Shown here in pieces: positions 1 to 64,000 of a stretch of 64,000 nucleotides of DNA (within the stretch, counting starts at the first letter, position 1; each line of letters opens with the position of its first letter). The position numbers were made by a program, and so were the translations under genes. The DNA lies in assembly GCA_038868075.1 (NCBI GenBank), contig JAWBXB010000001.1, positions 2,872-66,871 on the forward strand, read 5' to 3'. The notes below the pieces were generated by a model. The model was given only the letters and a program-made list of their open reading frames with translations, made no database searches and had not been told where the DNA came from. This DNA comes from Candidatus Bathyarchaeia archaeon. GTDB taxonomy: Archaea; Thermoproteota; Bathyarchaeia; Bathyarchaeales; DTEX01.

Positions 1-520
1 CATGGGTATCCATTGCAACTATTAGTGGACCGAAGTTTTCAACCTCAATTATCCAGACTGCTTCAGGCATCCCTAAATCCATCCAGAAAACGTCTATAAC
101 TCTCTTAATGTATTTTGCCGCTAGAACAGCAGCTCCCCCTGTGAAGATGGTATAGGCTGCACCATATTTAATCATAGCTTTCTTAGTCTTTTCACCCATA
201 CCGCCCTTACCAACTATAAGCTTTACACCAAGCTTCTCAATAACCTCATGTTCAAATTCTTCCATACGCATGCTCGTCGTTGGACCAGCGGATAATATGA
301 TCCATTCATTATTCGATTTCTTAGCTAATGGCCCGGAGTGGAAAAGCACTAACCCATTAAGATTGAATGGTAGATCCTTAGATTCCACTAGGTACTGATG
401 GATTCTCTGGTGGGCTGCATCTCTGGCTGTAACCGTTGTTCCGGAAACATAAACTATGTCTCCAGCCTTTAGTTCACGGATTTCCCTCTCGGATATGGGG
501 GTTCTCAGGTTGAAAATCAA
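1..520 (-). CDS. Fumarate hydratase class I beta subunit / tartrate dehydratase beta-type Fe-S hydro-lyase (N-terminal ~173 codons; C-terminus runs off the window start)
   Basis: Own minus-strand translation from TTG at 520 (GGAGG about 10 nt upstream, in-frame TAG immediately before): LIFNLRTPISEREIRELKAGDIVYVSGTTVTARDAAHQRIHQYL...LFHSGPLAKK...LIVGKGGMGEKTKKAMIKYGAAY... This is the typical beta-subunit pattern. Open to position 1. Confidence 0.7.
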   Translation of the reverse strand, partial: MIFNLRTPISEREIRELKAGDIVYVSGTTVTARDAAHQRIHQYLVESKDLPFNLNGLVLFHSGPLAKKSNNEWIILSAGPTTSMRMEEFEHEVIEKLGVKLIVGKGGMGEKTKKAMIKYGAAYTIFTGGAAVLAAKYIKRVIDVFWMDLGMPEAVWIIEVENFGPLIVAMDTH

Positions 521-556
521 CTATATATCAATCCTCCTGATGCTAGCCAGCCAAGT

Positions 557-1105
557 TTACTGGATATCAACTTCTACAGCAACACCCTGCTTTATTAGGG
601 CTTTAGCATTCTCCTCGGGTAGGGTTGCTATATCCTCAGGTTTGAATGGACCGTAAACTCTCATATCCGCCCCAACTATTTGGGGCATTTCCTTAAGAAT
701 GCGTACTACAATGAAGCCTTTAGTCCTTGAATATTTAATTCGGAATTTCTGTCCCTGTAGAATATCTCTGAGGAAGGATTCGTAGGATTCTACTTGGTTT
801 GATAAACCATCATATAATGTCCCCTCCTCTTCAGTAAGCGCTGTTAGAGGAACCGCTTCTCTTCTTGTTATTAATCGCATCATCTTCTCATATCTTATGC
901 GAATCAAGTCGCTGATCATTTTCATAGTATACTCCTCCTCCTTCCTTAGGAGTTTACCTCTAACGCTTTCCTCATCAATCATTCTCCTCTCTTCACGGAT
1001 CTTCTGCATATAGTTAATTAGGCGGCTGTAGAAGTCTTTCGGGAGACTCTGTAGCTCGGGGTTCTCCTTCTCTCTCCTCCATGCTTCTAGGAGTTCATCA
1101 TACAT
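557..1105 (-). CDS. GINS complex subunit (Gins51/Gins15-type)
   Basis: N-terminus [26 protein letters not shown] and C-terminus [47 protein letters not shown] fit the archaeal GINS pattern. Abuts priS with no gap, an arrangement known from Sulfolobus. Confidence 0.65.
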
Positions 1106-2350
1106 TTAATCTATCACCCTACCAGCATTCTTACATAGTAGGAAGATTGCAGCTGGAAGCGGGAGAGTAACGGTCTGCTTCTCAAATGGTCCGAAGATCT
1201 CTTCCCCTAGTCTAAATCTAGGAGCTTCCTCAACATATATTTTAACCTCATCGTTCCCTTTAAATGCTAAAGCTCTCTTAAGTGGATCAAACTCTTCGAT
1301 CTCATCGGCTGGAAAGGAGACTTTAAGTAAACCTGTTTTACCATGTAATGTTCCAGGCAAGCGTATAAGCCTATGGATGTCAACTGTGACAACAGTATCG
1401 ACTTTTGCTGATTGAAGGGATATGCCGCGCTGAATTATTTTCCTCCATCCGCTTAATCCTAAACCTTTCACCATATTCCAAGGTCCGCTAGTCCTCCAGC
1501 TCCTTAAAATCTCATCCTTATTTGCAATAATTTCTTCAATAACGCTACTCTTCAATCCCAGTCTCTTTAGATCCGTAGGGGACGCTACTAGAAGGAATTC
1601 GTAGGTTCCTTTAGCTGCGCGTCCACGCCAGCCAGCTTCGTCCAAATTTGGACCAATAATTATTCTTGTGCCGCCGCTTCTAATTTCTTCAAGTCCATGG
1701 AATATTGGATCTATTCCAGTTCCAGTAACATAGTCGACTATTTCCTTTCTCGCAAATGAATCCATCTTAAGAATCTCGTCGTTTTCAACTTGAACATGGT
1801 ATCCTCTATGCCCACTAAATGCGCATTTAATCTCCTTAATTGAGAAGCCAAAATCATTCGTTAATATATCCATAAGTTTTATTGTCTCAGCCCTAGTTGT
1901 TTCTAAACATACCTCGCAGGGCCATGTTCTCTCATCGAAACTGCTATTTCCGCAGTTTGGGCATTTATCAGGCGCCTTCCCTCTATCCTTTAAGCCGCAG
2001 TTTTTACATGTCCATGTGTCATGCTCTTCATTACATTTTGTGGGTATATGGTCGGCGTCTATATCGAAGAATAAGTCTGATCCAAGCCATCCCTTCTCAT
2101 CCATTTTTGCCTCAGGCATACTGTAGTAGGCTGTTGAGTAATAAACGTTTGAGGGAACATTCCTCTTTATGAATTCTTTTAGGTCTTCAGCCCTCAAAAA
2201 ACCCTTATGCCTAACCATTACGTTCTCCTTGAAAAGCGTGAAGCCAAACTCTCTGCTCTCAATCGATTTGGGAATTTCAACCCTATTGATGCTCTCGCTA
2301 TAGAATTTGGAGAAGCTTTCACGGATAAATGTTTGATTATCCATTCCCAA
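1106..2350 (-). CDS. priS: DNA primase small (catalytic) subunit PriS
   Basis: AEP motifs LFFDIDADH (DxD), FSGHRGYHVQV, IHRLIRLPGTLHGKTG, and Zn-knuckle CKNCG...CPNCG. Confidence 0.9.
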   Translation of the reverse strand: MGMDNQTFIRESFSKFYSESINRVEIPKSIESREFGFTLFKENVMVRHKGFLRAEDLKEFIKRNVPSNVYYSTAYYSMPEAKMDEKGWLGSDLFFDIDADHIPTKCNEEHDTWTCKNCGLKDRGKAPDKCPNCGNSSFDERTWPCEVCLETTRAETIKLMDILTNDFGFSIKEIKCAFSGHRGYHVQVENDEILKMDSFARKEIVDYVTGTGIDPIFHGLEEIRSGGTRIIIGPNLDEAGWRGRAAKGTYEFLLVASPTDLKRLGLKSSVIEEIIANKDEILRSWRTSGPWNMVKGLGLSGWRKIIQRGISLQSAKVDTVVTVDIHRLIRLPGTLHGKTGLLKVSFPADEIEEFDPLKRALAFKGNDEVKIYVEEAPRFRLGEEIFGPFEKQTVTLPLPAAIFLLCKNAGRVID

Positions 2351-2606
2351 TACTATTCCAAATTAAGTTTTTGGTATTAGGGAGGAAATTAATTTTTCTC
2401 CAATATAATATAGGGAGATTATGTATAAAATATGAGGCTTACGCCCGAAATACATGCCCCTATTTAAACTTAAGTTAAGCATAAACCGTTCTCAATTATA
2501 TTTCCTATAGAGCACCAAATTTAAATATGTGATTTGGAATTTGTTTCAAAAATAAGATGACCCTTCAGATAAACACAATACTATAGGCTAAGGAGAGGAT
2601 TATTAG

Positions 2607-3152
2607 TTGTCTAAAAATGAACCAGTTAATCCTTCTAGGATAAATCCGAAATTTAGGTATGAAGTTGCCAAGATGCCTGGCGGCGAAAAGCTATTACAGT
2701 GCTTTCAATGTGGAACATGCACGTCCGATTGTCCCGTTGCAAGATTCGATGATAAATATAGGCCGAGAAATATTATTCGCATGGCGCAGTTAGGCTTAAA
2801 AGATAGGGTTTTAAGCAGCGATTTTCTCTGGCTTTGCGCCTCATGTTTCACATGTACGGATCGATGCCCCCAAGGTATTGAGGTTGCAAGTGTAATAAGA
2901 ATTCTAAAGAATATGGCGGCTATGGAGGGGCGTATACCGCAAGCCTTTAAGGTTCTTCTAGGAAACCTTTTCAAAACAGGCTATATATACGAGATTCCCG
3001 ACTCAAGGATTAAAAGGCGTGAGACTCTTGGGCTCCCGCAGTTACCAAAAGCAAATATTGAGAATTTGACGAGACTCCTAGAGAACCTGGATATTAAGAG
3101 GTTTCTCGAGGGGGCTCCTCAGAAAATTTCGGAGGGTAAAATATGGGTGTAG
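2607..3152 (+). CDS. hdrC: Heterodisulfide reductase subunit C-like 4Fe-4S dicluster protein
   Basis: CFQCGTCTSDCP and CASCFTCTDRCP cluster motifs. TTG start preceded by AAGGAGAGG. Overlaps the following hdrB-like gene. Confidence 0.75.
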   Translation: MSKNEPVNPSRINPKFRYEVAKMPGGEKLLQCFQCGTCTSDCPVARFDDKYRPRNIIRMAQLGLKDRVLSSDFLWLCASCFTCTDRCPQGIEVASVIRILKNMAAMEGRIPQAFKVLLGNLFKTGYIYEIPDSRIKRRETLGLPQLPKANIENLTRLLENLDIKRFLEGAPQKISEGKIWV

Positions 3153-4030
3153 AATACAAGTATATAATTTATTTGGGTTGCGCAATCCCATATAGGGTTT
3201 CATCCTATGAGGTCTCGGCGAGAAAGGTCTTGGATAAGCTGGGTGTTAATCTGGTTGAGATGCCGGAGTTTAATTGCTGTGGTTTACCATTGGAGCCAAT
3301 AAGTCATGAACTCACATTTATGCTCTCTGCAAGGAACTTGGCTATAGCTGAACAATTAGGATTAAATATTCTAACATTATGTCCTGGATGCGCTGGCACG
3401 TTAAAGAAGACTAATAGGGTACTTAAAGAGAATAAGACGCTTAGGGAGAAGGTCAATAAACATCTAGGTGAGACTGGTTTAGAGTTTAAGGGAAGTATAG
3501 ATGTGAAGCACATATCTCAGGTTCTGATCGAAGATATCGGCTTAGACAAAATTAAGAGGTCGATTGTTAGACCGCTTAAAACCCTAAGGGTTGCAGAGCA
3601 TAGTGGATGCCATTTATCAAGGCCGAAAAAATATATTAATTTTGAGGATCCGGAGAACCCGAAGGTTTTAAGAACTCTTATTGAGGTTACTGGGGCCAAG
3701 TGCGTGGAATATTTAGGTGAAACTGAATGTTGTGGTTCAACAATAGTTGCCATAGATGATAAGATATCACTCTCTCTTGTTAAGGAGAAGCTCCTACATG
3801 TTAAGGAGGCGGGGGCTGAGGCATTAATAACCATTTGTCCAGCATGCCACATAATGTATGATGCAAATCAAATACGTGCCGAAAGAATGTTTGGCGAGAA
3901 ATACGGTATACCCGTCTTACATTATACGCAGTTGCTCGGCTTAGCTATGGGTATGAGACCTGATGAGCTTGGCTTTGATGAGCTACGGGTAAACCCCTCT
4001 GGAATATTAGAACGGATATTGAAAGCCTAG
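3143..4030 (+). CDS. hdrB: Heterodisulfide reductase subunit B-like (two CCG domains)
   Basis: Two CCG motifs (EFNCCGLP, ETECCGST) plus CPGC / CPAC. 10-nt overlap with hdrC. Confidence 0.8.
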   Translation: MGVEYKYIIYLGCAIPYRVSSYEVSARKVLDKLGVNLVEMPEFNCCGLPLEPISHELTFMLSARNLAIAEQLGLNILTLCPGCAGTLKKTNRVLKENKTLREKVNKHLGETGLEFKGSIDVKHISQVLIEDIGLDKIKRSIVRPLKTLRVAEHSGCHLSRPKKYINFEDPENPKVLRTLIEVTGAKCVEYLGETECCGSTIVAIDDKISLSLVKEKLLHVKEAGAEALITICPACHIMYDANQIRAERMFGEKYGIPVLHYTQLLGLAMGMRPDELGFDELRVNPSGILERILKA

Positions 4031-4063
4031 ATTATTTATCCTTAAAATATTATAAGGAATATT

Positions 4064-6343
4064 TTGAAGATGCGCCTGAAAATAATGGTTTCTGGAATAG
4101 TGCAAGGGGTTGGCTTTCGCCCATTTATATATCGTATAGCGGTGAAGAATGGCTTAAGGGGTTATGTTAGGAATAGAGGGGACTCATGCGTAGAGATACT
4201 TGTTGAGGGGGAAGAGTCAGATATAAAAAATTTCCTAAAGAGTATTGTTGAGGAGAAGCCTCCTCTGGCTAGAATACATGATATTATAACCTTGCCAATT
4301 GAGGGTGGAGAAGAGTATAAGGATTTCAGAATATTTAGTAGTTCAGGTGAAGCCGAGTTATCTGGCTCAGTTATACCACCAGACATAGCCATATGCGATG
4401 AGTGTCTCATGGAGATGCGTGATCCATCAAACCCAAGGTATAATTATTTCTTTATAACATGTGTGAATTGCGGTCCAAGATACACGGTTATTGAGGATGT
4501 CCCATACGATAGGGAGAATACAACAATGCGTGATTTCCAGATGTGCGGGTTCTGCAGGTCTGAATATACTGATCCAGCTAATAGAAGGTTCCATGCCCAA
4601 ACGGTTGCATGTCCAAGGTGTGGACCTAAAGCGTATTTGGTGACTAATGGACAAGAGAGAATTGAGAGTGAAGATCCAATAAGGGAGGCTGGCAAATTAA
4701 TCTCCGAGGGTTACATTATTGCGGTTAAGGGTTACGGTGGCTTTCATGTTGCCTCTTCAACACTCCTTGATAAGCCACTTGAGAGGCTTAGGAGGGCTAA
4801 GCATAGGAAGCAGAAGCCCTTCGCGATAATGGCTAGGGGTTTGGAGGCTATTAAGACTTTCGCTGAGGTTAGCCAATGGGAGGCTGAGGCTCTGTTATCT
4901 TACTCGCGCCCAATAGTCCTACTAAATAAGAGTGAGAGATATTACTTATCCGAATTGATTGCTCCTGGATTACATAATGTTGGCGTTATGCTTCCCTATA
5001 CTGGACTACATTACATGCTCTTTGATCTGGTTTCAGATCCAGCTTTTGTTATGACGAGCGCTAATCCGCCAAATCAGCCAATAGTGAAGGATGATGAGGA
5101 AGCCTTTAAGAAGCTGAGTGGAATAGTAGATTATTTTTTGCTACATAATAGGCGTATAGCCCATAGATGTGACGACTCAGTTATGCGTTTGCATGGTGAT
5201 AAAACTGTTTTCATAAGGCGTTCTAGGGGTTACGCTCCTGAGCCAATAAGGTTAGGGTTTAGGTTTAAGCGGTGCGCTCTTGGATTAGGTGGAGAAGAGA
5301 ATAATACTGCATGCTTAATAGTTGGTGATAAAGCCTTCATGTCGCAGCATATAGGCGACGTCGAAAATATTGAGACCCTAGAATTCTTGGAGAATGCTTC
5401 AAAGAGACTTATGCGCTTAACAAACAGTAGGGTTGAATCTGTTGCATGCGATCTACATCCAAAGTTTGCAACAACATTGCTTGCTAGGAGAATGGCTGAG
5501 GAGAATGGTTGGAACATGATTCAGGTTCAGCATCATTATGCTCATGTAGCAGCCTTAATGGCTGAGCACCACATAAATAATGTGGTCGCCATATGCTGTG
5601 ATGGATATGGCTATGGTGAGGATGGTGGAGCATGGGGAGGCGAGATAATATTAGGCTCACTTGACCCATTAGGGTTCAGGCGGTTGGGGCATCTGGAGGA
5701 GCAGCCACTTTTAGGCGGAGATATGGCGGCTAAATATCCACTGAGGATGGCTGCTGGAATACTTTTTGGGCATATTGATTTAGAGGAGTGGCTTATAAAT
5801 AATAGTGGGCATCTACCATACGGTGAGAGGGAGGCTCATTTAATCCTCTCGCAACTAAAGAGCGGGAATGTCAAGATTAGGACAACGAGCTGTGGAAGGG
5901 TTTTAGACGCTATATCCGCGATTTTAGGTGTATGTTACGAGAGGACTTATGAGGGTGAGCCAGCCATGAAGCTTGAGTCCGCCGCTTTCGGCGGTAGAGA
6001 CGTGTTGATAGCTAAGCCGATAATAGAGGGTAATGTCATAGATACCAAAAGCCTAGTAGTTTCAATATTTGAGAAGAGACATAGATTTGAGAGAGGCGAC
6101 CTAGCCTACTCAGCACATGCATATTTGGCTAAGAGTTTAGCGGAGTTAGCCATAGAGAAAGCCCTTGAAGAGGGAATAAAGAATATTGGTTTTACAGGAG
6201 GGATTGCATATAACCAAATAATAATCCAGAAGATTAGAGAGATTGTTGAATCTAAAGGCTTAAACTTTCTAACACATGAACAAATACCGCCTGGTGACGG
6301 TGGCATATCACTTGGACAAGCCGTAGTAGCCGCATATGCTTAG
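4064..6343 (+). CDS. hypF: [NiFe]-hydrogenase maturation carbamoyltransferase HypF
   Basis: Acylphosphatase-like N-terminus (VQGVGFRPFIYRIA), two Zn-finger pairs (CDECLMEM...CVNCGPRYT; CGFCRSEY...CPRCGP), YrdC-like and Kae1-like regions. ATG at 4070 is a likely alternative start. Confidence 0.95.
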   Translation: MKMRLKIMVSGIVQGVGFRPFIYRIAVKNGLRGYVRNRGDSCVEILVEGEESDIKNFLKSIVEEKPPLARIHDIITLPIEGGEEYKDFRIFSSSGEAELSGSVIPPDIAICDECLMEMRDPSNPRYNYFFITCVNCGPRYTVIEDVPYDRENTTMRDFQMCGFCRSEYTDPANRRFHAQTVACPRCGPKAYLVTNGQERIESEDPIREAGKLISEGYIIAVKGYGGFHVASSTLLDKPLERLRRAKHRKQKPFAIMARGLEAIKTFAEVSQWEAEALLSYSRPIVLLNKSERYYLSELIAPGLHNVGVMLPYTGLHYMLFDLVSDPAFVMTSANPPNQPIVKDDEEAFKKLSGIVDYFLLHNRRIAHRCDDSVMRLHGDKTVFIRRSRGYAPEPIRLGFRFKRCALGLGGEENNTACLIVGDKAFMSQHIGDVENIETLEFLENASKRLMRLTNSRVESVACDLHPKFATTLLARRMAEENGWNMIQVQHHYAHVAALMAEHHINNVVAICCDGYGYGEDGGAWGGEIILGSLDPLGFRRLGHLEEQPLLGGDMAAKYPLRMAAGILFGHIDLEEWLINNSGHLPYGEREAHLILSQLKSGNVKIRTTSCGRVLDAISAILGVCYERTYEGEPAMKLESAAFGGRDVLIAKPIIEGNVIDTKSLVVSIFEKRHRFERGDLAYSAHAYLAKSLAELAIEKALEEGIKNIGFTGGIAYNQIIIQKIREIVESKGLNFLTHEQIPPGDGGISLGQAVVAAYA

Positions 6344-6417
6344 TGGGAGAAAAAGATGAGATGTGACGGCAATATTTATTAGTGTGAATAGGATTAACTT
6401 AGGATGGGGATGAATAT

Positions 6418-7119
6418 ATGAGAGAATCATGCGTCTCAGCGGTTCTATCAATGATAATTCTACTATCGTTAATCACCGCATCAATACACACTATTGCCAT
6501 GATGCCAAAACTCATGGTAGTGGAGTGGTCGATTGAGCGAGTAAATAATGAGGTGACGCTCAACGCAATCCCCCCAGAAGATGACTCAATGAGTAACCCC
6601 GATTATAAGCTGCTTCCATTTAAATGGAAGACAACGGCGAAGTTCTGGATAAACCCATCAAATAAATATGGTTTCTTGGCGAGCGCTGTTGTTGCAGCCA
6701 TAACGGCTTCTGCCAACACGTGGGATTCTCAGATAACATTCAAGGTCTTTGAGTATAGGGGGACTACTAGGAGGAACGCTGGCAGATATGATGGTTATAA
6801 TGTTGTCTCATGGGGTTCTTACAGGGCTGGCGTCATAGCTGTCACGTATATATGGTATGTGGGCGACATGATAATTGAAACCGACACTAGGCTGAATACA
6901 TATTATGAGTGGAGCCTAAAGGGAGAACCGAATAAAATGGATGTTCAGAATATTATGACGCATGAGTTTGGGCATTGGTGCGGCTTAGATGATCTATATG
7001 AGGATAAGGATTATTGGTTAACAATGTATGGATATGCGGATTACGGTGAAACATATAAGCAGACGCTTGGACTCGGAGACATCCTTGGGTTACAAGCAGT
7101 ATATAGCAATAATAAGTAA
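6418..7119 (+). CDS. Membrane-anchored/secreted metzincin-type zinc metalloprotease (matrixin/snapalysin-like)
   Basis: N-terminal hydrophobic segment. HEFGHWCGLDD (HExxHxxGxxD, Asp as putative third ligand) followed by a Met-turn-like LTMYGY. Confidence 0.65.
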   Translation: MRESCVSAVLSMIILLSLITASIHTIAMMPKLMVVEWSIERVNNEVTLNAIPPEDDSMSNPDYKLLPFKWKTTAKFWINPSNKYGFLASAVVAAITASANTWDSQITFKVFEYRGTTRRNAGRYDGYNVVSWGSYRAGVIAVTYIWYVGDMIIETDTRLNTYYEWSLKGEPNKMDVQNIMTHEFGHWCGLDDLYEDKDYWLTMYGYADYGETYKQTLGLGDILGLQAVYSNNK

Positions 7120-7160
7120 TTAGGGAGGAAATATGATCTCTCTTCTGTGAGTGATGCCAT

Positions 7161-7289
7161 TTGTCATTGAAGTGTCCACTATGCGACGAGGTTTTCGCTA
7201 GCTGGAAGCTTATGAATAAGCATATTAGAGCTAAGCATAAAGAGTGGGTTAAGCTCGCTAAACTTGAGCATCCGAAAAGAGAGACTTAA
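7161..7289 (+). CDS. Mini-protein (~42 aa) consisting of one canonical C2H2 zinc finger
   Basis: Own translation: (L)SLKCPLCDEVFASWKLMNKHIRAKHKEWVKLAKLEHPKRET*. Matches C-x2-C-x3-F-x5-hydrophobic-x2-H-x4-H exactly. Below the ORF-track length cutoff. Only TTG starts are available (7161/7167). Confidence 0.4.
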   Translation: MSLKCPLCDEVFASWKLMNKHIRAKHKEWVKLAKLEHPKRET

Positions 7290-7371
7290 TACCCTATAAT
7301 CGAAAGAATTAATTGTTTGCGCCAATAGCGAAATGGGGGAAAGATGAAACTCATTTGATTAGAATAATTAT

Positions 7372-8328
7372 TTATAGTCCTAGAATTCCCTCTTTAATGG
7401 CTCTATGACTCTCCATTATCGGTGCGGCAGTATTTACCATGCATATTTCTATGAGATTAAATAGATCCCTAAAGAACTTTTTTCTTATTCTTGTTTTACG
7501 CTCATCCCTTACAAGCATGTGAGGGTTGCAGAAGTCAGCTTTCTCTATATAGTTTGATGCTTCCTCAGGTGTGAGTTTTTTGAGAATCGTTTTGTCCTCC
7601 GGATCCCGCTTTAACAATATAGCCTTCCTCAAAGTTGTCATCGGCATAATTTTTCCTTTACCAACAATCCACCTAACGTTTACAATAGCCCTACCCATTG
7701 GATCGAACTCTGCCTTATCAATCAGCTTCTGGTATTCGCCCCAAATATTAGCTATGTCTGCCTGAACATAGAAGTTCTTCTCTGATGCAAACGCTAGGGC
7801 TCTGCCGCCCATTAAACGTGTGAAAAACCAGTCGTCTGAGACAACGCGTATACCCTCAAGCCTTAAGAGACCATATGTATGTGTTGATTTACCAGTTCCT
7901 GGCGGAGCAATTAGGCAGACTCCTAGCCCATCTATGTCTATACATGCTCCATGGACGGAGTTTATACCATGCTCATCCTCAAGTATGTCTCCTGCAACGC
8001 TCAGGGCTATTGATTTAACCCATCCATAATAGTCTACGTTTATCAGGAATGCTGTTTTTGACAGAGGGTCATAAAGCACTTGTAGACTCTCATCAGCCTC
8101 GCTTGTAACGATCAGTCTCCCATGTGAGCGTATGTTTGCGGACATGGGGTAGAAGCTCTCCTCCCAACGCTCCTTAACATACTTTATGTCCGTTAGAAGC
8201 TTGATGCAGCAGCCGTAAATGTCAGCTCTCTCCTCATAGAGGAAGCGGTCACTATACTTCTCCATTAACCTATCTTTATCTTCAATAGAAATCAGCTTAA
8301 CCTCATATTTCAATATGAACCTCTCCAA
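7372..8328 (-). CDS. HPr kinase/phosphorylase C-terminal-domain-like P-loop protein
   Basis: VHGACIDIDGLGVCLIAPPGTGKSTHTYGLL...VVSDDW resembles the HprK-type P-loop core (hHG..h.h.G.GhLl.G.sG.GKS...L...g..lvaDD). Confidence 0.5.
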   Translation of the reverse strand: MERFILKYEVKLISIEDKDRLMEKYSDRFLYEERADIYGCCIKLLTDIKYVKERWEESFYPMSANIRSHGRLIVTSEADESLQVLYDPLSKTAFLINVDYYGWVKSIALSVAGDILEDEHGINSVHGACIDIDGLGVCLIAPPGTGKSTHTYGLLRLEGIRVVSDDWFFTRLMGGRALAFASEKNFYVQADIANIWGEYQKLIDKAEFDPMGRAIVNVRWIVGKGKIMPMTTLRKAILLKRDPEDKTILKKLTPEEASNYIEKADFCNPHMLVRDERKTRIRKKFFRDLFNLIEICMVNTAAPIMESHRAIKEGILGL

Positions 8329-8460
8329 TAGAATTTTCAGCTAAAACCTTAAATTGTTTTCCGAAAATGTTTCTCTTTAAGGGTGATTGCCTAGAGGATA
8401 TTCTTAACTTGGTTCTGGGAAAGTATTTATTTTACTCAGCGTATTTTTGAGGGATTGAAT

Positions 8461-8685
8461 ATGTGCTTGGCTGTTCCAGCGAGGGTTGTTGAGGTTAATG
8501 GTGATTTGGCTAGGGTTGATTTTGGCGGAGGCGTTATTAGGGAGGTTAATGTCTCCTTAGTTGATGCTAAGGTTGGCGACTATGTTCTTGTTCACGCTGG
8601 CTACGCTATACAGGTTTTAGATGAGGAGGAGGCTGAGGAGACTCTAGCGCTCTGGAAGGAAATTTTGGAGTCTGAGGAGGGTTAA
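8461..8685 (+). CDS. hypC: Hydrogenase maturation chaperone HypC
   Basis: Starts MCLAVPARVVEV (conserved N-terminal Met-Cys). The track ORF begins 2 codons earlier at a TTG (8455). Confidence 0.9.
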   Translation: MCLAVPARVVEVNGDLARVDFGGGVIREVNVSLVDAKVGDYVLVHAGYAIQVLDEEEAEETLALWKEILESEEG

Positions 8686-8698
8686 AGAGGATCCCCTA

Positions 8699-9793
8699 AT
8701 GTTTTGGAATAAAGATTTTAGAGACCCTAAAATTGCGAAGAGAATAGTTGAGAAGATACATGAGGTTGCTCCGAGAAAAGATTCTGTTAAGATTTGCCAT
8801 GTCTGCGGCACACATGAGTGGACTATTTCACATCATGGTATTAGGAGTTTGCTTCCAGAAAATGTTGATGTTATTGCTGGCCCAGGCTGCCCAGTTTGCA
8901 TTGTGCCAGCGGCTGAGGTTGATGAGGCTGTCGAGGCTGCGCTTAGGGGCGCTGTGCTCACATGTTTCGGTGACTCCATCCGTGTTCCAGGCTCCAGTAT
9001 GTCGCCTTTGGATGCTAAAGCTAAGGGTGCTGACGCCCGCATAGTTTATAGCGTTATGGATGCTGTGAGAATGGCTGAGAAGGAACCTGATAAAGAGTTT
9101 GTTTTCTTCGCAATCGGTTTTGAGACAACGGCGCCGTCAACGGCTGCCGAGATAATTAAGAAACCGCCTAGAAACCTTAGCTTTCTGGTTTCGCATAGGC
9201 TTATTCCCCCAGCTATGGAGCTCATGCTGGGCATAGGTGACCTTCAGATTGACGCATTTATTGCCCCTGGACATGTAAGCACAATCATAGGTTTAGAGCC
9301 CTATGAGATTTTTCCAAAAGCCTATAGGATGCCAACAGTTGTAGCCGGTTTCGAGCCTATAGATGTTCTCCTAGCGATATATATGGTTTTGAGGCAGATT
9401 AGGAACAGCGTTGCGATCCTAGAGAATGAGTATAAGCGGGCGGTGACATGGGAGGGGAATATTAGGGCAAAAGAGCTTATGAGGAGGGTGTTTAAGGTTG
9501 TAGGTGGGGATTGGCGGGGGCTTGGGAGGATACCGGACTCAAAACTAGATCTTAAGGAAGAGTACTTGGATTATGATGCTCATGAAAAACATAATATTAG
9601 GGTTAGGAGTGGCAGGGATATTCCACCTGGATGTAAATGCCACCTAGTTATCATAGGGAAGATTAAACCAGTTGAGTGCCCAATGTTCATGAAGGCATGT
9701 ACACCCCAGAAGCCTGTGGGCTCATGTATGGTTAGCATAGAGGGGACATGCAGGGTGTGGGCTATGACGAAACAGGCTAATATTAGAGCCTAG
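8699..9793 (+). CDS. hypD: Hydrogenase maturation protein HypD
   Basis: CHVCGTHE, GPGCPVCI, FAIGFETTAP and C-terminal Cys-rich region, typical of HypD. Directly downstream of hypC. Confidence 0.95.
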   Translation: MFWNKDFRDPKIAKRIVEKIHEVAPRKDSVKICHVCGTHEWTISHHGIRSLLPENVDVIAGPGCPVCIVPAAEVDEAVEAALRGAVLTCFGDSIRVPGSSMSPLDAKAKGADARIVYSVMDAVRMAEKEPDKEFVFFAIGFETTAPSTAAEIIKKPPRNLSFLVSHRLIPPAMELMLGIGDLQIDAFIAPGHVSTIIGLEPYEIFPKAYRMPTVVAGFEPIDVLLAIYMVLRQIRNSVAILENEYKRAVTWEGNIRAKELMRRVFKVVGGDWRGLGRIPDSKLDLKEEYLDYDAHEKHNIRVRSGRDIPPGCKCHLVIIGKIKPVECPMFMKACTPQKPVGSCMVSIEGTCRVWAMTKQANIRA

Positions 9794-9828
9794 ATTTTTC
9801 TTCCATCAACTTATCGTTTCTCTTTATG

Positions 9829-10128
9829 CTAAAACCATTTTGTCAGGTCTTTCCTTAGGATCCTTGGGTTTAGGATTACTTCCAGAAATCTATCCCTTAC
9901 GGGCTCATAAACCTGCTTAAAGAATTTTTGTTGGTTAAGGAGGGTCTCCTTAGGGAAGCCCTTTAGGTATTCTATTGCTGCCTGCCAAGCCCTCTCATAG
10001 CTTACTATGCCAGCGATATGTCCAGCTATCTGCCTATCATAATCCTCAGGCTTCTGCGTCTGATCACCTATAGTAAACCATCCATCCTTAGACACGAAGG
10101 CTACTTCATCACCTATTTGAACAGCCAC
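9829..10128 (-). CDS. Hypothetical 99-aa protein; either translationally coupled to, or the frameshifted C-terminal part of, the upstream AEP-like gene
   Basis: GTG start overlapping the stop of 10113..11111 by 16 nt. Its frame stays open upstream to 10167, i.e. into a G6/C6 homopolymer (10163..10168) where a +/-1 shift would fuse both ORFs. Confidence 0.4.
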   Translation of the reverse strand: MAVQIGDEVAFVSKDGWFTIGDQTQKPEDYDRQIAGHIAGIVSYERAWQAAIEYLKGFPKETLLNQQKFFKQVYEPVRDRFLEVILNPRILRKDLTKWF

Positions 10129-11111
10129 TTCGCTTCCTGAAGCAGATTTAATATCGCTTTCACCCCCCTACCCTTAAGCAGTCTTCTAGAAGCTATCTCC
10201 CTAACATGCTTTTTAGCCCAAGCATAAAATATAGCCCTATTTAACCCAAAGGATTTAGCCCTCTCCAAATCATCGGTTAAAAGATAGTATCTTGCCGCTT
10301 GGAGCAAACCCATAACCTGGAAGCGCCCTATTTTACCACCCTTTAAATCGGCTTCGACGCTTGCCCCCAAGGTTTTCTGGACTGTTACAGATACAGCTGT
10401 CCTTATATGGGTGTTATTGGATGTGCTGAGCCAACCCTTATATCTTCCAACCATTTTTATGGCTTCCGAAGCCGCCTCGTCACCCTCAACATAGATTCTC
10501 CATTCAGTGTTATGTTTGAAGCTATCTGGGTTAGCCCACTCAATTTCAAAGCTATCTATTTCATCAGGCTCAAAGCATACGCAGCAGAGGTTTCTCCTCC
10601 TATGTAATGATAGTGGTGCCGTGAAAACCCTCTTCAAGTCTATTTCATTCTCAACCTTAATGCTATTATACTTTGATATTACATCCAGTATCTTCTCCCT
10701 ACATCTCTCAAGAGCTAAGTCTACTAGGGAGTATGCTACATCGAGAGGGTTATGTTTAGATAGGATTTCGCTTGAGAAGCATCTCTCATGAACATGGACG
10801 TGGGCTCCCTCACTGCTCCATTTAATAAAAACCGACTTAATTATGCCTAGTCGCTCGAGCTCATCAACTATTATCCTAGCAACATTAATAACTCCTTTCC
10901 ATTCATTTAATTCGCCATCAATATCCCATATTGGTGAGGCATAGGCTATATTAGCGGGATCCTCAAGAATGAATCTATTAGACAAATCCTTATAGATATT
11001 TATTGAGCCATAAATAGATCTTGGGTTCACGCCACCGAAATGTTTCAGCATGTCCAAAACATCCTGAGAAGTATTGACAGATAATGGTTTACCGTCCCTC
11101 CAATACCTCAA
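10113..11111 (-). CDS. Divergent archaeo-eukaryotic primase (AEP / PriS-like primase-polymerase) with C-terminal helical domain
   Basis: Motif-by-motif parallel to the bona fide PriS in this window: RSIYGSINIY vs SNVYYSTAYY; PIWDIDGEL vs LFFDIDADH; WSSEGAHVHVH vs FSGHRGYHVQV; IDLKRVFTAPLSLHRRRN vs VDIHRLIRLPGTLHGKTG. Lacks the Zn-knuckle insert. TTG start is uncertain. Confidence 0.65.
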   Translation of the reverse strand: MRYWRDGKPLSVNTSQDVLDMLKHFGGVNPRSIYGSINIYKDLSNRFILEDPANIAYASPIWDIDGELNEWKGVINVARIIVDELERLGIIKSVFIKWSSEGAHVHVHERCFSSEILSKHNPLDVAYSLVDLALERCREKILDVISKYNSIKVENEIDLKRVFTAPLSLHRRRNLCCVCFEPDEIDSFEIEWANPDSFKHNTEWRIYVEGDEAASEAIKMVGRYKGWLSTSNNTHIRTAVSVTVQKTLGASVEADLKGGKIGRFQVMGLLQAARYYLLTDDLERAKSFGLNRAIFYAWAKKHVREIASRRLLKGRGVKAILNLLQEAKWLFK

Positions 11112-11802
11112 AAAACCCTACTACTTAAGGCTCCACCCTCAAGAGCAACCCATCTACCTCTACAGTAATCAGTAATCTCGCACCTAACAACATCACTTAA
11201 ATAATATTCCTCCGAGGGGATTGCACCCCCAACTATCTAAGCACCTAGAGGTAAAAGAAAAACGTAGTGAGACATAAAAATTATCACGGGAAAATATGCA
11301 AAAATACTCCAGAAAAATAAATTAACAGATCCCAGGAAGTAAGATCCCATCAACATTCAATCCCTCTTTATGATAACCAAGAAATTTTTTCACGGAATGA
11401 CAACTGTACTCATCTTCCTCCCCAATTCTCCTATGAGATTCCACTGAAAATTGAAGAAGAATATTATTGGTAAACCACGAGTATGCTGAGACATGAAGGG
11501 GAATCCCATGCATTTTTGGTAAGCATGATTCTAATCGTTTTACCTTTCGCCGAAAATAATCAGCCCTAACATCGTGAGATAGTTGTGATGTTTAAACATG
11601 GAGTTCAACATAATCGAAATATGCTTCTATCCATCCACCACAAGTTTCTATAAATGGTTGAATTAAATGAGTTTTATCCACTTTAATGTTAAATCTTCTC
11701 TCCATGCTTTCTATTATAGGCTTTAAGTCTAAATCTACTTCATGCCATACTCCTAGCTCTATCCCATCACTATCTAAGAACCTTACTGAATAGTAATAAA
11801 GC

Positions 11803-14800
11803 CTTTCAACTTCATATTATTCTCTTTGTGAGATTCCTGAAACCATTGTTGATTGCGCGATGTTTTTACTGATGGATACCTTTCAATTCTCTTTGTGAGA
11901 TTCTATTACTCTGTTTACAAGCTCAATATCATCCTTATCTATATCTACTTTCAATTCTCTTTGTGAGATTCTACGGCTGGCAAAAAGACTTTGTAGGGCT
12001 AAGAAAGGAAGCTTTCAATTCTCTTTGTGAGATTCACACTTATCGGCAAACCGGTTAATCTGAATCATGAAGCTCGCCTCTTTCAATTCTCTTTGTGAGA
12101 TTCAGGGGCAGAACATGCAGTTTCCGCTATGCCCATAAAGCTTGTAGCACTTTCAATTCTCTTTGTGAGATTCCATAACCGAAAGCTTCCGGCTAACCAC
12201 GAAGACAAAATTTACTTTCAATTCTCTTTGTGAGATTCTGAGACCAAAGTTGCCATAAACGAGCTGGCTGAATCAATACTTTCAATTCTCTTTGTGAGAT
12301 TCATCAGCATTCAAATTAAGAGCATAATCTTTAAGGATAGGCTTTCTTTCAATTCTCTTTGTGAGATTCTGGAGAAAAGAATAAGAAGAGATAAGTTTTA
12401 CATCATTATGCTTTCAATTCTCTTTGTGAGATTCCCAGAAGACCTAATTATGAGGATAGATAGGCTGGTTGAGTCCTTTCAATTCTCTTTGTGAGATTCA
12501 AACATTTCCACCCGGCGCAGAGCAGACCTCATAATATTTTCTTTCAATTCTCTTTGTGAGATTCCGTCATGCAGCCGCCAGCTTAGGCTTATATCATCTA
12601 TATCCTTTCAATTCTCTTTGTGAGATTCCGGCCCAACAGCCGCCTGATCCATCTGCAGGTCTTTCTCCCTTTCAATTCTCTTTGTGAGATTCTACGCTTA
12701 CTTTACTGGGGAAACTCTGAGGCAGATTGAGCTTTCAATTCTCTTTGTGAGATTCGTGGCTCCTGAAACAGATTAGAGACACGCCAGGAACATACCACTT
12801 TCAATTCTCTTTGTGAGATTCGTTACAGCTTTGCTATCTCCGATACTGGCTTTCGCTTAGAAGCTTTCAATTCTCTTTGTGAGATTCCATAGCCAACGCT
12901 CCCCACTAAGCTCATACGCAACGCTAACTTTCAATTCTCTTTGTGAGATTCTGAGGAGGGAAAAAAGCATAATGATTGAGAGCGCAAGTATACTTTCAAT
13001 TCTCTTTGTGAGATTCCAAATAATAATCATAGCGAAGAACAGAACCCCCACCCAAACAACTTTCAATTCTCTTTGTGAGATTCTTACGCATGGAAACCTC
13101 GTTCCAAATACCTTTAAGGCCTTTCAATTCTCTTTGTGAGATTCATTATTTGTGATCCACCATACAAGCTTGCAATTCATAGACTTTCAATTCTCTTTGT
13201 GAGATTCCATATTCGATTCTTAATCCCTCAGCCGTCTCCTCAATCCTCTTTCAATTCTCTTTGTGAGATTCCCTTCGGCTTAACTTTAAAGGCTCTTCCA
13301 AAAGTATTCTTTCAATTCTCTTTGTGAGATTCTTAGAGATGTGCCGGGCGCCTATCATGGCAGAATAATCCGTGCTTTCAATTCTCTTTGTGAGATTCCG
13401 TTATATCCCTCACAATATCTCTTGCCACAGCATTCTTCTTTCAATTCTCTTTGTGAGATTCGCACCTATCCCACTTCCTACGGGGGCCGTTATAACCAAG
13501 ATTGCTTTCAATTCTCTTTGTGAGATTCTGCAAAATGGTTTATTCTGATTGGAGGTGGTGAGATTTGGTCTTTCAATTCTCTTTGTGAGATTCCCAAAGC
13601 ATTAACTGCATTGCGAAAGTCCTCATTTGTATTATACCTTTCAATTCTCTTTGTGAGATTCAAGAACACCATACATATTAACAGATAGTTATTTGATAAC
13701 ATTAAATCTTTCAATTCTCTTTGTGAGATTCAGCAAAAAGATGAGTAAGCCGATAGGTAAAGAAGACTTACACATACTTTCAATTCTCTTTGTGAGATTC
13801 AATCCTCATTTGCTTTATAAATTCTAGTGCTTTTTTACTTTCAATTCTCTTTGTGAGATTCAGAGTTCATCGCAGACTCAATCCGCACGCAAATTCTAAT
13901 GTGGAGAACCATAACCACTTTCAATTCTCTTTGTGAGATTCCGGAGACAAGCGCAGCTATAGCGGTTATAACGAGCATGATCTTTCAATTCTCTTTGTGA
14001 GATTCAGCGAAAAGGCTGTTGCTCCGCATGAGACGCCGAAGGCTCCTGCTTTCAATTCTCTTTGTGAGATTCTTGATAGGGATATTTATGAAGCCCTCTG
14101 GAAAATCGTGACTTTCAATTCTCTTTGTGAGATTCAAACTCATCATACGCACTACTTATCAATCTCATACATTCCTTTCAATTCTCTTTGTGAGATTCTG
14201 TGCTGTAGTTCCAGATGATTGCAGGATCCACTGTGGCTGCCTTTCAATTCTCTTTGTGAGATTCTCTGGCAAAGAGGTATACACGTTAGCTTGTTTGTGG
14301 TGTAGGGACGGCTTTCAATTCTCTTTGTGAGATTCCTGACGAGAACTATTACTGCTTGCTCTAATGAAATTTGTTTCGCTTTCAATTCTCTTTGTGAGAT
14401 TCTTAGGGCGAGAATGCCCCGCCAGTCCTCCTCCTTAATCTCTTTTTTATACTTTCAATTCTCTTTGTGAGATTCCTATATGGATATTTTGGTGGAAAAA
14501 TATATAAAGCTTTGTATCCATATACTTTCAATTCTCTTTGTGAGATTCCAGCAATAATGGGAATAGGCGCATTATGTTTATGTGTAGCATTCTTTCAATT
14601 CTCTTTGTGAGATTCCAATTAAGGGATTAGTTTGGCTATTATTAGCAAACTTCTGGACTTTCAATTCTCTTTGTGAGATTCGTAAATGTTCGGTTGAATA
14701 ATAATTTTAATCCAGTTTTAATCTTTCAATTCTCTTTGTGAGATTCCCTTTTGTTTCCATCCTTTTTCACCCAGACGAAAAATCGCTTTCAATTCTCTTT

Positions 14801-14876
14801 GTGAGATTCTAAAAGAGGCCGATTGTTATGCTGCTTTTGACTACATTAGAAACTTTCAATTCTCTTTGTGAGATTC
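11803..14876 (-). CRISPR. CRISPR array: 46 identical 24-nt repeats (CTTTCAATTCTCTTTGTGAGATTC as written on +), one degenerate terminal repeat at 11803..11836, and 46 unique spacers of 37-56 nt
   Basis: All repeats were located by hand (first perfect repeat 11880..11903, last 14853..14876) and the spacer lengths sum correctly. Reverse complement GAATCTCACAAAGAGAATTGAAAG ends in ATTGAAAG (canonical 8-nt crRNA 5' handle) and has a TCTC/GAGA mini-stem. The degenerate repeat lies at the low-coordinate end, so transcription is inferred on the minus strand with the leader at 14877+. Confidence 0.97.
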
Positions 14877-15082
14877 CGAGGGTTTTTCTTGCTCCGTTTA
14901 CTTATCTGGGCATTTTTTGTATTTAAGTTTTGTGGTGTTGTTTCGGTGGTTGCTGATCTGCATTCAGGGTATGTGTTTCCACCGAAGCGCAGTGGAAAAA
15001 ATATAGTGAGTCGGTGTTTCCATTGGAGAATTGGTTATGTTTTTATTTTTTGGTTGTGGAGTCAATAGATTAAAAAGTTGGT
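14877..15082 (-). promoter_or_regulatory. Putative CRISPR leader and divergent promoter region shared with the DUF5131-like gene
   Basis: Non-coding stretch next to the newest repeat. On the minus strand, BRE/TATA-like ACAAAACTTAAATAC (TATA core 14927..14919) lies about 45 nt upstream of the first repeat. Direct repeat GTGTTTCCA at 14973..14981 and 15014..15022. Inverted repeat TTTCCAC(14976..14982)-N9-GTGGAAA(14992..14998). Palindromic TCCATTGGA at 15019..15027. Confidence 0.5.
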
Positions 15083-15109
15083 TTGAGCATAGTTATTCTT
15101 TGGAGGTTA

Positions 15110-15796
15110 ATGGTGGTTGCTGGTAAGAGGTTTGGTGAAATAGACTGGTCTTGGAATCCGATAACTGGCTGCCTTCACAACTGCAATTACTGTTGGTCTA
15201 GGATGTTCTCTAGGAGGCTTGCTTCCATGAGCGTTGAGCCCTATAAAACTCATGGTTTTAATCCCGCCTTCGCTGAGTGGAGGCTTAGGCAGAGGATTCC
15301 TGATGGAAAATTTATTTTTGTTTCAGATATGGGTGATATGTGGGGCGATTGGGTTCCAGGGGAGTGGATTGAAAGCGTTTTAAGGGTTGTTAGATCTAAG
15401 CCTAAATCAAAATTCTTCTTTCTAACAAAGAACCCAAAGAGATATTTGGAGTTTGAGGATAAATTTAGCGAGAACGTTGTTTTAGGAGTAACCTTGGAGA
15501 CTAATAGGGATTATAAATTGAGTAGGGCGCCCACTCCAAGAGAGAGATATGAGGCTATGATTAAGCTTAACTGGAAGTGGAAAGCTATCGTTATTGAGCC
15601 AATCCTAGACTTCGATGAGGAATTCATAGACTGGATATATAATATATCGCCAGAAATAGTCTACGTAGGCTACGATAATTATGGAAACAATCTTCCAGAA
15701 CCTAAGCTCGCCAAAACACTAATACTTCTAGAAGCCTTAAGGGGCATAATCGACCTAAGACCTAAAACAATAAGGAAAGCATGGAATGAACCATAA
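15110..15796 (+). CDS. Phage Gp37/Gp68 (DUF5131)-family protein with radical-SAM-type CX3CX2C motif
   Basis: IDWSWNPITGCLHNCNYCWSRM resembles the family N-terminus (iewt..tWNPvtGC...C..CYa). ATG at 15110 is preceded by GGAGG (15103..15107); the track ORF starts at a TTG at 15083. Confidence 0.6.
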   Translation: MVVAGKRFGEIDWSWNPITGCLHNCNYCWSRMFSRRLASMSVEPYKTHGFNPAFAEWRLRQRIPDGKFIFVSDMGDMWGDWVPGEWIESVLRVVRSKPKSKFFFLTKNPKRYLEFEDKFSENVVLGVTLETNRDYKLSRAPTPRERYEAMIKLNWKWKAIVIEPILDFDEEFIDWIYNISPEIVYVGYDNYGNNLPEPKLAKTLILLEALRGIIDLRPKTIRKAWNEP

Positions 15797-15808
15797 TTAA
15801 TTATTAGA

Positions 15809-16882
15809 TCAGCATATTCTTGGAACCGGATCACCTAGGGGTCTTGGAATAATCCTCCTCCCACCAATATATGTCTGCATGGCAACACCACTAAACTCAT
15901 CTGTCACCTCACCTATTATCTCAGCATCTTTACCCTCACTAGTCCCCCTAAGAAATTCCAGGGCTTCCTCAGCCTTCTCCCTAACAACGCCAATAACAAC
16001 TTTACCCTCATTACCAATCTCAAGCGGATCTAAGCCCAGCATCTCACATGCAGCCTTAACAGGCTCCTTAATTGGAATCTTATCCTCATAAATAATTATT
16101 CCCCTCCTAGACTTCTCACTAAACTCATTTAAGGCATCAGCCAAGCCGCCACGTGTAGGATCCTTCATGGCTACGACCCCACCGACCTCATCCAGTAAAC
16201 GCTGAATTAACTTATTTAATGGCTTAACATCAGACTTTATCTCACCGCTTAAACCTAAACCCTCCTGGGCTAACAGAACAGATATTCCATGATCACCTAT
16301 TGTACCCGAAAGAATTATTTTATCTCCAACATTCAGATTCGAGTCCATTAACCATCGGGCATTGAAACTTGCCCTATACCTTCTCACAACACTAATATTT
16401 TTATCTAGGGCAGGTGTCCTCACACCTATACCCGAAGTGTTTATTACGCATCCACCTAGAGCACCCTTCTCAACAACCTTCGTGTCACCAGTAACAATTG
16501 GAACATTAGCCTCAAGGCACGTCTCCCTAATACTCCTCAATATGCGCTCTAAATCAGTTAGCGGTAACCCTTCCTCCAAAATTAATCCACATGTCAAAGC
16601 TATTGGTTCAGCGCCCATAACAGCAATATCATTAACTGTTCCCGAAACAGCTAAGCGACCTATATCTCCGCCCGGAAAAAATATTGGCTTAACAACATGT
16701 GAATCGCTCTTTAAGACAATATCTCTGACAACTGCAGCATCATCTAAGGCTTTAAGTGGAACCTCAAAATTTTCTTCGTCAAGATCGCTGAAAAACCTCA
16801 AAATATACTTTTTGATAAAGTCATGCATAACTGAGCCGCCAGCCCCATAGAGCATTGTTACATACCCACTTTCAACACTCAT
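15809..16882 (-). CDS. hypE: Hydrogenase maturation protein HypE
   Basis: PurM-like fold signature and the diagnostic C-terminus ...GDPVPRIC. Confidence 0.95.
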   Translation of the reverse strand: MSVESGYVTMLYGAGGSVMHDFIKKYILRFFSDLDEENFEVPLKALDDAAVVRDIVLKSDSHVVKPIFFPGGDIGRLAVSGTVNDIAVMGAEPIALTCGLILEEGLPLTDLERILRSIRETCLEANVPIVTGDTKVVEKGALGGCVINTSGIGVRTPALDKNISVVRRYRASFNARWLMDSNLNVGDKIILSGTIGDHGISVLLAQEGLGLSGEIKSDVKPLNKLIQRLLDEVGGVVAMKDPTRGGLADALNEFSEKSRRGIIIYEDKIPIKEPVKAACEMLGLDPLEIGNEGKVVIGVVREKAEEALEFLRGTSEGKDAEIIGEVTDEFSGVAMQTYIGGRRIIPRPLGDPVPRIC

Positions 16883-16964
16883 ATACCTTCACGTCCAAAC
16901 TATCTAAGAAGAGTATTATCCGCCTACAGATATTCTTAAATCACCGTTCAATCTAAACTTTCCT

Positions 16965-17363
16965 ATGCATGAATGGGCATTGGCTGAAGCCATAATATCA
17001 TCTGTTTTTAAGATAGCCGAGGAAGAGGGCTTAAAAGAAGTAAAGGAAGTCCAGTTAAGTATAGGTGAACTGCAACAGATTGATAAGGAGATTTTAATGT
17101 TCGCTCTATCCCAAATGAAAACCGGGAAACTATCTAACGCCAAGTTCACTCTAAAAACTAGGAGGGCAAGATTTAAGTGCAGGGTATGCGGACATAAATG
17201 GCTCCTTAAAGATATGAAGGTACCTAACGATATTAAAGAGTCAATACATTTTGTTCCAGAAGTGGCTTCTGCGTATTTCAGATGTCCAAAATGCGGCAGT
17301 CCAGACTTTGATGTTTCCAGTGGAAGGGGCATGTGGATATCCAGCATTAGGGGTGTTAAATAA
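16965..17363 (+). CDS. hypA: Hydrogenase nickel-insertion protein HypA
   Basis: N-terminal MHEWALAEAII and Zn site CRVCG...CPKCGS. Confidence 0.9.
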   Translation: MHEWALAEAIISSVFKIAEEEGLKEVKEVQLSIGELQQIDKEILMFALSQMKTGKLSNAKFTLKTRRARFKCRVCGHKWLLKDMKVPNDIKESIHFVPEVASAYFRCPKCGSPDFDVSSGRGMWISSIRGVK

Positions 17364-17365
17364 GA

Positions 17366-18133
17366 ATGCTCGATCCAAGATTAAGCATAATAGATGAGAG
17401 ACTAAGCGGAATAAATAGAATAATTGTTGTTTCAAGCGGTAAAGGCGGTGTTGGAAAAAGCATCATAGCCTCAACCATGGCTCTGATACTGGCACATAAA
17501 GGTTTTAAGGTAGGACTTTTAGACCTAGATTTCACCAGTCCAACAACGCATGTAGTTTTAGGCGTGAAGAATCTTAAGCCAATTGAAGACAAAGGCATAA
17601 TTCCGCCAACAGTTCACGGCATAAAATACATGTCCCTAATCTTCTATCTAGGTGACCAAATAGCACCATTAAGAGGCTCAGATGTCTCCAACGCCCTACT
17701 AGAAATACTATCAATTACACGATGGGGGAACCTGAATATCCTAATAATTGATATGCCGCCGGGTATAAGCGATCTAATGCTTGACGTAATTAAATACGTT
17801 AGGAAAGCAGACTTCCTAATAATAACATCATCATCAAAAATGTCCTTTGAAACCGTGAGAAAGCTAATCCTACTATTAAAGGATTTAAGAGTCCCAGTAA
17901 TCGGCATTATAGAGAATATGAAAATGGATAATTCGGCATATATCAGGTATGAGGTTGAGGCGCTGGGAGAGAACTTTTTAGGAGAAATATATTTTGATAG
18001 GAGACTTGAGGATACAATTGGGAGGATAGATGATCTCCTAAAGACGGAGTTCGCGAGGAAAATTGAGGAAATAATAGAAACAAAAATATTTTTAGATTCA
18101 ATTTTAAGCAAGAGGAATTGCCGAGAAAAATAG
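17366..18133 (+). CDS. Mrp/MinD-family P-loop ATPase, probable ATPase-type HypB partner of HypA
   Basis: Deviant Walker A SSGKGGVGKS. Starts 2 nt after the hypA stop. Mrp/MinD-type HypB is known from Thermococcales. Confidence 0.7.
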   Translation: MLDPRLSIIDERLSGINRIIVVSSGKGGVGKSIIASTMALILAHKGFKVGLLDLDFTSPTTHVVLGVKNLKPIEDKGIIPPTVHGIKYMSLIFYLGDQIAPLRGSDVSNALLEILSITRWGNLNILIIDMPPGISDLMLDVIKYVRKADFLIITSSSKMSFETVRKLILLLKDLRVPVIGIIENMKMDNSAYIRYEVEALGENFLGEIYFDRRLEDTIGRIDDLLKTEFARKIEEIIETKIFLDSILSKRNCREK

Positions 18134-18181
18134 GAAGAGAAGCCTATTGGTTCGCCGAAAAATTTTACAGGTTGGAAACAT

Positions 18182-18764
18182 ATGCGCCCTCTGCGAAGAA
18201 GCCTACTATATACATGCTATATTTGCGGCATGATTTATTGCGGGAACTGCGTAATCTTAGAAGATAATAATATGTTTAAGATGCGCAGTAAAGAGGATTT
18301 CTCCAAAAGCCCCAACAAGAAGCAAATATTCAGGCTTAGGAATACTGCTCTCAAAGAGAGGCAGAACACGTAAGGAGATCAAAATATCCTTCAATAAGAT
18401 TGAGGAGGCTATAGGAGGTAAGCTACCAGCATCAGCATATGAAGATGAAAGATGGTGGATTAATGGGAAGCACACACCATCAGAGATATGGTTGAGCTTA
18501 GGCTGGAGAGTTAAGGAAGTCAACATCGAAGAGAGAATGGTCACGTTCATCAGGGAAAAACCCTCAGCAGATGATAAAAAACCAGATAAACATGCAACAG
18601 CTAAAAGGGTGTCCCAAGAATTTAAGGTGTTAGCCTTAAAGGCTAAGAGCCGCATTAAGAAGCCAACTAAAATATCTAAGAGTAAGATTGCAATACTCCA
18701 AGCTCGCTTAAAAAATATTGAGCGGGCGAGACGCCTAAGAAGGAAACTATGGAAGCCCCTATAA
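18182..18764 (+). pseudogene. Frameshifted small gene: N-terminal CxxC-x4-CxxC knuckle plus a conserved 'LPxSA...WWxN...GW' domain and a basic tail
   Basis: Frame 2 reads MRPLRRSLLYTCYICGMIYCGNCV...MFKMRSKEDFSK... Frame 0 is open from 18261 with no start codon and reads ...SKYSGLGILLSKRGRTRKEIKISFNKIEEAIGGKLPASAYEDERWWINGKHTPSEIWLSLGWRVKEVNIEERMVTFIREK... The shift needed lies near the A4/C4 runs at about 18303..18313. Confidence 0.45.
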
Positions 18765-18900
18765 GAAGCCTTTAAAATGCCGATGAATGCAATCTCAGCA
18801 TATCCCCTAAAAGTTTTCTGGGGCTGGCGAATTCCCGAAACAATTTAAGTTTCCCAAGCGCTATTCTATTTATAGGGATTTAATATTTCACGGTGACACC

Positions 18901-19215
18901 ATGGCTAGGGTTAAGGTTAAGTATTTTGGCATGCTACACGAGCTATTAGGTGTTAGGGAAGAAGAATATTATGTTGATAATGCAACATTAGCTGATCTTC
19001 TTCTCAGATATATACCAAGCAATCATAATGACGCTGCCAAGCAATGGAGGGAAACTATTTTTGTCACCATTAAAGGCGAGGTTGCCATAAATAAAGATGG
19101 AACACCTATAATTAAAGACCACATTATATTGGTCGGTGGAAAAAGCGCTGAAATGAACTATAAGCTAAGGGATGGGGATGAAATAGCCATTCTACCACCA
19201 GTTGGAGGCGGATAA
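18901..19215 (+). CDS. moaD: MoaD/ThiS-family sulfur-carrier protein
   Basis: About 100-aa beta-grasp-type sequence ending in ...ILPPVGGG. Immediately upstream of moaE. Confidence 0.7.
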   Translation: MARVKVKYFGMLHELLGVREEEYYVDNATLADLLLRYIPSNHNDAAKQWRETIFVTIKGEVAINKDGTPIIKDHIILVGGKSAEMNYKLRDGDEIAILPPVGGG

Positions 19216-19218
19216 TAA

Positions 19219-19635
19219 GTGAAGATTAAGATATCCGAGAAACTCGATGACCTAGACAGTTTATTAAACGAGATCAAAAAAGCGTCCAATGATATAGGGG
19301 CTATAATAATTTTTGTTGGAGCAGTTAGGGGTACAGGTAAGGATGGAGGGAAAGTTTTAAGACTTGAGTATGAAGCATATGAGGAGATGGCGACAAAAAC
19401 CCTAGAAAAGATAGTCAACGACCTAAAAAGCAAATATGGGATAATTGATGCAATAGTTGAGCATAAGATTGGGGCTGCAGATGTAGGTGAGGATACAGTA
19501 TACGCTATAATAGCCTCAAAACATAGGGAGGAGGGCTTTAAATCCATAGTTGAATTAATTGAGAGACTGAAACATGAGGTTCCAATATGGAAGAAGGAAG
19601 AAACCGATAAAGGCTCACAATGGATAAGCTCGTAA
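19219..19635 (+). CDS. moaE: Molybdopterin synthase catalytic subunit MoaE
   Basis: IFVGAVRG...LEYEAYEEMA...ASKHREEGF...LKHEVPIWKKEE pattern. GTG start. Confidence 0.85.
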   Translation: MKIKISEKLDDLDSLLNEIKKASNDIGAIIIFVGAVRGTGKDGGKVLRLEYEAYEEMATKTLEKIVNDLKSKYGIIDAIVEHKIGAADVGEDTVYAIIASKHREEGFKSIVELIERLKHEVPIWKKEETDKGSQWISS

Positions 19636-19798
19636 AATTAATTTTCAATCTCACCAAGATTTTCACCATCTAGAAAAAGGCTATACAACGAATGGGTAAT
19701 AATGGAAAAATCAATTTTGGTATATAGGGGCTAAGTAAATTATTTTATAGTAAAGTTAAATAGAGGGAGAAACCATTTTACTTAGTGGGTGAAATTTT

Positions 19799-20431
19799 TT
19801 GTCTCTTGAAGATCTTGTCAACGCATTTGTTAACCTCGAGGAGGAAAAGGTTCTCAAAATTGTTGAGGATCTTCTAAAGGGAGGTATGGATCCATCTGAA
19901 ATTATTGATGCATGTAAAAGGGCGACAACAATTATTGGTGAAATGTTTGAGAGAGGCGAATATTTTCTTTCAGAACTCGTTTTTGCTGGCGAATTATTCA
20001 ACAGCATTATGAAACTTGTTCTCCCAAGACTTAAAAAGGAGATTAAACCAGTTGGCACAATAGTTTTGGGCACCGTCCAAGGGGACATACATGATATAGG
20101 TAAAAATATTTTTAGGGCTTTTGCGGAGGCAGCGGGCTTCAGGGTTATAGATTTAGGCGTAGATATCCCCCCAGAAAGATTTGTTGAGGCTGTTAGATCC
20201 CATAACCCCGACATAGTTGGCATGAGCGGACTACTAACCATAAGCTATGAGTCCATGAAGAGGACTGTTGAAGCATTAAGGGAGGCTGGCTTAAGGGATA
20301 GGGTTAAAGTGATAATTGGCGGCGGAAGAGTAGATGAGCATGTAAAGAGATACACTGGCGCAGATGAATGGGCTGATAACGCAATGATAGGTGTTAAGAA
20401 ATGTAAGGAAATGCTGAGGTTAGGAGGATGA
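19799..20431 (+). CDS. Cobalamin-binding corrinoid protein (MtaC/MtbC-like)
   Basis: B12-binding cap helix bundle plus Rossmann domain with GDIHDIGKN (DxHxxG) and MSGLLT. Confidence 0.85.
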   Translation: MSLEDLVNAFVNLEEEKVLKIVEDLLKGGMDPSEIIDACKRATTIIGEMFERGEYFLSELVFAGELFNSIMKLVLPRLKKEIKPVGTIVLGTVQGDIHDIGKNIFRAFAEAAGFRVIDLGVDIPPERFVEAVRSHNPDIVGMSGLLTISYESMKRTVEALREAGLRDRVKVIIGGGRVDEHVKRYTGADEWADNAMIGVKKCKEMLRLGG

Positions 20432-21675
20432 ATGTTATGGTTAGAAGCGAATTAAAGGCTTCGGAGGAACTCCTGAAAGAAAGGATGGAAAGAGTAGAAA
20501 GAGCAATAGGGCTGGGGGAACCAGATAAAGTACCATTAATAATATTTACTTGTGGAGATATCCTACGCAAATACACTACAGGATATGAATTATACTTCAA
20601 TTATGATAAGGCACGTGAAGTCTCAACAAGATTCGCCAAGGAATATCCAACAGACATATTCCTCGCAGCCCTAGCAGCCGAAGGCTTCATATTCGCCCTA
20701 GCCTTCTCAGACTATCCGGACATAGCGCCCTCCGTCAGATTCTGGACTGGACCAATGCACGATACATTAGGGGATAAATACACTAAGTGGCCTGGTAGAG
20801 AGCTCCCGGAGAGCAATATTTTCCAATTTATCGGCGGACAGTTTATGGATGTCAAGGAGTATAGTAAGTTTTCCGAGGATCCAGTAGGATTCGTGAATGA
20901 GTTTATTCTTCCAAGGGCATGCGTAAACCTTGAGAAGTATGGGTCACCAAGGGCTAATGCCGCCTTAGTAAGGCTCGGGTTCGAAGCCTCAAAATATCTC
21001 AGGTTCCTAACTGATTCAGCCATGGATTTAGCTGGGGTTGGAATACCATCACTCCCACTAACATTCGCCTATGCCCCACTAGACTTCATAGGCGATTTCC
21101 TCAGATATCCGACAGGCACTCTCCTAGATGTCCGTAGACACCCAGATGAAGTTAAACGGGCATGTGAAGCCCTAGTTGAACCAATAATTAAGGTTGCATT
21201 ATCCCTTAAGCCAGCTGGAGCCAAATATGCATTTATACCACTACATCTCAACGAGTATTTATCTCCCAAATTATATAATGAGTTTTATTGGCCTACGCTC
21301 AAGAAGGTTATAGTGACACTTTATGAGCAGGGGATAAGATCGCTCGTCTTCTTTGAGGGATGGCATGATCCATACCTAGAAACAATATTGGAGCTGCCTA
21401 AGGGTTGGGGCATAGCCTACTTTGAGAAGACTGATGTGAGGAAAGCCAAGAGAGTTTTAGGCGGACACACCTGCATAATGGGCGGAGTTCCACCATCCCT
21501 ATTACTTGAGGCAACACCTGACAAGATCAAAGAACATGTAAGAGAACTTTTAAGCGAAATGAAGCCTGGTGGAGGATTCATAATATCGCCAGGTGTAGCT
21601 GATATCCCGAAAGATACGCCATCAGAGAACTTGAGGGCATTAATAGAAGCCGTAGAGGAGTATGGAAGATATTAA
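20428..21675 (+). CDS. Uroporphyrinogen-decarboxylase-family methyltransferase (MtaA/CmuA/O-demethylase-type)
   Basis: UroD-family length and layout. 4-nt overlap with the corrinoid protein gene. GGHTCIMGG (H-x-C) resembles the Zn site of MtaA-type enzymes. Confidence 0.7.
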   Translation: MNVMVRSELKASEELLKERMERVERAIGLGEPDKVPLIIFTCGDILRKYTTGYELYFNYDKAREVSTRFAKEYPTDIFLAALAAEGFIFALAFSDYPDIAPSVRFWTGPMHDTLGDKYTKWPGRELPESNIFQFIGGQFMDVKEYSKFSEDPVGFVNEFILPRACVNLEKYGSPRANAALVRLGFEASKYLRFLTDSAMDLAGVGIPSLPLTFAYAPLDFIGDFLRYPTGTLLDVRRHPDEVKRACEALVEPIIKVALSLKPAGAKYAFIPLHLNEYLSPKLYNEFYWPTLKKVIVTLYEQGIRSLVFFEGWHDPYLETILELPKGWGIAYFEKTDVRKAKRVLGGHTCIMGGVPPSLLLEATPDKIKEHVRELLSEMKPGGGFIISPGVADIPKDTPSENLRALIEAVEEYGRY

Positions 21676-21713
21676 TAGAAGATATTAAAATTCCCCATTT
21701 TTTATTTTTGGAT

Positions 21714-22478
21714 CTACTCTATTATTCTTCTGAAGTTTATTGATGCAATAACGAACATTATTGCATCAAATATTATTATTGCCGCTAAGTCCACTGGTAA
21801 ATGGATTAAATCTCCAGATATTATCAGCGACCTCACAGCGTCCACAACATAGCTTAATGGATTGAAACGTGCTATCCACTGCATTATCTCGGGCATTATT
21901 GAGACTGGATATAGAGCATTGCTCGCAAAAAACAAGGGCATTGTTAATGCCTGCCCTATACCCATAAAGCGCTCCCTAGTCTTCATGAATGATGCTACAA
22001 GAATCGATGTTGCAGCGAAGCCTCCTGATGAGAGAAATATCACTAATAGGGCTAAAATGAAGTTTAGGATGCTAGGTATAAATCTCACGCCTATAAGTAG
22101 GGCTACTGGGATAATAATCAGCGCCTGGAAGATCGCCCTAACTCCAGATGCCATCGCTCTCCCTATAACAATCGAGTATCTCGAGATCGGGGCAACCAAA
22201 AGCTTCTTTAAAATACCAGACTCCCTCTCCCAAACGATTGTTAAGCCATAAAATATTGATATGAACGTTGTCGATTGAATAAGTGCGCCTGGAGTTATGT
22301 AATCAGTATATGGTATTCCGCCAGTAGGTATAACCCTAACACTACTCATTATTGGTCCAAAAACAGCTATCCATAAGATTGGTTGAATAGCCCTAGAATA
22401 AAGCTCTGTCCTATCATGTCTAAGCCTCCTCATCTCAAGCTCAATCATTGCAAGCATGTTTCTCAAGAAACTGTTCAA
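21714..22478 (-). CDS. ABC-2 type transporter permease
   Basis: Six predicted hydrophobic segments. Abuts the ATPase gene. Confidence 0.8.
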   Translation of the reverse strand: MNSFLRNMLAMIELEMRRLRHDRTELYSRAIQPILWIAVFGPIMSSVRVIPTGGIPYTDYITPGALIQSTTFISIFYGLTIVWERESGILKKLLVAPISRYSIVIGRAMASGVRAIFQALIIIPVALLIGVRFIPSILNFILALLVIFLSSGGFAATSILVASFMKTRERFMGIGQALTMPLFFASNALYPVSIMPEIMQWIARFNPLSYVVDAVRSLIISGDLIHLPVDLAAIIIFDAIMFVIASINFRRIIE

Positions 22479-22479
22479 T

Positions 22480-23490
22480 TTAACCCCTCCTAATCATATG
22501 CCTAATCTGTCTAACCTCACTAATCCTGCCAGTCGCCGGCTCAAGTCTAATACCAGCATATTTCAAGAAGACATCGTCTAGGGTTGGCTTAGTTATAGAA
22601 ATCTTTTTAACAGGAATATTATTAGCTCTTAAAATCTCCATTATTTCCGGTAGCGAGTATTCAGCATCTTGAACCACGATATTCAGTTCATTCCCGCTTA
22701 AAATTATGTCGCTGACAATTCTCAGCCCTCTAATCATATCCAAAACCTTCGATCCAAGCCTCCCACCCTCTATTTCTAAGGATATTATTTCGCCCCTAAG
22801 GGAGCGCTTAAGGCTTTCAGGCGTCCCTGAGACAACTATTCTTCCCCTATTAATTATAGCTATTTTATCCGCATAGAGGTCAGCTTCATCCATATAATGT
22901 GTGTTAAAGAAGATTGTTGCCTCATACTCTTTCTTAAAGGCTTTGAGTCTCTCCCAAACAGCCTTTCTAGCAGATGGATCTAAGCCTATCGTTGGCTCAT
23001 CCAAAAATAGAATCTTAGGCTTAGTTAGTAGGGCGCATGCACACTCAAGTCTCCTAATCATCCCACCAGAATACGTCCTAACAAGGCTATTTGCGAATTC
23101 GCTTAAGCCCATATTCTCTAGGGCATCCCAAATAAGTCTCTCCCTTTCGCTTGACGGAATACCATATATTTTAGAATATATTAGGAGATTCTCGTATCCG
23201 CTTATGTCAGTCCAAACACTCATCTCTTGAGGAACATAGCTAACTAGCTGCCTAACTTTAGAGCCCTCACGAACAACATCTAACTCAAAAACATAAGCCT
23301 CACCGGAAGTTGGCTTAATCTGCGTTGTCAAAATCCTCATCAAAGTTGTCTTACCAGCACCATTAGGACCAAGAAGGGCAAAAACCTCACCAGACTCAAC
23401 ATTCAAGTCAACACCATCCAAAGCTTTAACCTTGCCCCCATAAACCTTCGTTAAACCAATAACCCTAACAGCATAATCCATACTAAGCAC
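22480..23490 (-). CDS. ABC transporter ATP-binding protein (DrrA/CcmA-like)
   Basis: Walker A GPNGAGKTT, signature YSGGMIRR, Walker B ILFLDEPT. Confidence 0.9.
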   Translation of the reverse strand: MLSMDYAVRVIGLTKVYGGKVKALDGVDLNVESGEVFALLGPNGAGKTTLMRILTTQIKPTSGEAYVFELDVVREGSKVRQLVSYVPQEMSVWTDISGYENLLIYSKIYGIPSSERERLIWDALENMGLSEFANSLVRTYSGGMIRRLECACALLTKPKILFLDEPTIGLDPSARKAVWERLKAFKKEYEATIFFNTHYMDEADLYADKIAIINRGRIVVSGTPESLKRSLRGEIISLEIEGGRLGSKVLDMIRGLRIVSDIILSGNELNIVVQDAEYSLPEIMEILRANNIPVKKISITKPTLDDVFLKYAGIRLEPATGRISEVRQIRHMIRRG

Positions 23491-23830
23491 CCCACAATTT
23501 ATTTACACTCATTCCAGCGGAGCCAAAACATAAGCCTCAAGCTCCCCCGATTCTTTGAGCGCCACCAACCATACACCTTAACAAACCATATTTATCAGGA
23601 TGGATCGCTTGATATAAACACCTTCCTTAATTCATGCTCATGCAAATAAATCTTCAAGAAGCATATATGCATTTAATTAGTCCTTTTTAGTTAAGCGATA
23701 ATTCCTGTACATATATTAGCACATCTTCTTAAAGATTATACTTTGGATTTAAGGTTACAATAACCATTTTAGCTCGGTGAAACGCGTCTTCTTGACGTAA
23801 AACATTATACTATGATACTGTAACTAATTA

Positions 23831-25924
23831 CTAATGGTCCTCAGTATTAATGGGCGCTATCCTTTCCACAATTATCTTCTGAAGTTGTATTGGTACATTT
23901 GGATGCGGGTAAAGCCCCCTAAATTCAAGCTTTAGAGGTTTAATCGGAACCTTAAATTGAATAGTGAAATCTCGCCATCCATACGATAGTTCATTAAATC
24001 TTATTTTACGAGAAGCAATTATGATTTTACCCTCATTAGCTGCTACATCTAACGTGAGAGCACTCTCATCACTCGCACTATTATAGTAGGCGCCCGGTTT
24101 TACCCTAAGAACAAACGTTACATTATATATTCCCGGGGGATAAAAATCATAGGGACCATACCAAAAAACATGGGATTTCCCCCCAGAAAATTCGATTATC
24201 TTTTCTTCCTCATAAAACGCGACATTATCCTCCTTATAAATCAATTTAGTTGAATCATAGATTTTAGTGAAACCACCATATAGTAATGGGGACCCTTTAA
24301 AACCACGCTTATATAGGACTATACTATCAAATTCTGCCAAAACCCCCCATTCATCATCTAAAATTTTTTCAGCAGAGGATATAGAAGATACATATCTTTC
24401 CGCTCCATCCTTCCACTTAAAAGAGAATCCTATTTTGAAACTTTCTTCAGAAAAATCCAGCAGTATATACTTGGGGGTCAACTTTTCCTTAAACGGAATC
24501 AAATCATAGAAATCCCAATTTTCAGGAGGAATATAGAGCAGCACATATGGAGTTTTATCTGATAGATGAGAATAAAAGCGTACCTGTGTAAGAACAACGG
24601 AATCCGCCGGTATCAAATCTATAAAAAGATCATATATATCATGTCTTGTTTTTCTAGTTAAATCTATTCTATACCCGAAAATTTGTTCGCGAGAGGAGTA
24701 GCCATAAGGCGCCGGTATCAAACCTAAAGGTCCAATAAGGGATGTAAATATTAATGTAACTAGAAAAACAAACGCAATTATTTTTCTCGGTTTTATGCCT
24801 AAGGTACTAGAGAGTCTTCTAATTCCTATTATAGTGGCGATGATGAGTAGAGGCATATTCATAGCGTGATATTGAAGATAAATCGTGCAAATGGGCCATA
24901 AAGATAGAAGTGTAGCTATCATCCAAGGCGCTAGAACCAAGAGGAAGAACCCGCTAAAAAAAGGTAAGAGTAGATAGGGTCCAAAAAGGTAAATAAGATT
25001 TATTAATTTTAGTTTGGCGTCAGCAGTCAACGATTTTAAAACTAGATCTGGGCGAGTTACTAAGTTCAGGAGAATTTCCTCTAGAGATGAGCCAAGAACA
25101 ATCCAACCTCGCTGGGGTCTCCAGATGGGGTTAAATAAATGTTCTATATAGAAAGATACTGCGATCATAATCACAGATACTAAAATAGCTAAAAGCGGGA
25201 ATTTATCGGATCTCACTTTATTAATGATTCCTTTTTTCAGATCTCTAAACTCTTTTAGGGCTCCGAGCTTCTTTAACATACCCCACAATTCCCTTTTTTG
25301 AGTTTCCTTAACATTAAAAATAAACAAATACAATGAAAAGAAGAGCATGAGAATTGGCGTAAACTCGTTAACCATACATGACAATATGAGTAATAGAAGA
25401 AACAATAGATATTGCTTTGTAAAATAAAAGTACATTGTGAATATGAAAAGAGTTGGGAATAAGGATATCTCATGAAAATCATATAAAAGAAGATAGAGGG
25501 AGCCGGGATGTATAAGATAGGCTAGCGATATCAATATTGAGGAGATTTCATCAAACCATTTTTTAGCCATCAAATAAAGCGGAACCACGCCTGCAGAATA
25601 AAACAAGACTTGAGTTATCAATAGTGTAGCAGGGGTAGGCATCACGTAATAAAATGGAGTGAGTATGATAATAAATGGAGAGAAATGTACTCCCAAATAA
25701 TTGCCACTAGGATTCTTAAAAAAATCCATCGTATCATACATGAAGCCAAGCTTAAGCAACCCCTCAAAAATCTGAGTAAAAACTCCAAGGTCCCATGAGC
25801 TCTGATAAGATAAGTATCTATGCACAGCTATAAAGGAAACCATCAAAGAGTAGATTCCTAGAATGAAAAACAAAATAAATAAGAAAAACATATGCCCATT
25901 ATATTGAATATTTTTGATGCGCAT
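23831..25924 (-). CDS. Large polytopic membrane protein, DUF2079-like (GT-C-like) with extra C-terminal soluble domain
   Basis: WDLGVFTQ... and GVHFSPFIIILTPFYY resemble the DUF2079 motifs (DLgifdQ, HfsPi). Many TM segments, followed by a beta-rich tail of about 200 aa. Confidence 0.5.
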   Translation of the reverse strand: MRIKNIQYNGHMFFLFILFFILGIYSLMVSFIAVHRYLSYQSSWDLGVFTQIFEGLLKLGFMYDTMDFFKNPSGNYLGVHFSPFIIILTPFYYVMPTPATLLITQVLFYSAGVVPLYLMAKKWFDEISSILISLAYLIHPGSLYLLLYDFHEISLFPTLFIFTMYFYFTKQYLLFLLLLILSCMVNEFTPILMLFFSLYLFIFNVKETQKRELWGMLKKLGALKEFRDLKKGIINKVRSDKFPLLAILVSVIMIAVSFYIEHLFNPIWRPQRGWIVLGSSLEEILLNLVTRPDLVLKSLTADAKLKLINLIYLFGPYLLLPFFSGFFLLVLAPWMIATLLSLWPICTIYLQYHAMNMPLLIIATIIGIRRLSSTLGIKPRKIIAFVFLVTLIFTSLIGPLGLIPAPYGYSSREQIFGYRIDLTRKTRHDIYDLFIDLIPADSVVLTQVRFYSHLSDKTPYVLLYIPPENWDFYDLIPFKEKLTPKYILLDFSEESFKIGFSFKWKDGAERYVSSISSAEKILDDEWGVLAEFDSIVLYKRGFKGSPLLYGGFTKIYDSTKLIYKEDNVAFYEEEKIIEFSGGKSHVFWYGPYDFYPPGIYNVTFVLRVKPGAYYNSASDESALTLDVAANEGKIIIASRKIRFNELSYGWRDFTIQFKVPIKPLKLEFRGLYPHPNVPIQLQKIIVERIAPINTEDH

Positions 25925-26077
25925 CCTTATTAATATGCCTTATTAGGGCATTTAAAGTTTTCTTCATGACTCAATTTTAATCATCTAAAACCTTTATAAA
26001 AAATGCCACAATAAATAAAAACGATTATATCGTTACCTAAGATGGATTCCAGCATGCGCAAAGGGGGTTAAATTGAA

Positions 26078-26659
26078 ATGATAAGGGAAGAGATCGTTTA
26101 TTTTGAGAGTGGTGGAAGACATAATACTGACGATGCACTTAGGTTGGCTAAGGAGAGAGCCCTTAAGAAGGGCATAAAGAATGTTATTTTAGCCTCGATT
26201 ACAGGCTTCTCAGCTGAAAGAGCTCTAGAAATCTTCAAGGATACTAATATTAAATTAATTGTTGTTGGTTTAAGGGGACCTCCAGGCTCGCCTTTTCCGG
26301 GTTTCCCAGAAAAATTGAGGAAAATACTTGAAGAAATGGGGCATAACTTCTGCTATGCATCAGATATCAAATATTACTTTCCAGAGGATGTGCAAAAGAC
26401 CCTTTGCAGATTCTGTGAGGGGCTTAAGGTTTGCGTTGAAGTAACACTTGTAGCAACAGAGGCTGGCTTTATTAAGCCTGGGGAGGAGGTTATTGCTTTA
26501 GGCGGAACTGGGAGGCTCGGATATGAGAAGGGTGGTGGATTGGATACGGCAATAGTTATCGAGGCTATTGGAAGCAGAGACTTCCTCAACCTTGAAACAA
26601 TATTCGGTAGGAAAGAAGAGAGAAGAAAGATTAAGGAAATTATATGTAAGCCAAGATAG
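26078..26659 (+). CDS. Pyruvate kinase C-terminal (alpha/beta) domain-like protein
   Basis: VYFESGGRHNTDDALRLAKERALKKGIKNVILASITG... recalls stand-alone PK_C-like archaeal proteins. From memory only. Confidence 0.4.
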   Translation: MIREEIVYFESGGRHNTDDALRLAKERALKKGIKNVILASITGFSAERALEIFKDTNIKLIVVGLRGPPGSPFPGFPEKLRKILEEMGHNFCYASDIKYYFPEDVQKTLCRFCEGLKVCVEVTLVATEAGFIKPGEEVIALGGTGRLGYEKGGGLDTAIVIEAIGSRDFLNLETIFGRKEERRKIKEIICKPR

Positions 26660-27037
26660 TGAAAAACTAATCTCTAGCATTAAAGCCAAAATATATAGCA
26701 GGAAATATTAATTATTTTAGGGAGTTTAATACTTTGAGGGGATATTTCTATATTCCCATAATTCTCTCGTTTACCATTACATTCTCGATTTACTTATCCG
26801 TTTTCATAGGATTCTATAATGAAGCCCCCATACCTTAGAAATAATATTGGCGGTAAACCAAAAACTGGTAGGATCTTCGTAAAGAAATTCTTTTATGCCA
26901 TCTTTAATAAAGGCTATAGGGTAAAAACGCGCTTGATTATGCTGCTAATCAAGTATTTGGAGTCAAATCATTTGAAAATTGCGTTTTTTATACAGGATAT
27001 CAAACCCCTTCTGGCAATATAGGTCTTATGAAGATTT

Positions 27038-28108
27038 ATGGTGATGGAAATTATGACCCGACACCATAAAGGAATAATGTCGAATCTTTTATTTCATTAA
27101 TTATTTTAGTTCTGTTTCTAAATGGAATATGCTGTTTTGTAGGAGGAACCCAACCCATAGAGGAAGATAAGAAAAAGACTGCCCTAATGTTTCTAAAGGA
27201 TGTTCTCGGCATTGATTTTATCTCCTATAATATGTCAAAGTATAGATTTGTATCTGTACCTGAAAATTTAAAAGTTAGTCCGGATTCTGCGGACAGTTTC
27301 ATACAGCTCGAGCTCATTTCTAATGAGGGAAAATCAGCTGCGACTTCGAATTTATAAAAGGAAAAATGGTTTGGTGTTTGCTTGAGTACGAAGGGGAAAT
27401 CAAAACTAGATTAAAATTATCTGAAGACCCGATTAATGCGGCTAAGATCATAATTAACAGGTATAAATCAGTTTTTAATGCTTCATATTGCAGGAGATTA
27501 AAACTCTGGAGAATAAAACCGTAGAGAAGAACGGAATAAAACTTGGAATAGAAGTGAATATTAACAGCGAAAATAAATCTCTTTGGCTTACGTGGAAGTA
27601 CTCATTTAATGAATTAGAGCACTCCTTCCCATTCTTTATAATAGATATTAATAATGGGTTACTTACTCTTCTCAGTGATAGAGGAAGCCTTTATAGGGTC
27701 TGCAATTTCGAAGTTAAGGTTTCTAGGGATGAGGCAATTAACATAGCTCTAAGCGTTGCAGGCGACTATATTAGGAAGATTGGAGCAAGGATAGCGAGAA
27801 TTGAAGCAACATTAGGTCTTTATGGAGATGAGTTTGGGAGTAGGGGAGGAAACTTCTGGATATTATATCCAGGATGGATTGTTTGTATTGAATTCGACAG
27901 AATTTATCCTGATGGTGTAAGTGGTTATGAGGTCTATTTGTGGGCTGATACAGGTGAGGTATTCCGTAATGGAATCCGTGGCTTCATATATGATTCTAAT
28001 CTTGAATATTATTATTTTATCGGCGACTGGAGTGTTGCAATATCAATTATTGTAGCCGTATTCTTACTGTTGTTAGCAATACCAGTAGTGATTGAGAAGC
28101 ATCAATAA
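27038..28108 (+). pseudogene. Disrupted gene for a bitopic (N- and C-terminal TM) extracytoplasmic protein; at least 3 frameshifts
   Basis: Readable as one protein only by switching frames. Frame 2: MVMEIMTRHHKGIMSNLLFH* (stop 27098). Frame 1 (open from 27070, no start): ..SFISLIILVLFLNGICCFVGGTQPIEEDKK...LELISNEGKSAATSNL* (stop 27355). Frame 0 (open from 27327): GKISCDFEFIKGKMVWCLLEYEGEIK...RYKSVFNASYCRR.. Frame 2 again: the 27488..28108 ORF, ending in TM WSVAISIIVAVFLLLLAIPVV. Confidence 0.5.
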
Positions 28109-28252
28109 CTCTCCTAAGAAAAACATCCGCTAGAGAATTAAAAATAAATCTTTATAAAGTACTAGTGAAGAGTAAAATGATCTTTTAGATCTCAAGGCTA
28201 ATTTAATCTTTATGCCATCATGCAATATCTAATAGATATGTGAGGGAATAAT

Positions 28253-28587
28253 ATGAAAACAATCATTAGATATGAGAGGGAAATAGATTTCAGTAGGGGA
28301 GCAGCTTTTCCAACTAAAATATTATTGTCTAGGGAGGATACTGCAACAGCCAGTGTTAGATTAACCACGCTTAATGTCGGCGATAAATTGATATGCATGC
28401 GCATTCTGAAAGTGATCAAATAGAATATTGTATTAGGGGTAAAGCTGTAATGTTTATTGAGGGTTTAGGTGAGAAAGAAATAGTTGAGGGAGCATTCACC
28501 TATATTCCTAGAGGTGTAAAGCATAGCATAATTAATGTAATTGAATCAACAACTTTCCTAACGGTCTTCGTGCCACCATTATTCTAA
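28253..28587 (+). pseudogene. Cupin-domain protein split by a single frameshift inside cupin motif 1
   Basis: ATG 28253 frame reads MKTIIRYE...LTTLNVGDKLICMRILKVIK* (stop 28421). The other frame (28393..28587) reads MHAHSESDQIEYCIRGKAV...YIPRGVKHSI. Joined, they give G-x5-HxH...E...G (cupin motif 1) and motif 2 (P.G..H). The shift lies at about 28385..28396. Confidence 0.6.
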
Positions 28588-28597
28588 AGGAATAAAT

Positions 28598-28834
28598 TTA
28601 AGACTTAACAGTTGAAGCCTTCTCTCTCCCAGCCCTCTCTTCTCGCCCATAATAGGCTGTCCACTTTAGCTTACGTGGATCTCTACCTAAAACCAAATGA
28701 TTCTTCCTACACTTACTTGAGCAAAACCAGAATATTGTACCATCATTATTAACATACATTATCCCTGTTCCAGGATTAAATTCGTGACCACAAAATGAGC
28801 ATCTCCTAGGCTTAGGCACCAATCCACCCTCCAA
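28598..28834 (-). CDS. rpl24e: Ribosomal protein eL24 (L24e)
   Basis: [36 protein letters not shown]. The true start is probably the GTG at 28819, after GGAGGGTGGA. Confidence 0.9.
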
Positions 28835-28876
28835 ACATCAAAGATTCTCATGCTTATTCAAAAATATGAGAGAACC

Positions 28877-29122
28877 TCACTTTATCTTCCTCGCTTCTCT
28901 CTCAGTTTCCCTAAGCATTAATATATCGCCCAATCTAACAGGTCCCTTAACATTTCTAGTTATTATCCGACCCTTATCCGGACCCTCAAGTATGCGAACT
29001 CTAACCTGCTCTATCTCACCAGTCACCCCTGTTCTCCCGACTATCTGAATAACCTCAGCTGGTGTTGGAACCTCCTCGGATTCCTTTATCTCCTTAGATT
29101 CCTTTGCCTCTTTACGGCTCAA
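28877..29122 (-). CDS. rps28e: Ribosomal protein eS28 (S28e)
   Basis: [24 protein letters not shown]...[28 protein letters not shown]. Confidence 0.9.
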
Positions 29123-29127
29123 TAATT

Positions 29128-29502
29128 TTAGCCTCCCCTAATCTTCTGAACCCTATTTATAATTTCATTTATAAGATCGGTGGCTTCACCCGTCTCCACT
29201 ATGCATACCGATGCGGCTGAAACCTCTATTCCAGCGGCTGAACCAAGCTTAGCCTTACTCGGAACGTATACATATGGCACTTTCCGCTCATCACATAATA
29301 GTGGTAGATGTGCAACAACCTCAGGTGGATCAACATCTTCAGCTATTACAACGAGCTTAGCAAGCCCTCTTTCAACAGCTTTCGTAGTTTCGTTTGTTCC
29401 TCTACGAACCTTACCTGTTCTAGCAGCTAACTGCACAGCCTCATACACGGCATTTGCCACTTCGCTCGGAACCTCAAACTTAACATAAAATGGTTTCGGC
29501 AT
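29128..29502 (-). CDS. rpl7ae: Ribosomal protein eL8/L7Ae (kink-turn binding)
   Basis: PFYVKFEVP...[32 protein letters not shown]. Confidence 0.95.
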
Positions 29503-29617
29503 ATTTTATCCCTCAACCTCATCAACCAATGTTTCAGTTTCATATACTTAACCCTAGAAGTATAGAGATTCTCCCTATATACGTTACGGTTCAACTTCAA
29601 AAAGTTATATAAAAAGA

Positions 29618-30886
29618 TTACGGTTCAACAACAGGAATAATGTATGGACCCTCAGGTATAATAATAATCCTCGAATCCCCGCCAACAAGGTTATAGGCCT
29701 CTCTAATAGCCTCTTCCGGACTTGACGCTGGAATCATATGCATCTCCTCAATTAAGCTATGCTTAACGCCTCTTGTAACAATGATAACTTTCATATCTCT
29801 TAATATTCTGGACAATATTTGTGCCTCCCACTGATCATTAATTGGTTCCTCTCGCTTTATTCTCTCTAAAACATCATCAGGGTTTTTAGCTTCAGCCATA
29901 AGTCTATAAAATTCTTCATGCCCTCTACCTATTCCATCAACACATTCAGCAAAGAGCACTATTACGCCACCTCTTCTGGTAACCAATTCACCAGTTGCAA
30001 TACCTTTAACGGCTTGATAAAGATCCCTATCCAGCGGGTAGCCGCCATTACTAGTTACCACAATATCCGCCTTCAAGGGCGCCTTAACCCTCACATATTT
30101 ATCTAGAAACTTAACACCCTTCAAATGTGCCCCATAAATGTCACCTGTAAAAGCTCCAATAATTCTATGCCTCTTATCAATAACGACATTAACGAGAAAC
30201 ATTTGGGTTGATATCATTCTCGCGGCTTCAACCATATCCTCATGCACAGGGTTCCCATCCAATATGCCATATCGTGAGAGAGGATGCATAATCATCTTAA
30301 AACTATGATTAGTGTAAATAGCCTCTTTACTAGAAACCCCTGGCAGAATCGATTTTCTCCCACCGCTATAACCAGCGAAGAAATGGGGTTCAATAAGCCC
30401 GGTAAGTATTACAAGATCCGATTTAAGAATAAGATTATTAACTGAAAATGTTGTTCCAAAAGATGTTTTACCAACATACGTGAGACTATTCTCGTCTTCA
30501 GCATCGTGGCTTAAAACCTCTATCTCTTTACCTAGAAACTCAACCTCTAATTCTTTAGGAGCTGGCTTATGAAGACCATACGCCACTAGAATCTTTATCT
30601 CATCCATTTTCCGCCCAGCCCTCTTTAAAACATCAATTATTAGTGGAAGGAGAATTCTATTTGGGGTAGCCCTAGTATAGTTACTAACAACAATACATAT
30701 TCTTCTTTTTTCAGCCGATGTATGCGCCAGCGGCTTACTTCTGATAGACTTATTTAGCGCCTCTCTAACAATCCCCAACTGATCAATAGCTCCATTAAAC
30801 TCAATGGATTGTAGAATGGCAACTACATTCTTATCTGGCAAATTTAGGTTAATGAGGTTTTTACCATATGGTATATTAACGATCAT
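29618..30886 (-). CDS. LarA-like nickel-pincer-dependent racemase family protein (DUF2088)
   Basis: Length and the HFFAGYSGGRKSILPG motif are typical of lactate racemase-like proteins. Confidence 0.75.
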   Translation of the reverse strand: MIVNIPYGKNLINLNLPDKNVVAILQSIEFNGAIDQLGIVREALNKSIRSKPLAHTSAEKRRICIVVSNYTRATPNRILLPLIIDVLKRAGRKMDEIKILVAYGLHKPAPKELEVEFLGKEIEVLSHDAEDENSLTYVGKTSFGTTFSVNNLILKSDLVILTGLIEPHFFAGYSGGRKSILPGVSSKEAIYTNHSFKMIMHPLSRYGILDGNPVHEDMVEAARMISTQMFLVNVVIDKRHRIIGAFTGDIYGAHLKGVKFLDKYVRVKAPLKADIVVTSNGGYPLDRDLYQAVKGIATGELVTRRGGVIVLFAECVDGIGRGHEEFYRLMAEAKNPDDVLERIKREEPINDQWEAQILSRILRDMKVIIVTRGVKHSLIEEMHMIPASSPEEAIREAYNLVGGDSRIIIIPEGPYIIPVVEP

Positions 30887-30917
30887 CTCATAAACTACCT
30901 AAAAATAATTAAAGAAA

Positions 30918-31445
30918 TCATTGCTGCCGCATTGCTGACAAACCCTTAATTACATCACTAATTATGTCAGCTACCCTAGCAAAAGTTTTCGAGTTTGTTT
31001 TTATTGAAAAATCAAAATCCGTTGGATCAACTTCTTCTTTCTTAAAGAATCTTTTGAGAATACCGTTACGATCCCTATCACTCCTTTCAACATCCTCACG
31101 AGCCTCATCTATTGGTATACCTCTCCTACTAGCAACATGCCTAATCCTCTCATCCAATGATGCATTTAAGAAAATCTTTATTATATCTTTTCGGTTCAGA
31201 AGGAAGAAGGCTGATCTGCCCTCAACTATAACATTGTCTCTCTGCAGTATTTCATCAAGCTTATTCTTTATAATCAGATCTATATCTACCTCACCTGATC
31301 CACTCAAAGCATCAAAGTCCTTTATCATCGTCAATATTTTACTCGTGTTTATGACGTCCAACCCAAGTTTTCCAGCAAGTATCTCGGCGACTTCCGTGCA
31401 TCCTGAACCTAAGTAGCCGCATATTGCTATCTTCAAATTTATCAA
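30918..31445 (-). CDS. Archaeal cytidylate kinase (Cmk)-like protein with atypical P-loop (GSGCT instead of GSGKS/T)
   Basis: IAICGYLGSGCTEVAEILAGKLGL...VIVEGRSAFFLL...IFLNASLDERIRHVASRRGIP...DFSIKTNS parallels the archaeal Cmk layout. The Walker A Lys position is Cys. Confidence 0.55.
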   Translation of the reverse strand: MINLKIAICGYLGSGCTEVAEILAGKLGLDVINTSKILTMIKDFDALSGSGEVDIDLIIKNKLDEILQRDNVIVEGRSAFFLLNRKDIIKIFLNASLDERIRHVASRRGIPIDEAREDVERSDRDRNGILKRFFKKEEVDPTDFDFSIKTNSKTFARVADIISDVIKGLSAMRQQ

Positions 31446-31512
31446 ACCCCCGAGTTTGGATAAATACTCTCTAATTTAGCGCTAATTAAATTTTCGCATC
31501 ATGGTATGTGCC

Positions 31513-33276
31513 CTATTTATGAGTAAAGAAAACAATTATTTCTTCACTTATCTTATCAACTCTAACAAAGCCGAATCGCTCAAACTGAACAATTTTATCC
31601 AGTGTAACTGAGCCAAAAGACCGCTCGGCTAAACCGTTTATCACGGAATTATCAGGCATTATAACTTTGCATGGTAATCCTTCACCCTCAGGAAGCCAGT
31701 GAATGAGTGGAGCACCAACTCTTTTCGCTTCATTATAATGTTCGCTGTGGAATGATGCCAACACATGATTCTCCTCCAACCTCTCAATTCTCACATTAAA
31801 TAATTCCATTAAGCGCACTATACCTCCAACCTTCATCTGCCCAAAATCACGTCTCGATATTAGAAAGCTAACCGCGCCATTTACTGGCTTAATATGGAAA
31901 GTTCGCTTACCTCTATCAGGATAACTTGGATGCAACGGTATCTCAGCTACAAATTCCCTTTCAACATTTCTCACAAAAAGTTTAACGGGATCCCCTATGA
32001 AGAAGAATCTGTCGGCTACTGGATCAATAATCTTCCTATTGTATGCGTAAAGATTCTCCCAGCTTAAAGTTATATCTGCCGGTCTAGGTCCAATATCAAG
32101 TATAAGTCTCTTTATGGCTTCAGGCTTTATACCCCTACGTTTTAACGCCAAGAAGGTTGCTAGTCTAGGATCATCCCAACCTATATATAAGCCCTCCCTA
32201 ACACCTCGAACAATCTTAGATTTACTCAATGAAGCACCTTCAATCTTAAGTCTCCCATAATGAATTGCCTCCGGATAATCCCAACCGAAATATCGATAAA
32301 GATACTTCTGCCTCTCCTGATTTGTTAGATGCTCCTTACCACGTATAATATGTGTTATACCCATTAAGTGATCATCAATACCGCATGCAAAATTATATAG
32401 TGGCCAAACACGATACCTTGATCCAACCCTGGGGTGGGGATACTTTTTCGTGTCTATTATTCTAAATGCCGGCCAGTCTCTAACAGCTGGATTAGGATGC
32501 TTTAAATCGGTTTTCACGCGTACAACAGCCTCGCCTTCAGCATATGCACCGCTCAACATAGCCTCCCATCGACGCATGTTTTCTTCAGGTGTTAGGTTTC
32601 TACATGAGCATGGTTTACCAACACTTATCTTAGCGCGGAAATCCTCAGGTTTACATGTACAAACATATGCATACCCATTTTTAAGCGCCATCTCAGCATA
32701 CTCATAGTAAATCTCTATTCTATCACTCTGAATATACTCCTCATCCGGGTGACAACCTAACCACTCCAAATCCTCCCTAATCAAATCCATAAACTGCAGG
32801 GAGGACTTTTTCAGTCTAGGATCCGTATCCTCAAACCTTAATATGAAGCGGCCACCATACATTCTAGCATATTCATGACATAATATAATTGCCCGTGCTG
32901 AACCAAGATGGAGAACACAATCAGGGTTTGGTGCAAAGCGGGTTACAACACGCTCATATTTCTCCACATTTGGCAATGGCGGCAAAGTTTTCTCCTCAGC
33001 TCTTTCTCCCGCCCTCTCTTCCATTAGGGCTTCAGGCCATAGAGTCTTAATAATCCTCCTCTGCTCCTCAAGCGACATACTGTTAACTTCCTGAACAATT
33101 GCATCTACAAGAGCCACTATTTCTCTAGCGAAAACTCTTAGATCAGGTCTCTCGCCAAGTAGTTTACCTAGAACAGGTTTGCTCTGTGCTTTTCCATTAT
33201 GCAAGATAGCGTTCAGCAAGGCGATTCTCTTTATTGAGTCCCTGATGGCATCTAGATCCTTAATTGACATATTCAA
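31513..33276 (-). CDS. gltX: Glutamyl-tRNA synthetase (archaeal type)
   Basis: Class I core with VVTRFAPNPDCVLHLGSARA (HIGH-like) and LSKSK (KMSKS-like). About 587 aa. Confidence 0.95.
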   Translation of the reverse strand: MNMSIKDLDAIRDSIKRIALLNAILHNGKAQSKPVLGKLLGERPDLRVFAREIVALVDAIVQEVNSMSLEEQRRIIKTLWPEALMEERAGERAEEKTLPPLPNVEKYERVVTRFAPNPDCVLHLGSARAIILCHEYARMYGGRFILRFEDTDPRLKKSSLQFMDLIREDLEWLGCHPDEEYIQSDRIEIYYEYAEMALKNGYAYVCTCKPEDFRAKISVGKPCSCRNLTPEENMRRWEAMLSGAYAEGEAVVRVKTDLKHPNPAVRDWPAFRIIDTKKYPHPRVGSRYRVWPLYNFACGIDDHLMGITHIIRGKEHLTNQERQKYLYRYFGWDYPEAIHYGRLKIEGASLSKSKIVRGVREGLYIGWDDPRLATFLALKRRGIKPEAIKRLILDIGPRPADITLSWENLYAYNRKIIDPVADRFFFIGDPVKLFVRNVEREFVAEIPLHPSYPDRGKRTFHIKPVNGAVSFLISRRDFGQMKVGGIVRLMELFNVRIERLEENHVLASFHSEHYNEAKRVGAPLIHWLPEGEGLPCKVIMPDNSVINGLAERSFGSVTLDKIVQFERFGFVRVDKISEEIIVFFTHK

Positions 33277-33310
33277 TTTAAATTAACCTCTTTATGAAGC
33301 AGTAGGAGAA

Positions 33311-34399
33311 CTAAATTCTTCTTTCAATAAGATATTCAGTGAGAATCTTAACCTTTTCTTTCGCCTCCGAATCTGGGAGAATCTCGTTAATAATCCTCCA
33401 GCCCTCGCTTACAAGTTTTGATGCCACTTCTCTAGCATATTCGATAGCACCATACTTCTTAATTATCTCAATAGCTCTCATTCTAAGCTTCTCATCCCTG
33501 GTATGCATGCTAAGTATCTTCAGTAGCTCCTCCCTATCCTTTTGATCCGCTTTTCGGAATGAATGAATGACCATTAAAGTTAGTTTCCCCTCAGTTATGT
33601 CCATCCCTAAGCCACCCTTACCCTTAGCGAACTCTTCACCAACAATATCCAATATGTCATCTTGAATCTGAAATGCTATACCTATGGATTCGGCGAAAAA
33701 ACCTATTTTCTCAACAACCTCATCATCTGCGCCAGCCAATACTGCAGCCATTTTAGCAGCCAATCTAGCCAATGTCCCAGTTTTATAAGCGCACATCTGC
33801 AGGTAATGACCCTCAGTCAGCTTCTCAGCCTCAATAAGCCCTCTATGCCACGCTATATCAATAGCCTGCCCAAAGCTTAAATTAATCATCTCCTGCACAT
33901 ATATCTCATAAATTCTTCTAGCCCTATCAGGCGGAATTTTATCACGCTTCTCACTTAAAACTATCATCGGTAGAAAGAACATGGCTTGTGAGAGATTTAC
34001 GGCTATATCAACACCAAATATCTTGTATGTGCACGGTTTACCCCTTCTCATCTCTGACGAATCCTCAATATCATCAGCTATTAATGTGCCATTATGAATA
34101 ATCTCAGGTATTATAGCGAAGTCCAATATCTCCGTAGGGTCGCCGCCTAAAGCCTCATAAAGCAGCAAGAAAAGAGCTGGACGCCAGCGCTTACCACCCC
34201 TATCAAGAAACTCCCACAGCGGCTCATTCACAGTCTTATTTAATGCTTCAAAATCTAAACGGTATCTTGGCGGAATAATTTTGAAGAGAAAAGATTCATC
34301 TGAGAAAAGTCGAGGTATATACTTCTCGATATGCTCATTTATTAACTTAGCCTTCTCCTCAAGAAAACCCTCTATATCTATTTGACTCATACCTATCAC
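33311..34399 (-). CDS. Polyprenyl (geranylgeranyl) diphosphate synthase
   Basis: First and second Asp-rich motifs: LIADDIEDSSEMRRG and FQIQDDILD. Confidence 0.85.
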   Translation of the reverse strand: MIGMSQIDIEGFLEEKAKLINEHIEKYIPRLFSDESFLFKIIPPRYRLDFEALNKTVNEPLWEFLDRGGKRWRPALFLLLYEALGGDPTEILDFAIIPEIIHNGTLIADDIEDSSEMRRGKPCTYKIFGVDIAVNLSQAMFFLPMIVLSEKRDKIPPDRARRIYEIYVQEMINLSFGQAIDIAWHRGLIEAEKLTEGHYLQMCAYKTGTLARLAAKMAAVLAGADDEVVEKIGFFAESIGIAFQIQDDILDIVGEEFAKGKGGLGMDITEGKLTLMVIHSFRKADQKDREELLKILSMHTRDEKLRMRAIEIIKKYGAIEYAREVASKLVSEGWRIINEILPDSEAKEKVKILTEYLIERRI

Positions 34400-35523
34400 C
34401 TCCTAGCATATATTTCAGGATTAAAGCCTCTAACTCTAAGCCACTCAGCCGTTTTCCCCAATATTATTAAGGGCACATTCCTCAGCTTCTCAATTGAATT
34501 TGCCCCAACTAGAAACATAACATTCCTTAACTGATTAATAAGTGTGCATAAAGTTTTCTCAGTCTCCTCATAGCTCTTAGACGCTGCTACAAGAATTGGA
34601 CGGGCAATCCCAGCCAAAGAAGCCCCCAAAGCTATAGATTTAGCTATGTCTAAACCCGACCTTATTCCCCCGGAAGCTATGACTGGTAGATTAACGGATT
34701 GCACAACCTCAATTAAGCTTATGGCTGTTGGTATACCCCAATCCCAAAGCATTAACCCTAGGTCACGGCTAAATGCGTCACCACGCTCAATAGCCCTGTA
34801 ACATTCAACAGCAGCCCAGCTTGTTCCACCAGCTCCAGAAACATCTATGCATGCGACGCCAGCCTCCGCCAGCATTCTGGCAACCTCAGCCGATATTCCA
34901 CTGCCAGTCTCCTTAACTATTACGGGCACATCTAAGACGCTAATTATATTCCTTATTTTATTTATTATTCCAGCGTAAACAGCCTCACCCTCAGGCTGAA
35001 CAGCCTCCTGGAGAGGATTCAGATGTATTGCCAGAGCATCAGCCTCAATTGCTTCAACAGCTAACTTAATCTTTTTAAGATCGTATTCCGCAGCAATCTG
35101 CGGTCCACCAATATTGGATATTATGAAGGCTTTAGGCGCCTTCTCCCTAACAATCCTATATGTTCTCTCTAGGCTAGGTTTTTCAAGCGCTGCCCGTTGA
35201 CTTCCAACACCCATCCCTAAACCAAGCTTCTCAACAACCTGAGCTATCACGGCATTTATCTCCATAGCCTTCTCAGTTCCACCAGTCATCCCCTCAACTA
35301 TTATCGGCGCTGAGAATCTGTGATTAAGAAAAACTGTATCAGTCTTAACATCACTCAAGTTTATTTCTGGAAGAGCCCTATGCACAAAAAATACGTCCTC
35401 AAAGCCCGTCGTTATCTCCTTTGCCTCAACATTCCGCTCAAGGCAGATCCGTATATGCTCATCCTTCCTATTTTTTATCTGATTGATTAACCTATCATCC
35501 TCTGATGATTCTTGTCCCAACAA
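34396..35523 (-). CDS. fni: Isopentenyl-diphosphate delta-isomerase type 2 (FMN-dependent)
   Basis: TIM-barrel IDI-2 pattern (MTGG, ETGSGIS, SGAGGTSWA, ASGGIRSGLD). 4-nt overlap with the downstream gene. Confidence 0.9.
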   Translation of the reverse strand: MLGQESSEDDRLINQIKNRKDEHIRICLERNVEAKEITTGFEDVFFVHRALPEINLSDVKTDTVFLNHRFSAPIIVEGMTGGTEKAMEINAVIAQVVEKLGLGMGVGSQRAALEKPSLERTYRIVREKAPKAFIISNIGGPQIAAEYDLKKIKLAVEAIEADALAIHLNPLQEAVQPEGEAVYAGIINKIRNIISVLDVPVIVKETGSGISAEVARMLAEAGVACIDVSGAGGTSWAAVECYRAIERGDAFSRDLGLMLWDWGIPTAISLIEVVQSVNLPVIASGGIRSGLDIAKSIALGASLAGIARPILVAASKSYEETEKTLCTLINQLRNVMFLVGANSIEKLRNVPLIILGKTAEWLRVRGFNPEIYARR

Positions 35524-36295
35524 CTTCTTCTCCCCTTAAAGCTCTATAAATATTGTTTGGCTTTAGCGCATTAACTATAAGAACCTCAATGCCATTCATG
35601 ACAGGAACCTTTAACTCACGGATTTTCCCCAGCATACCGCCAGTTACATCAATTGACCTAGAGCCGCCAAGCATGCTCATTAAACTCTCCAATCTATCAA
35701 TAGTTAAATATGTAATTAATTGTGCTTCTGGACTGATCTTTGGATCCGCGGTATATAAACCATCTACATCAACGCCGATAATAATCCTATTAGCATTCAA
35801 TTCAATAGCTAATTTAGATAAGATTTGATCACCTGAAAGAATGGTGAATCCCAATTCATAATCTAGGACTGCATCACCATATAAGACTGGAATAAAACCT
35901 AGTTTAAGAGCCACCGCCAGCGGATCTTTATGAATATACTGGATTCTACCACGCCTAGTAATTATGAGGGATGAAGGCGCTATACTAAAAGCTGGAAGCC
36001 CCTCACCAACCAAGGCTTCAACAACAAGCATATTTAACGCCATCATTGCATTATGCGTCCTAGAAAAGCCTTCCAACTGACTTTTATCCATAAATCCCTC
36101 AACAATATGATACTTAGCGGCTAACGGATGTCCAAAACTTCCACCTCCATGAACTATTATTAGCGGCGAAACCTGTGAGCTAGCTATCTCCTCAGCCAGC
36201 CTCCTTATCGCGGAAGTATTAGGTGTCAAAGCTTTATCCTTCACTGTTATAACTGACCCGCCTAGCTTAAGCATTATTAAACCATTATTCCTCAA
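35495..36295 (-). CDS. Isopentenyl phosphate kinase
   Basis: Amino-acid-kinase fold: MLKLGGSVITVKDK...IVHGGGSFGH. Located within the mevalonate operon. Confidence 0.85.
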   Translation of the reverse strand: MRNNGLIMLKLGGSVITVKDKALTPNTSAIRRLAEEIASSQVSPLIIVHGGGSFGHPLAAKYHIVEGFMDKSQLEGFSRTHNAMMALNMLVVEALVGEGLPAFSIAPSSLIITRRGRIQYIHKDPLAVALKLGFIPVLYGDAVLDYELGFTILSGDQILSKLAIELNANRIIIGVDVDGLYTADPKISPEAQLITYLTIDRLESLMSMLGGSRSIDVTGGMLGKIRELKVPVMNGIEVLIVNALKPNNIYRALRGEEVVGTRIIRG

Positions 36296-37271
36296 TCTTA
36301 ACCCCCTCCAGAGCCCTACTGGTCACAAAAGATTCACCCCCAGCTCGCTCAATAGCCTCTGCAACACGCTGGGTATTCTCTGGTAATGATAATGCAATAA
36401 CGCAGCCTCCGCCACCAGCCCCAGTCAACTTAGCCCCCAATGCACCAGCCCTCCTAGCTGCACTAATAAGTCTCTCAATGGCTTCATTAGAGACTCCTAT
36501 GGCATATAAAAGCGCATGATTAATATTCATTAAGTCACCTAGCGCCCTTAAATCGCCCCTCTTAAGAGCCTCAATGCCTAGAGTGGCAATGGAATCTCCA
36601 GCATCCATAATCTTATCAATCACTGACTGATAACGCCTCCTCATATTACTAACATATAAAACCATCTCTCCAGTCATCCTTTCAATACGGGTATTACCTA
36701 CAATAAGCGGCAGATTTACTTCTATATCTAACCTCTTTATTCCCTCACCCCTTCGATAAATTAGGATTCCACCATAGGTTGAGGTTGCCGGATCAACGCC
36801 TGATGGATTCCCATGAACAATCCTCTCAGATTCAAATGCTAATTTAAAGATTTGATCTTTATTAAGGTCTACTTCTAGGAGGTTAAGTATGGCAGCTGCT
36901 GACGCAACAGATACGGCTGCCGATGAACCTAATCCAGCAGCTACGGGAATCAGCGAGTCAACTTCGATTTCAAGCCCCATCCTCTCGCCGAATGAATCCA
37001 TAATGTTCCTTGCGATAGCATATAATGGCTTAAACTTAACTTCACCATCTAATCCTCCCTCAATCGGCTGATATTTACCGTTAAATGTAAAGGCTCCTGA
37101 AGACCCTATTAAGTTAGATTTAATAAATATTTTGTCATCTGACCTCGGCTTTACAGTCACATATGCCCTTCTATCAATTGCCATAACAACAGCCATCTTA
37201 TCATACACAACAAAATGCTCGCCAAATAAGATAACTTTCGCGGGTGCTGAAGCTCTAGAATAAGCCTTCAA
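36285..37271 (-). CDS. mvk: Mevalonate kinase
   Basis: GHMP kinase motifs APAKVILFGEHFVV and PVAAGLGSSAA, and KLTGAGGGGC. Confidence 0.9.
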   Translation of the reverse strand: MKAYSRASAPAKVILFGEHFVVYDKMAVVMAIDRRAYVTVKPRSDDKIFIKSNLIGSSGAFTFNGKYQPIEGGLDGEVKFKPLYAIARNIMDSFGERMGLEIEVDSLIPVAAGLGSSAAVSVASAAAILNLLEVDLNKDQIFKLAFESERIVHGNPSGVDPATSTYGGILIYRRGEGIKRLDIEVNLPLIVGNTRIERMTGEMVLYVSNMRRRYQSVIDKIMDAGDSIATLGIEALKRGDLRALGDLMNINHALLYAIGVSNEAIERLISAARRAGALGAKLTGAGGGGCVIALSLPENTQRVAEAIERAGGESFVTSRALEGVKIEE

Positions 37272-37282
37272 TATTGACCCCT

Positions 37283-38158
37283 TTACCTAGTTACTGCTAT
37301 AGCCGCGTAACCAACAACGGCTGAGAGATCACCAGTTATATCACCGCTAGTTTTATAGCTCAGTAGATCAGCGCTTTTAGCCCCTAGCCTCTTCACAGCT
37401 GTTATCATAGCTATTACGGGACCGTATCCGCACGCCGTTACATTGCGTGATTCTATAATATGATAGAATAGATCCTCATCGAGATTAAGAATTGCGTTTA
37501 TTGCCTCCCTATCCTTTTCACTTGCCCTTTTATGAGGCTCGTAATGGGTCATATCGGTTGAAGCTATTATAACGGCGTTTTTATCTTTAAGGGCTTCAGC
37601 AAGCGCCCGACCGACTTCACGTCCGGTCTCTAAGTCCTGCATTAGAAAACATATTGGGACAAATTTAAGCTGTGAACCATAAATATACTGTAGGAATGGT
37701 AGTTGAACTTCTATTGAGTGCTCATATACATGTGCTGACTCATCGATATCGATTATCTCCGAATAACGAATAATCTCCTTAGCCGTATCACCATCCACCT
37801 CGATATCTCCTAAAGGTGTACGCCAGACACCGCGATTCATAATTGCAACCCCGCTCCCAATTCCTTGATGGTTCGGACCTAAAATCACGAATACATCAGC
37901 CCGACCATCTAAAGCGAGCTGATAATATGCATTAGCAGCTACCGAGCCAGAATACATGTATCCAGCATGTGGACAAACAAGACCAATTATTCTCCTAGAA
38001 CCCTTTTCGGGAACCACAGGAAGTTTCCCCGGACCAAACCTATGCATAAAACACTCCTCTATCTGTCTTCTTAAAGAATCCCTTGAGCCAGCATAGAAGC
38101 TCCCAGCATATCTGGCATATCTAATCTTAGCTGACAAACCTTTTTCTTCCCCCCTCAA
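37283..38158 (-). CDS. MEMO1-family protein (AmmeMemoRadiSam system protein B)
   Basis: YAGSFYAG...VCPHAGYMYSG...EHS.EVQLPFLQ pattern. Confidence 0.85.
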   Translation of the reverse strand: MRGEEKGLSAKIRYARYAGSFYAGSRDSLRRQIEECFMHRFGPGKLPVVPEKGSRRIIGLVCPHAGYMYSGSVAANAYYQLALDGRADVFVILGPNHQGIGSGVAIMNRGVWRTPLGDIEVDGDTAKEIIRYSEIIDIDESAHVYEHSIEVQLPFLQYIYGSQLKFVPICFLMQDLETGREVGRALAEALKDKNAVIIASTDMTHYEPHKRASEKDREAINAILNLDEDLFYHIIESRNVTACGYGPVIAMITAVKRLGAKSADLLSYKTSGDITGDLSAVVGYAAIAVTR

Positions 38159-38283
38159 TGCTCCAAAATAGACTCTTACATAACGGAGTATAAAATATTA
38201 ACCCCTATGAGACCTAATCATCAGAGCGCCATATAAACTGATAATGTTTACTACGATTCACCTCTTATACTGGATATCGGTCC

Positions 38284-38412
38284 TCAATAAATTACTTTTA
38301 TAACATTATTGCAATATGGACATATTGTAGTACTTCCACTATCAGGGAATTTTAGTGGTGCACCACATGTAGGGCATTTAAACGTCTGTAATATTACTCC
38401 ACCCTGTTTCAT
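38284..38412 (-). CDS. Small (42 aa) zinc-ribbon ORF
   Basis: Own translation: MKQGGVILQTFKCPTCGAPLKFPDSGSTTICPYCNNVIKVIY*. CPxCG...CPYC ribbon. Below the ORF-track cutoff. May be a remnant of a larger gene. Confidence 0.35.
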   Translation of the reverse strand: MKQGGVILQTFKCPTCGAPLKFPDSGSTTICPYCNNVIKVIY

Positions 38413-39075
38413 GTAATCTTTAATGAAGGAAAAGTCTATTAGAACATGAACCCTTTCTTTTTCTTTACTTCAATTTTCTTTCTTCTCTTTCTGCATTGTT
38501 TTTGTAATTATTTGCTTAAATGATTCAAATTCCTTTTTTCAATTCCTTAGACATAAAAAACGTGAGTTTCAACACCGTCTGATATTGAAAATAAAAGGCA
38601 TCAGTGCCCCTCCCAAAGATATGGCTCCAGGATTTTCCAGGGGCATAGTAAGAACCTAGTGATATGATTTTCCAAACATGCCATGCTCCTGAAGAGATAT
38701 TAACCGCTGATTTGTTAAAACAAGATCCCTGAAACTTTCTTCTTTACCTCCGTCATTTTTCGCATTCTAAACGCGCCTTTCTCCACAATTCTTTCCCGAA
38801 TTTCATAATCTCCATGCCACGAAGTGATTACTTTTCGCCTTTCTCAAAAATTATTGATGATTGCCAATTACCTGACATCAAATCACCAATAAATAAGTTA
38901 AGTTATTGATGAAATTATGTTTAAGATTTATGAATTAAGAAAAATATTACTTAGACCTCTATCATTCTTTCTAAAACCTCAAATATTCCATCTACAAAAG
39001 GAAGACGGCGAACAAAACATAGTTTTCTCAGACTTATTTAAGGTTCACTTAAATATCAAGATGAATGTTACTTAA

Positions 39076-39735
39076 CTATTCTTCCTGCGCCTTCTCAGCC
39101 AATTTAACTTCAAACTCCTCTATTGGAATTGAGAGATCCCCCTCGTATGGAATCTCCCCTCTCTCACGTAGAATTTGCCTAGCTAAAAGCCAATATATCA
39201 CTGCAAGGGATCTTCTACCTTTATTATTCGTAGGTATGACTAAATCTATATTTGTAAAATCATTGTCCGTACTGCATAAGGCCACTATTGGTATTCCAAT
39301 GTCAGTCGCCTCTCTGATAGCTTGCGCATCCGCCCTCGGATCTGAAACCAATATAACATTCGGTTCAATTCTGCCGGGATAAAGCGGGTTCAATAATAAA
39401 CCTGGGATGAACCGTCCAATGACTGGTGTTGCCCCCGTAACCTCACAAAACTTTGCAACAGGCTCCCTAGCGTAAAGCCTAACCGCTGTAGCCGCAATTT
39501 TAGGTGGATCAAACCTGCTAAGAAACTTTGCGGCAATTCTTATCCTTTCATCGATCTTCTTTATATCTAACACAAAAAGTCCATCGCCTCTAACCTTATA
39601 AATGAAGGGTTCCATATCCTTAGTCTTAATCTTTGTTCCAATATGTACTCCTGCTGATAATAAAATGTCTTGCGGCAATAACAGCGCTTCAGTCACTGCG
39701 CCAGTTTCACTTTCAGTTTTCTCTTTTGATGACAA
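39076..39735 (-). CDS. rps2: Ribosomal protein uS2
   Basis: LLSAGVHIGTKIKTKDMEPFIYKVRGDGLFVLDI...VSDPRAD..AI.EA..IGIP. Confidence 0.95.
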   Translation of the reverse strand: MSSKEKTESETGAVTEALLLPQDILLSAGVHIGTKIKTKDMEPFIYKVRGDGLFVLDIKKIDERIRIAAKFLSRFDPPKIAATAVRLYAREPVAKFCEVTGATPVIGRFIPGLLLNPLYPGRIEPNVILVSDPRADAQAIREATDIGIPIVALCSTDNDFTNIDLVIPTNNKGRRSLAVIYWLLARQILRERGEIPYEGDLSIPIEEFEVKLAEKAQEE

Positions 39736-39748
39736 AACATTTTCCTCC

Positions 39749-40999
39749 CTAAATTTTCAGCCTAGACATTTTAGCTTTTTCGCCCAGAATCTCCTCGATA
39801 TATATAAGTTCATTTATCTTCGCCACACGTTCCCCTCCAAGAACCCCAGTTTTTATTATTGGGCAGCTGAAGCCAACAGCTAAGTGGGCAATATGGTAGG
39901 AGGTTGTTTCACCAGATCTATGCGATACTATTGGCACATACCCGCTCTCTTTGGCAAGCTTCGTCGTTCTCCACGCATCAGTTAATGTTCCAACCTGGTT
40001 CACTTTAATTATTATTGCATTCCCAGCCTTATTCGCCACACCAATGTTAAGGCGCTTCTCGTTTGTAACGAATAAATCATCACCACATATTAGGCAGCCC
40101 TTAACTTTTGATGTCAGCTCCCTAAAGCTTTCAAAATCCTCCTCATGAAATGGATCCTCAACATAAATGAGCTTATAGTTCTCAATTAAACCCAAGATAT
40201 ACTCAAGCTGTTCACCCGGATCTCTCTCAACACCCTCGCTTTTATATACGTAACGCTGCTTCTTCTCGTCCCAGAGTGATGAGGAAGCAATATCTAAGCC
40301 GACCCTGCATTCAAAGCCAACTTCATTAGAAACTTCCTCACATGCCTTTGAAACAACCTCTAAAGCTTTATCATTTGATATGTTCGGAGCCCAAGCTCCC
40401 TCATCTCCTCTCCCGCCAGTAAAATATGGATCAACTTTGATAAGTAAATCTCTCAATCTTCTATGAACCTTAACGTTAGCCTCAGCAGCAGACATAAATG
40501 TTTTAGCTCCAATTGGCAAGACCAGAAACTCCTGTATATCCGGAACCTTGCCTAAAGCATGTTTTCCCCCACCCAAAACATTTCCAAGTGGATAGGGCAA
40601 ATAACACGCTAGATAACCGCCCAAATACTGGAATAACGGCATATTATATGAGTTGGCAGCAGCATCAGCGACAGCTAAAGATATAGCGTAGGCAGTGTTT
40701 CCACCAATATTCATGAAGATTTCAGTTCCATCAAGCTCATGAAGAAGATTATCTATTTTCTCCTGTTCATCAGCACTCATCCCAATAAGCTCAGGTGCAA
40801 TGAGCTCCTCAACTTTTCTAATTGCTTCATCGACCCCTCCGGGCGGATATGCTACTGCCTCAGCTTTACCCCTACTTGCACCACTAGGAGCAGACGCTAT
40901 ACCGAAGCCATCACTTGTAGTCACCTCAACCTCTATTGTTGCTTCTCCCCTACTGTTTAGAATCTTCCTAGCCTTTACATCCTCAATTATAGTTGACAA
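39749..40999 (-). CDS. eno: Enolase
   Basis: ILNSRGEATIEVEV...SAPSGASRG..EA...KVNQVGTLT...SHRSGET. Confidence 0.95.
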   Translation of the reverse strand: MSTIIEDVKARKILNSRGEATIEVEVTTSDGFGIASAPSGASRGKAEAVAYPPGGVDEAIRKVEELIAPELIGMSADEQEKIDNLLHELDGTEIFMNIGGNTAYAISLAVADAAANSYNMPLFQYLGGYLACYLPYPLGNVLGGGKHALGKVPDIQEFLVLPIGAKTFMSAAEANVKVHRRLRDLLIKVDPYFTGGRGDEGAWAPNISNDKALEVVSKACEEVSNEVGFECRVGLDIASSSLWDEKKQRYVYKSEGVERDPGEQLEYILGLIENYKLIYVEDPFHEEDFESFRELTSKVKGCLICGDDLFVTNEKRLNIGVANKAGNAIIIKVNQVGTLTDAWRTTKLAKESGYVPIVSHRSGETTSYHIAHLAVGFSCPIIKTGVLGGERVAKINELIYIEEILGEKAKMSRLKI

Positions 41000-41004
41000 T
41001 TATA

Positions 41005-41223
41005 TTACTCCTCCTCAGACTCAAACCTCTTCTCATAAAATTTTATGATCTCATCTATTATTTCAACATGTGATAAAAGCATACGCCTACAGCAATATCG
41101 AGTTAAACCTAAACTATCTAAAACTTTCCCCGGATTCTCTCCACTCTTAACTCTCTTAGCAAACTCCTCCCATTTATCTCCTATAAGTTTTCCACATGTG
41201 AAGCATCTAACTGGAATTATCAT
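41005..41223 (-). CDS. rpoN: DNA-directed RNA polymerase subunit N (Rpo10)
   Basis: [21 protein letters not shown]...[12 protein letters not shown]. Confidence 0.9.
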
Positions 41224-41255
41224 ACCGTCATCCTTCCCTAAAGTTAATGTGAAGT

Positions 41256-41675
41256 TTACCTATAACTCTTCTGGTCTCTAGCCCTTGCCCCTGGACCGCC
41301 AAATTTCTTCGGCTCCTTCCTCCTAGGGTCACCAGCTATCAATGTCCTGTCAAGTTTGAGGAAGGTTGATTTAAGATGAGCGCTTTTAGTCCATTTGACA
41401 AGCGCTCTAGCAATAGCCATTCGCGCAGCTTCAGCCTGACCCATAAAGCCGCCGCCCCTAACCTTAACATTTATATCTAAACCCCTCCAAACCTCCTCCC
41501 CAGTCTCTATGAGGGGTTCAAGAATCTTTAAACGTGCAACTTCAGGCTCATATATCTCTAGCGGCACATTATTTATTCGTATTCTACCCATTCCAGGCTT
41601 AACGATAGCCTTTGCAACAGCGGTCTTTCGCTTCCCGCTCACAACCAAAACCTTCTTTGAAGATTGGCTTGACAT
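41256..41675 (-). CDS. rps9: Ribosomal protein uS9
   Basis: [11 protein letters not shown]...GGG..GQAEAAR.AIARAL; C-terminus ...QKSYR. Confidence 0.95.
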
Positions 41676-41697
41676 TTAAACTTCACCATCCCCTCCC

Positions 41698-42150
41698 TCA
41701 TCCCTCAATATACTGTGACAATTCAGAAACAGTTATGTAGGGGCCGCTCAGTCTTCTAACATCAGCTTCCGGAATCGTTTCTAATCTCATCCCTTTGAGA
41801 TTTTCCGGAATACTCACATACACTCTTAATCTCTTTAGGGCTTCTCTCCCACGAGGACTCTTATATGGTAGCATACCCCGTATAGCTCTCTTAACTATTC
41901 GACCCGGACGTCTAGGATGAAGGGGACCTTTTCCAGGATGACCTATTTGAAGATATTTATGCGCCGCCTTAATTATACTATATTTATTGCCTGATATAAC
42001 TGCGTCACCTGCATTAACTATGATGATTTTCTCGCCATTGAGAAGTCTCTTAGCTACAACACTAGCCATTCTCCCAAGAATTAATCCTTTCGCATTAATT
42101 ACTGTTATATTTTTATTGCCTTTCTGCCCGCTCACCGAACTCTCACCCAA
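41698..42150 (-). CDS. rpl13: Ribosomal protein uL13
   Basis: VINAKGLILGRMASVVAKRLLNGEKIIIVNA... pattern. Confidence 0.95.
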   Translation of the reverse strand: MGESSVSGQKGNKNITVINAKGLILGRMASVVAKRLLNGEKIIIVNAGDAVISGNKYSIIKAAHKYLQIGHPGKGPLHPRRPGRIVKRAIRGMLPYKSPRGREALKRLRVYVSIPENLKGMRLETIPEADVRRLSGPYITVSELSQYIEG

Positions 42151-42511
42151 TTATTTTAACATTCGAGCCTTTAGGATTCAATTTTATGAGCTCAGGTATG
42201 GATAAACATTTCCCCTTAGCTCCAATTATTTTTTGACGCGCCCGCTCCGAAAAATCCAGAGCCGCTACCTTAACCGGATGCTTAATTAATCCAGCCCCTA
42301 AAACTTTCCCTGGAACAATAACTTCATCCCCTTCACACGTATAGCGGTTTATACGACTCACATTGACAGCTATTCTTTTTCTTCTGGGCTTAGATAAATG
42401 TTCAGCTACTGATCTCCATATATTAGCCTCATTCTCCTTAGCAGCCTTCCTAAGCAAACGTATTAAACTTATAAGCTCAGGATTTGTTGCCCTAATCTTT
42501 TTTCGGCTCAT
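42143..42511 (-). CDS. rpl18e: Ribosomal protein eL18 (L18e)
   Basis: TNPELISLIRLLRKAAKENEANIWRSVAEHLSKPRRKRIAVNVSRI... Confidence 0.9.
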   Translation of the reverse strand: MSRKKIRATNPELISLIRLLRKAAKENEANIWRSVAEHLSKPRRKRIAVNVSRINRYTCEGDEVIVPGKVLGAGLIKHPVKVAALDFSERARQKIIGAKGKCLSIPELIKLNPKGSNVKIIG

Positions 42512-43322
42512 TCACTAATCCCTCAAGTAAATTCATGAATTCCATAAACTTTTCTTCATAGATTTTTAAGGCCTCAAATATTATGCGTTCAACTGACAGA
42601 GAACCTACTGATTCAACATAAAAAATAAAGACACTATCATCCCAGCTTATTTGTATTGGAGGAGGTTTAACATCACAAACCTTAATACAGTCCGTACATA
42701 GTATACATTCCATTTCCCTTGCAACCACTACTTTTCCATCTTCCTCTACAAAAACCCTTCTTGGACAAATTTCAGCACATTTTCCACATGCATTACATCT
42801 TGAATAATCAATTCTCACTATTGGTTTATATCTGTATGTGCATGCCGAAACGGGCTGCCATTTTGCATGAACTTTACCTCTACCAAGCTTTGCATATGCT
42901 TCAAGCCTTATCCTCTGTCCCCTCGCAAGCTTAACTATTGGAATTCTATCGCTTATGGGAGCGATATTCGGGTTCTCAGGTATTAAATCGCCTGAATAAA
43001 CTGTGCGAACTCCGCTATCAGCTTTAACATCAAGTGTTAGAATAGCCCTACATAGGGGACAGCCAAGCTCGCTTTTACAACTACATTTCTCAGGTAGATT
43101 ATATGAGTCTAAGTCTGTTTTAAGGGGGATTAATCCAAGTCTTAATGCAAGCATCTCATCATGCAAAACCGACGAATTCTCATATATTACGACATCATCT
43201 ATCGCCATTGTTGGAACTTCCGATAGAATTATTCTCCTAAGCGTATTCGCCAGTGGAGCATTTATACCCTCAACTATAAAATGCGCCGTTAAATTATCTT
43301 TCTTAAGCAACTTCACACGCAT
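42492..43322 (-). CDS. rpoD: DNA-directed RNA polymerase subunit D (Rpo3) with 4Fe-4S-type Cys cluster domain
   Basis: ANTLRRIILSEVPTMAIDDV.. dimerisation domain, and CNACGKCAEICP / CILCTDCIKVC. Confidence 0.9.
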   Translation of the reverse strand: MRVKLLKKDNLTAHFIVEGINAPLANTLRRIILSEVPTMAIDDVVIYENSSVLHDEMLALRLGLIPLKTDLDSYNLPEKCSCKSELGCPLCRAILTLDVKADSGVRTVYSGDLIPENPNIAPISDRIPIVKLARGQRIRLEAYAKLGRGKVHAKWQPVSACTYRYKPIVRIDYSRCNACGKCAEICPRRVFVEEDGKVVVAREMECILCTDCIKVCDVKPPPIQISWDDSVFIFYVESVGSLSVERIIFEALKIYEEKFMEFMNLLEGLVNEPKKD

Positions 43323-43418
43323 GACTTAATCCTCTTCTCCTCACGCAAACTAGAGTAATTTTTCCACATAAAGATTAGAGAGCTATTTCAATTTTTCTCC
43401 AAGATAAATCTCATAAAC

Positions 43419-43817
43419 CTATACTCTTCTACCCCTACGTCCACCCTTACGCCTGGTTCCATCATGCGGCAGAGGCGTAACCTCCTCTATACGCCCAATC
43501 ATTTTAAAGCCAGCCCTAGCCAATGCCCTAATAGCAGCCTGCGCTCCAGGACCAGGAGTTCTCGGTCCCGATCCTCCTGGGGCGCGAACCTTTATATGTA
43601 TAGCTGTTATCCCCTTATCTTTAGCTATCTGCGCCGCGTATGCCGCTGCTCTCATTGCTGCATATGGTGAGGACTCCTGCCTATCGGCTTTAACAAACAT
43701 CCCACCTGAAGCCCTCGCAATTGTTTCTGCTCCGGAGAGATCAGTTATATGGACTATCGTATTATTATATGAACTGTATATGTGGGCAACCCCCCATTTC
43801 TCCTCCTTCCTACTCAT
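43419..43817 (-). CDS. rps11: Ribosomal protein uS11
   Basis: [19 protein letters not shown]...PYAAM.AA...; C-terminus [14 protein letters not shown]. Confidence 0.95.
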
Positions 43818-43822
43818 TAATC

Positions 43823-44365
43823 TTACCTCCCACCTGTTTTAGGCGCAGTCTCTAAAGATAACCTTAATGGATGCTCTGGATTATTTAGTGAACTTGTAGG
43901 CGCATATGTTACATTATCTTCCTCTTCCTTAGTAACAAGGTAGCTTGGTGAAAAAATTATTCTACCGTTAACCGCTATATGTCCATGAGTTATTAATTGC
44001 CGGGATTGATAAATAGTCTTGGCCAAACCCTTCCTAAAGACTATTGTCTGTAACCTCCTCTCCAAAATATCTTCAATGGTCATATCTAAAACGTCATCCA
44101 ACACTGCATGTTCGGACAGAATCCCCAAACGCTTCAATTTCCCCAGAAGCTTAGATTCGAGCTTAACCCTCTCTTCAGCTGGCATACTCAATATGGATCT
44201 TGCTATACTTCTAAACTTTGAGAGCATCGTCTTATGACGCCAAAGCTCACGCTTATTTCTCAAACCATACTGTCCAAGCAAAACAAGCTCATTTTGAAGA
44301 ATATCACTTCTCCAGGGGAACCTTGGGGACTCATATTTCTTCTTCGGTTTCTTCGGATCACCCAT
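43823..44365 (-). CDS. rps4: Ribosomal protein uS4
   Basis: [18 protein letters not shown]...; S4 domain HGHIAVNGR. The ATG at 44365 is preferred over the track's GTG at 44374. Confidence 0.95.
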
Positions 44366-44370
44366 AAATG

Positions 44371-44820
44371 TCACCTTCTCTTCTTTGAAACGCCCACAGT
44401 TTTACCGGTTCGGCCAGTCGTCCTAGTTCTCTGCCCACGAACCTTAAGTCCATAAGCATGTCGGTAACCGCGCCATGACCATATACTTTTCTCCCTTTCT
44501 ATATCAGCTTTAACCTGCAAATCAATATCTGAAGAAATTAAATGTCTATCTTTACCTGATTCTAAATCTTTACGGCGATTTAAAAGCCAGAATGGCACAT
44601 TATAATCGGCTAAATTCTTAATAATTTTCTCAATCTCCCCGATCTTTTCACTAGATAAGTAGCCTATTCTCATTTCAGGTGAGATTCCAACCTTCCTAGC
44701 TACTATAGTAGCCAATCTTATACCAACACCTTTAATATCACTTAGGGCATCTACTACCGTTTTTGTCCCATCTAAATCCCTATCTATTACTCGGACTATA
44801 TGCTTAAATTCCGTTGACAT
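44371..44820 (-). CDS. rps13: Ribosomal protein uS13
   Basis: FKHIVRVIDRDLDGTK...IKGVG...; C-terminal RTGKTVGVSKKRR. The ATG at 44820 is preferred over the TTG at 44847. Confidence 0.95.
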   Translation of the reverse strand: MSTEFKHIVRVIDRDLDGTKTVVDALSDIKGVGIRLATIVARKVGISPEMRIGYLSSEKIGEIEKIIKNLADYNVPFWLLNRRKDLESGKDRHLISSDIDLQVKADIEREKSIWSWRGYRHAYGLKVRGQRTRTTGRTGKTVGVSKKRR

Positions 44821-44945
44821 TACGTTACCTTCTATTATTCTTAGCAATTAAGAAAGGAAAACATATTTTTATTTAAACATATCGCTCCATAAATTTACCA
44901 AAAGACATAATTTGCTCCTAACAAAAGTAATATTGAGGGATAATT

Positions 44946-45176
44946 TTGGTCTCGGCATGTGTCTTGATAAGAACTGAGCATGGTAGATTCGAGGATGTTG
45001 TTAAAGTGGTAAGTCAGATAAGAGGCGTGAGAAGGGCTTTTCCAGTTTTAGGGAGATATGATGTTGTAGCGGAAGTTGAGGCAAGCAGCATGAAAGATCT
45101 CGGAGCAACTGTTCTCAGAATGGGCAGATTAAGTGGCGTGGTTTTCACGGAAACCCTTGTAGAAATAGAATACTAG
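44946..45176 (+). CDS. Stand-alone Lrp/AsnC ligand-binding (RAM) domain protein
   Basis: About 76 aa: CVLIRTEHGRFEDVVKVVSQIRGVRRAFPVLGRYDVVAEVEA... Confidence 0.7.
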   Translation: MVSACVLIRTEHGRFEDVVKVVSQIRGVRRAFPVLGRYDVVAEVEASSMKDLGATVLRMGRLSGVVFTETLVEIEY

Positions 45177-45189
45177 GTTGGGATAATGC

Positions 45190-45414
45190 ATGCTGAACGC
45201 ATGTATATTACTTAAGGTTGTTCCAACAAAAGCTGAAGCAATCTTAGAAGCTGTTAGAAAAGTTGATGGTGTTAAAAAGGCGTTTTTCACATATGGCAGA
45301 TTCGATATAGTTGTTTTTCTAGAATTAAAGGATTACGCTGAGCTACGAAGGGCAACAACCATAATAAACGGCATAAATGGTATAAGAAGCACGGAAACTC
45401 TTGTAGAGGCTTAA
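45190..45414 (+). CDS. Stand-alone Lrp/AsnC ligand-binding (RAM) domain protein (tandem paralogue)
   Basis: CILLKVVPTKAEAILEAVRKVDGVKKAFFTYGRFDIVVFLEL... Paralogous to the preceding ORF. Confidence 0.7.
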   Translation: MLNACILLKVVPTKAEAILEAVRKVDGVKKAFFTYGRFDIVVFLELKDYAELRRATTIINGINGIRSTETLVEA

Positions 45415-45486
45415 CCATAAAGTTAAATCACCCTTACCTTTATTTTCAATATATTATGCATATGCGCACATAATGGGCGTTTAAAG

Positions 45487-46305
45487 ATGATACTCTTCGT
45501 AGCATCCAAAGTTGATATAGCTGGCTTAAACATAGCTAATAAACTTATAGAGATATTTGGATTCAAAAAGAGCGACGAAAAATTCCTCGGAAACCCCGTA
45601 TATTTAAGGGATATTAAAGGCTCTGAAGGGGCCATGCTAATTTTAGTTGACAGAGAACCAATTGATACGCAGGATTTACCCTATCCAGAAAACTTAAGAA
45701 TAGTAATTTTTGTTTCAAGACATAGCAGTAAAAGTGGGACACCAACATTATCCGTTCATACGCCAGGGAACATTGGCGCCGCAGTACTCGGCGGAACCCC
45801 AAGGAAAGTATCGATTTCGCCAGCAAGCGCAATGAAAGCAGCATTAATTGAAATTAAGAGATCTCAGGAAGAAATGGATCTTCCTTATGAAGTATCTTAC
45901 GAATGCACACATCATGGTCCATCACTCGATATTCCAGCAATGTTCGTTGAGCTAGGCAGCTCTTTGAAGCAATGGCAAGATACTAAAGCCGCTGAAGCAG
46001 TTGCAAGGGGAGCTATGGCGGCAGCCGAAAATGAAAAGGTTTATCCAACAGCTTTGGGAATTGGCGGGCAGCATTATAACGAGAAGTTCACGCGTATTGC
46101 ATTAACAAGTGATATTGCTTTTGGACATATTATTCCTAAGTATGCTCTCCACGAATTCGATGAGGAGATGCTAACGCAATGTATAAGAAGAACAGCTGAG
46201 CGTATTGAAAAAATCATTCTTGATTGGAAGGGTATAAAAGGCGCTGATAGAGGCCCATTACTAAAAATTTTAGGAAATATTAGCTTAAAAATAGAGCGAG
46301 TTTAA
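45487..46305 (+). CDS. dtdA: D-aminoacyl-tRNA deacylase, archaeal type (DtdA)
   Basis: SKVDIAGLNIANKLIE.FGF...SRHSS.SG.PTLSVHTPGN...CTHHGPS...FVELGSS...LGIGGQHY...AFGHIIPKYA matches the Pyrococcus DTD2 layout as remembered. Confidence 0.8.
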   Translation: MILFVASKVDIAGLNIANKLIEIFGFKKSDEKFLGNPVYLRDIKGSEGAMLILVDREPIDTQDLPYPENLRIVIFVSRHSSKSGTPTLSVHTPGNIGAAVLGGTPRKVSISPASAMKAALIEIKRSQEEMDLPYEVSYECTHHGPSLDIPAMFVELGSSLKQWQDTKAAEAVARGAMAAAENEKVYPTALGIGGQHYNEKFTRIALTSDIAFGHIIPKYALHEFDEEMLTQCIRRTAERIEKIILDWKGIKGADRGPLLKILGNISLKIERV

Positions 46306-46346
46306 ATTAACAATACACAACCAAGAGTAGAACCTTTAATAGATCA

Positions 46347-47216
46347 CTACGCTGTTCTCTCTCGAACCTTAGCTTCTAATGCTAAAGCTTCAAAGTGGGC
46401 TTTCATTATTAGGTGGGGCAGTGCATCCGGTATAAAGGCTCCGCTATTTAGCGCCAAATTCCTGGCCTCAGATAATGCCCTCTGCAATAATAACACTATT
46501 GTTTCGGATGTTGGATAAGCTGAATTTAGAGCCAGATTCAAGGCTTGAGTGTAAGCTAGCTCAACATTCTTCCTATAATCCTCAAAGTTTATTTTCAGAT
46601 CATTTTCCGAGAGAATAACATTTGTGTCCATATCATATACAGTTTTAAGCGATAAACCAAGCTCTATCGGTTTAATACCAAGTTTAGAGAGAGCGGCTGC
46701 AAGGCTTTCATTTATGATTTCACCCTTTCTAGCCACAATCGTATCCCTGCTAACCCAAACGCTTCCGCCTTCAATACGCGTCGGTATACCTACAGCATTA
46801 AGCTGACTAATTATTGGACCCGGAGGGAGCCCGGTGTTGCCAGCTGGAACAATTATATCTTCAGTTGCAACATCACCAGCTTTAGCTGGCACCTTAACCT
46901 TACTTCTTTCAAGAATTAAGGCTAGCTTAAATGGATTATAGTTTGTGAACACATATACGTTTGAGCCTTGCATATATGCCTTAAGACTCTTAAGATTCGA
47001 TTCATTTAAAAACTCTCTAAGTGCACGCTCAACCAGAGTATTCTTGTAAACCTTTAAGTAAGCTATCCCCTCAATTTTTTTCTTTATCTCCTGCAGCTGT
47101 AATGCTCTAACCTTATGTAGGCTCGCAATCCCCAAAACACGATACTTTTCTAATTGACTTTTTATCTCCTCGACTTTTTCAGCCTTCTCAAGTAATGATT
47201 GACGTAGTTGAGCCAT
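46347..47216 (-). CDS. rpl10: Ribosomal stalk protein uL10 (P0), short form without acidic C-terminal tail
   Basis: KVEEIKSQLEKYRVLGIASLHKVRALQLQEIKKKI... Position after L11-L1. Ends ...ALEAKVRERTA with no Glu/Asp-rich tail. Confidence 0.85.
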   Translation of the reverse strand: MAQLRQSLLEKAEKVEEIKSQLEKYRVLGIASLHKVRALQLQEIKKKIEGIAYLKVYKNTLVERALREFLNESNLKSLKAYMQGSNVYVFTNYNPFKLALILERSKVKVPAKAGDVATEDIIVPAGNTGLPPGPIISQLNAVGIPTRIEGGSVWVSRDTIVARKGEIINESLAAALSKLGIKPIELGLSLKTVYDMDTNVILSENDLKINFEDYRKNVELAYTQALNLALNSAYPTSETIVLLLQRALSEARNLALNSGAFIPDALPHLIMKAHFEALALEAKVRERTA

Positions 47217-47221
47217 TAATG

Positions 47222-47881
47222 TTAGTCCTCCTCAATTTTAACCTTAACTGGTGGCCCCATAGATGCCTTAACATAGATTGAGGCTATATTTTTAATTCCC
47301 CTCTTAAGTTTTCCTTCAACCCTCTTGATAACAGCATCAATATTGTCAATTAATTCCTCATCACTCATATCTTCTGTACCAACACGACAACTTAAGACAG
47401 GCTGACCGCGAGTCCTAACCATAACAAGTCTTTTATGTCTCTCAATTTCACGCTCTATATCTGCGGTTGGAGGAATAGGCGTAGGCATCTTACCTCTAGG
47501 ACCAAGAATTGCACCAAAGATTTTGCCAACTATAGGCATGAGAGGAGCTGTTGCAATAAAGGAGTTCATTTGCTTCGCTATTTGTCTCTGTCTCTTTTTA
47601 TCACCCGCTAAACTCTCTATCTCCTCCCTCTCTAAGACCATATCTGCTCCAGCTTTTCTGGCCCTTAAAGCAGCATCACCCGAAGCAAAGACGCATACAC
47701 TGATTTTCTTCCTTGGAGAATGTGGCAATTCAATAACCTCTTGTATCCTATTCTCAGGTTTACTTATATCAACATCCTGAAGATTAATAATGAGCTCTAT
47801 TGATTGATTAAAATTTCTCTTTGGAGTCTTCTCTCTTAATTCTTTAAGGGCTTCTTTCAAATATTTTCTTTCTATTGACAT
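47222..47881 (-). CDS. rpl1: Ribosomal protein uL1
   Basis: NFNQSIELIINL.D.D...; PRGKMPTP. The ATG at 47881 (GAGGT upstream) is preferred over the TTG at 47920. Confidence 0.95.
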   Translation of the reverse strand: MSIERKYLKEALKELREKTPKRNFNQSIELIINLQDVDISKPENRIQEVIELPHSPRKKISVCVFASGDAALRARKAGADMVLEREEIESLAGDKKRQRQIAKQMNSFIATAPLMPIVGKIFGAILGPRGKMPTPIPPTADIEREIERHKRLVMVRTRGQPVLSCRVGTEDMSDEELIDNIDAVIKRVEGKLKRGIKNIASIYVKASMGPPVKVKIEED

Positions 47882-47934
47882 TTTTAGACTCAACCTCAGA
47901 GATGAGAAAAATAGAGACAATTAAAATAAAAATA

Positions 47935-48441
47935 TTATTGTCCCATGCCCTCAGCGCTTCTAATTATATCATCATATTTTCCTTCATCGATCTCTCTTAA
48001 AACAACTTTCGGATCTTTCCCCTCAATAGTAATACCCATGCTAACACAGCTACCAATAATCTCCTTAACGGAAGCTTTAAGACTTTTTGCTAAGAGACTG
48101 CTCCGCTTTATCTTTGCAATTTTTATGATCTGCATAATTGATAAGTTGCCAACTTTTTCAACATTAGGTTTACCCGAGCCCTTCTGTATGCCAGCTTCTT
48201 TAACTATTAAGGCCGAGGTTGTGGGTATACCAACTGACACTTCAAATGACTTTGTCTCCGGATCAACGATTACTTTAACTGGGACTTTCATGCCAGCATA
48301 TTCTTTTGTTAACTCATTAATCTTATTCACGACAGCGACAACATTAACACCTAATGGACCTAGAGCTGGTCCTATCGGTGGCCCCGCCGTTGCTTGCCCT
48401 CCGCTAACTACTAGATCAACAACTCTCTTCTCAGCTGGCAT
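47935..48441 (-). CDS. rpl11: Ribosomal protein uL11
   Basis: GGQATAGPPIGPALGPLGVNV. Confidence 0.95.
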   Translation of the reverse strand: MPAEKRVVDLVVSGGQATAGPPIGPALGPLGVNVVAVVNKINELTKEYAGMKVPVKVIVDPETKSFEVSVGIPTTSALIVKEAGIQKGSGKPNVEKVGNLSIMQIIKIAKIKRSSLLAKSLKASVKEIIGSCVSMGITIEGKDPKVVLREIDEGKYDDIIRSAEGMGQ

Positions 48442-48445
48442 ATTT

Positions 48446-48916
48446 TCACTTCCCCTTAGATGCTATTTTTACATAATCGGCAGGAACGGTAACCGGGAGA
48501 GTGAAGGCTGCTTCAAGCAATTCTACGGTTATCTCTTCTTTACTCCTATCTATATCGGTTACTTTAGCTCTCATACCTTTAAATGGTCCGCTGACAATTT
48601 CAACAATATCGTTAATATCTAGTTCCTCTATTATAGATTTGACCAAAATATATTTTTCAATCTCTGAAAGCGACATAGTGCCCTGTACCCTTGACTTAAC
48701 ATGCTTAATATTTGCAACAGCCCGCTCAACAATATGGGGTCCATCAGCCTCGATAAAAATGTAACCCTTCAAATTTTCAGGTATAAGTATTGACTTGACT
48801 GGTATATTGTTTACTTCAACGCGACCCATTATAATTTTAGCAACATTCTTTTCTTGACCAACAGTTATACTTACAGTGAAGATTCTTGCAGATTCTTCAC
48901 CCAACTCCTCACGCAC
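48446..48916 (-). CDS. spt5: Transcription elongation factor Spt5 (NusG family)
   Basis: NGN domain IFTVSITVGQEKNVA... and KOW (VEIVSGPFKGMRAKV). Confidence 0.9.
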   Translation of the reverse strand: MREELGEESARIFTVSITVGQEKNVAKIIMGRVEVNNIPVKSILIPENLKGYIFIEADGPHIVERAVANIKHVKSRVQGTMSLSEIEKYILVKSIIEELDINDIVEIVSGPFKGMRAKVTDIDRSKEEITVELLEAAFTLPVTVPADYVKIASKGK

Positions 48917-49106
48917 CTAACGGCATTTTAATAAATCCTGCAAGTAAGTATATTATGAAGCCCACTAAGCCAACTATAATTATGCCCAAAAAGCATATTT
49001 TTATAGATAACCAAAACTCATCTCTACTAGGCTTCTTAGCGAGTTTAAGCAATCTTAAGCTTGCCTTTACGAATGAAATTAAACCCAAATTTAATTCACC
49101 ATCCAA
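48909..49106 (-). CDS. secE: Protein translocase subunit SecE / Sec61-gamma
   Basis: About 65 aa with KKPSRDEFWL.. then a single TM segment. Canonical position upstream of spt5. Confidence 0.75.
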   Translation of the reverse strand: MDGELNLGLISFVKASLRLLKLAKKPSRDEFWLSIKICFLGIIIVGLVGFIIYLLAGFIKMPLGA

Positions 49107-49263
49107 TACTCAAGAAAAGAAGCCTATATAAAAGTATATCTCCAGTTCCATTAAAACATTAGCTAAGTTAATTAAGGAGTCTTCTAAGGAAAATAAGCCC
49201 CGACAACAGATATCCCCCTAAAGGTAAAGAGAGAACCGAAAAATATCATTAGGGCAAAAATAC

Positions 49264-49899
49264 TTACTTAGCATTCTCATTCCCCTTATTTTTTGGGAGA
49301 TCCGGGAATTTAATTTTCATCTTACTCTCAGCGACTATAGCTGCCTCCTCCAGTATTTTCTCAGCTTCTAATCCCTCCGCATTAAAGTTTAGGTTCTCAA
49401 TCGCGCCCTGACTAACCTCTAACATAATTTCGTCAAACATCTTTTCTGCTTGCATAAGTTCCGTATTCATCCCAGGAATAAGATCAGCTATATTTGTACG
49501 TATCTCGCCTACTATCCTCTTAGCGACATGCATAACTGATGTAAAGTTTCCAAGCTCATAGAGCGTGCGAAGCCTTACTATTGCTTTATCTAGAGACAGC
49601 TTTGAATTTATGAGTAGATCTTTATGTTTACGTATTTCTGCAAGTTCATTGGCAAATAATTTCGCTCGAGCATCATCATATTTCTCATAGGCTTGAATAA
49701 TCTTCTCTGAGAGATCTTTCTCGCGACTAGTATAGTGTTCAATGTACTCGTTCACCCTGTTTAACTGGGCTTCAATATATTTTATGGCTTTATTAACTTG
49801 AAACTTCAAAGGTTCTACTGGTCTGAGAGAGCCTCTTATACCTCTACCTTCCTCTTCCCACTTCTTAAAGAAATCGTCCGTCAATATTTCACCTTCCAC
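49264..49899 (-). CDS. ESCRT-III (Snf7/CdvB-family) protein
   Basis: About 210-aa all-helical protein. DDARAKLFANELAEIRKHKDLL...LRTLYELGNFTSVMHVAKRIVGEI...PGMNTELMQAEKMFDEIMLEV follows the ESCRT-III core pattern. Confidence 0.6.
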   Translation of the reverse strand: MEGEILTDDFFKKWEEEGRGIRGSLRPVEPLKFQVNKAIKYIEAQLNRVNEYIEHYTSREKDLSEKIIQAYEKYDDARAKLFANELAEIRKHKDLLINSKLSLDKAIVRLRTLYELGNFTSVMHVAKRIVGEIRTNIADLIPGMNTELMQAEKMFDEIMLEVSQGAIENLNFNAEGLEAEKILEEAAIVAESKMKIKFPDLPKNKGNENAK

Positions 49900-50056
49900 T
49901 TAAAGTGTGGGGGATATGAGTCATAATTAGGATTTCTAACATGTAGGTATACATAAAAAAGGATACGCATATATTTATATGCAAATAAGTAGTTTACAAT
50001 ATATTCCATTCATAGAGCGGTAATCAAATCTTTATGTAGGATTGGGGAGGAGTAAC

Positions 50057-50809
50057 ATGGCTATTGATAGAGTATTAACTGGCATCCCAGGGTTCGATGA
50101 TATATTAAATGGGGGCATACCTAAGCGTAATGTAGTCCTTCTAGCTGGCGGTCCTGGAACTGGAAAATCAATATTTGGCTATCAATATTTATTTAATGGG
50201 TTAGTGAGGAATCAGCCGGGTGTACTTGTAGCGTTAGAAGAGCATCCCGTTCAGATAAGGTTGTCCATGTCACAGTTCGGTTGGGATGTTACATCGTATG
50301 AGGAGAAGGGTAAATTTGCTCTAGTTGACGCTTTTACCGCTGGAATAGGTGAAGCTGCTAAAAGAGAGAAATATGTTGTTAGGGCACCGGATGATTTTCA
50401 GTCACTTATTGATGTTCTCAGATCTGCTGTTAAAGATATTGGCGCGGAAAGAGTTGTTGTAGACTCGGTTACAACGCTCTATATAACTAAGCCTACCTTA
50501 GCCAGGAGTATGGTTCTCCAACTTAAAAAGGTTTTATCTGGTTTAGGATGTACATCAATACTTGTCTCGCAAGTAAGTGTTACTGAGAGGGGATTTGGCG
50601 GTCCAGGTGTTGAGCACGCGGCTGATGGAATAATTAGACTTGATTTAGATGAGATTAATGGTGAGCTTAAACGTAGCATTATTGTTTGGAAAATGCGTGG
50701 AACGGCACACTCAATGAGAAGGCATCCATTTGAGATAACTGATAAAGGTCTTATTGTTAAGTCGAGAGAAATTATTACAGTAGCTAGGAGGGTGAGTGAA
50801 GTTGAGTGA
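50057..50809 (+). CDS. KaiC/RecA-superfamily ATPase (single KaiC-like domain)
   Basis: [33 protein letters not shown] (Walker A), VVVDSVT (Walker B). ATG at 50057 follows GGGGAGGAG. Confidence 0.8.
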
Positions 50810-51275
50810 AATACCTCTCTCACCAATTGGAAGAGAGCAAATCCATAAGCTTGAGGCTCTACTTCTAGTAAATAGTATTCTGAGACCGGATGTTCTCGAG
50901 GAATTAAGAAACCCTGAGGAAAGAATAACTTGGGTTGATAGCCTCGCTGTTGCAGCAGCTTTAGCCAGAGAGAAGGCGAAGATGGCAGTGACCCGGATAG
51001 CTGAGGAGATTGGAAGAACAGAATCTACTATAAAAAACCATCTCCAAGGCAAAACTAGGGCTGGGCAAATAGTGAGGGAGACATATGAAAAGATATCTAG
51101 AGAGGGTCTGAGTATAATCTTACCAGAAAACGTTATGTTGAAGGAAGAAAACCAGCGCTTAAAGTCCGAGCTAGACGAAGAAAGAAGGAAAAGACAGGAA
51201 ATGCAAAAAATTCTTGAGAGCGTACATGAAACACTAACACAGATACTTAATCAGATAAGTAAAATTAAGGTTTAA
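50796..51275 (+). CDS. Putative HTH DNA-binding protein with C-terminal coiled coil
   Basis: [23 protein letters not shown] (HTH-like) and [26 protein letters not shown] (coiled coil). GTG start overlaps the KaiC-like stop by 14 nt. Confidence 0.45.
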
Positions 51276-51339
51276 ATCAGATAAACAGCAAGAATTATTT
51301 TGATCAAAGATAAAAAATACATTCTCGGAGGTTTAAGTA

Positions 51340-51861
51340 GTGGAAATATTTGGTATATTTAAATCTAGAAGAAGTATTCGCTCTTTCACTGGCGAAAATG
51401 TTAGCGATGAAAAGATTGAGAAGATTATTGAGGCTGCAAGATGGGCTCCTTCAGCTGGAAATATTCAACCATGGGAATTTATTGTTATTAGGAGACTTGA
51501 GACTAAAAGGGAGATTGCTAAAGCCGCATTAAATCAATTCTTTATAGAGGAAGCCCCGGTAGTTATAGTTGTATGTGCAGATGAAGCTAGATCTAGTAGG
51601 GTATATGGGAGCCGTGGGGCAAGTCTCTATTGCATACAGGATACAGCCGCCGCAATTGAGAATATGCTTCTAGCTATTTGTGCGCTTGGTTTAGGAGCAT
51701 GCTGGGTTGGAGCCTTCAATGAGGAGGAGGTTAAGCGAATTTTAAGAATACCTAGAGGCTTAAGGCCTGTGGCAATAATACCTATAGGGCATCCAGCTGA
51801 GAGACCATCCCCACCACATAAGAGGACATTAAAAGATATTATTCACTACGAGATTTTTTAA
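51340..51861 (+). CDS. Nitroreductase-family protein
   Basis: RRSIRSFTGENVSDEKIEKIIEAARWAPSAGNIQPWEFIVI. Confidence 0.85.
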   Translation: MEIFGIFKSRRSIRSFTGENVSDEKIEKIIEAARWAPSAGNIQPWEFIVIRRLETKREIAKAALNQFFIEEAPVVIVVCADEARSSRVYGSRGASLYCIQDTAAAIENMLLAICALGLGACWVGAFNEEEVKRILRIPRGLRPVAIIPIGHPAERPSPPHKRTLKDIIHYEIF

Positions 51862-51907
51862 GAGAGACTCTCACATGTTCTGATAAACCAGAATAACCGA
51901 AAAATAT

Positions 51908-52342
51908 TTACACTTTTCTAATCTCACAAAGATTACTGGCGGTTTCTAAAATCTCATATGCCTGCCTATTTGTTAATGGATAACCGTGCCAGCATCGCCC
52001 TCTCGCTTTAAGACCGCCTAGAACAGTCTCTTTAATAGGTAGTGGTGGCTCAAATCTATATAGCTCACTAAACAATATAGCCCCCTTCCAGCCCATTCTT
52101 TCACATTCATGTCTCTCTTCATCTTGAAGGAGATCTCTCTTAACAAATTTGTTAACAATACCATAGCCGACAAAAGAGTCACCTCTATCAGATCGCCTAG
52201 CTAAAAATATCAGGCTATTCTCCTCCCATCGTCTAATAATTCCTGGATAATACTTCTTTATTGTGAAGACTTGCTTAAACCATTCTTCCTTAGTTACTCG
52301 CAGAATAAAATTTTTAGGAGCAATTTTGCCTTCTCCACCCAA
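51908..52342 (-). CDS. Hypothetical protein (possibly PUA-like/ASCH-EVE fold)
   Basis: Intact 144-aa ORF with no motif I can name confidently. The fold suggestion is a guess from length and pattern. Confidence 0.3.
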   Translation of the reverse strand: MGGEGKIAPKNFILRVTKEEWFKQVFTIKKYYPGIIRRWEENSLIFLARRSDRGDSFVGYGIVNKFVKRDLLQDEERHECERMGWKGAILFSELYRFEPPLPIKETVLGGLKARGRCWHGYPLTNRQAYEILETASNLCEIRKV

Positions 52343-52414
52343 GATATCACCGTCCTAAAAGTTAGATTAAATGAGTGGGAAGCGGTTTAAAATCTTAACT
52401 CTCCTAAAATAGAT

Positions 52415-53665
52415 CTATTTTATTATTCCGTAACCAATTAGTCTCCATCTTCCCATCATTTTCCGGCTTATTGCAACTCTAGAATTCTCTTTAGCGCAAA
52501 CTGGACGTGTAAGCTTAAGATCGGCAGTATCACCCTTTATATGTGTGACGCTTCCAGTTGTAATCGCCGTTCCAACATCCAGTAGAAGAGCCTCTCCAAC
52601 GCTCACTCTCTTAACTTCAGTTTGCTCTTTTGCCCCAACAACACGCTCAAAGAGATGAATCTCCATAGTTAGCTCATATCTCGTAGGTGGAAGTGAGCCA
52701 GGTTTTCCAGCAACATTTCCAGCTAATCCATCAGCTTTTGTTAAAGAGGGATCTAAGAGGGTACCAACTCCAACCAACCCACCGCACATAGCCTCCTTAA
52801 CATATCTGCCACCTGCATGTAAACTCGTTATCTTTGTGAAGAGTGGTTCATACACTCCCTTGCCTTGGAGACTTATTCCAGGTCTTATTTCGAGTTCCTC
52901 TTCAACCCTAAACTTACCCTGAAGTATTGAGCCCCCTATAACTCCTCCAGTAAGATCTTCAATGGGTGTTCCAGGTTTATTTACGTCAAAGGAGCGGACA
53001 ACATACATTTGCGGCGGCTTCGTTGGGTCCCTGGATGGTGTCGGAATATACTTTTCTATAGCATACAATAACAGGTCTATGTTAACTGAGTGAAGTGCCG
53101 ATACCGGGATTATTGGCGCTCCCTCTGCCACCGTTCCTTTTGTGAATTCAATTATCTCCTTATAGCTTTCGAGAGCCCTCTTCTTGTCAACTAAATCTAT
53201 CTTGGTCTGGGCTATAACTACTTTATTAACGCCCACTATTTCTATCGCTGCAAGATGTTCACGGGTTTGGGGTTGAGGGCATGGCTCATCAGCAGCTATA
53301 ACTAAAATGACACCATCCATAACAGCTGCTCCAGAAAGCATAGTCGCCATTAAAGCCTCATGTCCAGGCGAGTCCACAAAGCTCAGTGCCCTAATAAATT
53401 CGCCCTTAGCTCCGCAATTTGGACAAATTTCGCTTGTTGAATAATTATGCGGGGGTTCACATACAGGACATTTATAGACTGCTGCATCAGCATATCCAAG
53501 CTTTATTGTAATACCTCTCTTCAACTCCTCACTATGTCTCGCCGCCCAAACGCCAGTAAGCGCCTCAACAAGAGTTGTCTTCCCATGATCAACATGACCT
53601 ATCGTACCGATATTAACTTCGGGTTGACGCGGCAGCCCACCAACTTTAACCATACTTATCAACAC
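52415..53665 (-). CDS. eif2g: Translation initiation factor aIF2 gamma
   Basis: [15 protein letters not shown], the Zn-knuckle CPVC...CPNCG, DSPGHE, TKIDL. Confidence 0.95.
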   Translation of the reverse strand: MLISMVKVGGLPRQPEVNIGTIGHVDHGKTTLVEALTGVWAARHSEELKRGITIKLGYADAAVYKCPVCEPPHNYSTSEICPNCGAKGEFIRALSFVDSPGHEALMATMLSGAAVMDGVILVIAADEPCPQPQTREHLAAIEIVGVNKVVIAQTKIDLVDKKRALESYKEIIEFTKGTVAEGAPIIPVSALHSVNIDLLLYAIEKYIPTPSRDPTKPPQMYVVRSFDVNKPGTPIEDLTGGVIGGSILQGKFRVEEELEIRPGISLQGKGVYEPLFTKITSLHAGGRYVKEAMCGGLVGVGTLLDPSLTKADGLAGNVAGKPGSLPPTRYELTMEIHLFERVVGAKEQTEVKRVSVGEALLLDVGTAITTGSVTHIKGDTADLKLTRPVCAKENSRVAISRKMMGRWRLIGYGIIK

Positions 53666-53776
53666 TATGAGGTGAATCTGGACAAATATAAAGACATCGA
53701 TGATTAATAAATATTAAAAGAGAGAATATAGAGGATACAAGAAGTTTTTATAGGACAAACATGTTTTAAAGATTGA

Positions 53777-54376
53777 GTGGTGGCTAATATGACCACATGC
53801 AGTAAATGCGGCTTTAGGTTACCTAGCGATGCAGCTTTCTGCCCCAATTGTGGAAGCCCAATTAAAAAATTTGAAGAACGCGCTCTTCCATCAGATTTCG
53901 TGGGAAATCTTTTAATATTGGGATTAATAGGCACATTTTTATCACTTTCAATCTCAATGCTTGCCGGCTCCATAGAATTATATTTCCTACCATCATTTTT
54001 CTCAGCCTTAGTAGTCATATACTTTTCGAGAACTAAAAGACTTAAGGACGCCATTATAATTGCTGCAACAATATATCTTTTCACAGACGCAATACTCACC
54101 GGACTATTCCTCGGCACCCTCTTTGCAACACAGCGACCTATAGATTCATACTATGCAGAATACTATAGGAATTATATACCAACAATAATCGATGTTCTAA
54201 TGTACTCAATATCGCCAGTAATGGCAGTAGTATCTGGTTACATTGGCTTTAAAATAGCTCCAAAAAGAAGAGAGGAAGTATATGAATATCCTAGGGAAAG
54301 CGGTATTGGACCTACGCTAGTTTACAGTATTAAAAATACTTTCAAAAAATTTAAATATGGTGTCATAGGCTCTTAA
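53777..54376 (+). CDS. Zinc-ribbon membrane protein
   Basis: N-terminal CSKCG...CPNCG ribbon followed by about 4 hydrophobic segments. Confidence 0.5.
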   Translation: MVANMTTCSKCGFRLPSDAAFCPNCGSPIKKFEERALPSDFVGNLLILGLIGTFLSLSISMLAGSIELYFLPSFFSALVVIYFSRTKRLKDAIIIAATIYLFTDAILTGLFLGTLFATQRPIDSYYAEYYRNYIPTIIDVLMYSISPVMAVVSGYIGFKIAPKRREEVYEYPRESGIGPTLVYSIKNTFKKFKYGVIGS

Positions 54377-54410
54377 TACAAGTTGAGCAAAACTGCGTGG
54401 CTGCACCCAA

Positions 54411-54686
54411 ATGAACGTACCTAAGGAGATAAGAACTTACTGTCCAAGGTGCAATAAGCACACTGTGCATACTGTTTCCCTCTATAAGGATGGCAGACGC
54501 AGGGCTCTCGCTAAAGGCGAGAGAGCTCATGAAAGGGAAAGGAAGGGTTACGGTGGGCAAAAGTACCCCATGCTTAAACGTAAGGCTAAGACAACAAAGA
54601 AACAAACATTAAAGCTTAGATGTAAAGATTGTGGTCATATTATTCACAAGGAAGGTGTACGTCTAAAGAAACTTACAATACAGTAG
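54411..54686 (+). CDS. rpl44e: Ribosomal protein eL42 (L44e)
   Basis: YCPRCNKHTVHTV...KGYGGQ..P....KTTKK..L.L.C..C. Confidence 0.9.
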   Translation: MNVPKEIRTYCPRCNKHTVHTVSLYKDGRRRALAKGERAHERERKGYGGQKYPMLKRKAKTTKKQTLKLRCKDCGHIIHKEGVRLKKLTIQ

Positions 54687-54713
54687 AATTTTGGCGGGAA
54701 ACTTTGGGGGTAG

Positions 54714-54917
54714 TTGAAGTTGAAGATTTGGGAGAAGATCATACCTAAACCTAAAAGCAATTTTCTTCAAGTTAAATGTCCAGAGTGCGGTAATGAACAA
54801 ATAATATTCAGTCATGTAGCATCAATTGTTCGCTGTAATATTTGCAGCGCTATTCTCGCGGAGCCAACTGGCGGGAAAGCAAATATAAAAGGCGAAATAA
54901 TAACTAGATTCGAGTAA
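54714..54917 (+). CDS. rps27e: Ribosomal protein eS27 (S27e)
   Basis: [40 protein letters not shown]. Confidence 0.9.
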
Positions 54918-54937
54918 GTAGAGCGCTGGAATGAAAT

Positions 54938-55729
54938 ATGCCAATAGTTAAAGGCAATGAATGGCCTGAAGTTGGCGAACTCGTAATATCTACAGTTAAC
55001 GAGATAAGTGATTATGGCGCATATGTAACTTTAGATGAATATGGTAAAGAAGGCTTCCTCCATATTTCCGAGATATCATCTGGCTGGATAAGGAATATCC
55101 GCGACTACGTCCGTGAAGGTGAAAAAGTCGTCTTAAAGGTTTTAAGAGTTAACCCAGAGAAAAATCAAATAGACCTATCACTTAGGAGAGTCACACAACG
55201 TGAAAAAAGAGAGAAGATTTTATTATGGAAAAGAAGCCGGAAGGCTGAGAGTATCCTTAGGAGTGCATCACAGAAACTTGGAATGACCTTGGAGGAATTA
55301 TATGAGAAGGTTGCTGAGCCTCTTGAGAGGACCTTTAGTGATATTTATGAGGGATTAGAGACCGCTGCGAGGGAGGGAGTGGACGCGTTACTTAAAATTG
55401 GCTTGCCAAAAGAAATAGCTGAAGCTCTCACGGCGATTGCAAAAGAAAAAATTAGGGTTTCAGAAGCCAAAGTTAAAGGAGTATTAAATCTAACATGTAT
55501 AAAGCCTGATGGCATCTTAAGGATAAAGGAAGCGTTACTAAAGGCTAAGGAAAGCGGATCAAAAAAGGGAACAAATGTTAGGATTTACGTAGTGGCCCCG
55601 CCTAAATATCACGTTGAGGTTACAGCTAAAGATTATAGAGAGGCAAATTCTATTCTAAAGATTGTGGCTGACACTGCCATAGACATGATAACTAAGCTTG
55701 GCGGACATGGATCATTTGAGAGTGAATAA
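54938..55729 (+). CDS. eif2a: Translation initiation factor aIF2 alpha
   Basis: S1 domain (GELVISTV..ISDYGAYVTLDEY.KEGFLHISEISSGWIRNIRD) and the C-terminal alpha-beta domain. Confidence 0.95.
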   Translation: MPIVKGNEWPEVGELVISTVNEISDYGAYVTLDEYGKEGFLHISEISSGWIRNIRDYVREGEKVVLKVLRVNPEKNQIDLSLRRVTQREKREKILLWKRSRKAESILRSASQKLGMTLEELYEKVAEPLERTFSDIYEGLETAAREGVDALLKIGLPKEIAEALTAIAKEKIRVSEAKVKGVLNLTCIKPDGILRIKEALLKAKESGSKKGTNVRIYVVAPPKYHVEVTAKDYREANSILKIVADTAIDMITKLGGHGSFESE

Positions 55730-55734
55730 AAGCT

Positions 55735-55932
55735 ATGGTTTGGCTATTAAGAAAGTGCGTAAAATGCGGGGAATACACGCTTAAAAAAACATCGTGCCCA
55801 TATTGTAATGGGGAAGTGCGCATTCCTCATCCAGCAAAATTTTCACCGGACGATAAATATGCCATTTATAAAAGCGCCCTAAGGAGCTGGTTGTATGAAA
55901 AAGACAATGATAGTAGAGAAAGAAAGGGTTAA
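55735..55932 (+). CDS. nop10: H/ACA RNP protein Nop10
   Basis: LRKCVKCGEYTLKKTSCPYCNGEVRIPHPAKFSPDDKY. Confidence 0.85.
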   Translation: MVWLLRKCVKCGEYTLKKTSCPYCNGEVRIPHPAKFSPDDKYAIYKSALRSWLYEKDNDSRERKG

Positions 55933-56668
55933 ATTGAAAAATCCCATTCTTATAGAGGGACTTCCTGGACTTGGAATGGTTGGCAGAATAACCGTTAAAT
56001 ATTTAATAAGGCAACTTAAAGCTAAAAAGTTCGCTGAACTTTATTCACCTCACTTCGCCTATTATGTTCTCGTCAACGAGGAGGGTAGCATAAATCTTCT
56101 TAAAAATGAATTTTATTATTGGAATAATGAATCTGGTGAAAACGACTTAATACTTTTAACTGGCGAGAGCCAAGCGCAAACAATTGAGGGACAGTATGAA
56201 GTGGCAGATACAATACTTGAGTTTGCAAAGAATAAGAATGTTAAGTTAATAATAACAATTGGAGGGTATAGAAAAGATGTTGTGGACACACCGCAAGTTT
56301 TAGCTTCAGCCACAAGCCCAGAGACTCTTAGAAAAGCTTTGGAAGCGGGATCCCTTAGCAGTCCTTCCGGAAGCCCGATTGTCGGAGCCGCTGGGCTAAT
56401 GTTAGGTTTAGCTAAACTTAAAGATATTGAGGGAATATGTTTACTGGGCGAGACACCTGGTTACATACCTGACCCAAGACCCGCTAAAAGCATTCTAACA
56501 GTTCTTATGAGAATGTTAAATTTAAAGCTGGATTTATCAGATTTAGATAAGGAGATTCATAGAATTGCGCAGATTGAGGAGCAGATGAGGAAGATAGAGG
56601 AGCAACGTAGAGCAACCGAAAGAGAGATTAGGAGAATGGAGGAGGAAAAAATTTCCTATATTGGATAA
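55895..56668 (+). CDS. PAC2-family proteasome assembly chaperone (PbaA/B-like)
   Basis: LIEGLPGLGMVGRITVKYLIRQLKAKKFAELYSPHF... plus a charged C-terminal tail. Confidence 0.7.
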   Translation: MKKTMIVEKERVKLKNPILIEGLPGLGMVGRITVKYLIRQLKAKKFAELYSPHFAYYVLVNEEGSINLLKNEFYYWNNESGENDLILLTGESQAQTIEGQYEVADTILEFAKNKNVKLIITIGGYRKDVVDTPQVLASATSPETLRKALEAGSLSSPSGSPIVGAAGLMLGLAKLKDIEGICLLGETPGYIPDPRPAKSILTVLMRMLNLKLDLSDLDKEIHRIAQIEEQMRKIEEQRRATEREIRRMEEEKISYIG

Positions 56669-56709
56669 GATGGATAATTGTAAGATAGTTGTATAGTTGT
56701 AATCTAACA

Positions 56710-57303
56710 TTATATAATGAAGTCCTGTTTCTTCCTCATATACTTCTGTAGAATAGTCTTATATTCTTCTAAATCACTAATTGTATGGTTTATTGCGCTT
56801 ATATGAAGGTTTATAGTATCGTAAATTTCCGCTTCTGAATCAGCCTCAAGTATATCGCTTTCAATTTGCTCAACTATCAGCTGTGTAAGTTCATTTCGTC
56901 TAGAGACTGATTTAAATGAATCTAAGATTTTCCTCTTAAGTTCATTCACATGAGGTTTAGGTAAATCCCCTCTAATAATTTGGTTTGCAATCTCATTTAT
57001 AATACTCTCATCGGATAAGGGCATGCTCTTTCTAGTGGCTACTTCACCTTTAGGCGTCAAAAATATGATCAGTGGGACACTATTAACATTATAGAGTTCC
57101 GCTAGTTCGCTATTCTCCGGCTCTTCAATATTAATTAGGTGAATATGAATATCCTTCCTCTTTTTTTGAAGTCTCCTTATTATTGGAAGCAGACTCCTTC
57201 TGCTTTCATAGAGATCCGAATAGAAGTATATTATCTCAACTTTCACTTTCTCTTTCCCGCTCATAAATATTCTACCACATCTTCCTTCAACAATATTCTT
57301 CAT
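56710..57303 (-). CDS. Thioredoxin-fold protein lacking a CxxC motif, with C-terminal helical extension
   Basis: VEIIYFYSD...ELAELYNVNSVPLIIFLTPKGEV resembles the Trx-fold beta-alpha-beta pattern. No redox Cys pair. Confidence 0.4.
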   Translation of the reverse strand: MKNIVEGRCGRIFMSGKEKVKVEIIYFYSDLYESRRSLLPIIRRLQKKRKDIHIHLINIEEPENSELAELYNVNSVPLIIFLTPKGEVATRKSMPLSDESIINEIANQIIRGDLPKPHVNELKRKILDSFKSVSRRNELTQLIVEQIESDILEADSEAEIYDTINLHISAINHTISDLEEYKTILQKYMRKKQDFII

Positions 57304-57353
57304 TAATTAAAAAATAAGGGCAAGTACTGAATTTTCAAAAAGCCATATAATAG

Positions 57354-58655
57354 CTAAGCCTTCTTAGTTATCTCCTTAACTATGCCAGCGGCAATTGTTG
57401 TTCCCATGTCACGTATGGCGAACCTGCCCAGCTCTGGAAACTCTGTGTAAACTTCCAAGCATACTGGTCTCACAGGCTCAAATCTGACGAGTGCAGCGTC
57501 CCCAGTTTTAAGGAATGCTGGTTTCTCTTCTACTACCTGACCAGTTCTCGGATCAATTTTTCTTATGAGCTCAGCAAACTTACATGCAACTTGCGCCGTG
57601 TGAACATGGAGTACCGGTGTATATCCAGCAGCTATGGCTGTCGGATGATAGATAACTATTATTTGTCCTATGAACTCCTTAGCTACGGTTGGCGGATGCT
57701 CCGGATGCCCAGCAACATCACCTCTCCTTATATCAGTCTTCGCTAAGCCCCTAACGTTAAAACCTATATTGTCTCCAGGTTCAGCCCTAGGTATTCTGAC
57801 ATAGTGAGTTTCAATAGACTTCACTTCACCTATTTTGCCAGAGGGCATAAAAATTACTTTGTCTCCCTCTTTCAGCACACCTGTCTCAACACGTCCAACA
57901 GGTACTGTGCCAACACCAGTTATTGAATATACGTCTTGTACTGGTATTCTAAGAGGTTTATCGATCGGCTTAGGCGGCACCTCAAATAAATCTAGGGCTT
58001 CATACAATGTTGGACCTTTATACCAAGTCATGTTCGGGCTCGGCTTAATTAGGTTATCGCCCGTCCATCCTGATGTTGGAATAAATGGTATCTTCGCAAC
58101 ATTGTAGCCAACTAATCTCAGCATTCGGCTCACTTCATTCTTAATCTCCTCGTAGCGCTCCTTACTCCAGTTAACAGTTGGATCATCCATTTTATTTATG
58201 CATACTATGAGTTGTCTGACTCCTAAAGTAAACGCTAGAAAGGCGTGCTCTCTAGTCTGTCCTCCTGGACCTATACCAGCTTCAAACTCACCCTTCTTAG
58301 CCGAGACGAAGAGAATTGCTGCATCAGCTTGGCTTGCCCCGGTTATCATGTTCTTTACGAAGTCCCTATGTCCCGGCGCATCTATAATTGTGAAGAAGTA
58401 TTTCGGAGTCTCAAACTTTAGATATCGTAAATCTATTGTCAGACCCCTTTCTCGCTCCTCCTTAAGATTGTCAAGTATCCAAGCATACTTAAACGATTCC
58501 TTACCCATTTTTCTGGCTTCTTCCTCATACTGTTTCACTGTCCGCTCATCGACTACACCAGCTAAATATAGGAAATGTCCCATCGTCGTTGATTTACCAT
58601 GGTCTACATGTCCAATTATAACTAGGTTTAAGTGGGGTTTTTCTGGCTTGCTCAT
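57354..58655 (-). CDS. tuf: Translation elongation factor EF-1 alpha (aEF1A)
   Basis: [27 protein letters not shown], etc. Confidence 0.97.
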
Positions 58656-58752
58656 CCTTCATCCTCCAAACACATGCCCTAATTCTTTAGCTTGATAAAT
58701 TCATACTGCTCAATTATTTTAAGTTTACTTTTTTAATTATTTAAAGGTTCTT

Positions 58753-59790
58753 TTATTTATTATTAGAATAAAGTAGAGGATTGGTTACGTCGTCTCTTCG
58801 ATCAATATATCTAATGAGCACATGCTTTTCAGGTTTCACTATAGGTTTTGGTTTTCCTAAAACCTCAAATCTAAATAGTGAGGATTTATACCAGTAAATT
58901 CCCGGATTCTCGTTAACTGGAAAACTTAATTTTTTAGTGAACATTTCGTAGTTCACAGTTTCATAGAGGGTTTTATATTTTGAGAAATCTCTAATTATAT
59001 CAGTTATCACGCAATTCATTTGTAGAAGCATTTTCTCAACGCTCTTCCATTTTCTATATGATGCTTCAGCCGTCGATAGCCCGATATATCCAACACCATT
59101 CTCTTTTAAACATGCAATACCCCTAGAGAGAAACGCTTTAAGCCCGCTTAAGGTTTCGAGAGGCTCTGAAGAAAAAACATCGAATGCGCCTAACAAACCC
59201 TTTGGAAGGGGACTTGAAACATCGTATTGCTGGAATTCTATCTCTAATCCATGCTCTTTACATAATCCCCCAATGTATCTGCCGAGGCCCGCATCAATAT
59301 CTAAAACAAATATTCTTGAGGGCAAATTTGTTAAGGCTAAAGCTACGCTAAGCAAGTCGTCATCACCTATCAATATAAATGATTTGCCAGCTAAGTCATT
59401 ATAGTGATGCATTAACGCCATCCTAAATATAACGTCCTGTACACGCATATATCCTTGAAAGAAAGCAGCATTTGGTAAAGGTCTATCTTTAATAATCTCC
59501 GTAAACTTCTCCATAATCCCCTTAAACTTTCCATCAAAAATTATTCTTTTACCCTCACATTCACTACATATTTTACTCTTAAATTCTAAGTGAATTTTAT
59601 TGACATAACTTAGCCCTTTTTCTGTTAAATAGATTCTATCTCCTCTAACACTTATTAAACCATCTCTAAAAAGGTTATTTATTACAGCCACAAACTCTTT
59701 CACAGTGTATTGATTCTCATCAAGCAACTCCCAGAAGCTCTTTTCAGATTCCGTGAGGGAGCTGAGTATTTGTGTTTCGATTCTTTTCAT
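58753..59790 (-). CDS. bpsA: N4-bis(aminopropyl)spermidine synthase BpsA (branched-chain polyamine synthase)
   Basis: wHTH N-terminus, CSECEG, and ILIGDDDLLSVALAL...VLDID...FSSEP, typical of the DUF43/BpsA family. Confidence 0.8.
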   Translation of the reverse strand: MKRIETQILSSLTESEKSFWELLDENQYTVKEFVAVINNLFRDGLISVRGDRIYLTEKGLSYVNKIHLEFKSKICSECEGKRIIFDGKFKGIMEKFTEIIKDRPLPNAAFFQGYMRVQDVIFRMALMHHYNDLAGKSFILIGDDDLLSVALALTNLPSRIFVLDIDAGLGRYIGGLCKEHGLEIEFQQYDVSSPLPKGLLGAFDVFSSEPLETLSGLKAFLSRGIACLKENGVGYIGLSTAEASYRKWKSVEKMLLQMNCVITDIIRDFSKYKTLYETVNYEMFTKKLSFPVNENPGIYWYKSSLFRFEVLGKPKPIVKPEKHVLIRYIDRRDDVTNPLLYSNNK

Positions 59791-60124
59791 AAAACTCCCT
59801 TCTTAGCACCTTCTTCTCTACTGTCACAGGCTTTAATTCATCAATTAAGAGATCAAACGCTTTAAAAGCACATTCATCTGCGCCACAAGTAAATATGTCT
59901 AAAGCAACATAACCAAATTCAGGCCATGTATGAACGCTCAAATGAGACTCGCTCAAAATGTACGCGACAGAGACGCCATGAGGCTTAAATTGATGGAAAA
60001 TTGAAGAAACAACATGAAGCCCAGATTTAGAGACCACCCTATCCAAAATAATACGTAGATCTTCTACCCTTGCAATCTTCCCGGGGTCTACCCCCAGGAA
60101 GTCGGCAATTATATGGACGCCCAA
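59744..60124 (-). CDS. speH: S-adenosylmethionine decarboxylase proenzyme (SpeH type)
   Basis: GVHIIADF.G...LSESHLSVHTWPE.GY.ALDIFTCG (self-processing E-S site). 47-nt overlap with bpsA. Confidence 0.85.
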   Translation of the reverse strand: MGVHIIADFLGVDPGKIARVEDLRIILDRVVSKSGLHVVSSIFHQFKPHGVSVAYILSESHLSVHTWPEFGYVALDIFTCGADECAFKAFDLLIDELKPVTVEKKVLRREFYEKNRNTNTQLPHGI

Positions 60125-60210
60125 GGTGAATATCCACCGTTTCTTTCCAGCGTCTTACTAATGAGGTATTTGCTTGCCACCATTGCATACGAGACTAGTT
60201 CTCCTTATCT

Positions 60211-60412
60211 CCAAAAATTACTGATTAAAATTTTATAAATGTTTCGATTAAAAGAGGTTAAAATTAATTGGCAAAATATTTTTGTAAAAAACTAAAAAAA
60301 AGAATTTTTTACGGAAAATAAACAAAAATAATCCAAATAAAAAAGTTTTTTTAATTTCAAGAAAAAGAAAGTTGACTAAACTTCAAATTAATTTCATTTT
60401 AAAATTTTAATT
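60211..60412. other. Extremely AT-rich intergenic tract (A/T homopolymer runs)
   Basis: Read directly: ...aaaattaattggcaaaatatttttgtaaaaaactaaaaaaaagaattttttacggaaaataaacaaaaataatccaaataaaaaagtttttttaatttcaagaaaaagaaag... Lies between the speH start and the orc1/cdc6 fragment. Confidence 0.8.
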
Positions 60413-60429
60413 CCCACACATATGAACCT

Positions 60430-60600
60430 CTATAATTTCCTGTCGCCTCTCCGCTCAGCTATTTCACCAGCAACCCTCAAAAGATCAAGAACCCTCCTTG
60501 CATCACCATGCTTAGCAGCCATTAGAGTTGAAAGGTTATTTCTATTATTTCTGACATTGAGATAGCAATCAATGAAGAAAACCCTTTCGAGATGTACCAT
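60430..60600 (-). pseudogene. Orc1/Cdc6 gene fragment (lid-domain remnant, 56 codons)
   Basis: Own translation: [56 protein letters not shown]. The [22 protein letters not shown] segment is the hallmark Orc1/Cdc6 'GDAR.A..lLr.A...A' motif. A stop lies immediately upstream of the ATG. No Walker A/B part and no winged-helix part is present. Confidence 0.55.
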
Positions 60601-60763
60601 TTATTATCCAATTCTAAATAACCCTTATGCATCATTATGGTCAACTTAATCTGAGTAAAGAACCCAGTTATCTAAAAATTTAAAAAATAATTAAAACTAA
60701 TCATATATTTGCAACAGAAATTTTGTTTCAATTCCCATAACTTGAGGAAAGGGGATATATAAA

Positions 60764-62611
60764 ATGATGATGGGAATATGGAAGAGAATATTACGCGTGA
60801 ATTTAAGCGATAAAAGTGTAAAGGTAGAGGAAACTCCAGAAAACCTATATAAAATGTTTATTGGCGGCGACGGTCTTGCTGGAAAAATAATATACGATGA
60901 GGTTAACGCGAACATTAAACCATTTGATCCTGAAAATCGAGTTATCTTTGCCGTTGGACCATTCCAAGGAACTGGTATACCTGGAGAAGCAAAATTTTGT
61001 ATATCATCAAAGTCGCCTTTAACTAACACTTACGGAAACTCTATGGGTGGAGCAAATTTTGGGCCCAGCTTTAAGAAAACAGGCTTCGATGCCTTAATAA
61101 TTCAGGGGAGAGCTTCCTCTCCAGTTTACTTGTGGATACATGACGATTGGGTTGAAATATGTGATGCTTCCCATATATGGGGACTAGACACGTATGAAAC
61201 GGTTAATGCTATTAAAAAAGATCTAGGTGAAAGACGGGTCTCGGTTGCAGCTATAGGTCCAGCTGGCGAGAGACTTGTAGCGATGGCATGTATCGCTATA
61301 GATGGACATAGTTTTGCTGGTAGATGTGGTATGGGTGCAGTTATGGGATCAAAGAACCTTAAGGCTGTAGCTGCTTATGGAACAAAAACCCCGCCACTGG
61401 CCGATTCAGAAGAGGTTAGCAGACTCTCAAGAGATCTTATGAAGAAGCTCTCAGAGCTTGGAAGGGATTTACGAGAGAATGGAACCCCCAGTGGACTCCT
61501 AATATACCATAAGTATGGAGATATGCCAATTAAATACTGGCTGGGAGATGTATGGGAGGAGGGAGCTAGCAAGCTCGGTCAACCAGCGTATAATGAAGTA
61601 TTAAAGCCTAAGCCGCTTCCCTGCCTCCACTGCCCAGTCGGATGCCACCGCTATGTGAAAGTTGATGAGCCAGAGAAATACGCCTGCGAAGGGCCTGGAC
61701 CAGAATACGAGACGCTTGCGATGATAGGTGCTGTCAATCTTGTTGATGATGTAAAGGCTGTAGCTAAAGCTAACGATTATTGTAACAGGCTGGGAATAGA
61801 CACTATTTCAACTGGTGCAGCAATAGGCTTCTCTATAGAATGCTATGAGCGGGGCTTAATAACGAAGCAAGATACAGGCGGTTTAGAGCTTAAGTGGGGC
61901 GATGGAGACCTAGTAATAGAGCTAGTTAAGCAGATAGGTTTAAGGGAGGGCTTTGGAGCCCTATTAGCTGAGGGGACTCTTAAGGCAGCTAGAAAAATAG
62001 GGAAGGGAGCCGAAAGATTAGTTGTTCACGTCAGGGGCTTAGATTTTCCAGCTCACGATCCAAGGGCATGTTGGAGTCTAGTACCAAATTACGCAACGAG
62101 CACTCGTGGAGCATGTCATATGAAGGGTGTTCCAGAAGATATAGAATGTAATGTTTTCACCCTACCGGAGCTTGGGTATCCGAAACAGACAATATTCTTC
62201 GACCCCTCAGATAAGGCTGACTTAGCCATGAAACTCCAGGATTTCACAACGCTCGTAAACTCATTAGTAATATGCCTATTCATGCCCGATGGAGCTGGTA
62301 TGACGCTTACCGATATACTCAACTGTTTTAATGCGATAACTGGGCTACATTGGTCGATAGGGCAACTGATGCTAGTTGGTGAGCGCGGCTTTAACCTGCA
62401 GAGACTCATAAATATCAGGGATGGAAAGGGACCGGAACATGATAAAATGCCTGAACGCATGTTTGAACCAGCTAAGCAAGGTTTTAGAAAGGATAAAGTG
62501 CCGCCAGCAGATACCCTAATTAAAGACTATTATAAGCTTAGAGGTTGGGATGAGAGAGGCTATCCAACAAAGCGGAAGCTAACCAAGCTGGGACTAGAAG
62601 AACAAGCGTAA
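60764..62611 (+). CDS. aor: Aldehyde:ferredoxin oxidoreductase family (tungstopterin) enzyme
   Basis: N-terminal RILRVNLSDKSVKVEE...MFIGGDGLAGKIIYDEV, the Fe-S ligand region CLHCPVGC, about 615 aa. Confidence 0.93.
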   Translation: MMMGIWKRILRVNLSDKSVKVEETPENLYKMFIGGDGLAGKIIYDEVNANIKPFDPENRVIFAVGPFQGTGIPGEAKFCISSKSPLTNTYGNSMGGANFGPSFKKTGFDALIIQGRASSPVYLWIHDDWVEICDASHIWGLDTYETVNAIKKDLGERRVSVAAIGPAGERLVAMACIAIDGHSFAGRCGMGAVMGSKNLKAVAAYGTKTPPLADSEEVSRLSRDLMKKLSELGRDLRENGTPSGLLIYHKYGDMPIKYWLGDVWEEGASKLGQPAYNEVLKPKPLPCLHCPVGCHRYVKVDEPEKYACEGPGPEYETLAMIGAVNLVDDVKAVAKANDYCNRLGIDTISTGAAIGFSIECYERGLITKQDTGGLELKWGDGDLVIELVKQIGLREGFGALLAEGTLKAARKIGKGAERLVVHVRGLDFPAHDPRACWSLVPNYATSTRGACHMKGVPEDIECNVFTLPELGYPKQTIFFDPSDKADLAMKLQDFTTLVNSLVICLFMPDGAGMTLTDILNCFNAITGLHWSIGQLMLVGERGFNLQRLINIRDGKGPEHDKMPERMFEPAKQGFRKDKVPPADTLIKDYYKLRGWDERGYPTKRKLTKLGLEEQA

Positions 62612-62834
62612 AACAATTTTTAATTCCTTGCTTAGCTAAATTTCCATTTATGTGTTTTAAAGTCTCATCAATTCGTATGCTCTATTTTTACCAGTAACCA
62701 AATATTATACTTTCTTACGCAACCAATAGACTTCAAAAATGATGAATACATTTAAGGGTTGCTAAAAATGCTGAAAATGTATGTAGACTAGTTGAGGCTG
62801 GATTTTGAATATGTTTGTACAGAAGAGCGCGGAA

Positions 62835-62912
62835 TGGTGGACGGGGAGGGATTTGAACCCTCGACCTCGGCGATGCCAACGCCGCGATCATACCAGACTG
62901 ATCTACCCGCCC
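62835..62912 (-). tRNA. tRNA-Ala (anticodon GGC), 78 nt with genomically encoded CCA
   Basis: Folded by hand: GGGCGGG-TA-GATC-AGTCTGGTAT-GATC-G-CGGCG-TTGGCAT-CGCCG-AGGTC-GAGGG-TTCAAAT-CCCTC-CCCGTCC-A-CCA. Has the G3:U70 Ala identity pair and discriminator A. GC-rich relative to its surroundings. Confidence 0.9.
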
Positions 62913-62999
62913 ACTCTTTACACTCGATTTTATAGTGTTTTATAGAGATACTTTTAAGGATTTTGTTGCATCTAATATTTTTTGGAGTGTAGTATTACC

Positions 63000-63887
63000 T
63001 TGAAGAGAATCGGTTTTATTGGTTTAGGTGTTATGGGTAAGCCCATGGCCATTAATCTTCTAAAGGCTGGTTTTCCTCTAACTGTTTGGAATAGAACTAG
63101 GTCTAAGATGGATGAGTTAATCGCTATGGGAGCTCATGGTGCCAGCTCACCCAAAGAGGTTGCTGAGAAATCTGATGTTGTCATAACAATGGTTACCGAC
63201 TCGCCTGACGTTGAGGAGGTTATACTTGGACCGAACGGAGTTATTTATGGCGCCAGGCCAGGATTAATAGTTATAGACATGAGCACAATATCGCCGAAGG
63301 TGACACGTAGAATATCTGAGGAGCTTGCTAAGAGGGGTGTCAAAATGCTTGATGCCCCAGTAAGCGGTGGAGAGAGGGGCGCTAGAGAAGCTACACTCTC
63401 AATAATGGTCGGTGGTTCAAAAGAGGTTTTTGAGGAATGCCTACCGATATTTGAGGCGCTTGGCAAAAAGATTACTTATATGGGACCATGTGGTATGGGT
63501 CAAACCGCTAAGCTCTGCAACCAGGTTATATGCGCACTAAATATCCAAGCTGTCTGCGAGGGACTTATGCTCGCTGCAAGGGCTAGATTAGACTTAAGAA
63601 AATTCTTAGAGGCTGTTTCAGCTGGCGCAGCGAGCTCATGGATGCTTATTAATCTCGGACCTAAAATGATAGAGCGGGACTTTAAACCAGGATTCAGGAT
63701 AAAGCATCAGCAGAAAGATTTGCGCTTAGCATTAGAGTTGGCAGCCGAATTAAATCTTCCACTTCCAGGAACATCCTTAGTCCAGCAGCTCTTAAGAATA
63801 GTTGAAGCTGAGGGGCTAGGGGAGGAGGGGACCCAAGCAGCAATAATTGCCATGGAGAAAATGGCTGGAAGAAGACTAATCGAGTAA
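63000..63887 (+). CDS. NAD(P)-dependent 3-hydroxyisobutyrate / 2-hydroxy-3-oxopropionate (tartronate semialdehyde) reductase family
   Basis: RIGFIGLGVMGKPMAINL (Rossmann), DAPVSGG..GA, and the C-terminal 6PGDH-like helical domain. The TTG at 63000 is preferred over the TTG at 62982. Confidence 0.85.
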   Translation: MKRIGFIGLGVMGKPMAINLLKAGFPLTVWNRTRSKMDELIAMGAHGASSPKEVAEKSDVVITMVTDSPDVEEVILGPNGVIYGARPGLIVIDMSTISPKVTRRISEELAKRGVKMLDAPVSGGERGAREATLSIMVGGSKEVFEECLPIFEALGKKITYMGPCGMGQTAKLCNQVICALNIQAVCEGLMLAARARLDLRKFLEAVSAGAASSWMLINLGPKMIERDFKPGFRIKHQQKDLRLALELAAELNLPLPGTSLVQQLLRIVEAEGLGEEGTQAAIIAMEKMAGRRLIE

Positions 63888-64000
63888 TAGAAGTGAAAAA
63901 AGAACTATTAAGGGAGGAGGAAATGGTCGGATTAAATATTTAATTTAGTTAGAGGATGAAGCAAAATATGTTACGCTTCCATTATGTTTAGATTCTTAAA

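Follow-up and report, generated by a model that had tools for sequence, protein, structure and literature searches.

Positions 9829..11215 of the window, by which we mean the whole 64,000-nt stretch of Candidatus Bathyarchaeia archaeon contig JAWBXB010000001.1 analyzed here, probably hold a conserved chromosomal PriS-like AEP gene in a recently inactivated copy, which lies beside a CRISPR array by coincidence. A single minus-strand gene of the AEP (PriS-like) family spans this interval, and its in silico repair yields a 461-aa protein that is 87% identical to P0002. Intact relatives encode one protein of 450-480 aa. A previous reading of the sequence alone had described here a pair of overlapping ORFs, a canonical PriS gene next to GINS, and a G6 run into which the frame of ORF2 stays open, and we recovered each of these features (Table 1). 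It had also suggested that the two ORFs might be one interrupted gene of ~430 aa; the single gene stands, and the ancestral protein is longer, at about 461-463 aa. The two ORFs of the window should therefore carry one pseudogene annotation.

Table 1. Features of the decayed AEP gene and its surroundings in the window
Feature	Position	Strand	Remarks
Canonical PriS with Zn-knuckle	1106..2350	-	NCBIfam PriS E 1.5e-70; Gins51 (557..1105) adjoins
hypD, convergent downstream neighbor	8699..9793	+	Arrangement also in L003-L005, L013, and L014
Whole decayed gene (pseudogene), PriS-like AEP family	9829..11215	-	
ORF2, 99 aa	9829..10128	-	16-nt overlap with ORF1
C-terminal alpha/beta part of module	9829..10165	-	Frame differs from ORF1; called as ORF2
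Frameshift 2	10163..10168	-	G6 run vs G4 in relative
ORF1, 332 aa, mechanical TTG start	10113..11111	-	AEP catalytic domain without its N terminus, plus conserved helical hairpin
Stretch with the highest conservation in the family, GRFQVM..AKSFGLNRAIFYAWAK	10209..10328	-	Helical hairpin, opens the C-terminal module
6-nt in-frame deletion	10482..10487	-	Single TGAGGG vs tandem TGAGGGTGAGGG in relative; Glu-Gly lost from invariant EGEGD motif
AEP motif III/IV, IDLKRVFTAPLSLHRRRN	10590..10643	-	ORF1 residues 157-174; aligned to PriS VDIHRLIRLPGTLHGKTG
AEP motif II, WSSEGAHVHVH	10788..10820	-	ORF1 residues 98-108; family-invariant Gly of WSG replaced by Ser
AEP motif I, PIWDIDGEL (DxD metal ligands)	10908..10934	-	ORF1 residues 60-68
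N-terminal remnant, 35-36 conserved codons (EEYYLSDVVRCEITDYCRGRWVALEGGALSSRVF)	11108..11215	-	Closes with premature TGA
Frameshift 1	11110..11115	-	T6 run vs T7 in relative
Lost start codon	11213..11215	-	TCG (Ser) vs TTG in L012; DNA alignment
CRISPR array, outside the system of the gene	11803..14876	-	46 identical 24-nt repeats (GAATCTCACAAAGAGAATTGAAAG) plus degenerate terminal repeat, 46 spacers; leader at high-coordinate end
DUF5131 gene with CX3CX2C motif	15083..15796	+	Direct divergent neighbor of the AEP gene in array-free relatives

To map the lesions, we aligned the DNA of the window copy with that of L012, its closest intact relative (87% amino acid identity), and found the window copy broken at four sites. 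The start codon is lost, and no ATG, GTG, or TTG occurs from the upstream stop to its former position. The frameshift at the T6 run severs the conserved N-terminal codons from ORF1, and the in-frame deletion and the frameshift at the G6 run follow downstream. The G-run interruption noted in the sequence-only reading is thus accompanied by a second frameshift, a lost start, and a 6-nt deletion. On the window branch, derived changes strike positions that are invariant or nearly so (G135S, K216E, G260R, G317D, and the loss of E244-G245). The sister branch has 16 changes, none of them at such a position; the window branch has been under relaxed constraint. The overall dN/dS of 0.13 points to purifying selection over most of the history of the gene, so the decay would be very recent. 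Two other metagenome assemblies from different samples (L001 and L002) carry identical lesions within flanks 100% identical to the window, which excludes random assembly error; the homopolymer lengths rest on the agreement of these three assemblies, which come from near-identical strains. The window locus has neither an intact reading frame nor a start codon nor the complete set of invariant residues expected of a functional gene, and a functional product is most likely absent. Given the dN/dS, ORF1 may nevertheless have some residual function.

The gene might still be functional if two -1 ribosomal frameshifts, transcriptional slippage at U6/G6, or a phase-variation switch restored the frame. 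This we consider unlikely, even though both breaks sit in homopolymers and would each be mended by the gain of a single base or by a -1 shift, the dN/dS is low, and three assemblies agree in carrying the lesions as fixed. With T7 and G4, the nearest relatives stay in frame at the two sites, so no slippery site is conserved, and runs of six are short for efficient slippage. Moreover, the start codon is lost too, two residues are gone from an invariant motif, and the motif II Gly is replaced; the other 80 species genomes each give one full-length single-frame match, in a single case interrupted by an in-frame stop. The homopolymer that had been suggested as a regulatory switch is one of four inactivating lesions, and no such switch is conserved in relatives. 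Homopolymers are also classic error sites and the data are all metagenomic, as would suit frameshifts that are sequencing or assembly artefacts in a gene that is actually intact. This explanation is very improbable because the three assemblies, from different samples, are identical in sequence, because hypF (759 aa), hypD, and hypE next door are all intact, and because the TCG start, G135S, and the 6-nt deletion cannot be homopolymer errors.

The window copy keeps all three AEP motifs (DxD, sGxGxH, and hD) in order, with Ser in place of the motif II Gly. Across 32 diverse family members, D98, D100, S134, G135, G137, H139, and D193 are invariant, and the intact protein has the full catalytic set of motifs (Y-x-S, DxD, SGxGxH, and D..R..P.S.H). 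The motifs had been described as matching PriS in order and spacing; the order does, but 38 residues separate motifs I and II (85 in PriS) and 59 separate motifs II and III (145 in PriS). The reported lack of a Zn-knuckle agrees with our analysis, as this short interval between motifs I and II is accompanied by an absence of Cys pairs, whereas PriS has CKNC..CPNC at residues 115-133. Scores against the primase models were low, at 16.6 bits for PF01896 (cutoff 26.8) and 15 bits for TIGR00335 (cutoff 143.5), and the 10 of the 32 family members that matched PF01896 all did so below threshold. With hhalign, motif III/IV pairs with that of the window's own PriS, and a family-alignment profile searched against PDB sequences returned one spurious match only (E 0.6). 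An AF2 model of the full-length relative with 87% identity had a pLDDT of 86 and gave 65 PDB matches in Foldseek at E <= 1e-3; all 50 of the matches listed are AEPs, and LigD-Pol, Prim-PolC, human Pri1, CAPP, and Sulfolobus and Pyrococcus PriS were matched at E values of 3e-6 to 1e-4. The predicted structure thus supports an AEP fold for the family and, together with the motifs, agrees with the earlier recognition of a second, divergent PriS-like gene.

In the intact protein, the AEP domain is followed by a disordered linker and a strongly conserved 165-aa module consisting of a helical hairpin and a small alpha/beta domain. This C-terminal module has no PDB relative in Foldseek (best E 2.4) and no Pfam match, and it contains neither Fe-S cysteines nor a Cys cluster; similarity to PriL-CTD or PriX could not be detected. 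It also occurs as a free-standing gene; the free-standing AEP-only and module-only genes, checked for adjacency as possible halves of a split gene, were not neighbors. The idea that the C-terminal beta part is a PriS-CTD or GINS B-domain found no support, the hhalign probability against Gins51 and PriS of the window being <1%.

The family is chromosomally inherited and widespread. The 783 homologue matches are single long proteins of about 450-490 aa, and members occur in 423 species-level genomes from Bathyarchaeia, other TACK lineages, and Asgard archaea, with 45-55% identity across phyla and a single copy per locus. All matches listed are from uncultivated archaea, with no cultured host among them, and a second search with a Desulfurococcaceae member listed metagenome-derived sequences only. 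Neither Pfam nor NCBIfam has a model or name for the family, and the literature searched on newly defined AEP families and on the primases of archaea, including Asgard, does not describe it. When 1,450 neighboring ORFs of 93 sequences (the window and 92 loci) were clustered, no conserved operon partner emerged. The gene neighbors across loci are variable housekeeping genes; of 80 species loci, the commonest neighbor, an ABC ATPase, is at 13, hypD at 7, and DNA ligase at 6. In Nezhaarchaeales, the ligase gene lies directly downstream of the family gene; no Ku was seen. The three-domain ligase (A_N, A_M, and A_C) near family members is presumably of the replicative Lig1 type. No PriL gene was seen beside family members at the loci examined.

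As read from the sequence, the array has 46 spacers and its trailer end lies ~0.7 kb from ORF1, and the absence of cas genes is in agreement with PADLOC, which found no Cas protein among the 69 ORFs of the window. The gene and the array had been thought to be wedged jointly into the hyp cluster. However, two relatives (L014 and L017) have the order hypE-DUF5131-AEP-hypD with no array, and since array-free relatives keep this order, the array is an insertion, and it alone is the inserted part. In L012, an array trailer adjoins the intact AEP gene. The arrays of L001 and L002 differ from that of the window despite their identical flanks, and five new leader-end spacers show that the array kept acquiring while the AEP gene was broken. 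In the sister clade, cas1-cas2-cas4 and the same repeat lie 3.7 kb from an intact copy (L003), and toxin-antitoxin genes are also found near this copy. Outside the clade of the window, an array lies within 10 kb of the family gene at 1 of 80 species loci, and Cas1/2/4 at none. Homologues that are widespread, chromosomal, and single-copy are what the sequence-only reading had said would speak against a CRISPR association, so that proposal does not hold. That the gene sits beside the array is a local accident, without a functional tie.

An array-associated factor, that is, a CAPP-like primase-polymerase that works with the array, for instance in acquiring spacers, would explain why an active array of 46 spacers has its trailer directly beside the gene in the clade of the window (window, L001, L002, and L012), why the L003 copy has cas genes nearby, and why CAPP is among the structural matches. 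This reading is largely refuted, and we regard it as extremely improbable: no array lies within 10 kb at 79 of the 80 other species loci and Cas1/2/4 are absent from all 80, the gene order is kept where the array is absent, CAPP is matched no better than LigD or PriS, and five spacers were gained with the gene broken. Many orphan archaeal AEPs are encoded on mobile elements (PMC5862659), and the decay of the gene and the toxin-antitoxin genes of L003 would likewise suit a replication module left behind by an integrated plasmid or virus. Such an origin is hardly credible here, as the 2.9 million viral contigs of IMG/VR hold no relative of the family, PHROGs gave no match, and BFVD gave generic AEP-fold matches only. 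Furthermore, each locus has a single copy and identity stays at 45-55% between phyla, the loci showed no integrase, helicase fusion, or att-like context, and the position in the hyp cluster is syntenic across species. It is neither encoded nor fused in the manner of the replicative AEPs of mobile elements (pRN1 ORF904, PolpTN2, and viral primase-helicases), which usually have a helicase or a PriL-like Fe-S domain fused or linked to them. Among the three explanations originally offered, namely such a relic, an array-associated factor, and a PriS paralogue that may act in repair, the last fits best.

We propose that the family derives from the archaeal primase catalytic subunit (a PriS-like AEP) and that, judging from fold, motifs, and context, the intact protein could act as a self-contained primase-polymerase in chromosomal DNA repair or repriming. 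Its C-terminal module would be an accessory part, with a role like that of PriL-CTD, PriX, or Zn-fingers in other AEPs. The window copy has lost its start codon and undergone two homopolymer frameshifts, a 6-nt deletion in an invariant motif, and substitutions at invariant positions, and the array is a lineage-specific insertion between DUF5131 and the AEP gene. More tentatively, and as a possibility we would rather doubt than assert, the intact family might constitute a second primase-polymerase system, so far undescribed, in uncultivated archaea of the TACK and Asgard groups. Its PriS-derived catalytic domain would be assisted by a novel accessory module, also found free-standing, and this module would stand in for PriL or a Zn-finger when primers are initiated or during repair synthesis; in the window we would then see the system recently lost from one Bathyarchaeia population. 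An archaeal CRISPR-linked primase was an attractive lead, now removed as wrong, and in its place the analysis brings to light a strongly conserved AEP family in >400 species-level genomes with an unmatched C-terminal module. Should the family prove active, a second primase-polymerase besides PriS/PriL would be present in many thermophilic archaea of the TACK and Asgard groups, which would bear on archaeal replication restart and repair and on the evolution of AEP accessory domains.

Compared with known systems, the family shares with archaeal PriS (PF01896/TIGR00335) the AEP fold, a motif G/S (Y-x-S, some 27 aa ahead of motif I), DxD, SGxGxH, the D..R..P-x-S-x-H motif ('HRH' signature of archaeal PriS), and an alignable motif III/IV. 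Unlike PriS, it lacks both the Zn-knuckle and the inserted helical domain, has the shorter motif spacing and sub-threshold Pfam scores given above, ends in a different C terminus, and co-exists in the genome with canonical PriS, with no known PriL partnership. The best structural matches, LigD-Pol and Prim-PolC (bacterial and Methanocella NHEJ/BER AEPs; Foldseek E ~3e-6, TM to target ~0.55), are likewise compact AEPs without a Zn module, and some family members (Nezhaarchaeales) lie directly upstream of an ATP-dependent DNA ligase. However, identity is 12-15%, the C-terminal module is missing from both, no Ku, phosphoesterase, or dedicated LigC/LigD partner was seen, and a ligase adjoins the gene at only about 6 of 80 loci. 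CAPP (Marinitoga; PDB: 7nqe/7p9j) has the AEP fold in common with the family, and an array beside the gene is a likeness confined to the clade of the window; in contrast to CAPP, the family gene is neither fused nor adjacent to cas1/cas2, has no type III context, lacks an array at 79 of 80 other loci, and is structurally no closer to CAPP than to PriS or LigD. With regard to PolpTN2 and the Nanoarchaeal PriS-PriL fusion, the family differs in a module without Fe-S cysteines or detectable PriL-CTD/PriX similarity, in being chromosomal and not plasmid-borne, and in the retention of canonical PriS. It resembles them in joining an AEP domain and a conserved, largely helical C-terminal module on one polypeptide and in that this module can be a separate protein.

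The two overlapping ORFs beside the CRISPR array, ORF1 and ORF2, are pieces of a single gene. A database search returned 783 homologues, nearly all of 445-490 aa. Among the full-length ones, P0002 (463 aa, 87% identity) is the nearest; it is continuous across the ORF1/ORF2 junction, bearing out the proposal of one interrupted gene made in the sequence-only reading. It starts 36 residues upstream of the ORF1 start, and six-frame translation found these 36 N-terminal codons upstream of ORF1 in the third frame (EEYYLSDVVRCEITDYCRGRWVALEGGALSSRVF*). A single break at a G-run had been envisaged; DNA alignment of the window gene with L012, the contig encoding P0002, confirmed a lesion there but revealed further damage, four lesions in all. 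In-silico repair of the four yields a 461-aa protein collinear with P0002. The window AEP gene is now a pseudogene. Low-level slippage might restore its reading frame, or ORF1 might retain residual activity. The G-run break falls after the hairpin of the C-terminal module, off the natural boundary between this module and the AEP domain, and ORF1 is without the N-terminal 36 residues that natural AEP-only proteins retain.

Features of the AEP gene, its lesions relative to L012, and neighbouring elements in the window
Feature	Position	Strand	Remarks
ORF1	10113..11111	-	332 aa, mechanical TTG start
ORF2	9829..10128	-	99 aa, 16 nt overlap with ORF1
Lesion, start codon TTG to TCG	11213-11215	-	versus L012
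Lesion, T7 to T6	11110-11115	-	versus L012
Lesion, tandem TGAGGG minus one copy	10482-10487	-	Glu-Gly gone from invariant EGEGD
Lesion, G4 to G6	10163-10168	-	versus L012
Canonical PriS	1106..2350	-	NCBIfam PriS E 1.5e-70, Pfam PF01896 E 2.4e-12; adjoins Gins51
CRISPR array	11803..14876	-	46 identical repeats and a degenerate terminal one
AT-rich leader	14877..15082		degenerate repeats at the low-coordinate end of the array

The damage is genuine, and it arose recently. On L001 and L002, JGI metagenome contigs obtained from different samples, the same 1.4 kb recurs with every lesion and with flanks 100% identical to the window. Their CRISPR arrays differ from that of the window (40 spacers in common, five leader-end spacers only in the window and one only in L001/L002), so the three were assembled separately, from very closely related strains. 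The genes adjoining the window AEP gene are intact. When changes were polarised with three close outgroups, the window branch showed 23 derived amino-acid changes, among them G135S in motif II (Gly in 31/31 other members), K216E (97% K), loss of E244-G245 (87% and 100%), G260R (94%) and G317D (87%); on the P0002 branch, 0/16 derived changes fell at columns conserved above 75%. Overall dN/dS against L012 was 0.13 (dS 0.40; hypD dN/dS 0.06), so purifying selection acted during most of the divergence and the decay set in only recently.

ORF1 carries the AEP motifs PIWDIDGEL (residues 60-68), WSSEGAHVHVH (98-108) and IDLKRVFTAPLSLHRRRN (157-174). The earlier claim that they share order and spacing with the window's canonical PriS holds for the order, which is identical, but not for the spacing, as the PriS motifs (93-101, 178-188 and 323-340) lie far wider apart, with a CKNC..CPNC Zn-knuckle between motifs I and II. 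ORF1 reached only E 0.01 against PF01896 (16.6 bits versus a cutoff of 26.8). The proposed structure prediction and fold comparison did find an AEP fold: an AlphaFold2 model of P0002 (pLDDT 86) gave 65 Foldseek matches in the PDB at E <= 1e-3, and 50/50 of those listed were AEPs, the top ones being the LigD polymerase domain (2fao, 2.9e-6), Prim-PolC (5op0), human/Xenopus Pri1, CAPP (7nqe), the Methanocella NHEJ polymerase, and Sulfolobus and Pyrococcus PriS. Against the window's own PriS, hhalign of motif III/IV showed 38% identity over 53 columns. The family also has a Y-x-S motif ~27 aa before motif I and a His/Arg/His signature, both typical of archaeal PriS (PMC12770985; PMC5862659). The window gene is thus a PriS-like AEP gene.

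An alignment of 32 diverse members (55% mean column identity) showed D98, D100, S134, G135, G137, H139, D193, R196 and H205 to be invariant and the stretch AKSFGLNRAIFYAWAK mostly so. Pfam matches were sub-threshold (PF01896 in 10/32 members, LigD_Prim-Pol in 4/32), and the homologues listed have no Pfam domain on record and the source name 'hypothetical protein'. The family is encoded by 423 species-representative genomes. The best 80 of these are all MAGs, from Bathyarchaeia, Nezhaarchaeales, Methanomethylicia, Korarchaeota, Brockarchaeota, Culexarchaeia, Thermofilaceae, Desulfurococcales and Asgard lineages (Odin, Baldr, Njord, Asgardarchaeum); no isolate was among the matches listed in a second search, with a Desulfurococcaceae query. 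At 80/80 species loci the gene aligns over its full length without leaving its frame; at L028 (9977-11344) that frame contains a stop exactly in place of the invariant Trp of FYAWAK. The stop reflects either a true nonsense mutation, which would be a second case of decay, or an error of sequencing. Neighbours vary (DNA ligase in Nezhaarchaeales, a 1036-aa DEAD helicase, TIP49, XPB/Bax1, tRNA synthetases, transporters), the commonest neighbour family occurring in <= 13/80 loci. The idea of a plasmid or virus relic found no backing: IMG/VR and PHROGs held no relative, and BFVD gave generic AEP-fold matches only. The family is large, conserved, unannotated and chromosomal, with no general mobile-element link. 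Its intact members would be active, self-contained primase-polymerases for chromosomal repair or repriming, in which the C-terminal module would serve as an accessory part.

Modelled on its own, this module (residues ~296-463; pLDDT 87, pTM 0.82) comprises a long helical hairpin, a disordered linker, three or four short strands and a helical bundle; it had no match in Pfam or, by Foldseek, in the PDB (best E 2.4). A family-profile search of 1.84 billion representatives returned 404 proteins: besides full-length forms, many of ~290-310 aa matching only profile positions ~1-283 (the AEP domain alone) and many of ~150-200 aa matching only ~302-462 (the module alone, beginning GRFQVM). Each of these two forms is encoded by a true gene of its own, with its own upstream region, and the genes checked were not adjacent to each other. 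The module-only proteins (P0242, P0243, P0249 and P0274-P0335; loci L095-L100) form a diverse free-standing family of 150-200 aa, built as GRFQVMA..AKSWGLNRAIFYAAAK plus an alpha/beta domain, with no Pfam or PDB match and no AEP gene found within 6 kb; several genomes have the gene in convergent orientation with aEF-2. The AEP-only relatives P0204, P0206 and P0212 (~290-310 aa) end in a short basic tail, and a ~415-aa subgroup (P0202, P0207) carries this AEP domain with another, unrelated domain at the C-terminus. The divergent full-length P0214 (458 aa) keeps the C-terminal module, has WFIGL for WDIDG and has lost the motif III Asp; the protein has probably lost AEP activity and would have a non-catalytic role. 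L036 carries a second partial AEP-domain copy (11622-12383, minus strand; residues 8-268, 46% identity) 4 kb from the full-length gene and on the opposite strand.

Minus-strand transcription of the array is probable, judging by its repeat end ATTGAAAG, which we take to be the usual crRNA 5' handle, and the sides on which the leader and the degenerate repeats lie. Leader-end spacers differ between strains, so spacers were acquired recently, although PADLOC (69 ORFs) found no Cas protein encoded within the 64-kb window. The sister clade (L003-L005) has the same repeat, 0 spacers in common with the window, and cas1-cas2-cas4 beside the array. An association between AEP gene and array hardly extended beyond these close relatives: in a scan of all loci examined, arrays turned up nowhere but in the close clade L001-L005, which shares the repeat, and at 1/80 species loci (L062, 5.4 kb away), and tblastn with Cas1/Cas2/Cas4 of L003 had no match in 1.15 Mb of family loci. 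The family has no general CRISPR link. Nor was the gene wedged into the hyp cluster together with the array, as had been supposed. The array-free Bathyarchaeia loci L014 and L017 (74% and 69% identity) already have the order ParA/Mrp - hypE - DUF5131 - AEP - hypD (- hypC), that of the window minus the array; the array was thus inserted between the divergently oriented DUF5131 and AEP genes. On L012 the array trailer lies upstream of an intact gene, so the insertion itself did not kill the gene. Decayed repeat relics (e.g. GGAATCTCATAGGAGAATTGGGGAGG) between trailer and gene, at 11418-11441 (minus strand) in the window and 81-163 on L012, indicate that the old trailer came within ~200 nt of the former start codon.

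A DUF5131 gene with a radical-SAM-like CX3CX2C motif, at 15083-15796 (plus strand) in the window, directly adjoins the AEP gene in array-free Bathyarchaeia, at L014 (7980-9737) and L017 (8650-9756). At L093/L094 (6101-7744) a DUF5131 gene, with a LAGLIDADG (intein-like) insert in L093, lies beside P0204, a separate AEP-only paralogue whose surroundings differ. DUF5131 and AEP may form a functional pair, seen only in Bathyarchaeia. Single window ORFs matched the PADLOC defence-candidate models mad3 (E 1e-27), mad8, PDC-M30B, PDC-M41B, AriA and ATPase-Toprim_I-B. Between PriS and hypF lies an HdrC-like (Fer4) and HdrB-like (CCG) gene pair (2607-4030, plus strand), whose position is kept in L003-L005 and L013.

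Follow-up and report, generated by a model that had tools for sequence, protein, structure and literature searches.

A 46-spacer CRISPR array of a hot-spring Bathyarchaeia genome, probably served in trans by a type I-A cassette on another contig

The genomes of Pyrobaculum carry multiple CRISPR arrays, and the crRNAs made from them bear a handle of 8 bases (Bernick et al. 2012, PMC3396285). Type I-A systems with multi-spacer arrays have been described in Bathyarchaeia MAGs, some of which carry type I and type III together, and the arrays discussed there as relying on Cas proteins from another locus belong to viruses and are mini-arrays of 1 and 3 spacers (PMC10541130). Here we describe an array from a further Bathyarchaeia MAG (1.58 Mb in 41 contigs, 97.4% complete), lying in a 64,000-nt stretch of contig C1 (the window, to which positions refer unless another contig is named). 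We estimate at about 0.85 the probability that it is one of four arrays of a single type I-A system, served in trans by the sole cas cassette of the assembly, on contig C8. Like the systems described in PMC10541130, it would belong to type I-A and rely on Cas proteins encoded elsewhere, but unlike the viral mini-arrays it is chromosomal, holds 46 spacers and has a full host-type leader.

The array is built on a 24-nt repeat, CTTTCAATTCTCTTTGTGAGATTC, found in 46 copies with 0 mismatches between positions 11880 and 14876, together with 45 intervening spacers; the same search in 100 shuffled sequences gave 0 occurrences. On the minus strand, to which the array is assigned by the position of its leader, the repeat reads GAATCTCACAAAGAGAATTGAAAG. 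The trailer end is formed by a decayed 47th repeat (11803-11836, minus strand) consisting of CTTTCAA, 10 extra nt and the 17 intact nt TTCTCTTTGTGAGATTC, and is followed by the oldest spacer (43 nt, 11837-11879, minus strand), which separates it from the first intact repeat. The 46 spacers measure 37-56 nt (mean 42.1) and are all unique, without duplicates within the array and without any held in full in common with another array. Our recount therefore matches what had been read from the letters alone, 46 identical repeats plus a decayed one and 46 unique spacers. The identical direct repeats recur at regular intervals, the spacers between them are unique and similar in length, and the whole is bounded by a leader on one side and a degenerate terminal repeat on the opposite side, which makes the feature a genuine CRISPR array. 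The TCTC/GAGA stem of the repeat folds at -3 kcal/mol (z = -1.15), a value that is not significant on its own.

Among Rfam families the repeat comes nearest to CRISPR-DR45 (RF01354; E = 0.005, 2 of 24 positions different), without being a member by the Rfam rule, since it reaches 29.3 bits where the gathering cut-off is 37 bits. The sequence-only reading had proposed a resemblance to crenarchaeal (Sulfolobales-type) repeats; the crenarchaeal affiliation holds in substance, while the nearest relatives belong to the Thermoproteales. As in the type I arrays of Pyrobaculum and Thermoproteales (PMC3396285; RF01354), the repeat has 24 nt and the layout GAAT-CTC-(5-nt core)-GAG-N-ATTGAAAG, the last element being the predicted 8-nt 5' handle; the leader contains a conserved A-rich CTTAAA promoter-like box, and several arrays per genome lie scattered away from the cas genes. 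The present case differs in its host, a Bathyarchaeia MAG, and in that its crRNAs are predicted from sequence.

The leader (14877-15030, minus strand, right end approximate) was delimited by its similarity to other leaders of the genome and of congeners. Within the genome it is 99% identical to that of the C6 array (over 106 nt), 92% to that of C26 (over 93 nt, where the contig end cuts it) and 87% to the cas-adjacent leader of C8 (over 152 nt), and it shares 82-91% identity with four leaders of two congeneric species. It is thus conserved in 8 arrays of 3 species, including all four arrays of this genome. Three elements stand out in it. The block at the junction with the first repeat (14877-14892), which on the minus strand reads GCAAGAAAAACCCTCG, has its parts GCAAGAAAAA and CTCG invariant in 8 of 8 leaders, and judging from this sequence it is likely to be the anchor for spacer integration. 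A TATA-like box, CTTAAATA on the minus strand (14920-14927, 43 nt upstream of the first repeat), is equally invariant in all eight and resembles the Pyrobaculum CRISPR promoter element AAAAACTTAAAAA (PMC3396285), suggesting a putative promoter function. Further upstream, the invariant minus-strand block GCAACCACCGAA (14942-14953) is one arm of an 8-bp inverted repeat whose partner, TTCGGTGG, lies beyond it. The box and the invariant first-repeat junction point to transcription of the minus strand and so to the predicted crRNA handle ATTGAAAG. The same orientation had been proposed earlier and is borne out by the two ends of the array: the leader common to the four arrays begins at 14877, and the decayed repeat closes the opposite end. 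The C8 array has the same polarity, its terminal repeat also being degenerate at the end opposite the leader.

No cas gene was found in the window or elsewhere on its contig by whole-genome profile searches and tblastn. The profiles included Cas1, Cas6_C, RAMP, DevR/Cas7, Cmr2 and Csm1, and gave matches on C8 alone or nil, and the 12 proteins encoded by the C8 cassette, each used as a tblastn query, likewise matched C8 alone, so that every gene is single-copy. The ten ORFs flanking the array correspond to HypF, a metzincin-like protein, an HprK-like protein, HypD, two without family match, DUF5131, a HypE-like protein of the AIR-synthase family, one without match, and an Mrp/NUBPL ATPase. The earlier observation that no ORF of the 64-kb window looks like a Cas protein is upheld by these searches. 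A search of the whole genome for cas cassettes and for arrays with the same repeat, which the sequence-only reading had proposed, returned a single type I-A cassette, on C8, and further arrays on three contigs, C8, C26 and C6. Of the two options left by that reading, a remote array served in trans or a stranded one, the evidence favours the former. The C1 array cannot be called an orphan, since a type I-A cassette stands on C8 beside an array of identical repeat, and cas genes placed on another contig beside a twin array are the ordinary multi-array layout of thermophilic archaea. The cas-less appearance is an artefact of looking at a single 64-kb window, and the case has little importance beyond annotation.

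The cassette (G000:C8:16843-27460) is full-length, adjoins the 48-repeat C8 array and encodes Cas4, Cas2, Cas1, Csa1, Cas3'', Cas3', Cas8a2, Cas5a, Cas7, a weak Cas11a, Csa3 and Cas6. Cas4, Cas2, Cas1, Csa1, Cas3', Cas7/Csa2 and Cas5a all score above curated cut-offs with near full-length coverage of the profiles. For the effector, the scores are 227.5 bits for Cas7/Csa2 (TIGR02583, cut-off 212.6), 69.9 bits for Cas5a (TIGR01874, cut-off 23.05) and 66.5 bits for Cas8a2/Csa4 (PF09703, cut-off 25; 79.5 bits with the PADLOC Cas8a model); for the adaptation genes, 215 bits for Cas1, 50.3 for Cas2, 116.3 for Cas4 and 231.1 for Csa1. Cas3 is split, as expected of type I-A, into a Cas3' helicase (TIGR01587, 173.7 bits, cut-off 102.45) and a more weakly recognised Cas3'' HD nuclease, the adjacent 305-aa HD protein, which reaches 40 bits with PADLOC Cas3a2 and stays under the curated cut-offs in Pfam and NCBIfam. 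The Cas11a match is weak (PADLOC, E = 0.002). Cas6 (C8:26498-27460, 320 aa) is recognised by PF10040 (54.8 bits, cut-off 25) and by PADLOC models; PF01881 (Cas6_C) had no match genome-wide, and a comparison of the Cas6 sequence with solved structures found no relative. Cas8a (Csa4), Cas7/Csa2 and Cas5a, with a weak Csa5/Cas11a, thus occur in the same genome as Cas1, Cas2, Cas4/Csa1 and Cas6, beside an identical-repeat array, which assigns the system to type I-A. It documents a complete type I-A system, with Thermoproteales-like repeat and leader promoter, in a thermophilic genus of Bathyarchaeia.

In gene content the system resembles the type I-A systems of Sulfolobales, Thermoproteus and Pyrococcus (Csa-type Cascade), with Cas7/Csa2, Cas5a, Cas8a2/Csa4, split Cas3'/Cas3'', Csa1, Cas4, Cas1, Cas2, Csa3 and Cas6; unlike them, it has a Csa5/Cas11a that is barely recognisable at E = 0.002 and a long Cas6 that lacks a sequence-level relative among solved structures. 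Repeats with ATTGAAAG at their end supply type I-A as well as type III complexes in Sulfolobus and Pyrococcus. An additional or different client, such as a type III system encoded in an unassembled part of the genome, could be imagined for the C1 array, given an assembly that is split into 41 contigs with a completeness of 97.4% and the presence of both types in some Bathyarchaeia MAGs (PMC10541130). We consider this very improbable, because RAMP (PF03787), Cmr2 (TIGR02577) and Csm1 (TIGR02578) matched nothing throughout the 97.4%-complete assembly while they did match in control genomes. Unlike most Sulfolobales, this genome therefore shows no co-resident type III system, that is, no Cas10 with RAMP Csm/Cmr subunits. 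The earlier prediction of Cas6 and of type I-A/III effectors encoded elsewhere is accordingly realised on C8 for Cas6 and type I-A and fails for type III, with no Cas10 or RAMP match.

The array and its leader belong to a lineage-specific insertion of about 5.3 kb (9794-15055, right boundary approximate), revealed by comparison with congeners, which lies between hypD and a DUF5131 gene and contains a primase-like pseudogene, the array and the leader. In four congeners (G006, G013, G015 and G020) hypD, the DUF5131 gene and hypE are directly adjacent, without the insertion. The DUF5131 (Gp37/Gp68-like) gene adjoining the leader (15083-15796, plus strand) forms part of this conserved hypD-hypE neighbourhood and lies outside the insertion. 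The comparison thereby dates one array: it entered a hydrogenase-maturation gene cluster by an insertion specific to this lineage, a dating that could aid the study of array multiplication and, once hot-spring viromes exist, the linking of Bathyarchaeia viruses to hosts. Each new repeat of a CRISPR array is copied from the leader-proximal one. For this reason, and because the array sits in a young insertion, repeats may be perfectly identical without purifying selection; the sequence-only reading had taken such identity as usually implying recent activity or purifying maintenance. The youth of the insertion counts against service in trans, as it could account for the perfect repeats without any use of the array.

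A recent rearrangement might have carried array and leader into the hyp cluster and left them stranded, with transcription and extension lost and the perfect repeats recording how recent the move was. The absence of the insertion from the same site in the four congeners would agree with this, as would the lack of any spacer target in phage and plasmid collections, IMG/VR (spacer cores) or metagenomes (one core). The leader nevertheless retains every block that is invariant across the eight leaders of three species, the TATA-like box and the first-repeat junction among them, and the genome encodes an intact cassette, Cas6 included, that matches the array. Moreover, the array holds no spacer in common with other arrays, so it is not a dead duplicate, and it has a spacer that overlaps a protospacer from which the C8 array has drawn as well. 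We therefore regard a stranded array as improbable; the window array is most likely an ordinary remote array served in trans.

Beside the trailer lies the primase-like (AEP) gene (9829-11111, minus strand), broken in two frames of 99 and 332 aa. It matches no cas or defence profile and has a paralog of 39.6% identity on contig C9. No Cas remnants were found between it and the array (11112-11802), a stretch that over its first ~100 nt resembles the 5' part of genes of the primase-like family. The pseudogene and the lineage-specific nature of the insertion could mean that a plasmid or virus, pairing a primase-like gene with a host-repeat array and using the host Cas proteins in competition between elements, once integrated here and survives as a remnant. 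The GC content of the insertion, slightly lower than that of its flanks (0.389 vs 0.435 and 0.404), and the known Bathyarchaeia viruses with host-repeat mini-arrays (PMC10541130) would suit such an origin. Yet there is no integrase, the borders show no direct repeat of at least 8 bp, and the copies of the primase-like gene in relatives are chromosomal, with no array alongside. The 46 spacers contrast with the 1 and 3 of the viral mini-arrays (PMC10541130), the leader is 99% identical to the chromosomal C6 leader, and phage and plasmid collections gave no match. An array derived from a mobile element is on this evidence highly unlikely. A slightly less remote, still improbable, proposal is that leader and array move together as one unit, which reached a new place in the chromosome through element-mediated or leader-bounded transposition and was then filled in trans. 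It is suggested by the right border of the insertion, which lies no more than a few tens of bases from the end of leader similarity, by the lack of any spacer held in common with the sister arrays and by the primase-like gene in the insert. If true, it would define a specific route by which CRISPR arrays multiply in archaeal genomes.

Service in trans from C8 is supported by a repeat identical to that of the cas-adjacent array, by the conserved leader, by a full-length, single-copy cassette and by the recent gain of spacers at C8. Transcription would start in the leader downstream of CTTAAATA and, following the minus strand, cross the array from 14876 to 11803. Cas6 would then cleave every repeat 8 nt before its 3' end, yielding crRNAs with a 5' AUUGAAAG handle, and these would load into the type I-A complex of Cas7/Csa2, Cas5a, Cas8a2/Csa4, a probable Cas11a/Csa5, Cas3' and Cas3'', which would target invader DNA. 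New spacers would be inserted beside the leader by Cas1, Cas2, Cas4 and Csa1 via the conserved leader-repeat junction.

Interference by type I-A systems is PAM-dependent, the PAM being CCN in Sulfolobus. A blastn search with the whole array against phage and plasmid collections gave no protospacer match, and neither did eight spacer cores (20-27 nt) against IMG/VR viral contigs. One 20-nt core had 6 matches among metagenome contigs, which we rejected as protospacers, four being chance 20-mer matches and two the C8 array itself. The search of 22 other genomes of the genus for common spacers or protospacers produced only repeat-driven alignments, and no full-length spacer match was found in the genome outside its arrays, where chance matches of 16-20 nt were the only ones; this lack of self-targets speaks for service in trans. 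The missing protospacer match, the weak Cas11a, a Cas3'' below curated cut-offs and a Cas6 that resembles no solved structure in sequence count against service in trans.

The exact repeat occurs in 46 intact copies on C1, in 46 of the 48 repeats on C8, and in arrays of 27 repeats on C26 and 4 on C6, giving about 122 spacers over the four arrays. In the C26 array the 24 leader-proximal repeats carry a variant with the handle ATTGAAAT and the 3 oldest keep the consensus, a pattern consistent with ongoing uptake in which each added repeat copies the first. Spacer 31 of C1 and spacer 34 of C8 overlap by 20-22 nt on opposite strands, and spacer 30 of C8 and spacer 13 of C26 by 23 nt with 1 mismatch; the arrays have therefore sampled the same invaders. 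Finally, two metagenome contigs (L041 and L043) have spacers 1-42 of the C8 array in common with this genome and end, at the leader, in 3 different spacers where this genome has 5. The adaptation machinery must thus have been active recently, and these contigs provide evidence from natural populations, for the C8 array rather than that of the window, of ongoing spacer uptake in this type I-A system.

The repeat of the window array, CTTTCAATTCTCTTTGTGAGATTC, is present in 46 mismatch-free copies between window positions 11880 and 14876 (0 in 100 shuffles), with a decayed 47th repeat at 11803-11836, where 17 nt (TTCTCTTTGTGAGATTC) are preserved and CTTTCAA is set off by 10 additional bases. The 46 spacers are each distinct and measure 37-56 nt (mean 42.1), so that our recount matches the array as described from sequence alone. 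That reading had proposed looking for self-targets and for other arrays with the same repeat. Genome-wide, no full-length spacer match was found outside the arrays, hence no self-targeting was seen. Across the whole source assembly (G000; 1.58 Mb, 41 contigs, 97.4% complete, GC 0.40) the repeat occurs 125 times: besides the window array itself (contig C1:14684-17747, the window being C1:2872-66871), arrays were found on C8 (C8:13523-16689, 48 repeats), C26 (C26:94-1849, stretch L013, 27 repeats, truncated by the contig end) and C6 (C6:33735-33955, 4 repeats). A solitary perfect copy, with neither leader nor spacers, lies at C4:122039-122062 (L015), 566 bp from the contig end. Allowing up to two mismatches, 15 of the 22 other genomes in the genus have the repeat, as does one of 18 genomes outside it.

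Profile searches of the whole genome detected Cas1 and Cas7/DevR only on C8, where the genes beside the array are annotated as a complete type I-A cassette. It comprises the adaptation genes Cas4, Cas2, Cas1 and Csa1, the effector genes Cas3'' (HD), Cas3' (helicase), Cas8a2/Csa4, Cas5a and Cas7/Csa2, a candidate effector (an ORF of 130 aa that matches Cas11a/Csa5 weakly), the CARF regulator Csa3 and, in divergent orientation, the processing gene Cas6. Coverage of the profiles is near full-length for Cas1, Cas2, Cas4, Csa1, Cas3', Cas5a, Cas7 and Cas8a2, while the matches of Cas3'' HD, Cas11a and Cas6 are partial or weak. By tblastn, the twelve cassette proteins have no second copies in the genome, and none on C1. 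These two kinds of search together indicate that the window is truly without cas genes, as had been noted, and that the genome is not; the expectation that Cas6 and type I-A effectors would be encoded elsewhere is thus borne out by C8. The type III part of that prediction was not, since RAMP, Cmr2 and Csm1 profiles had no match in G000 while control genomes were positive. A second effector system that escaped detection is therefore a very improbable explanation, at least as regards type III, given the missing matches in a 97.4%-complete assembly. We consider it probable (roughly 0.85), from the genomic evidence, that the window array is functional and, although remote from the cas genes, is served by them in trans, so that the earlier interpretation would stand overall, except for type III.

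The sequence beyond the last repeat, from 14877 on in the window, is conserved in all four G000 arrays. Identity to the window leader is 99% over 106 nt for C6, 92% over the 93 nt left before the contig end for C26, and 87% over 152 nt for the cas-adjacent C8 array, and the same leader adjoins arrays in two further congeneric species (G007 and G011, 82-91% identity). An alignment of eight leaders revealed three invariant blocks: GCAACCACCGAA; a TATA-like CTTAAATA that precedes the first repeat by 43 nt; and GCAAGAAAAA followed by CTCG, flush with the first repeat. That the array has recently been stranded, the other possibility raised for an array in a window free of cas genes, seems unlikely to us. 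In both C1 and C8 the decayed repeat lies opposite the leader. The leader at the 14877 side and the decayed repeat at the far end indicate that the window array is read on the minus strand, upholding the proposed orientation; its repeat would read GAAUCUCACAAAGAGAAUUGAAAG as RNA, with AUUGAAAG as the 8-nt handle predicted before. Within the leader (14942-14985), the minus strand has an inverted repeat of 8 bp, TTCGGTGG ... CCACCGAA, which folds as a hairpin, has one arm invariant in all eight leaders and could be a candidate binding site for a regulator or integration host factor. The TCTC/GAGA hairpin of the repeat has little thermodynamic stability (-3 kcal/mol, z = -1.15), yet the repeat variant that recurs among congeners lies in its loop (repeat position 16: G, T or A). 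The leader-proximal repeat of C8 (L011 6666-6689) carries a G-to-T change at this loop, TTTGT to TTTTT, and the TTTTT form dominates in the congeners G007, G011 and G017.

Signs of spacer uptake were found in the sister arrays. Two metagenome contigs, Ga0209080_1009919 (L041) and Ga0105162_1001432 (L043), carry a C8-type array whose spacers 1-42 are those of C8 in G000, with three other spacers at the leader end versus five in G000, which indicates that the same population, its leader end now different, was sampled in another place. Differing leader-end spacers over shared older ones, as seen here for C8, are the standard signature of recent uptake. On C26, a one-base repeat variant with handle ATTGAAAT occupies the 24 leader-proximal repeats, the consensus with handle ATTGAAAG being confined to the three oldest, a distribution expected if new repeats copy the first repeat during continued uptake. 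Since this variant is also present in an array of G011 (G011:C45), the last base of the predicted handle seems to tolerate G to T. Overlaps between C1 spacer 31 and C8 spacer 34 (20-22 nt, opposite strands), and between C8 spacer 30 and C26 spacer 13 (23 nt, one mismatch), point to arrays that sampled the same invaders.

The window array sits within a hydrogenase-maturation cluster, with HypF and HypD on one flank and DUF5131, a HypE-like AIR-synthase-family gene and an Mrp/NUBPL ATPase on the other. In four congeners (G006, G013, G015, G020) the DUF5131 gene and hypE come straight after hypD and the array is missing, which makes about 9794-15055 a lineage-specific insertion. It contains a primase-like pseudogene, the array and its leader, as well as some 690 bp in which no gene is recognisable. 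The primase-like gene next to the array trailer (9829-11111) is spread over two frames and has a paralog on C9 (39.6% identity); similarity to relatives' copies is seen in about the first 100 nt upstream (11112-11210). The array could be a remnant of one borne by an element, a reading we find highly doubtful: no direct repeats of at least 8 bp were found at the insertion borders and no arrays beside relatives' primase-like copies. Cas remnants adjoining the array trailer were not found either. The DUF5131 gene is part of the conserved neighbourhood, outside the island. Several congeners retain it in this place, flanked by hypD and hypE, and it may serve the hyp genes as a housekeeping partner and not be a defence gene. 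This Gp37/Gp68-like gene (15083-15796), which adjoins the leader, matches the PADLOC candidate defence profiles PDC-M30B and PDC-M41B (E about 1e-22). The C6 mini-array (L014, about 7640-8060), with three spacers between its repeats, has its trailer end about 90 nt from the 3' end of an apparent tRNA gene (GGTTCAAATCC...CCA). Mobile elements typically integrate at tRNA genes.

The nearest Rfam family is CRISPR-DR45 (consensus CUUUCAAUCCUCUUUUUGAGAUUC), from which the window repeat differs at two positions, scoring 29.3 bits, under the 37-bit cut-off. An ultra-conserved CRISPR promoter element, AAAAACTTAAAAA, has been described in Pyrobaculum, with 37 arrays in six species and, by small RNA sequencing in four of them, crRNAs with an 8-base handle (PMC3396285). 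Type I-A systems are already known in Bathyarchaeia, whose viruses carry mini-arrays borrowing the host repeat (PMC10541130). By analogy with these precedents, the window array would be, and would work like, one of the well-known remote arrays found where a type I-A system has several arrays. Further close Cas6 loci are found in MAGs labelled Candidatus Bathyarchaeota. In a MAG labelled Desulfurococcaceae (L018, JAWAJB010000015.1), Cas6 is 78% identical to that of G000 and a 38-repeat array has the one-mismatch repeat CTTTCAATTCTCTTTATGAGATTC, which suggests that the bin has the wrong label or that the CRISPR locus has been transferred.
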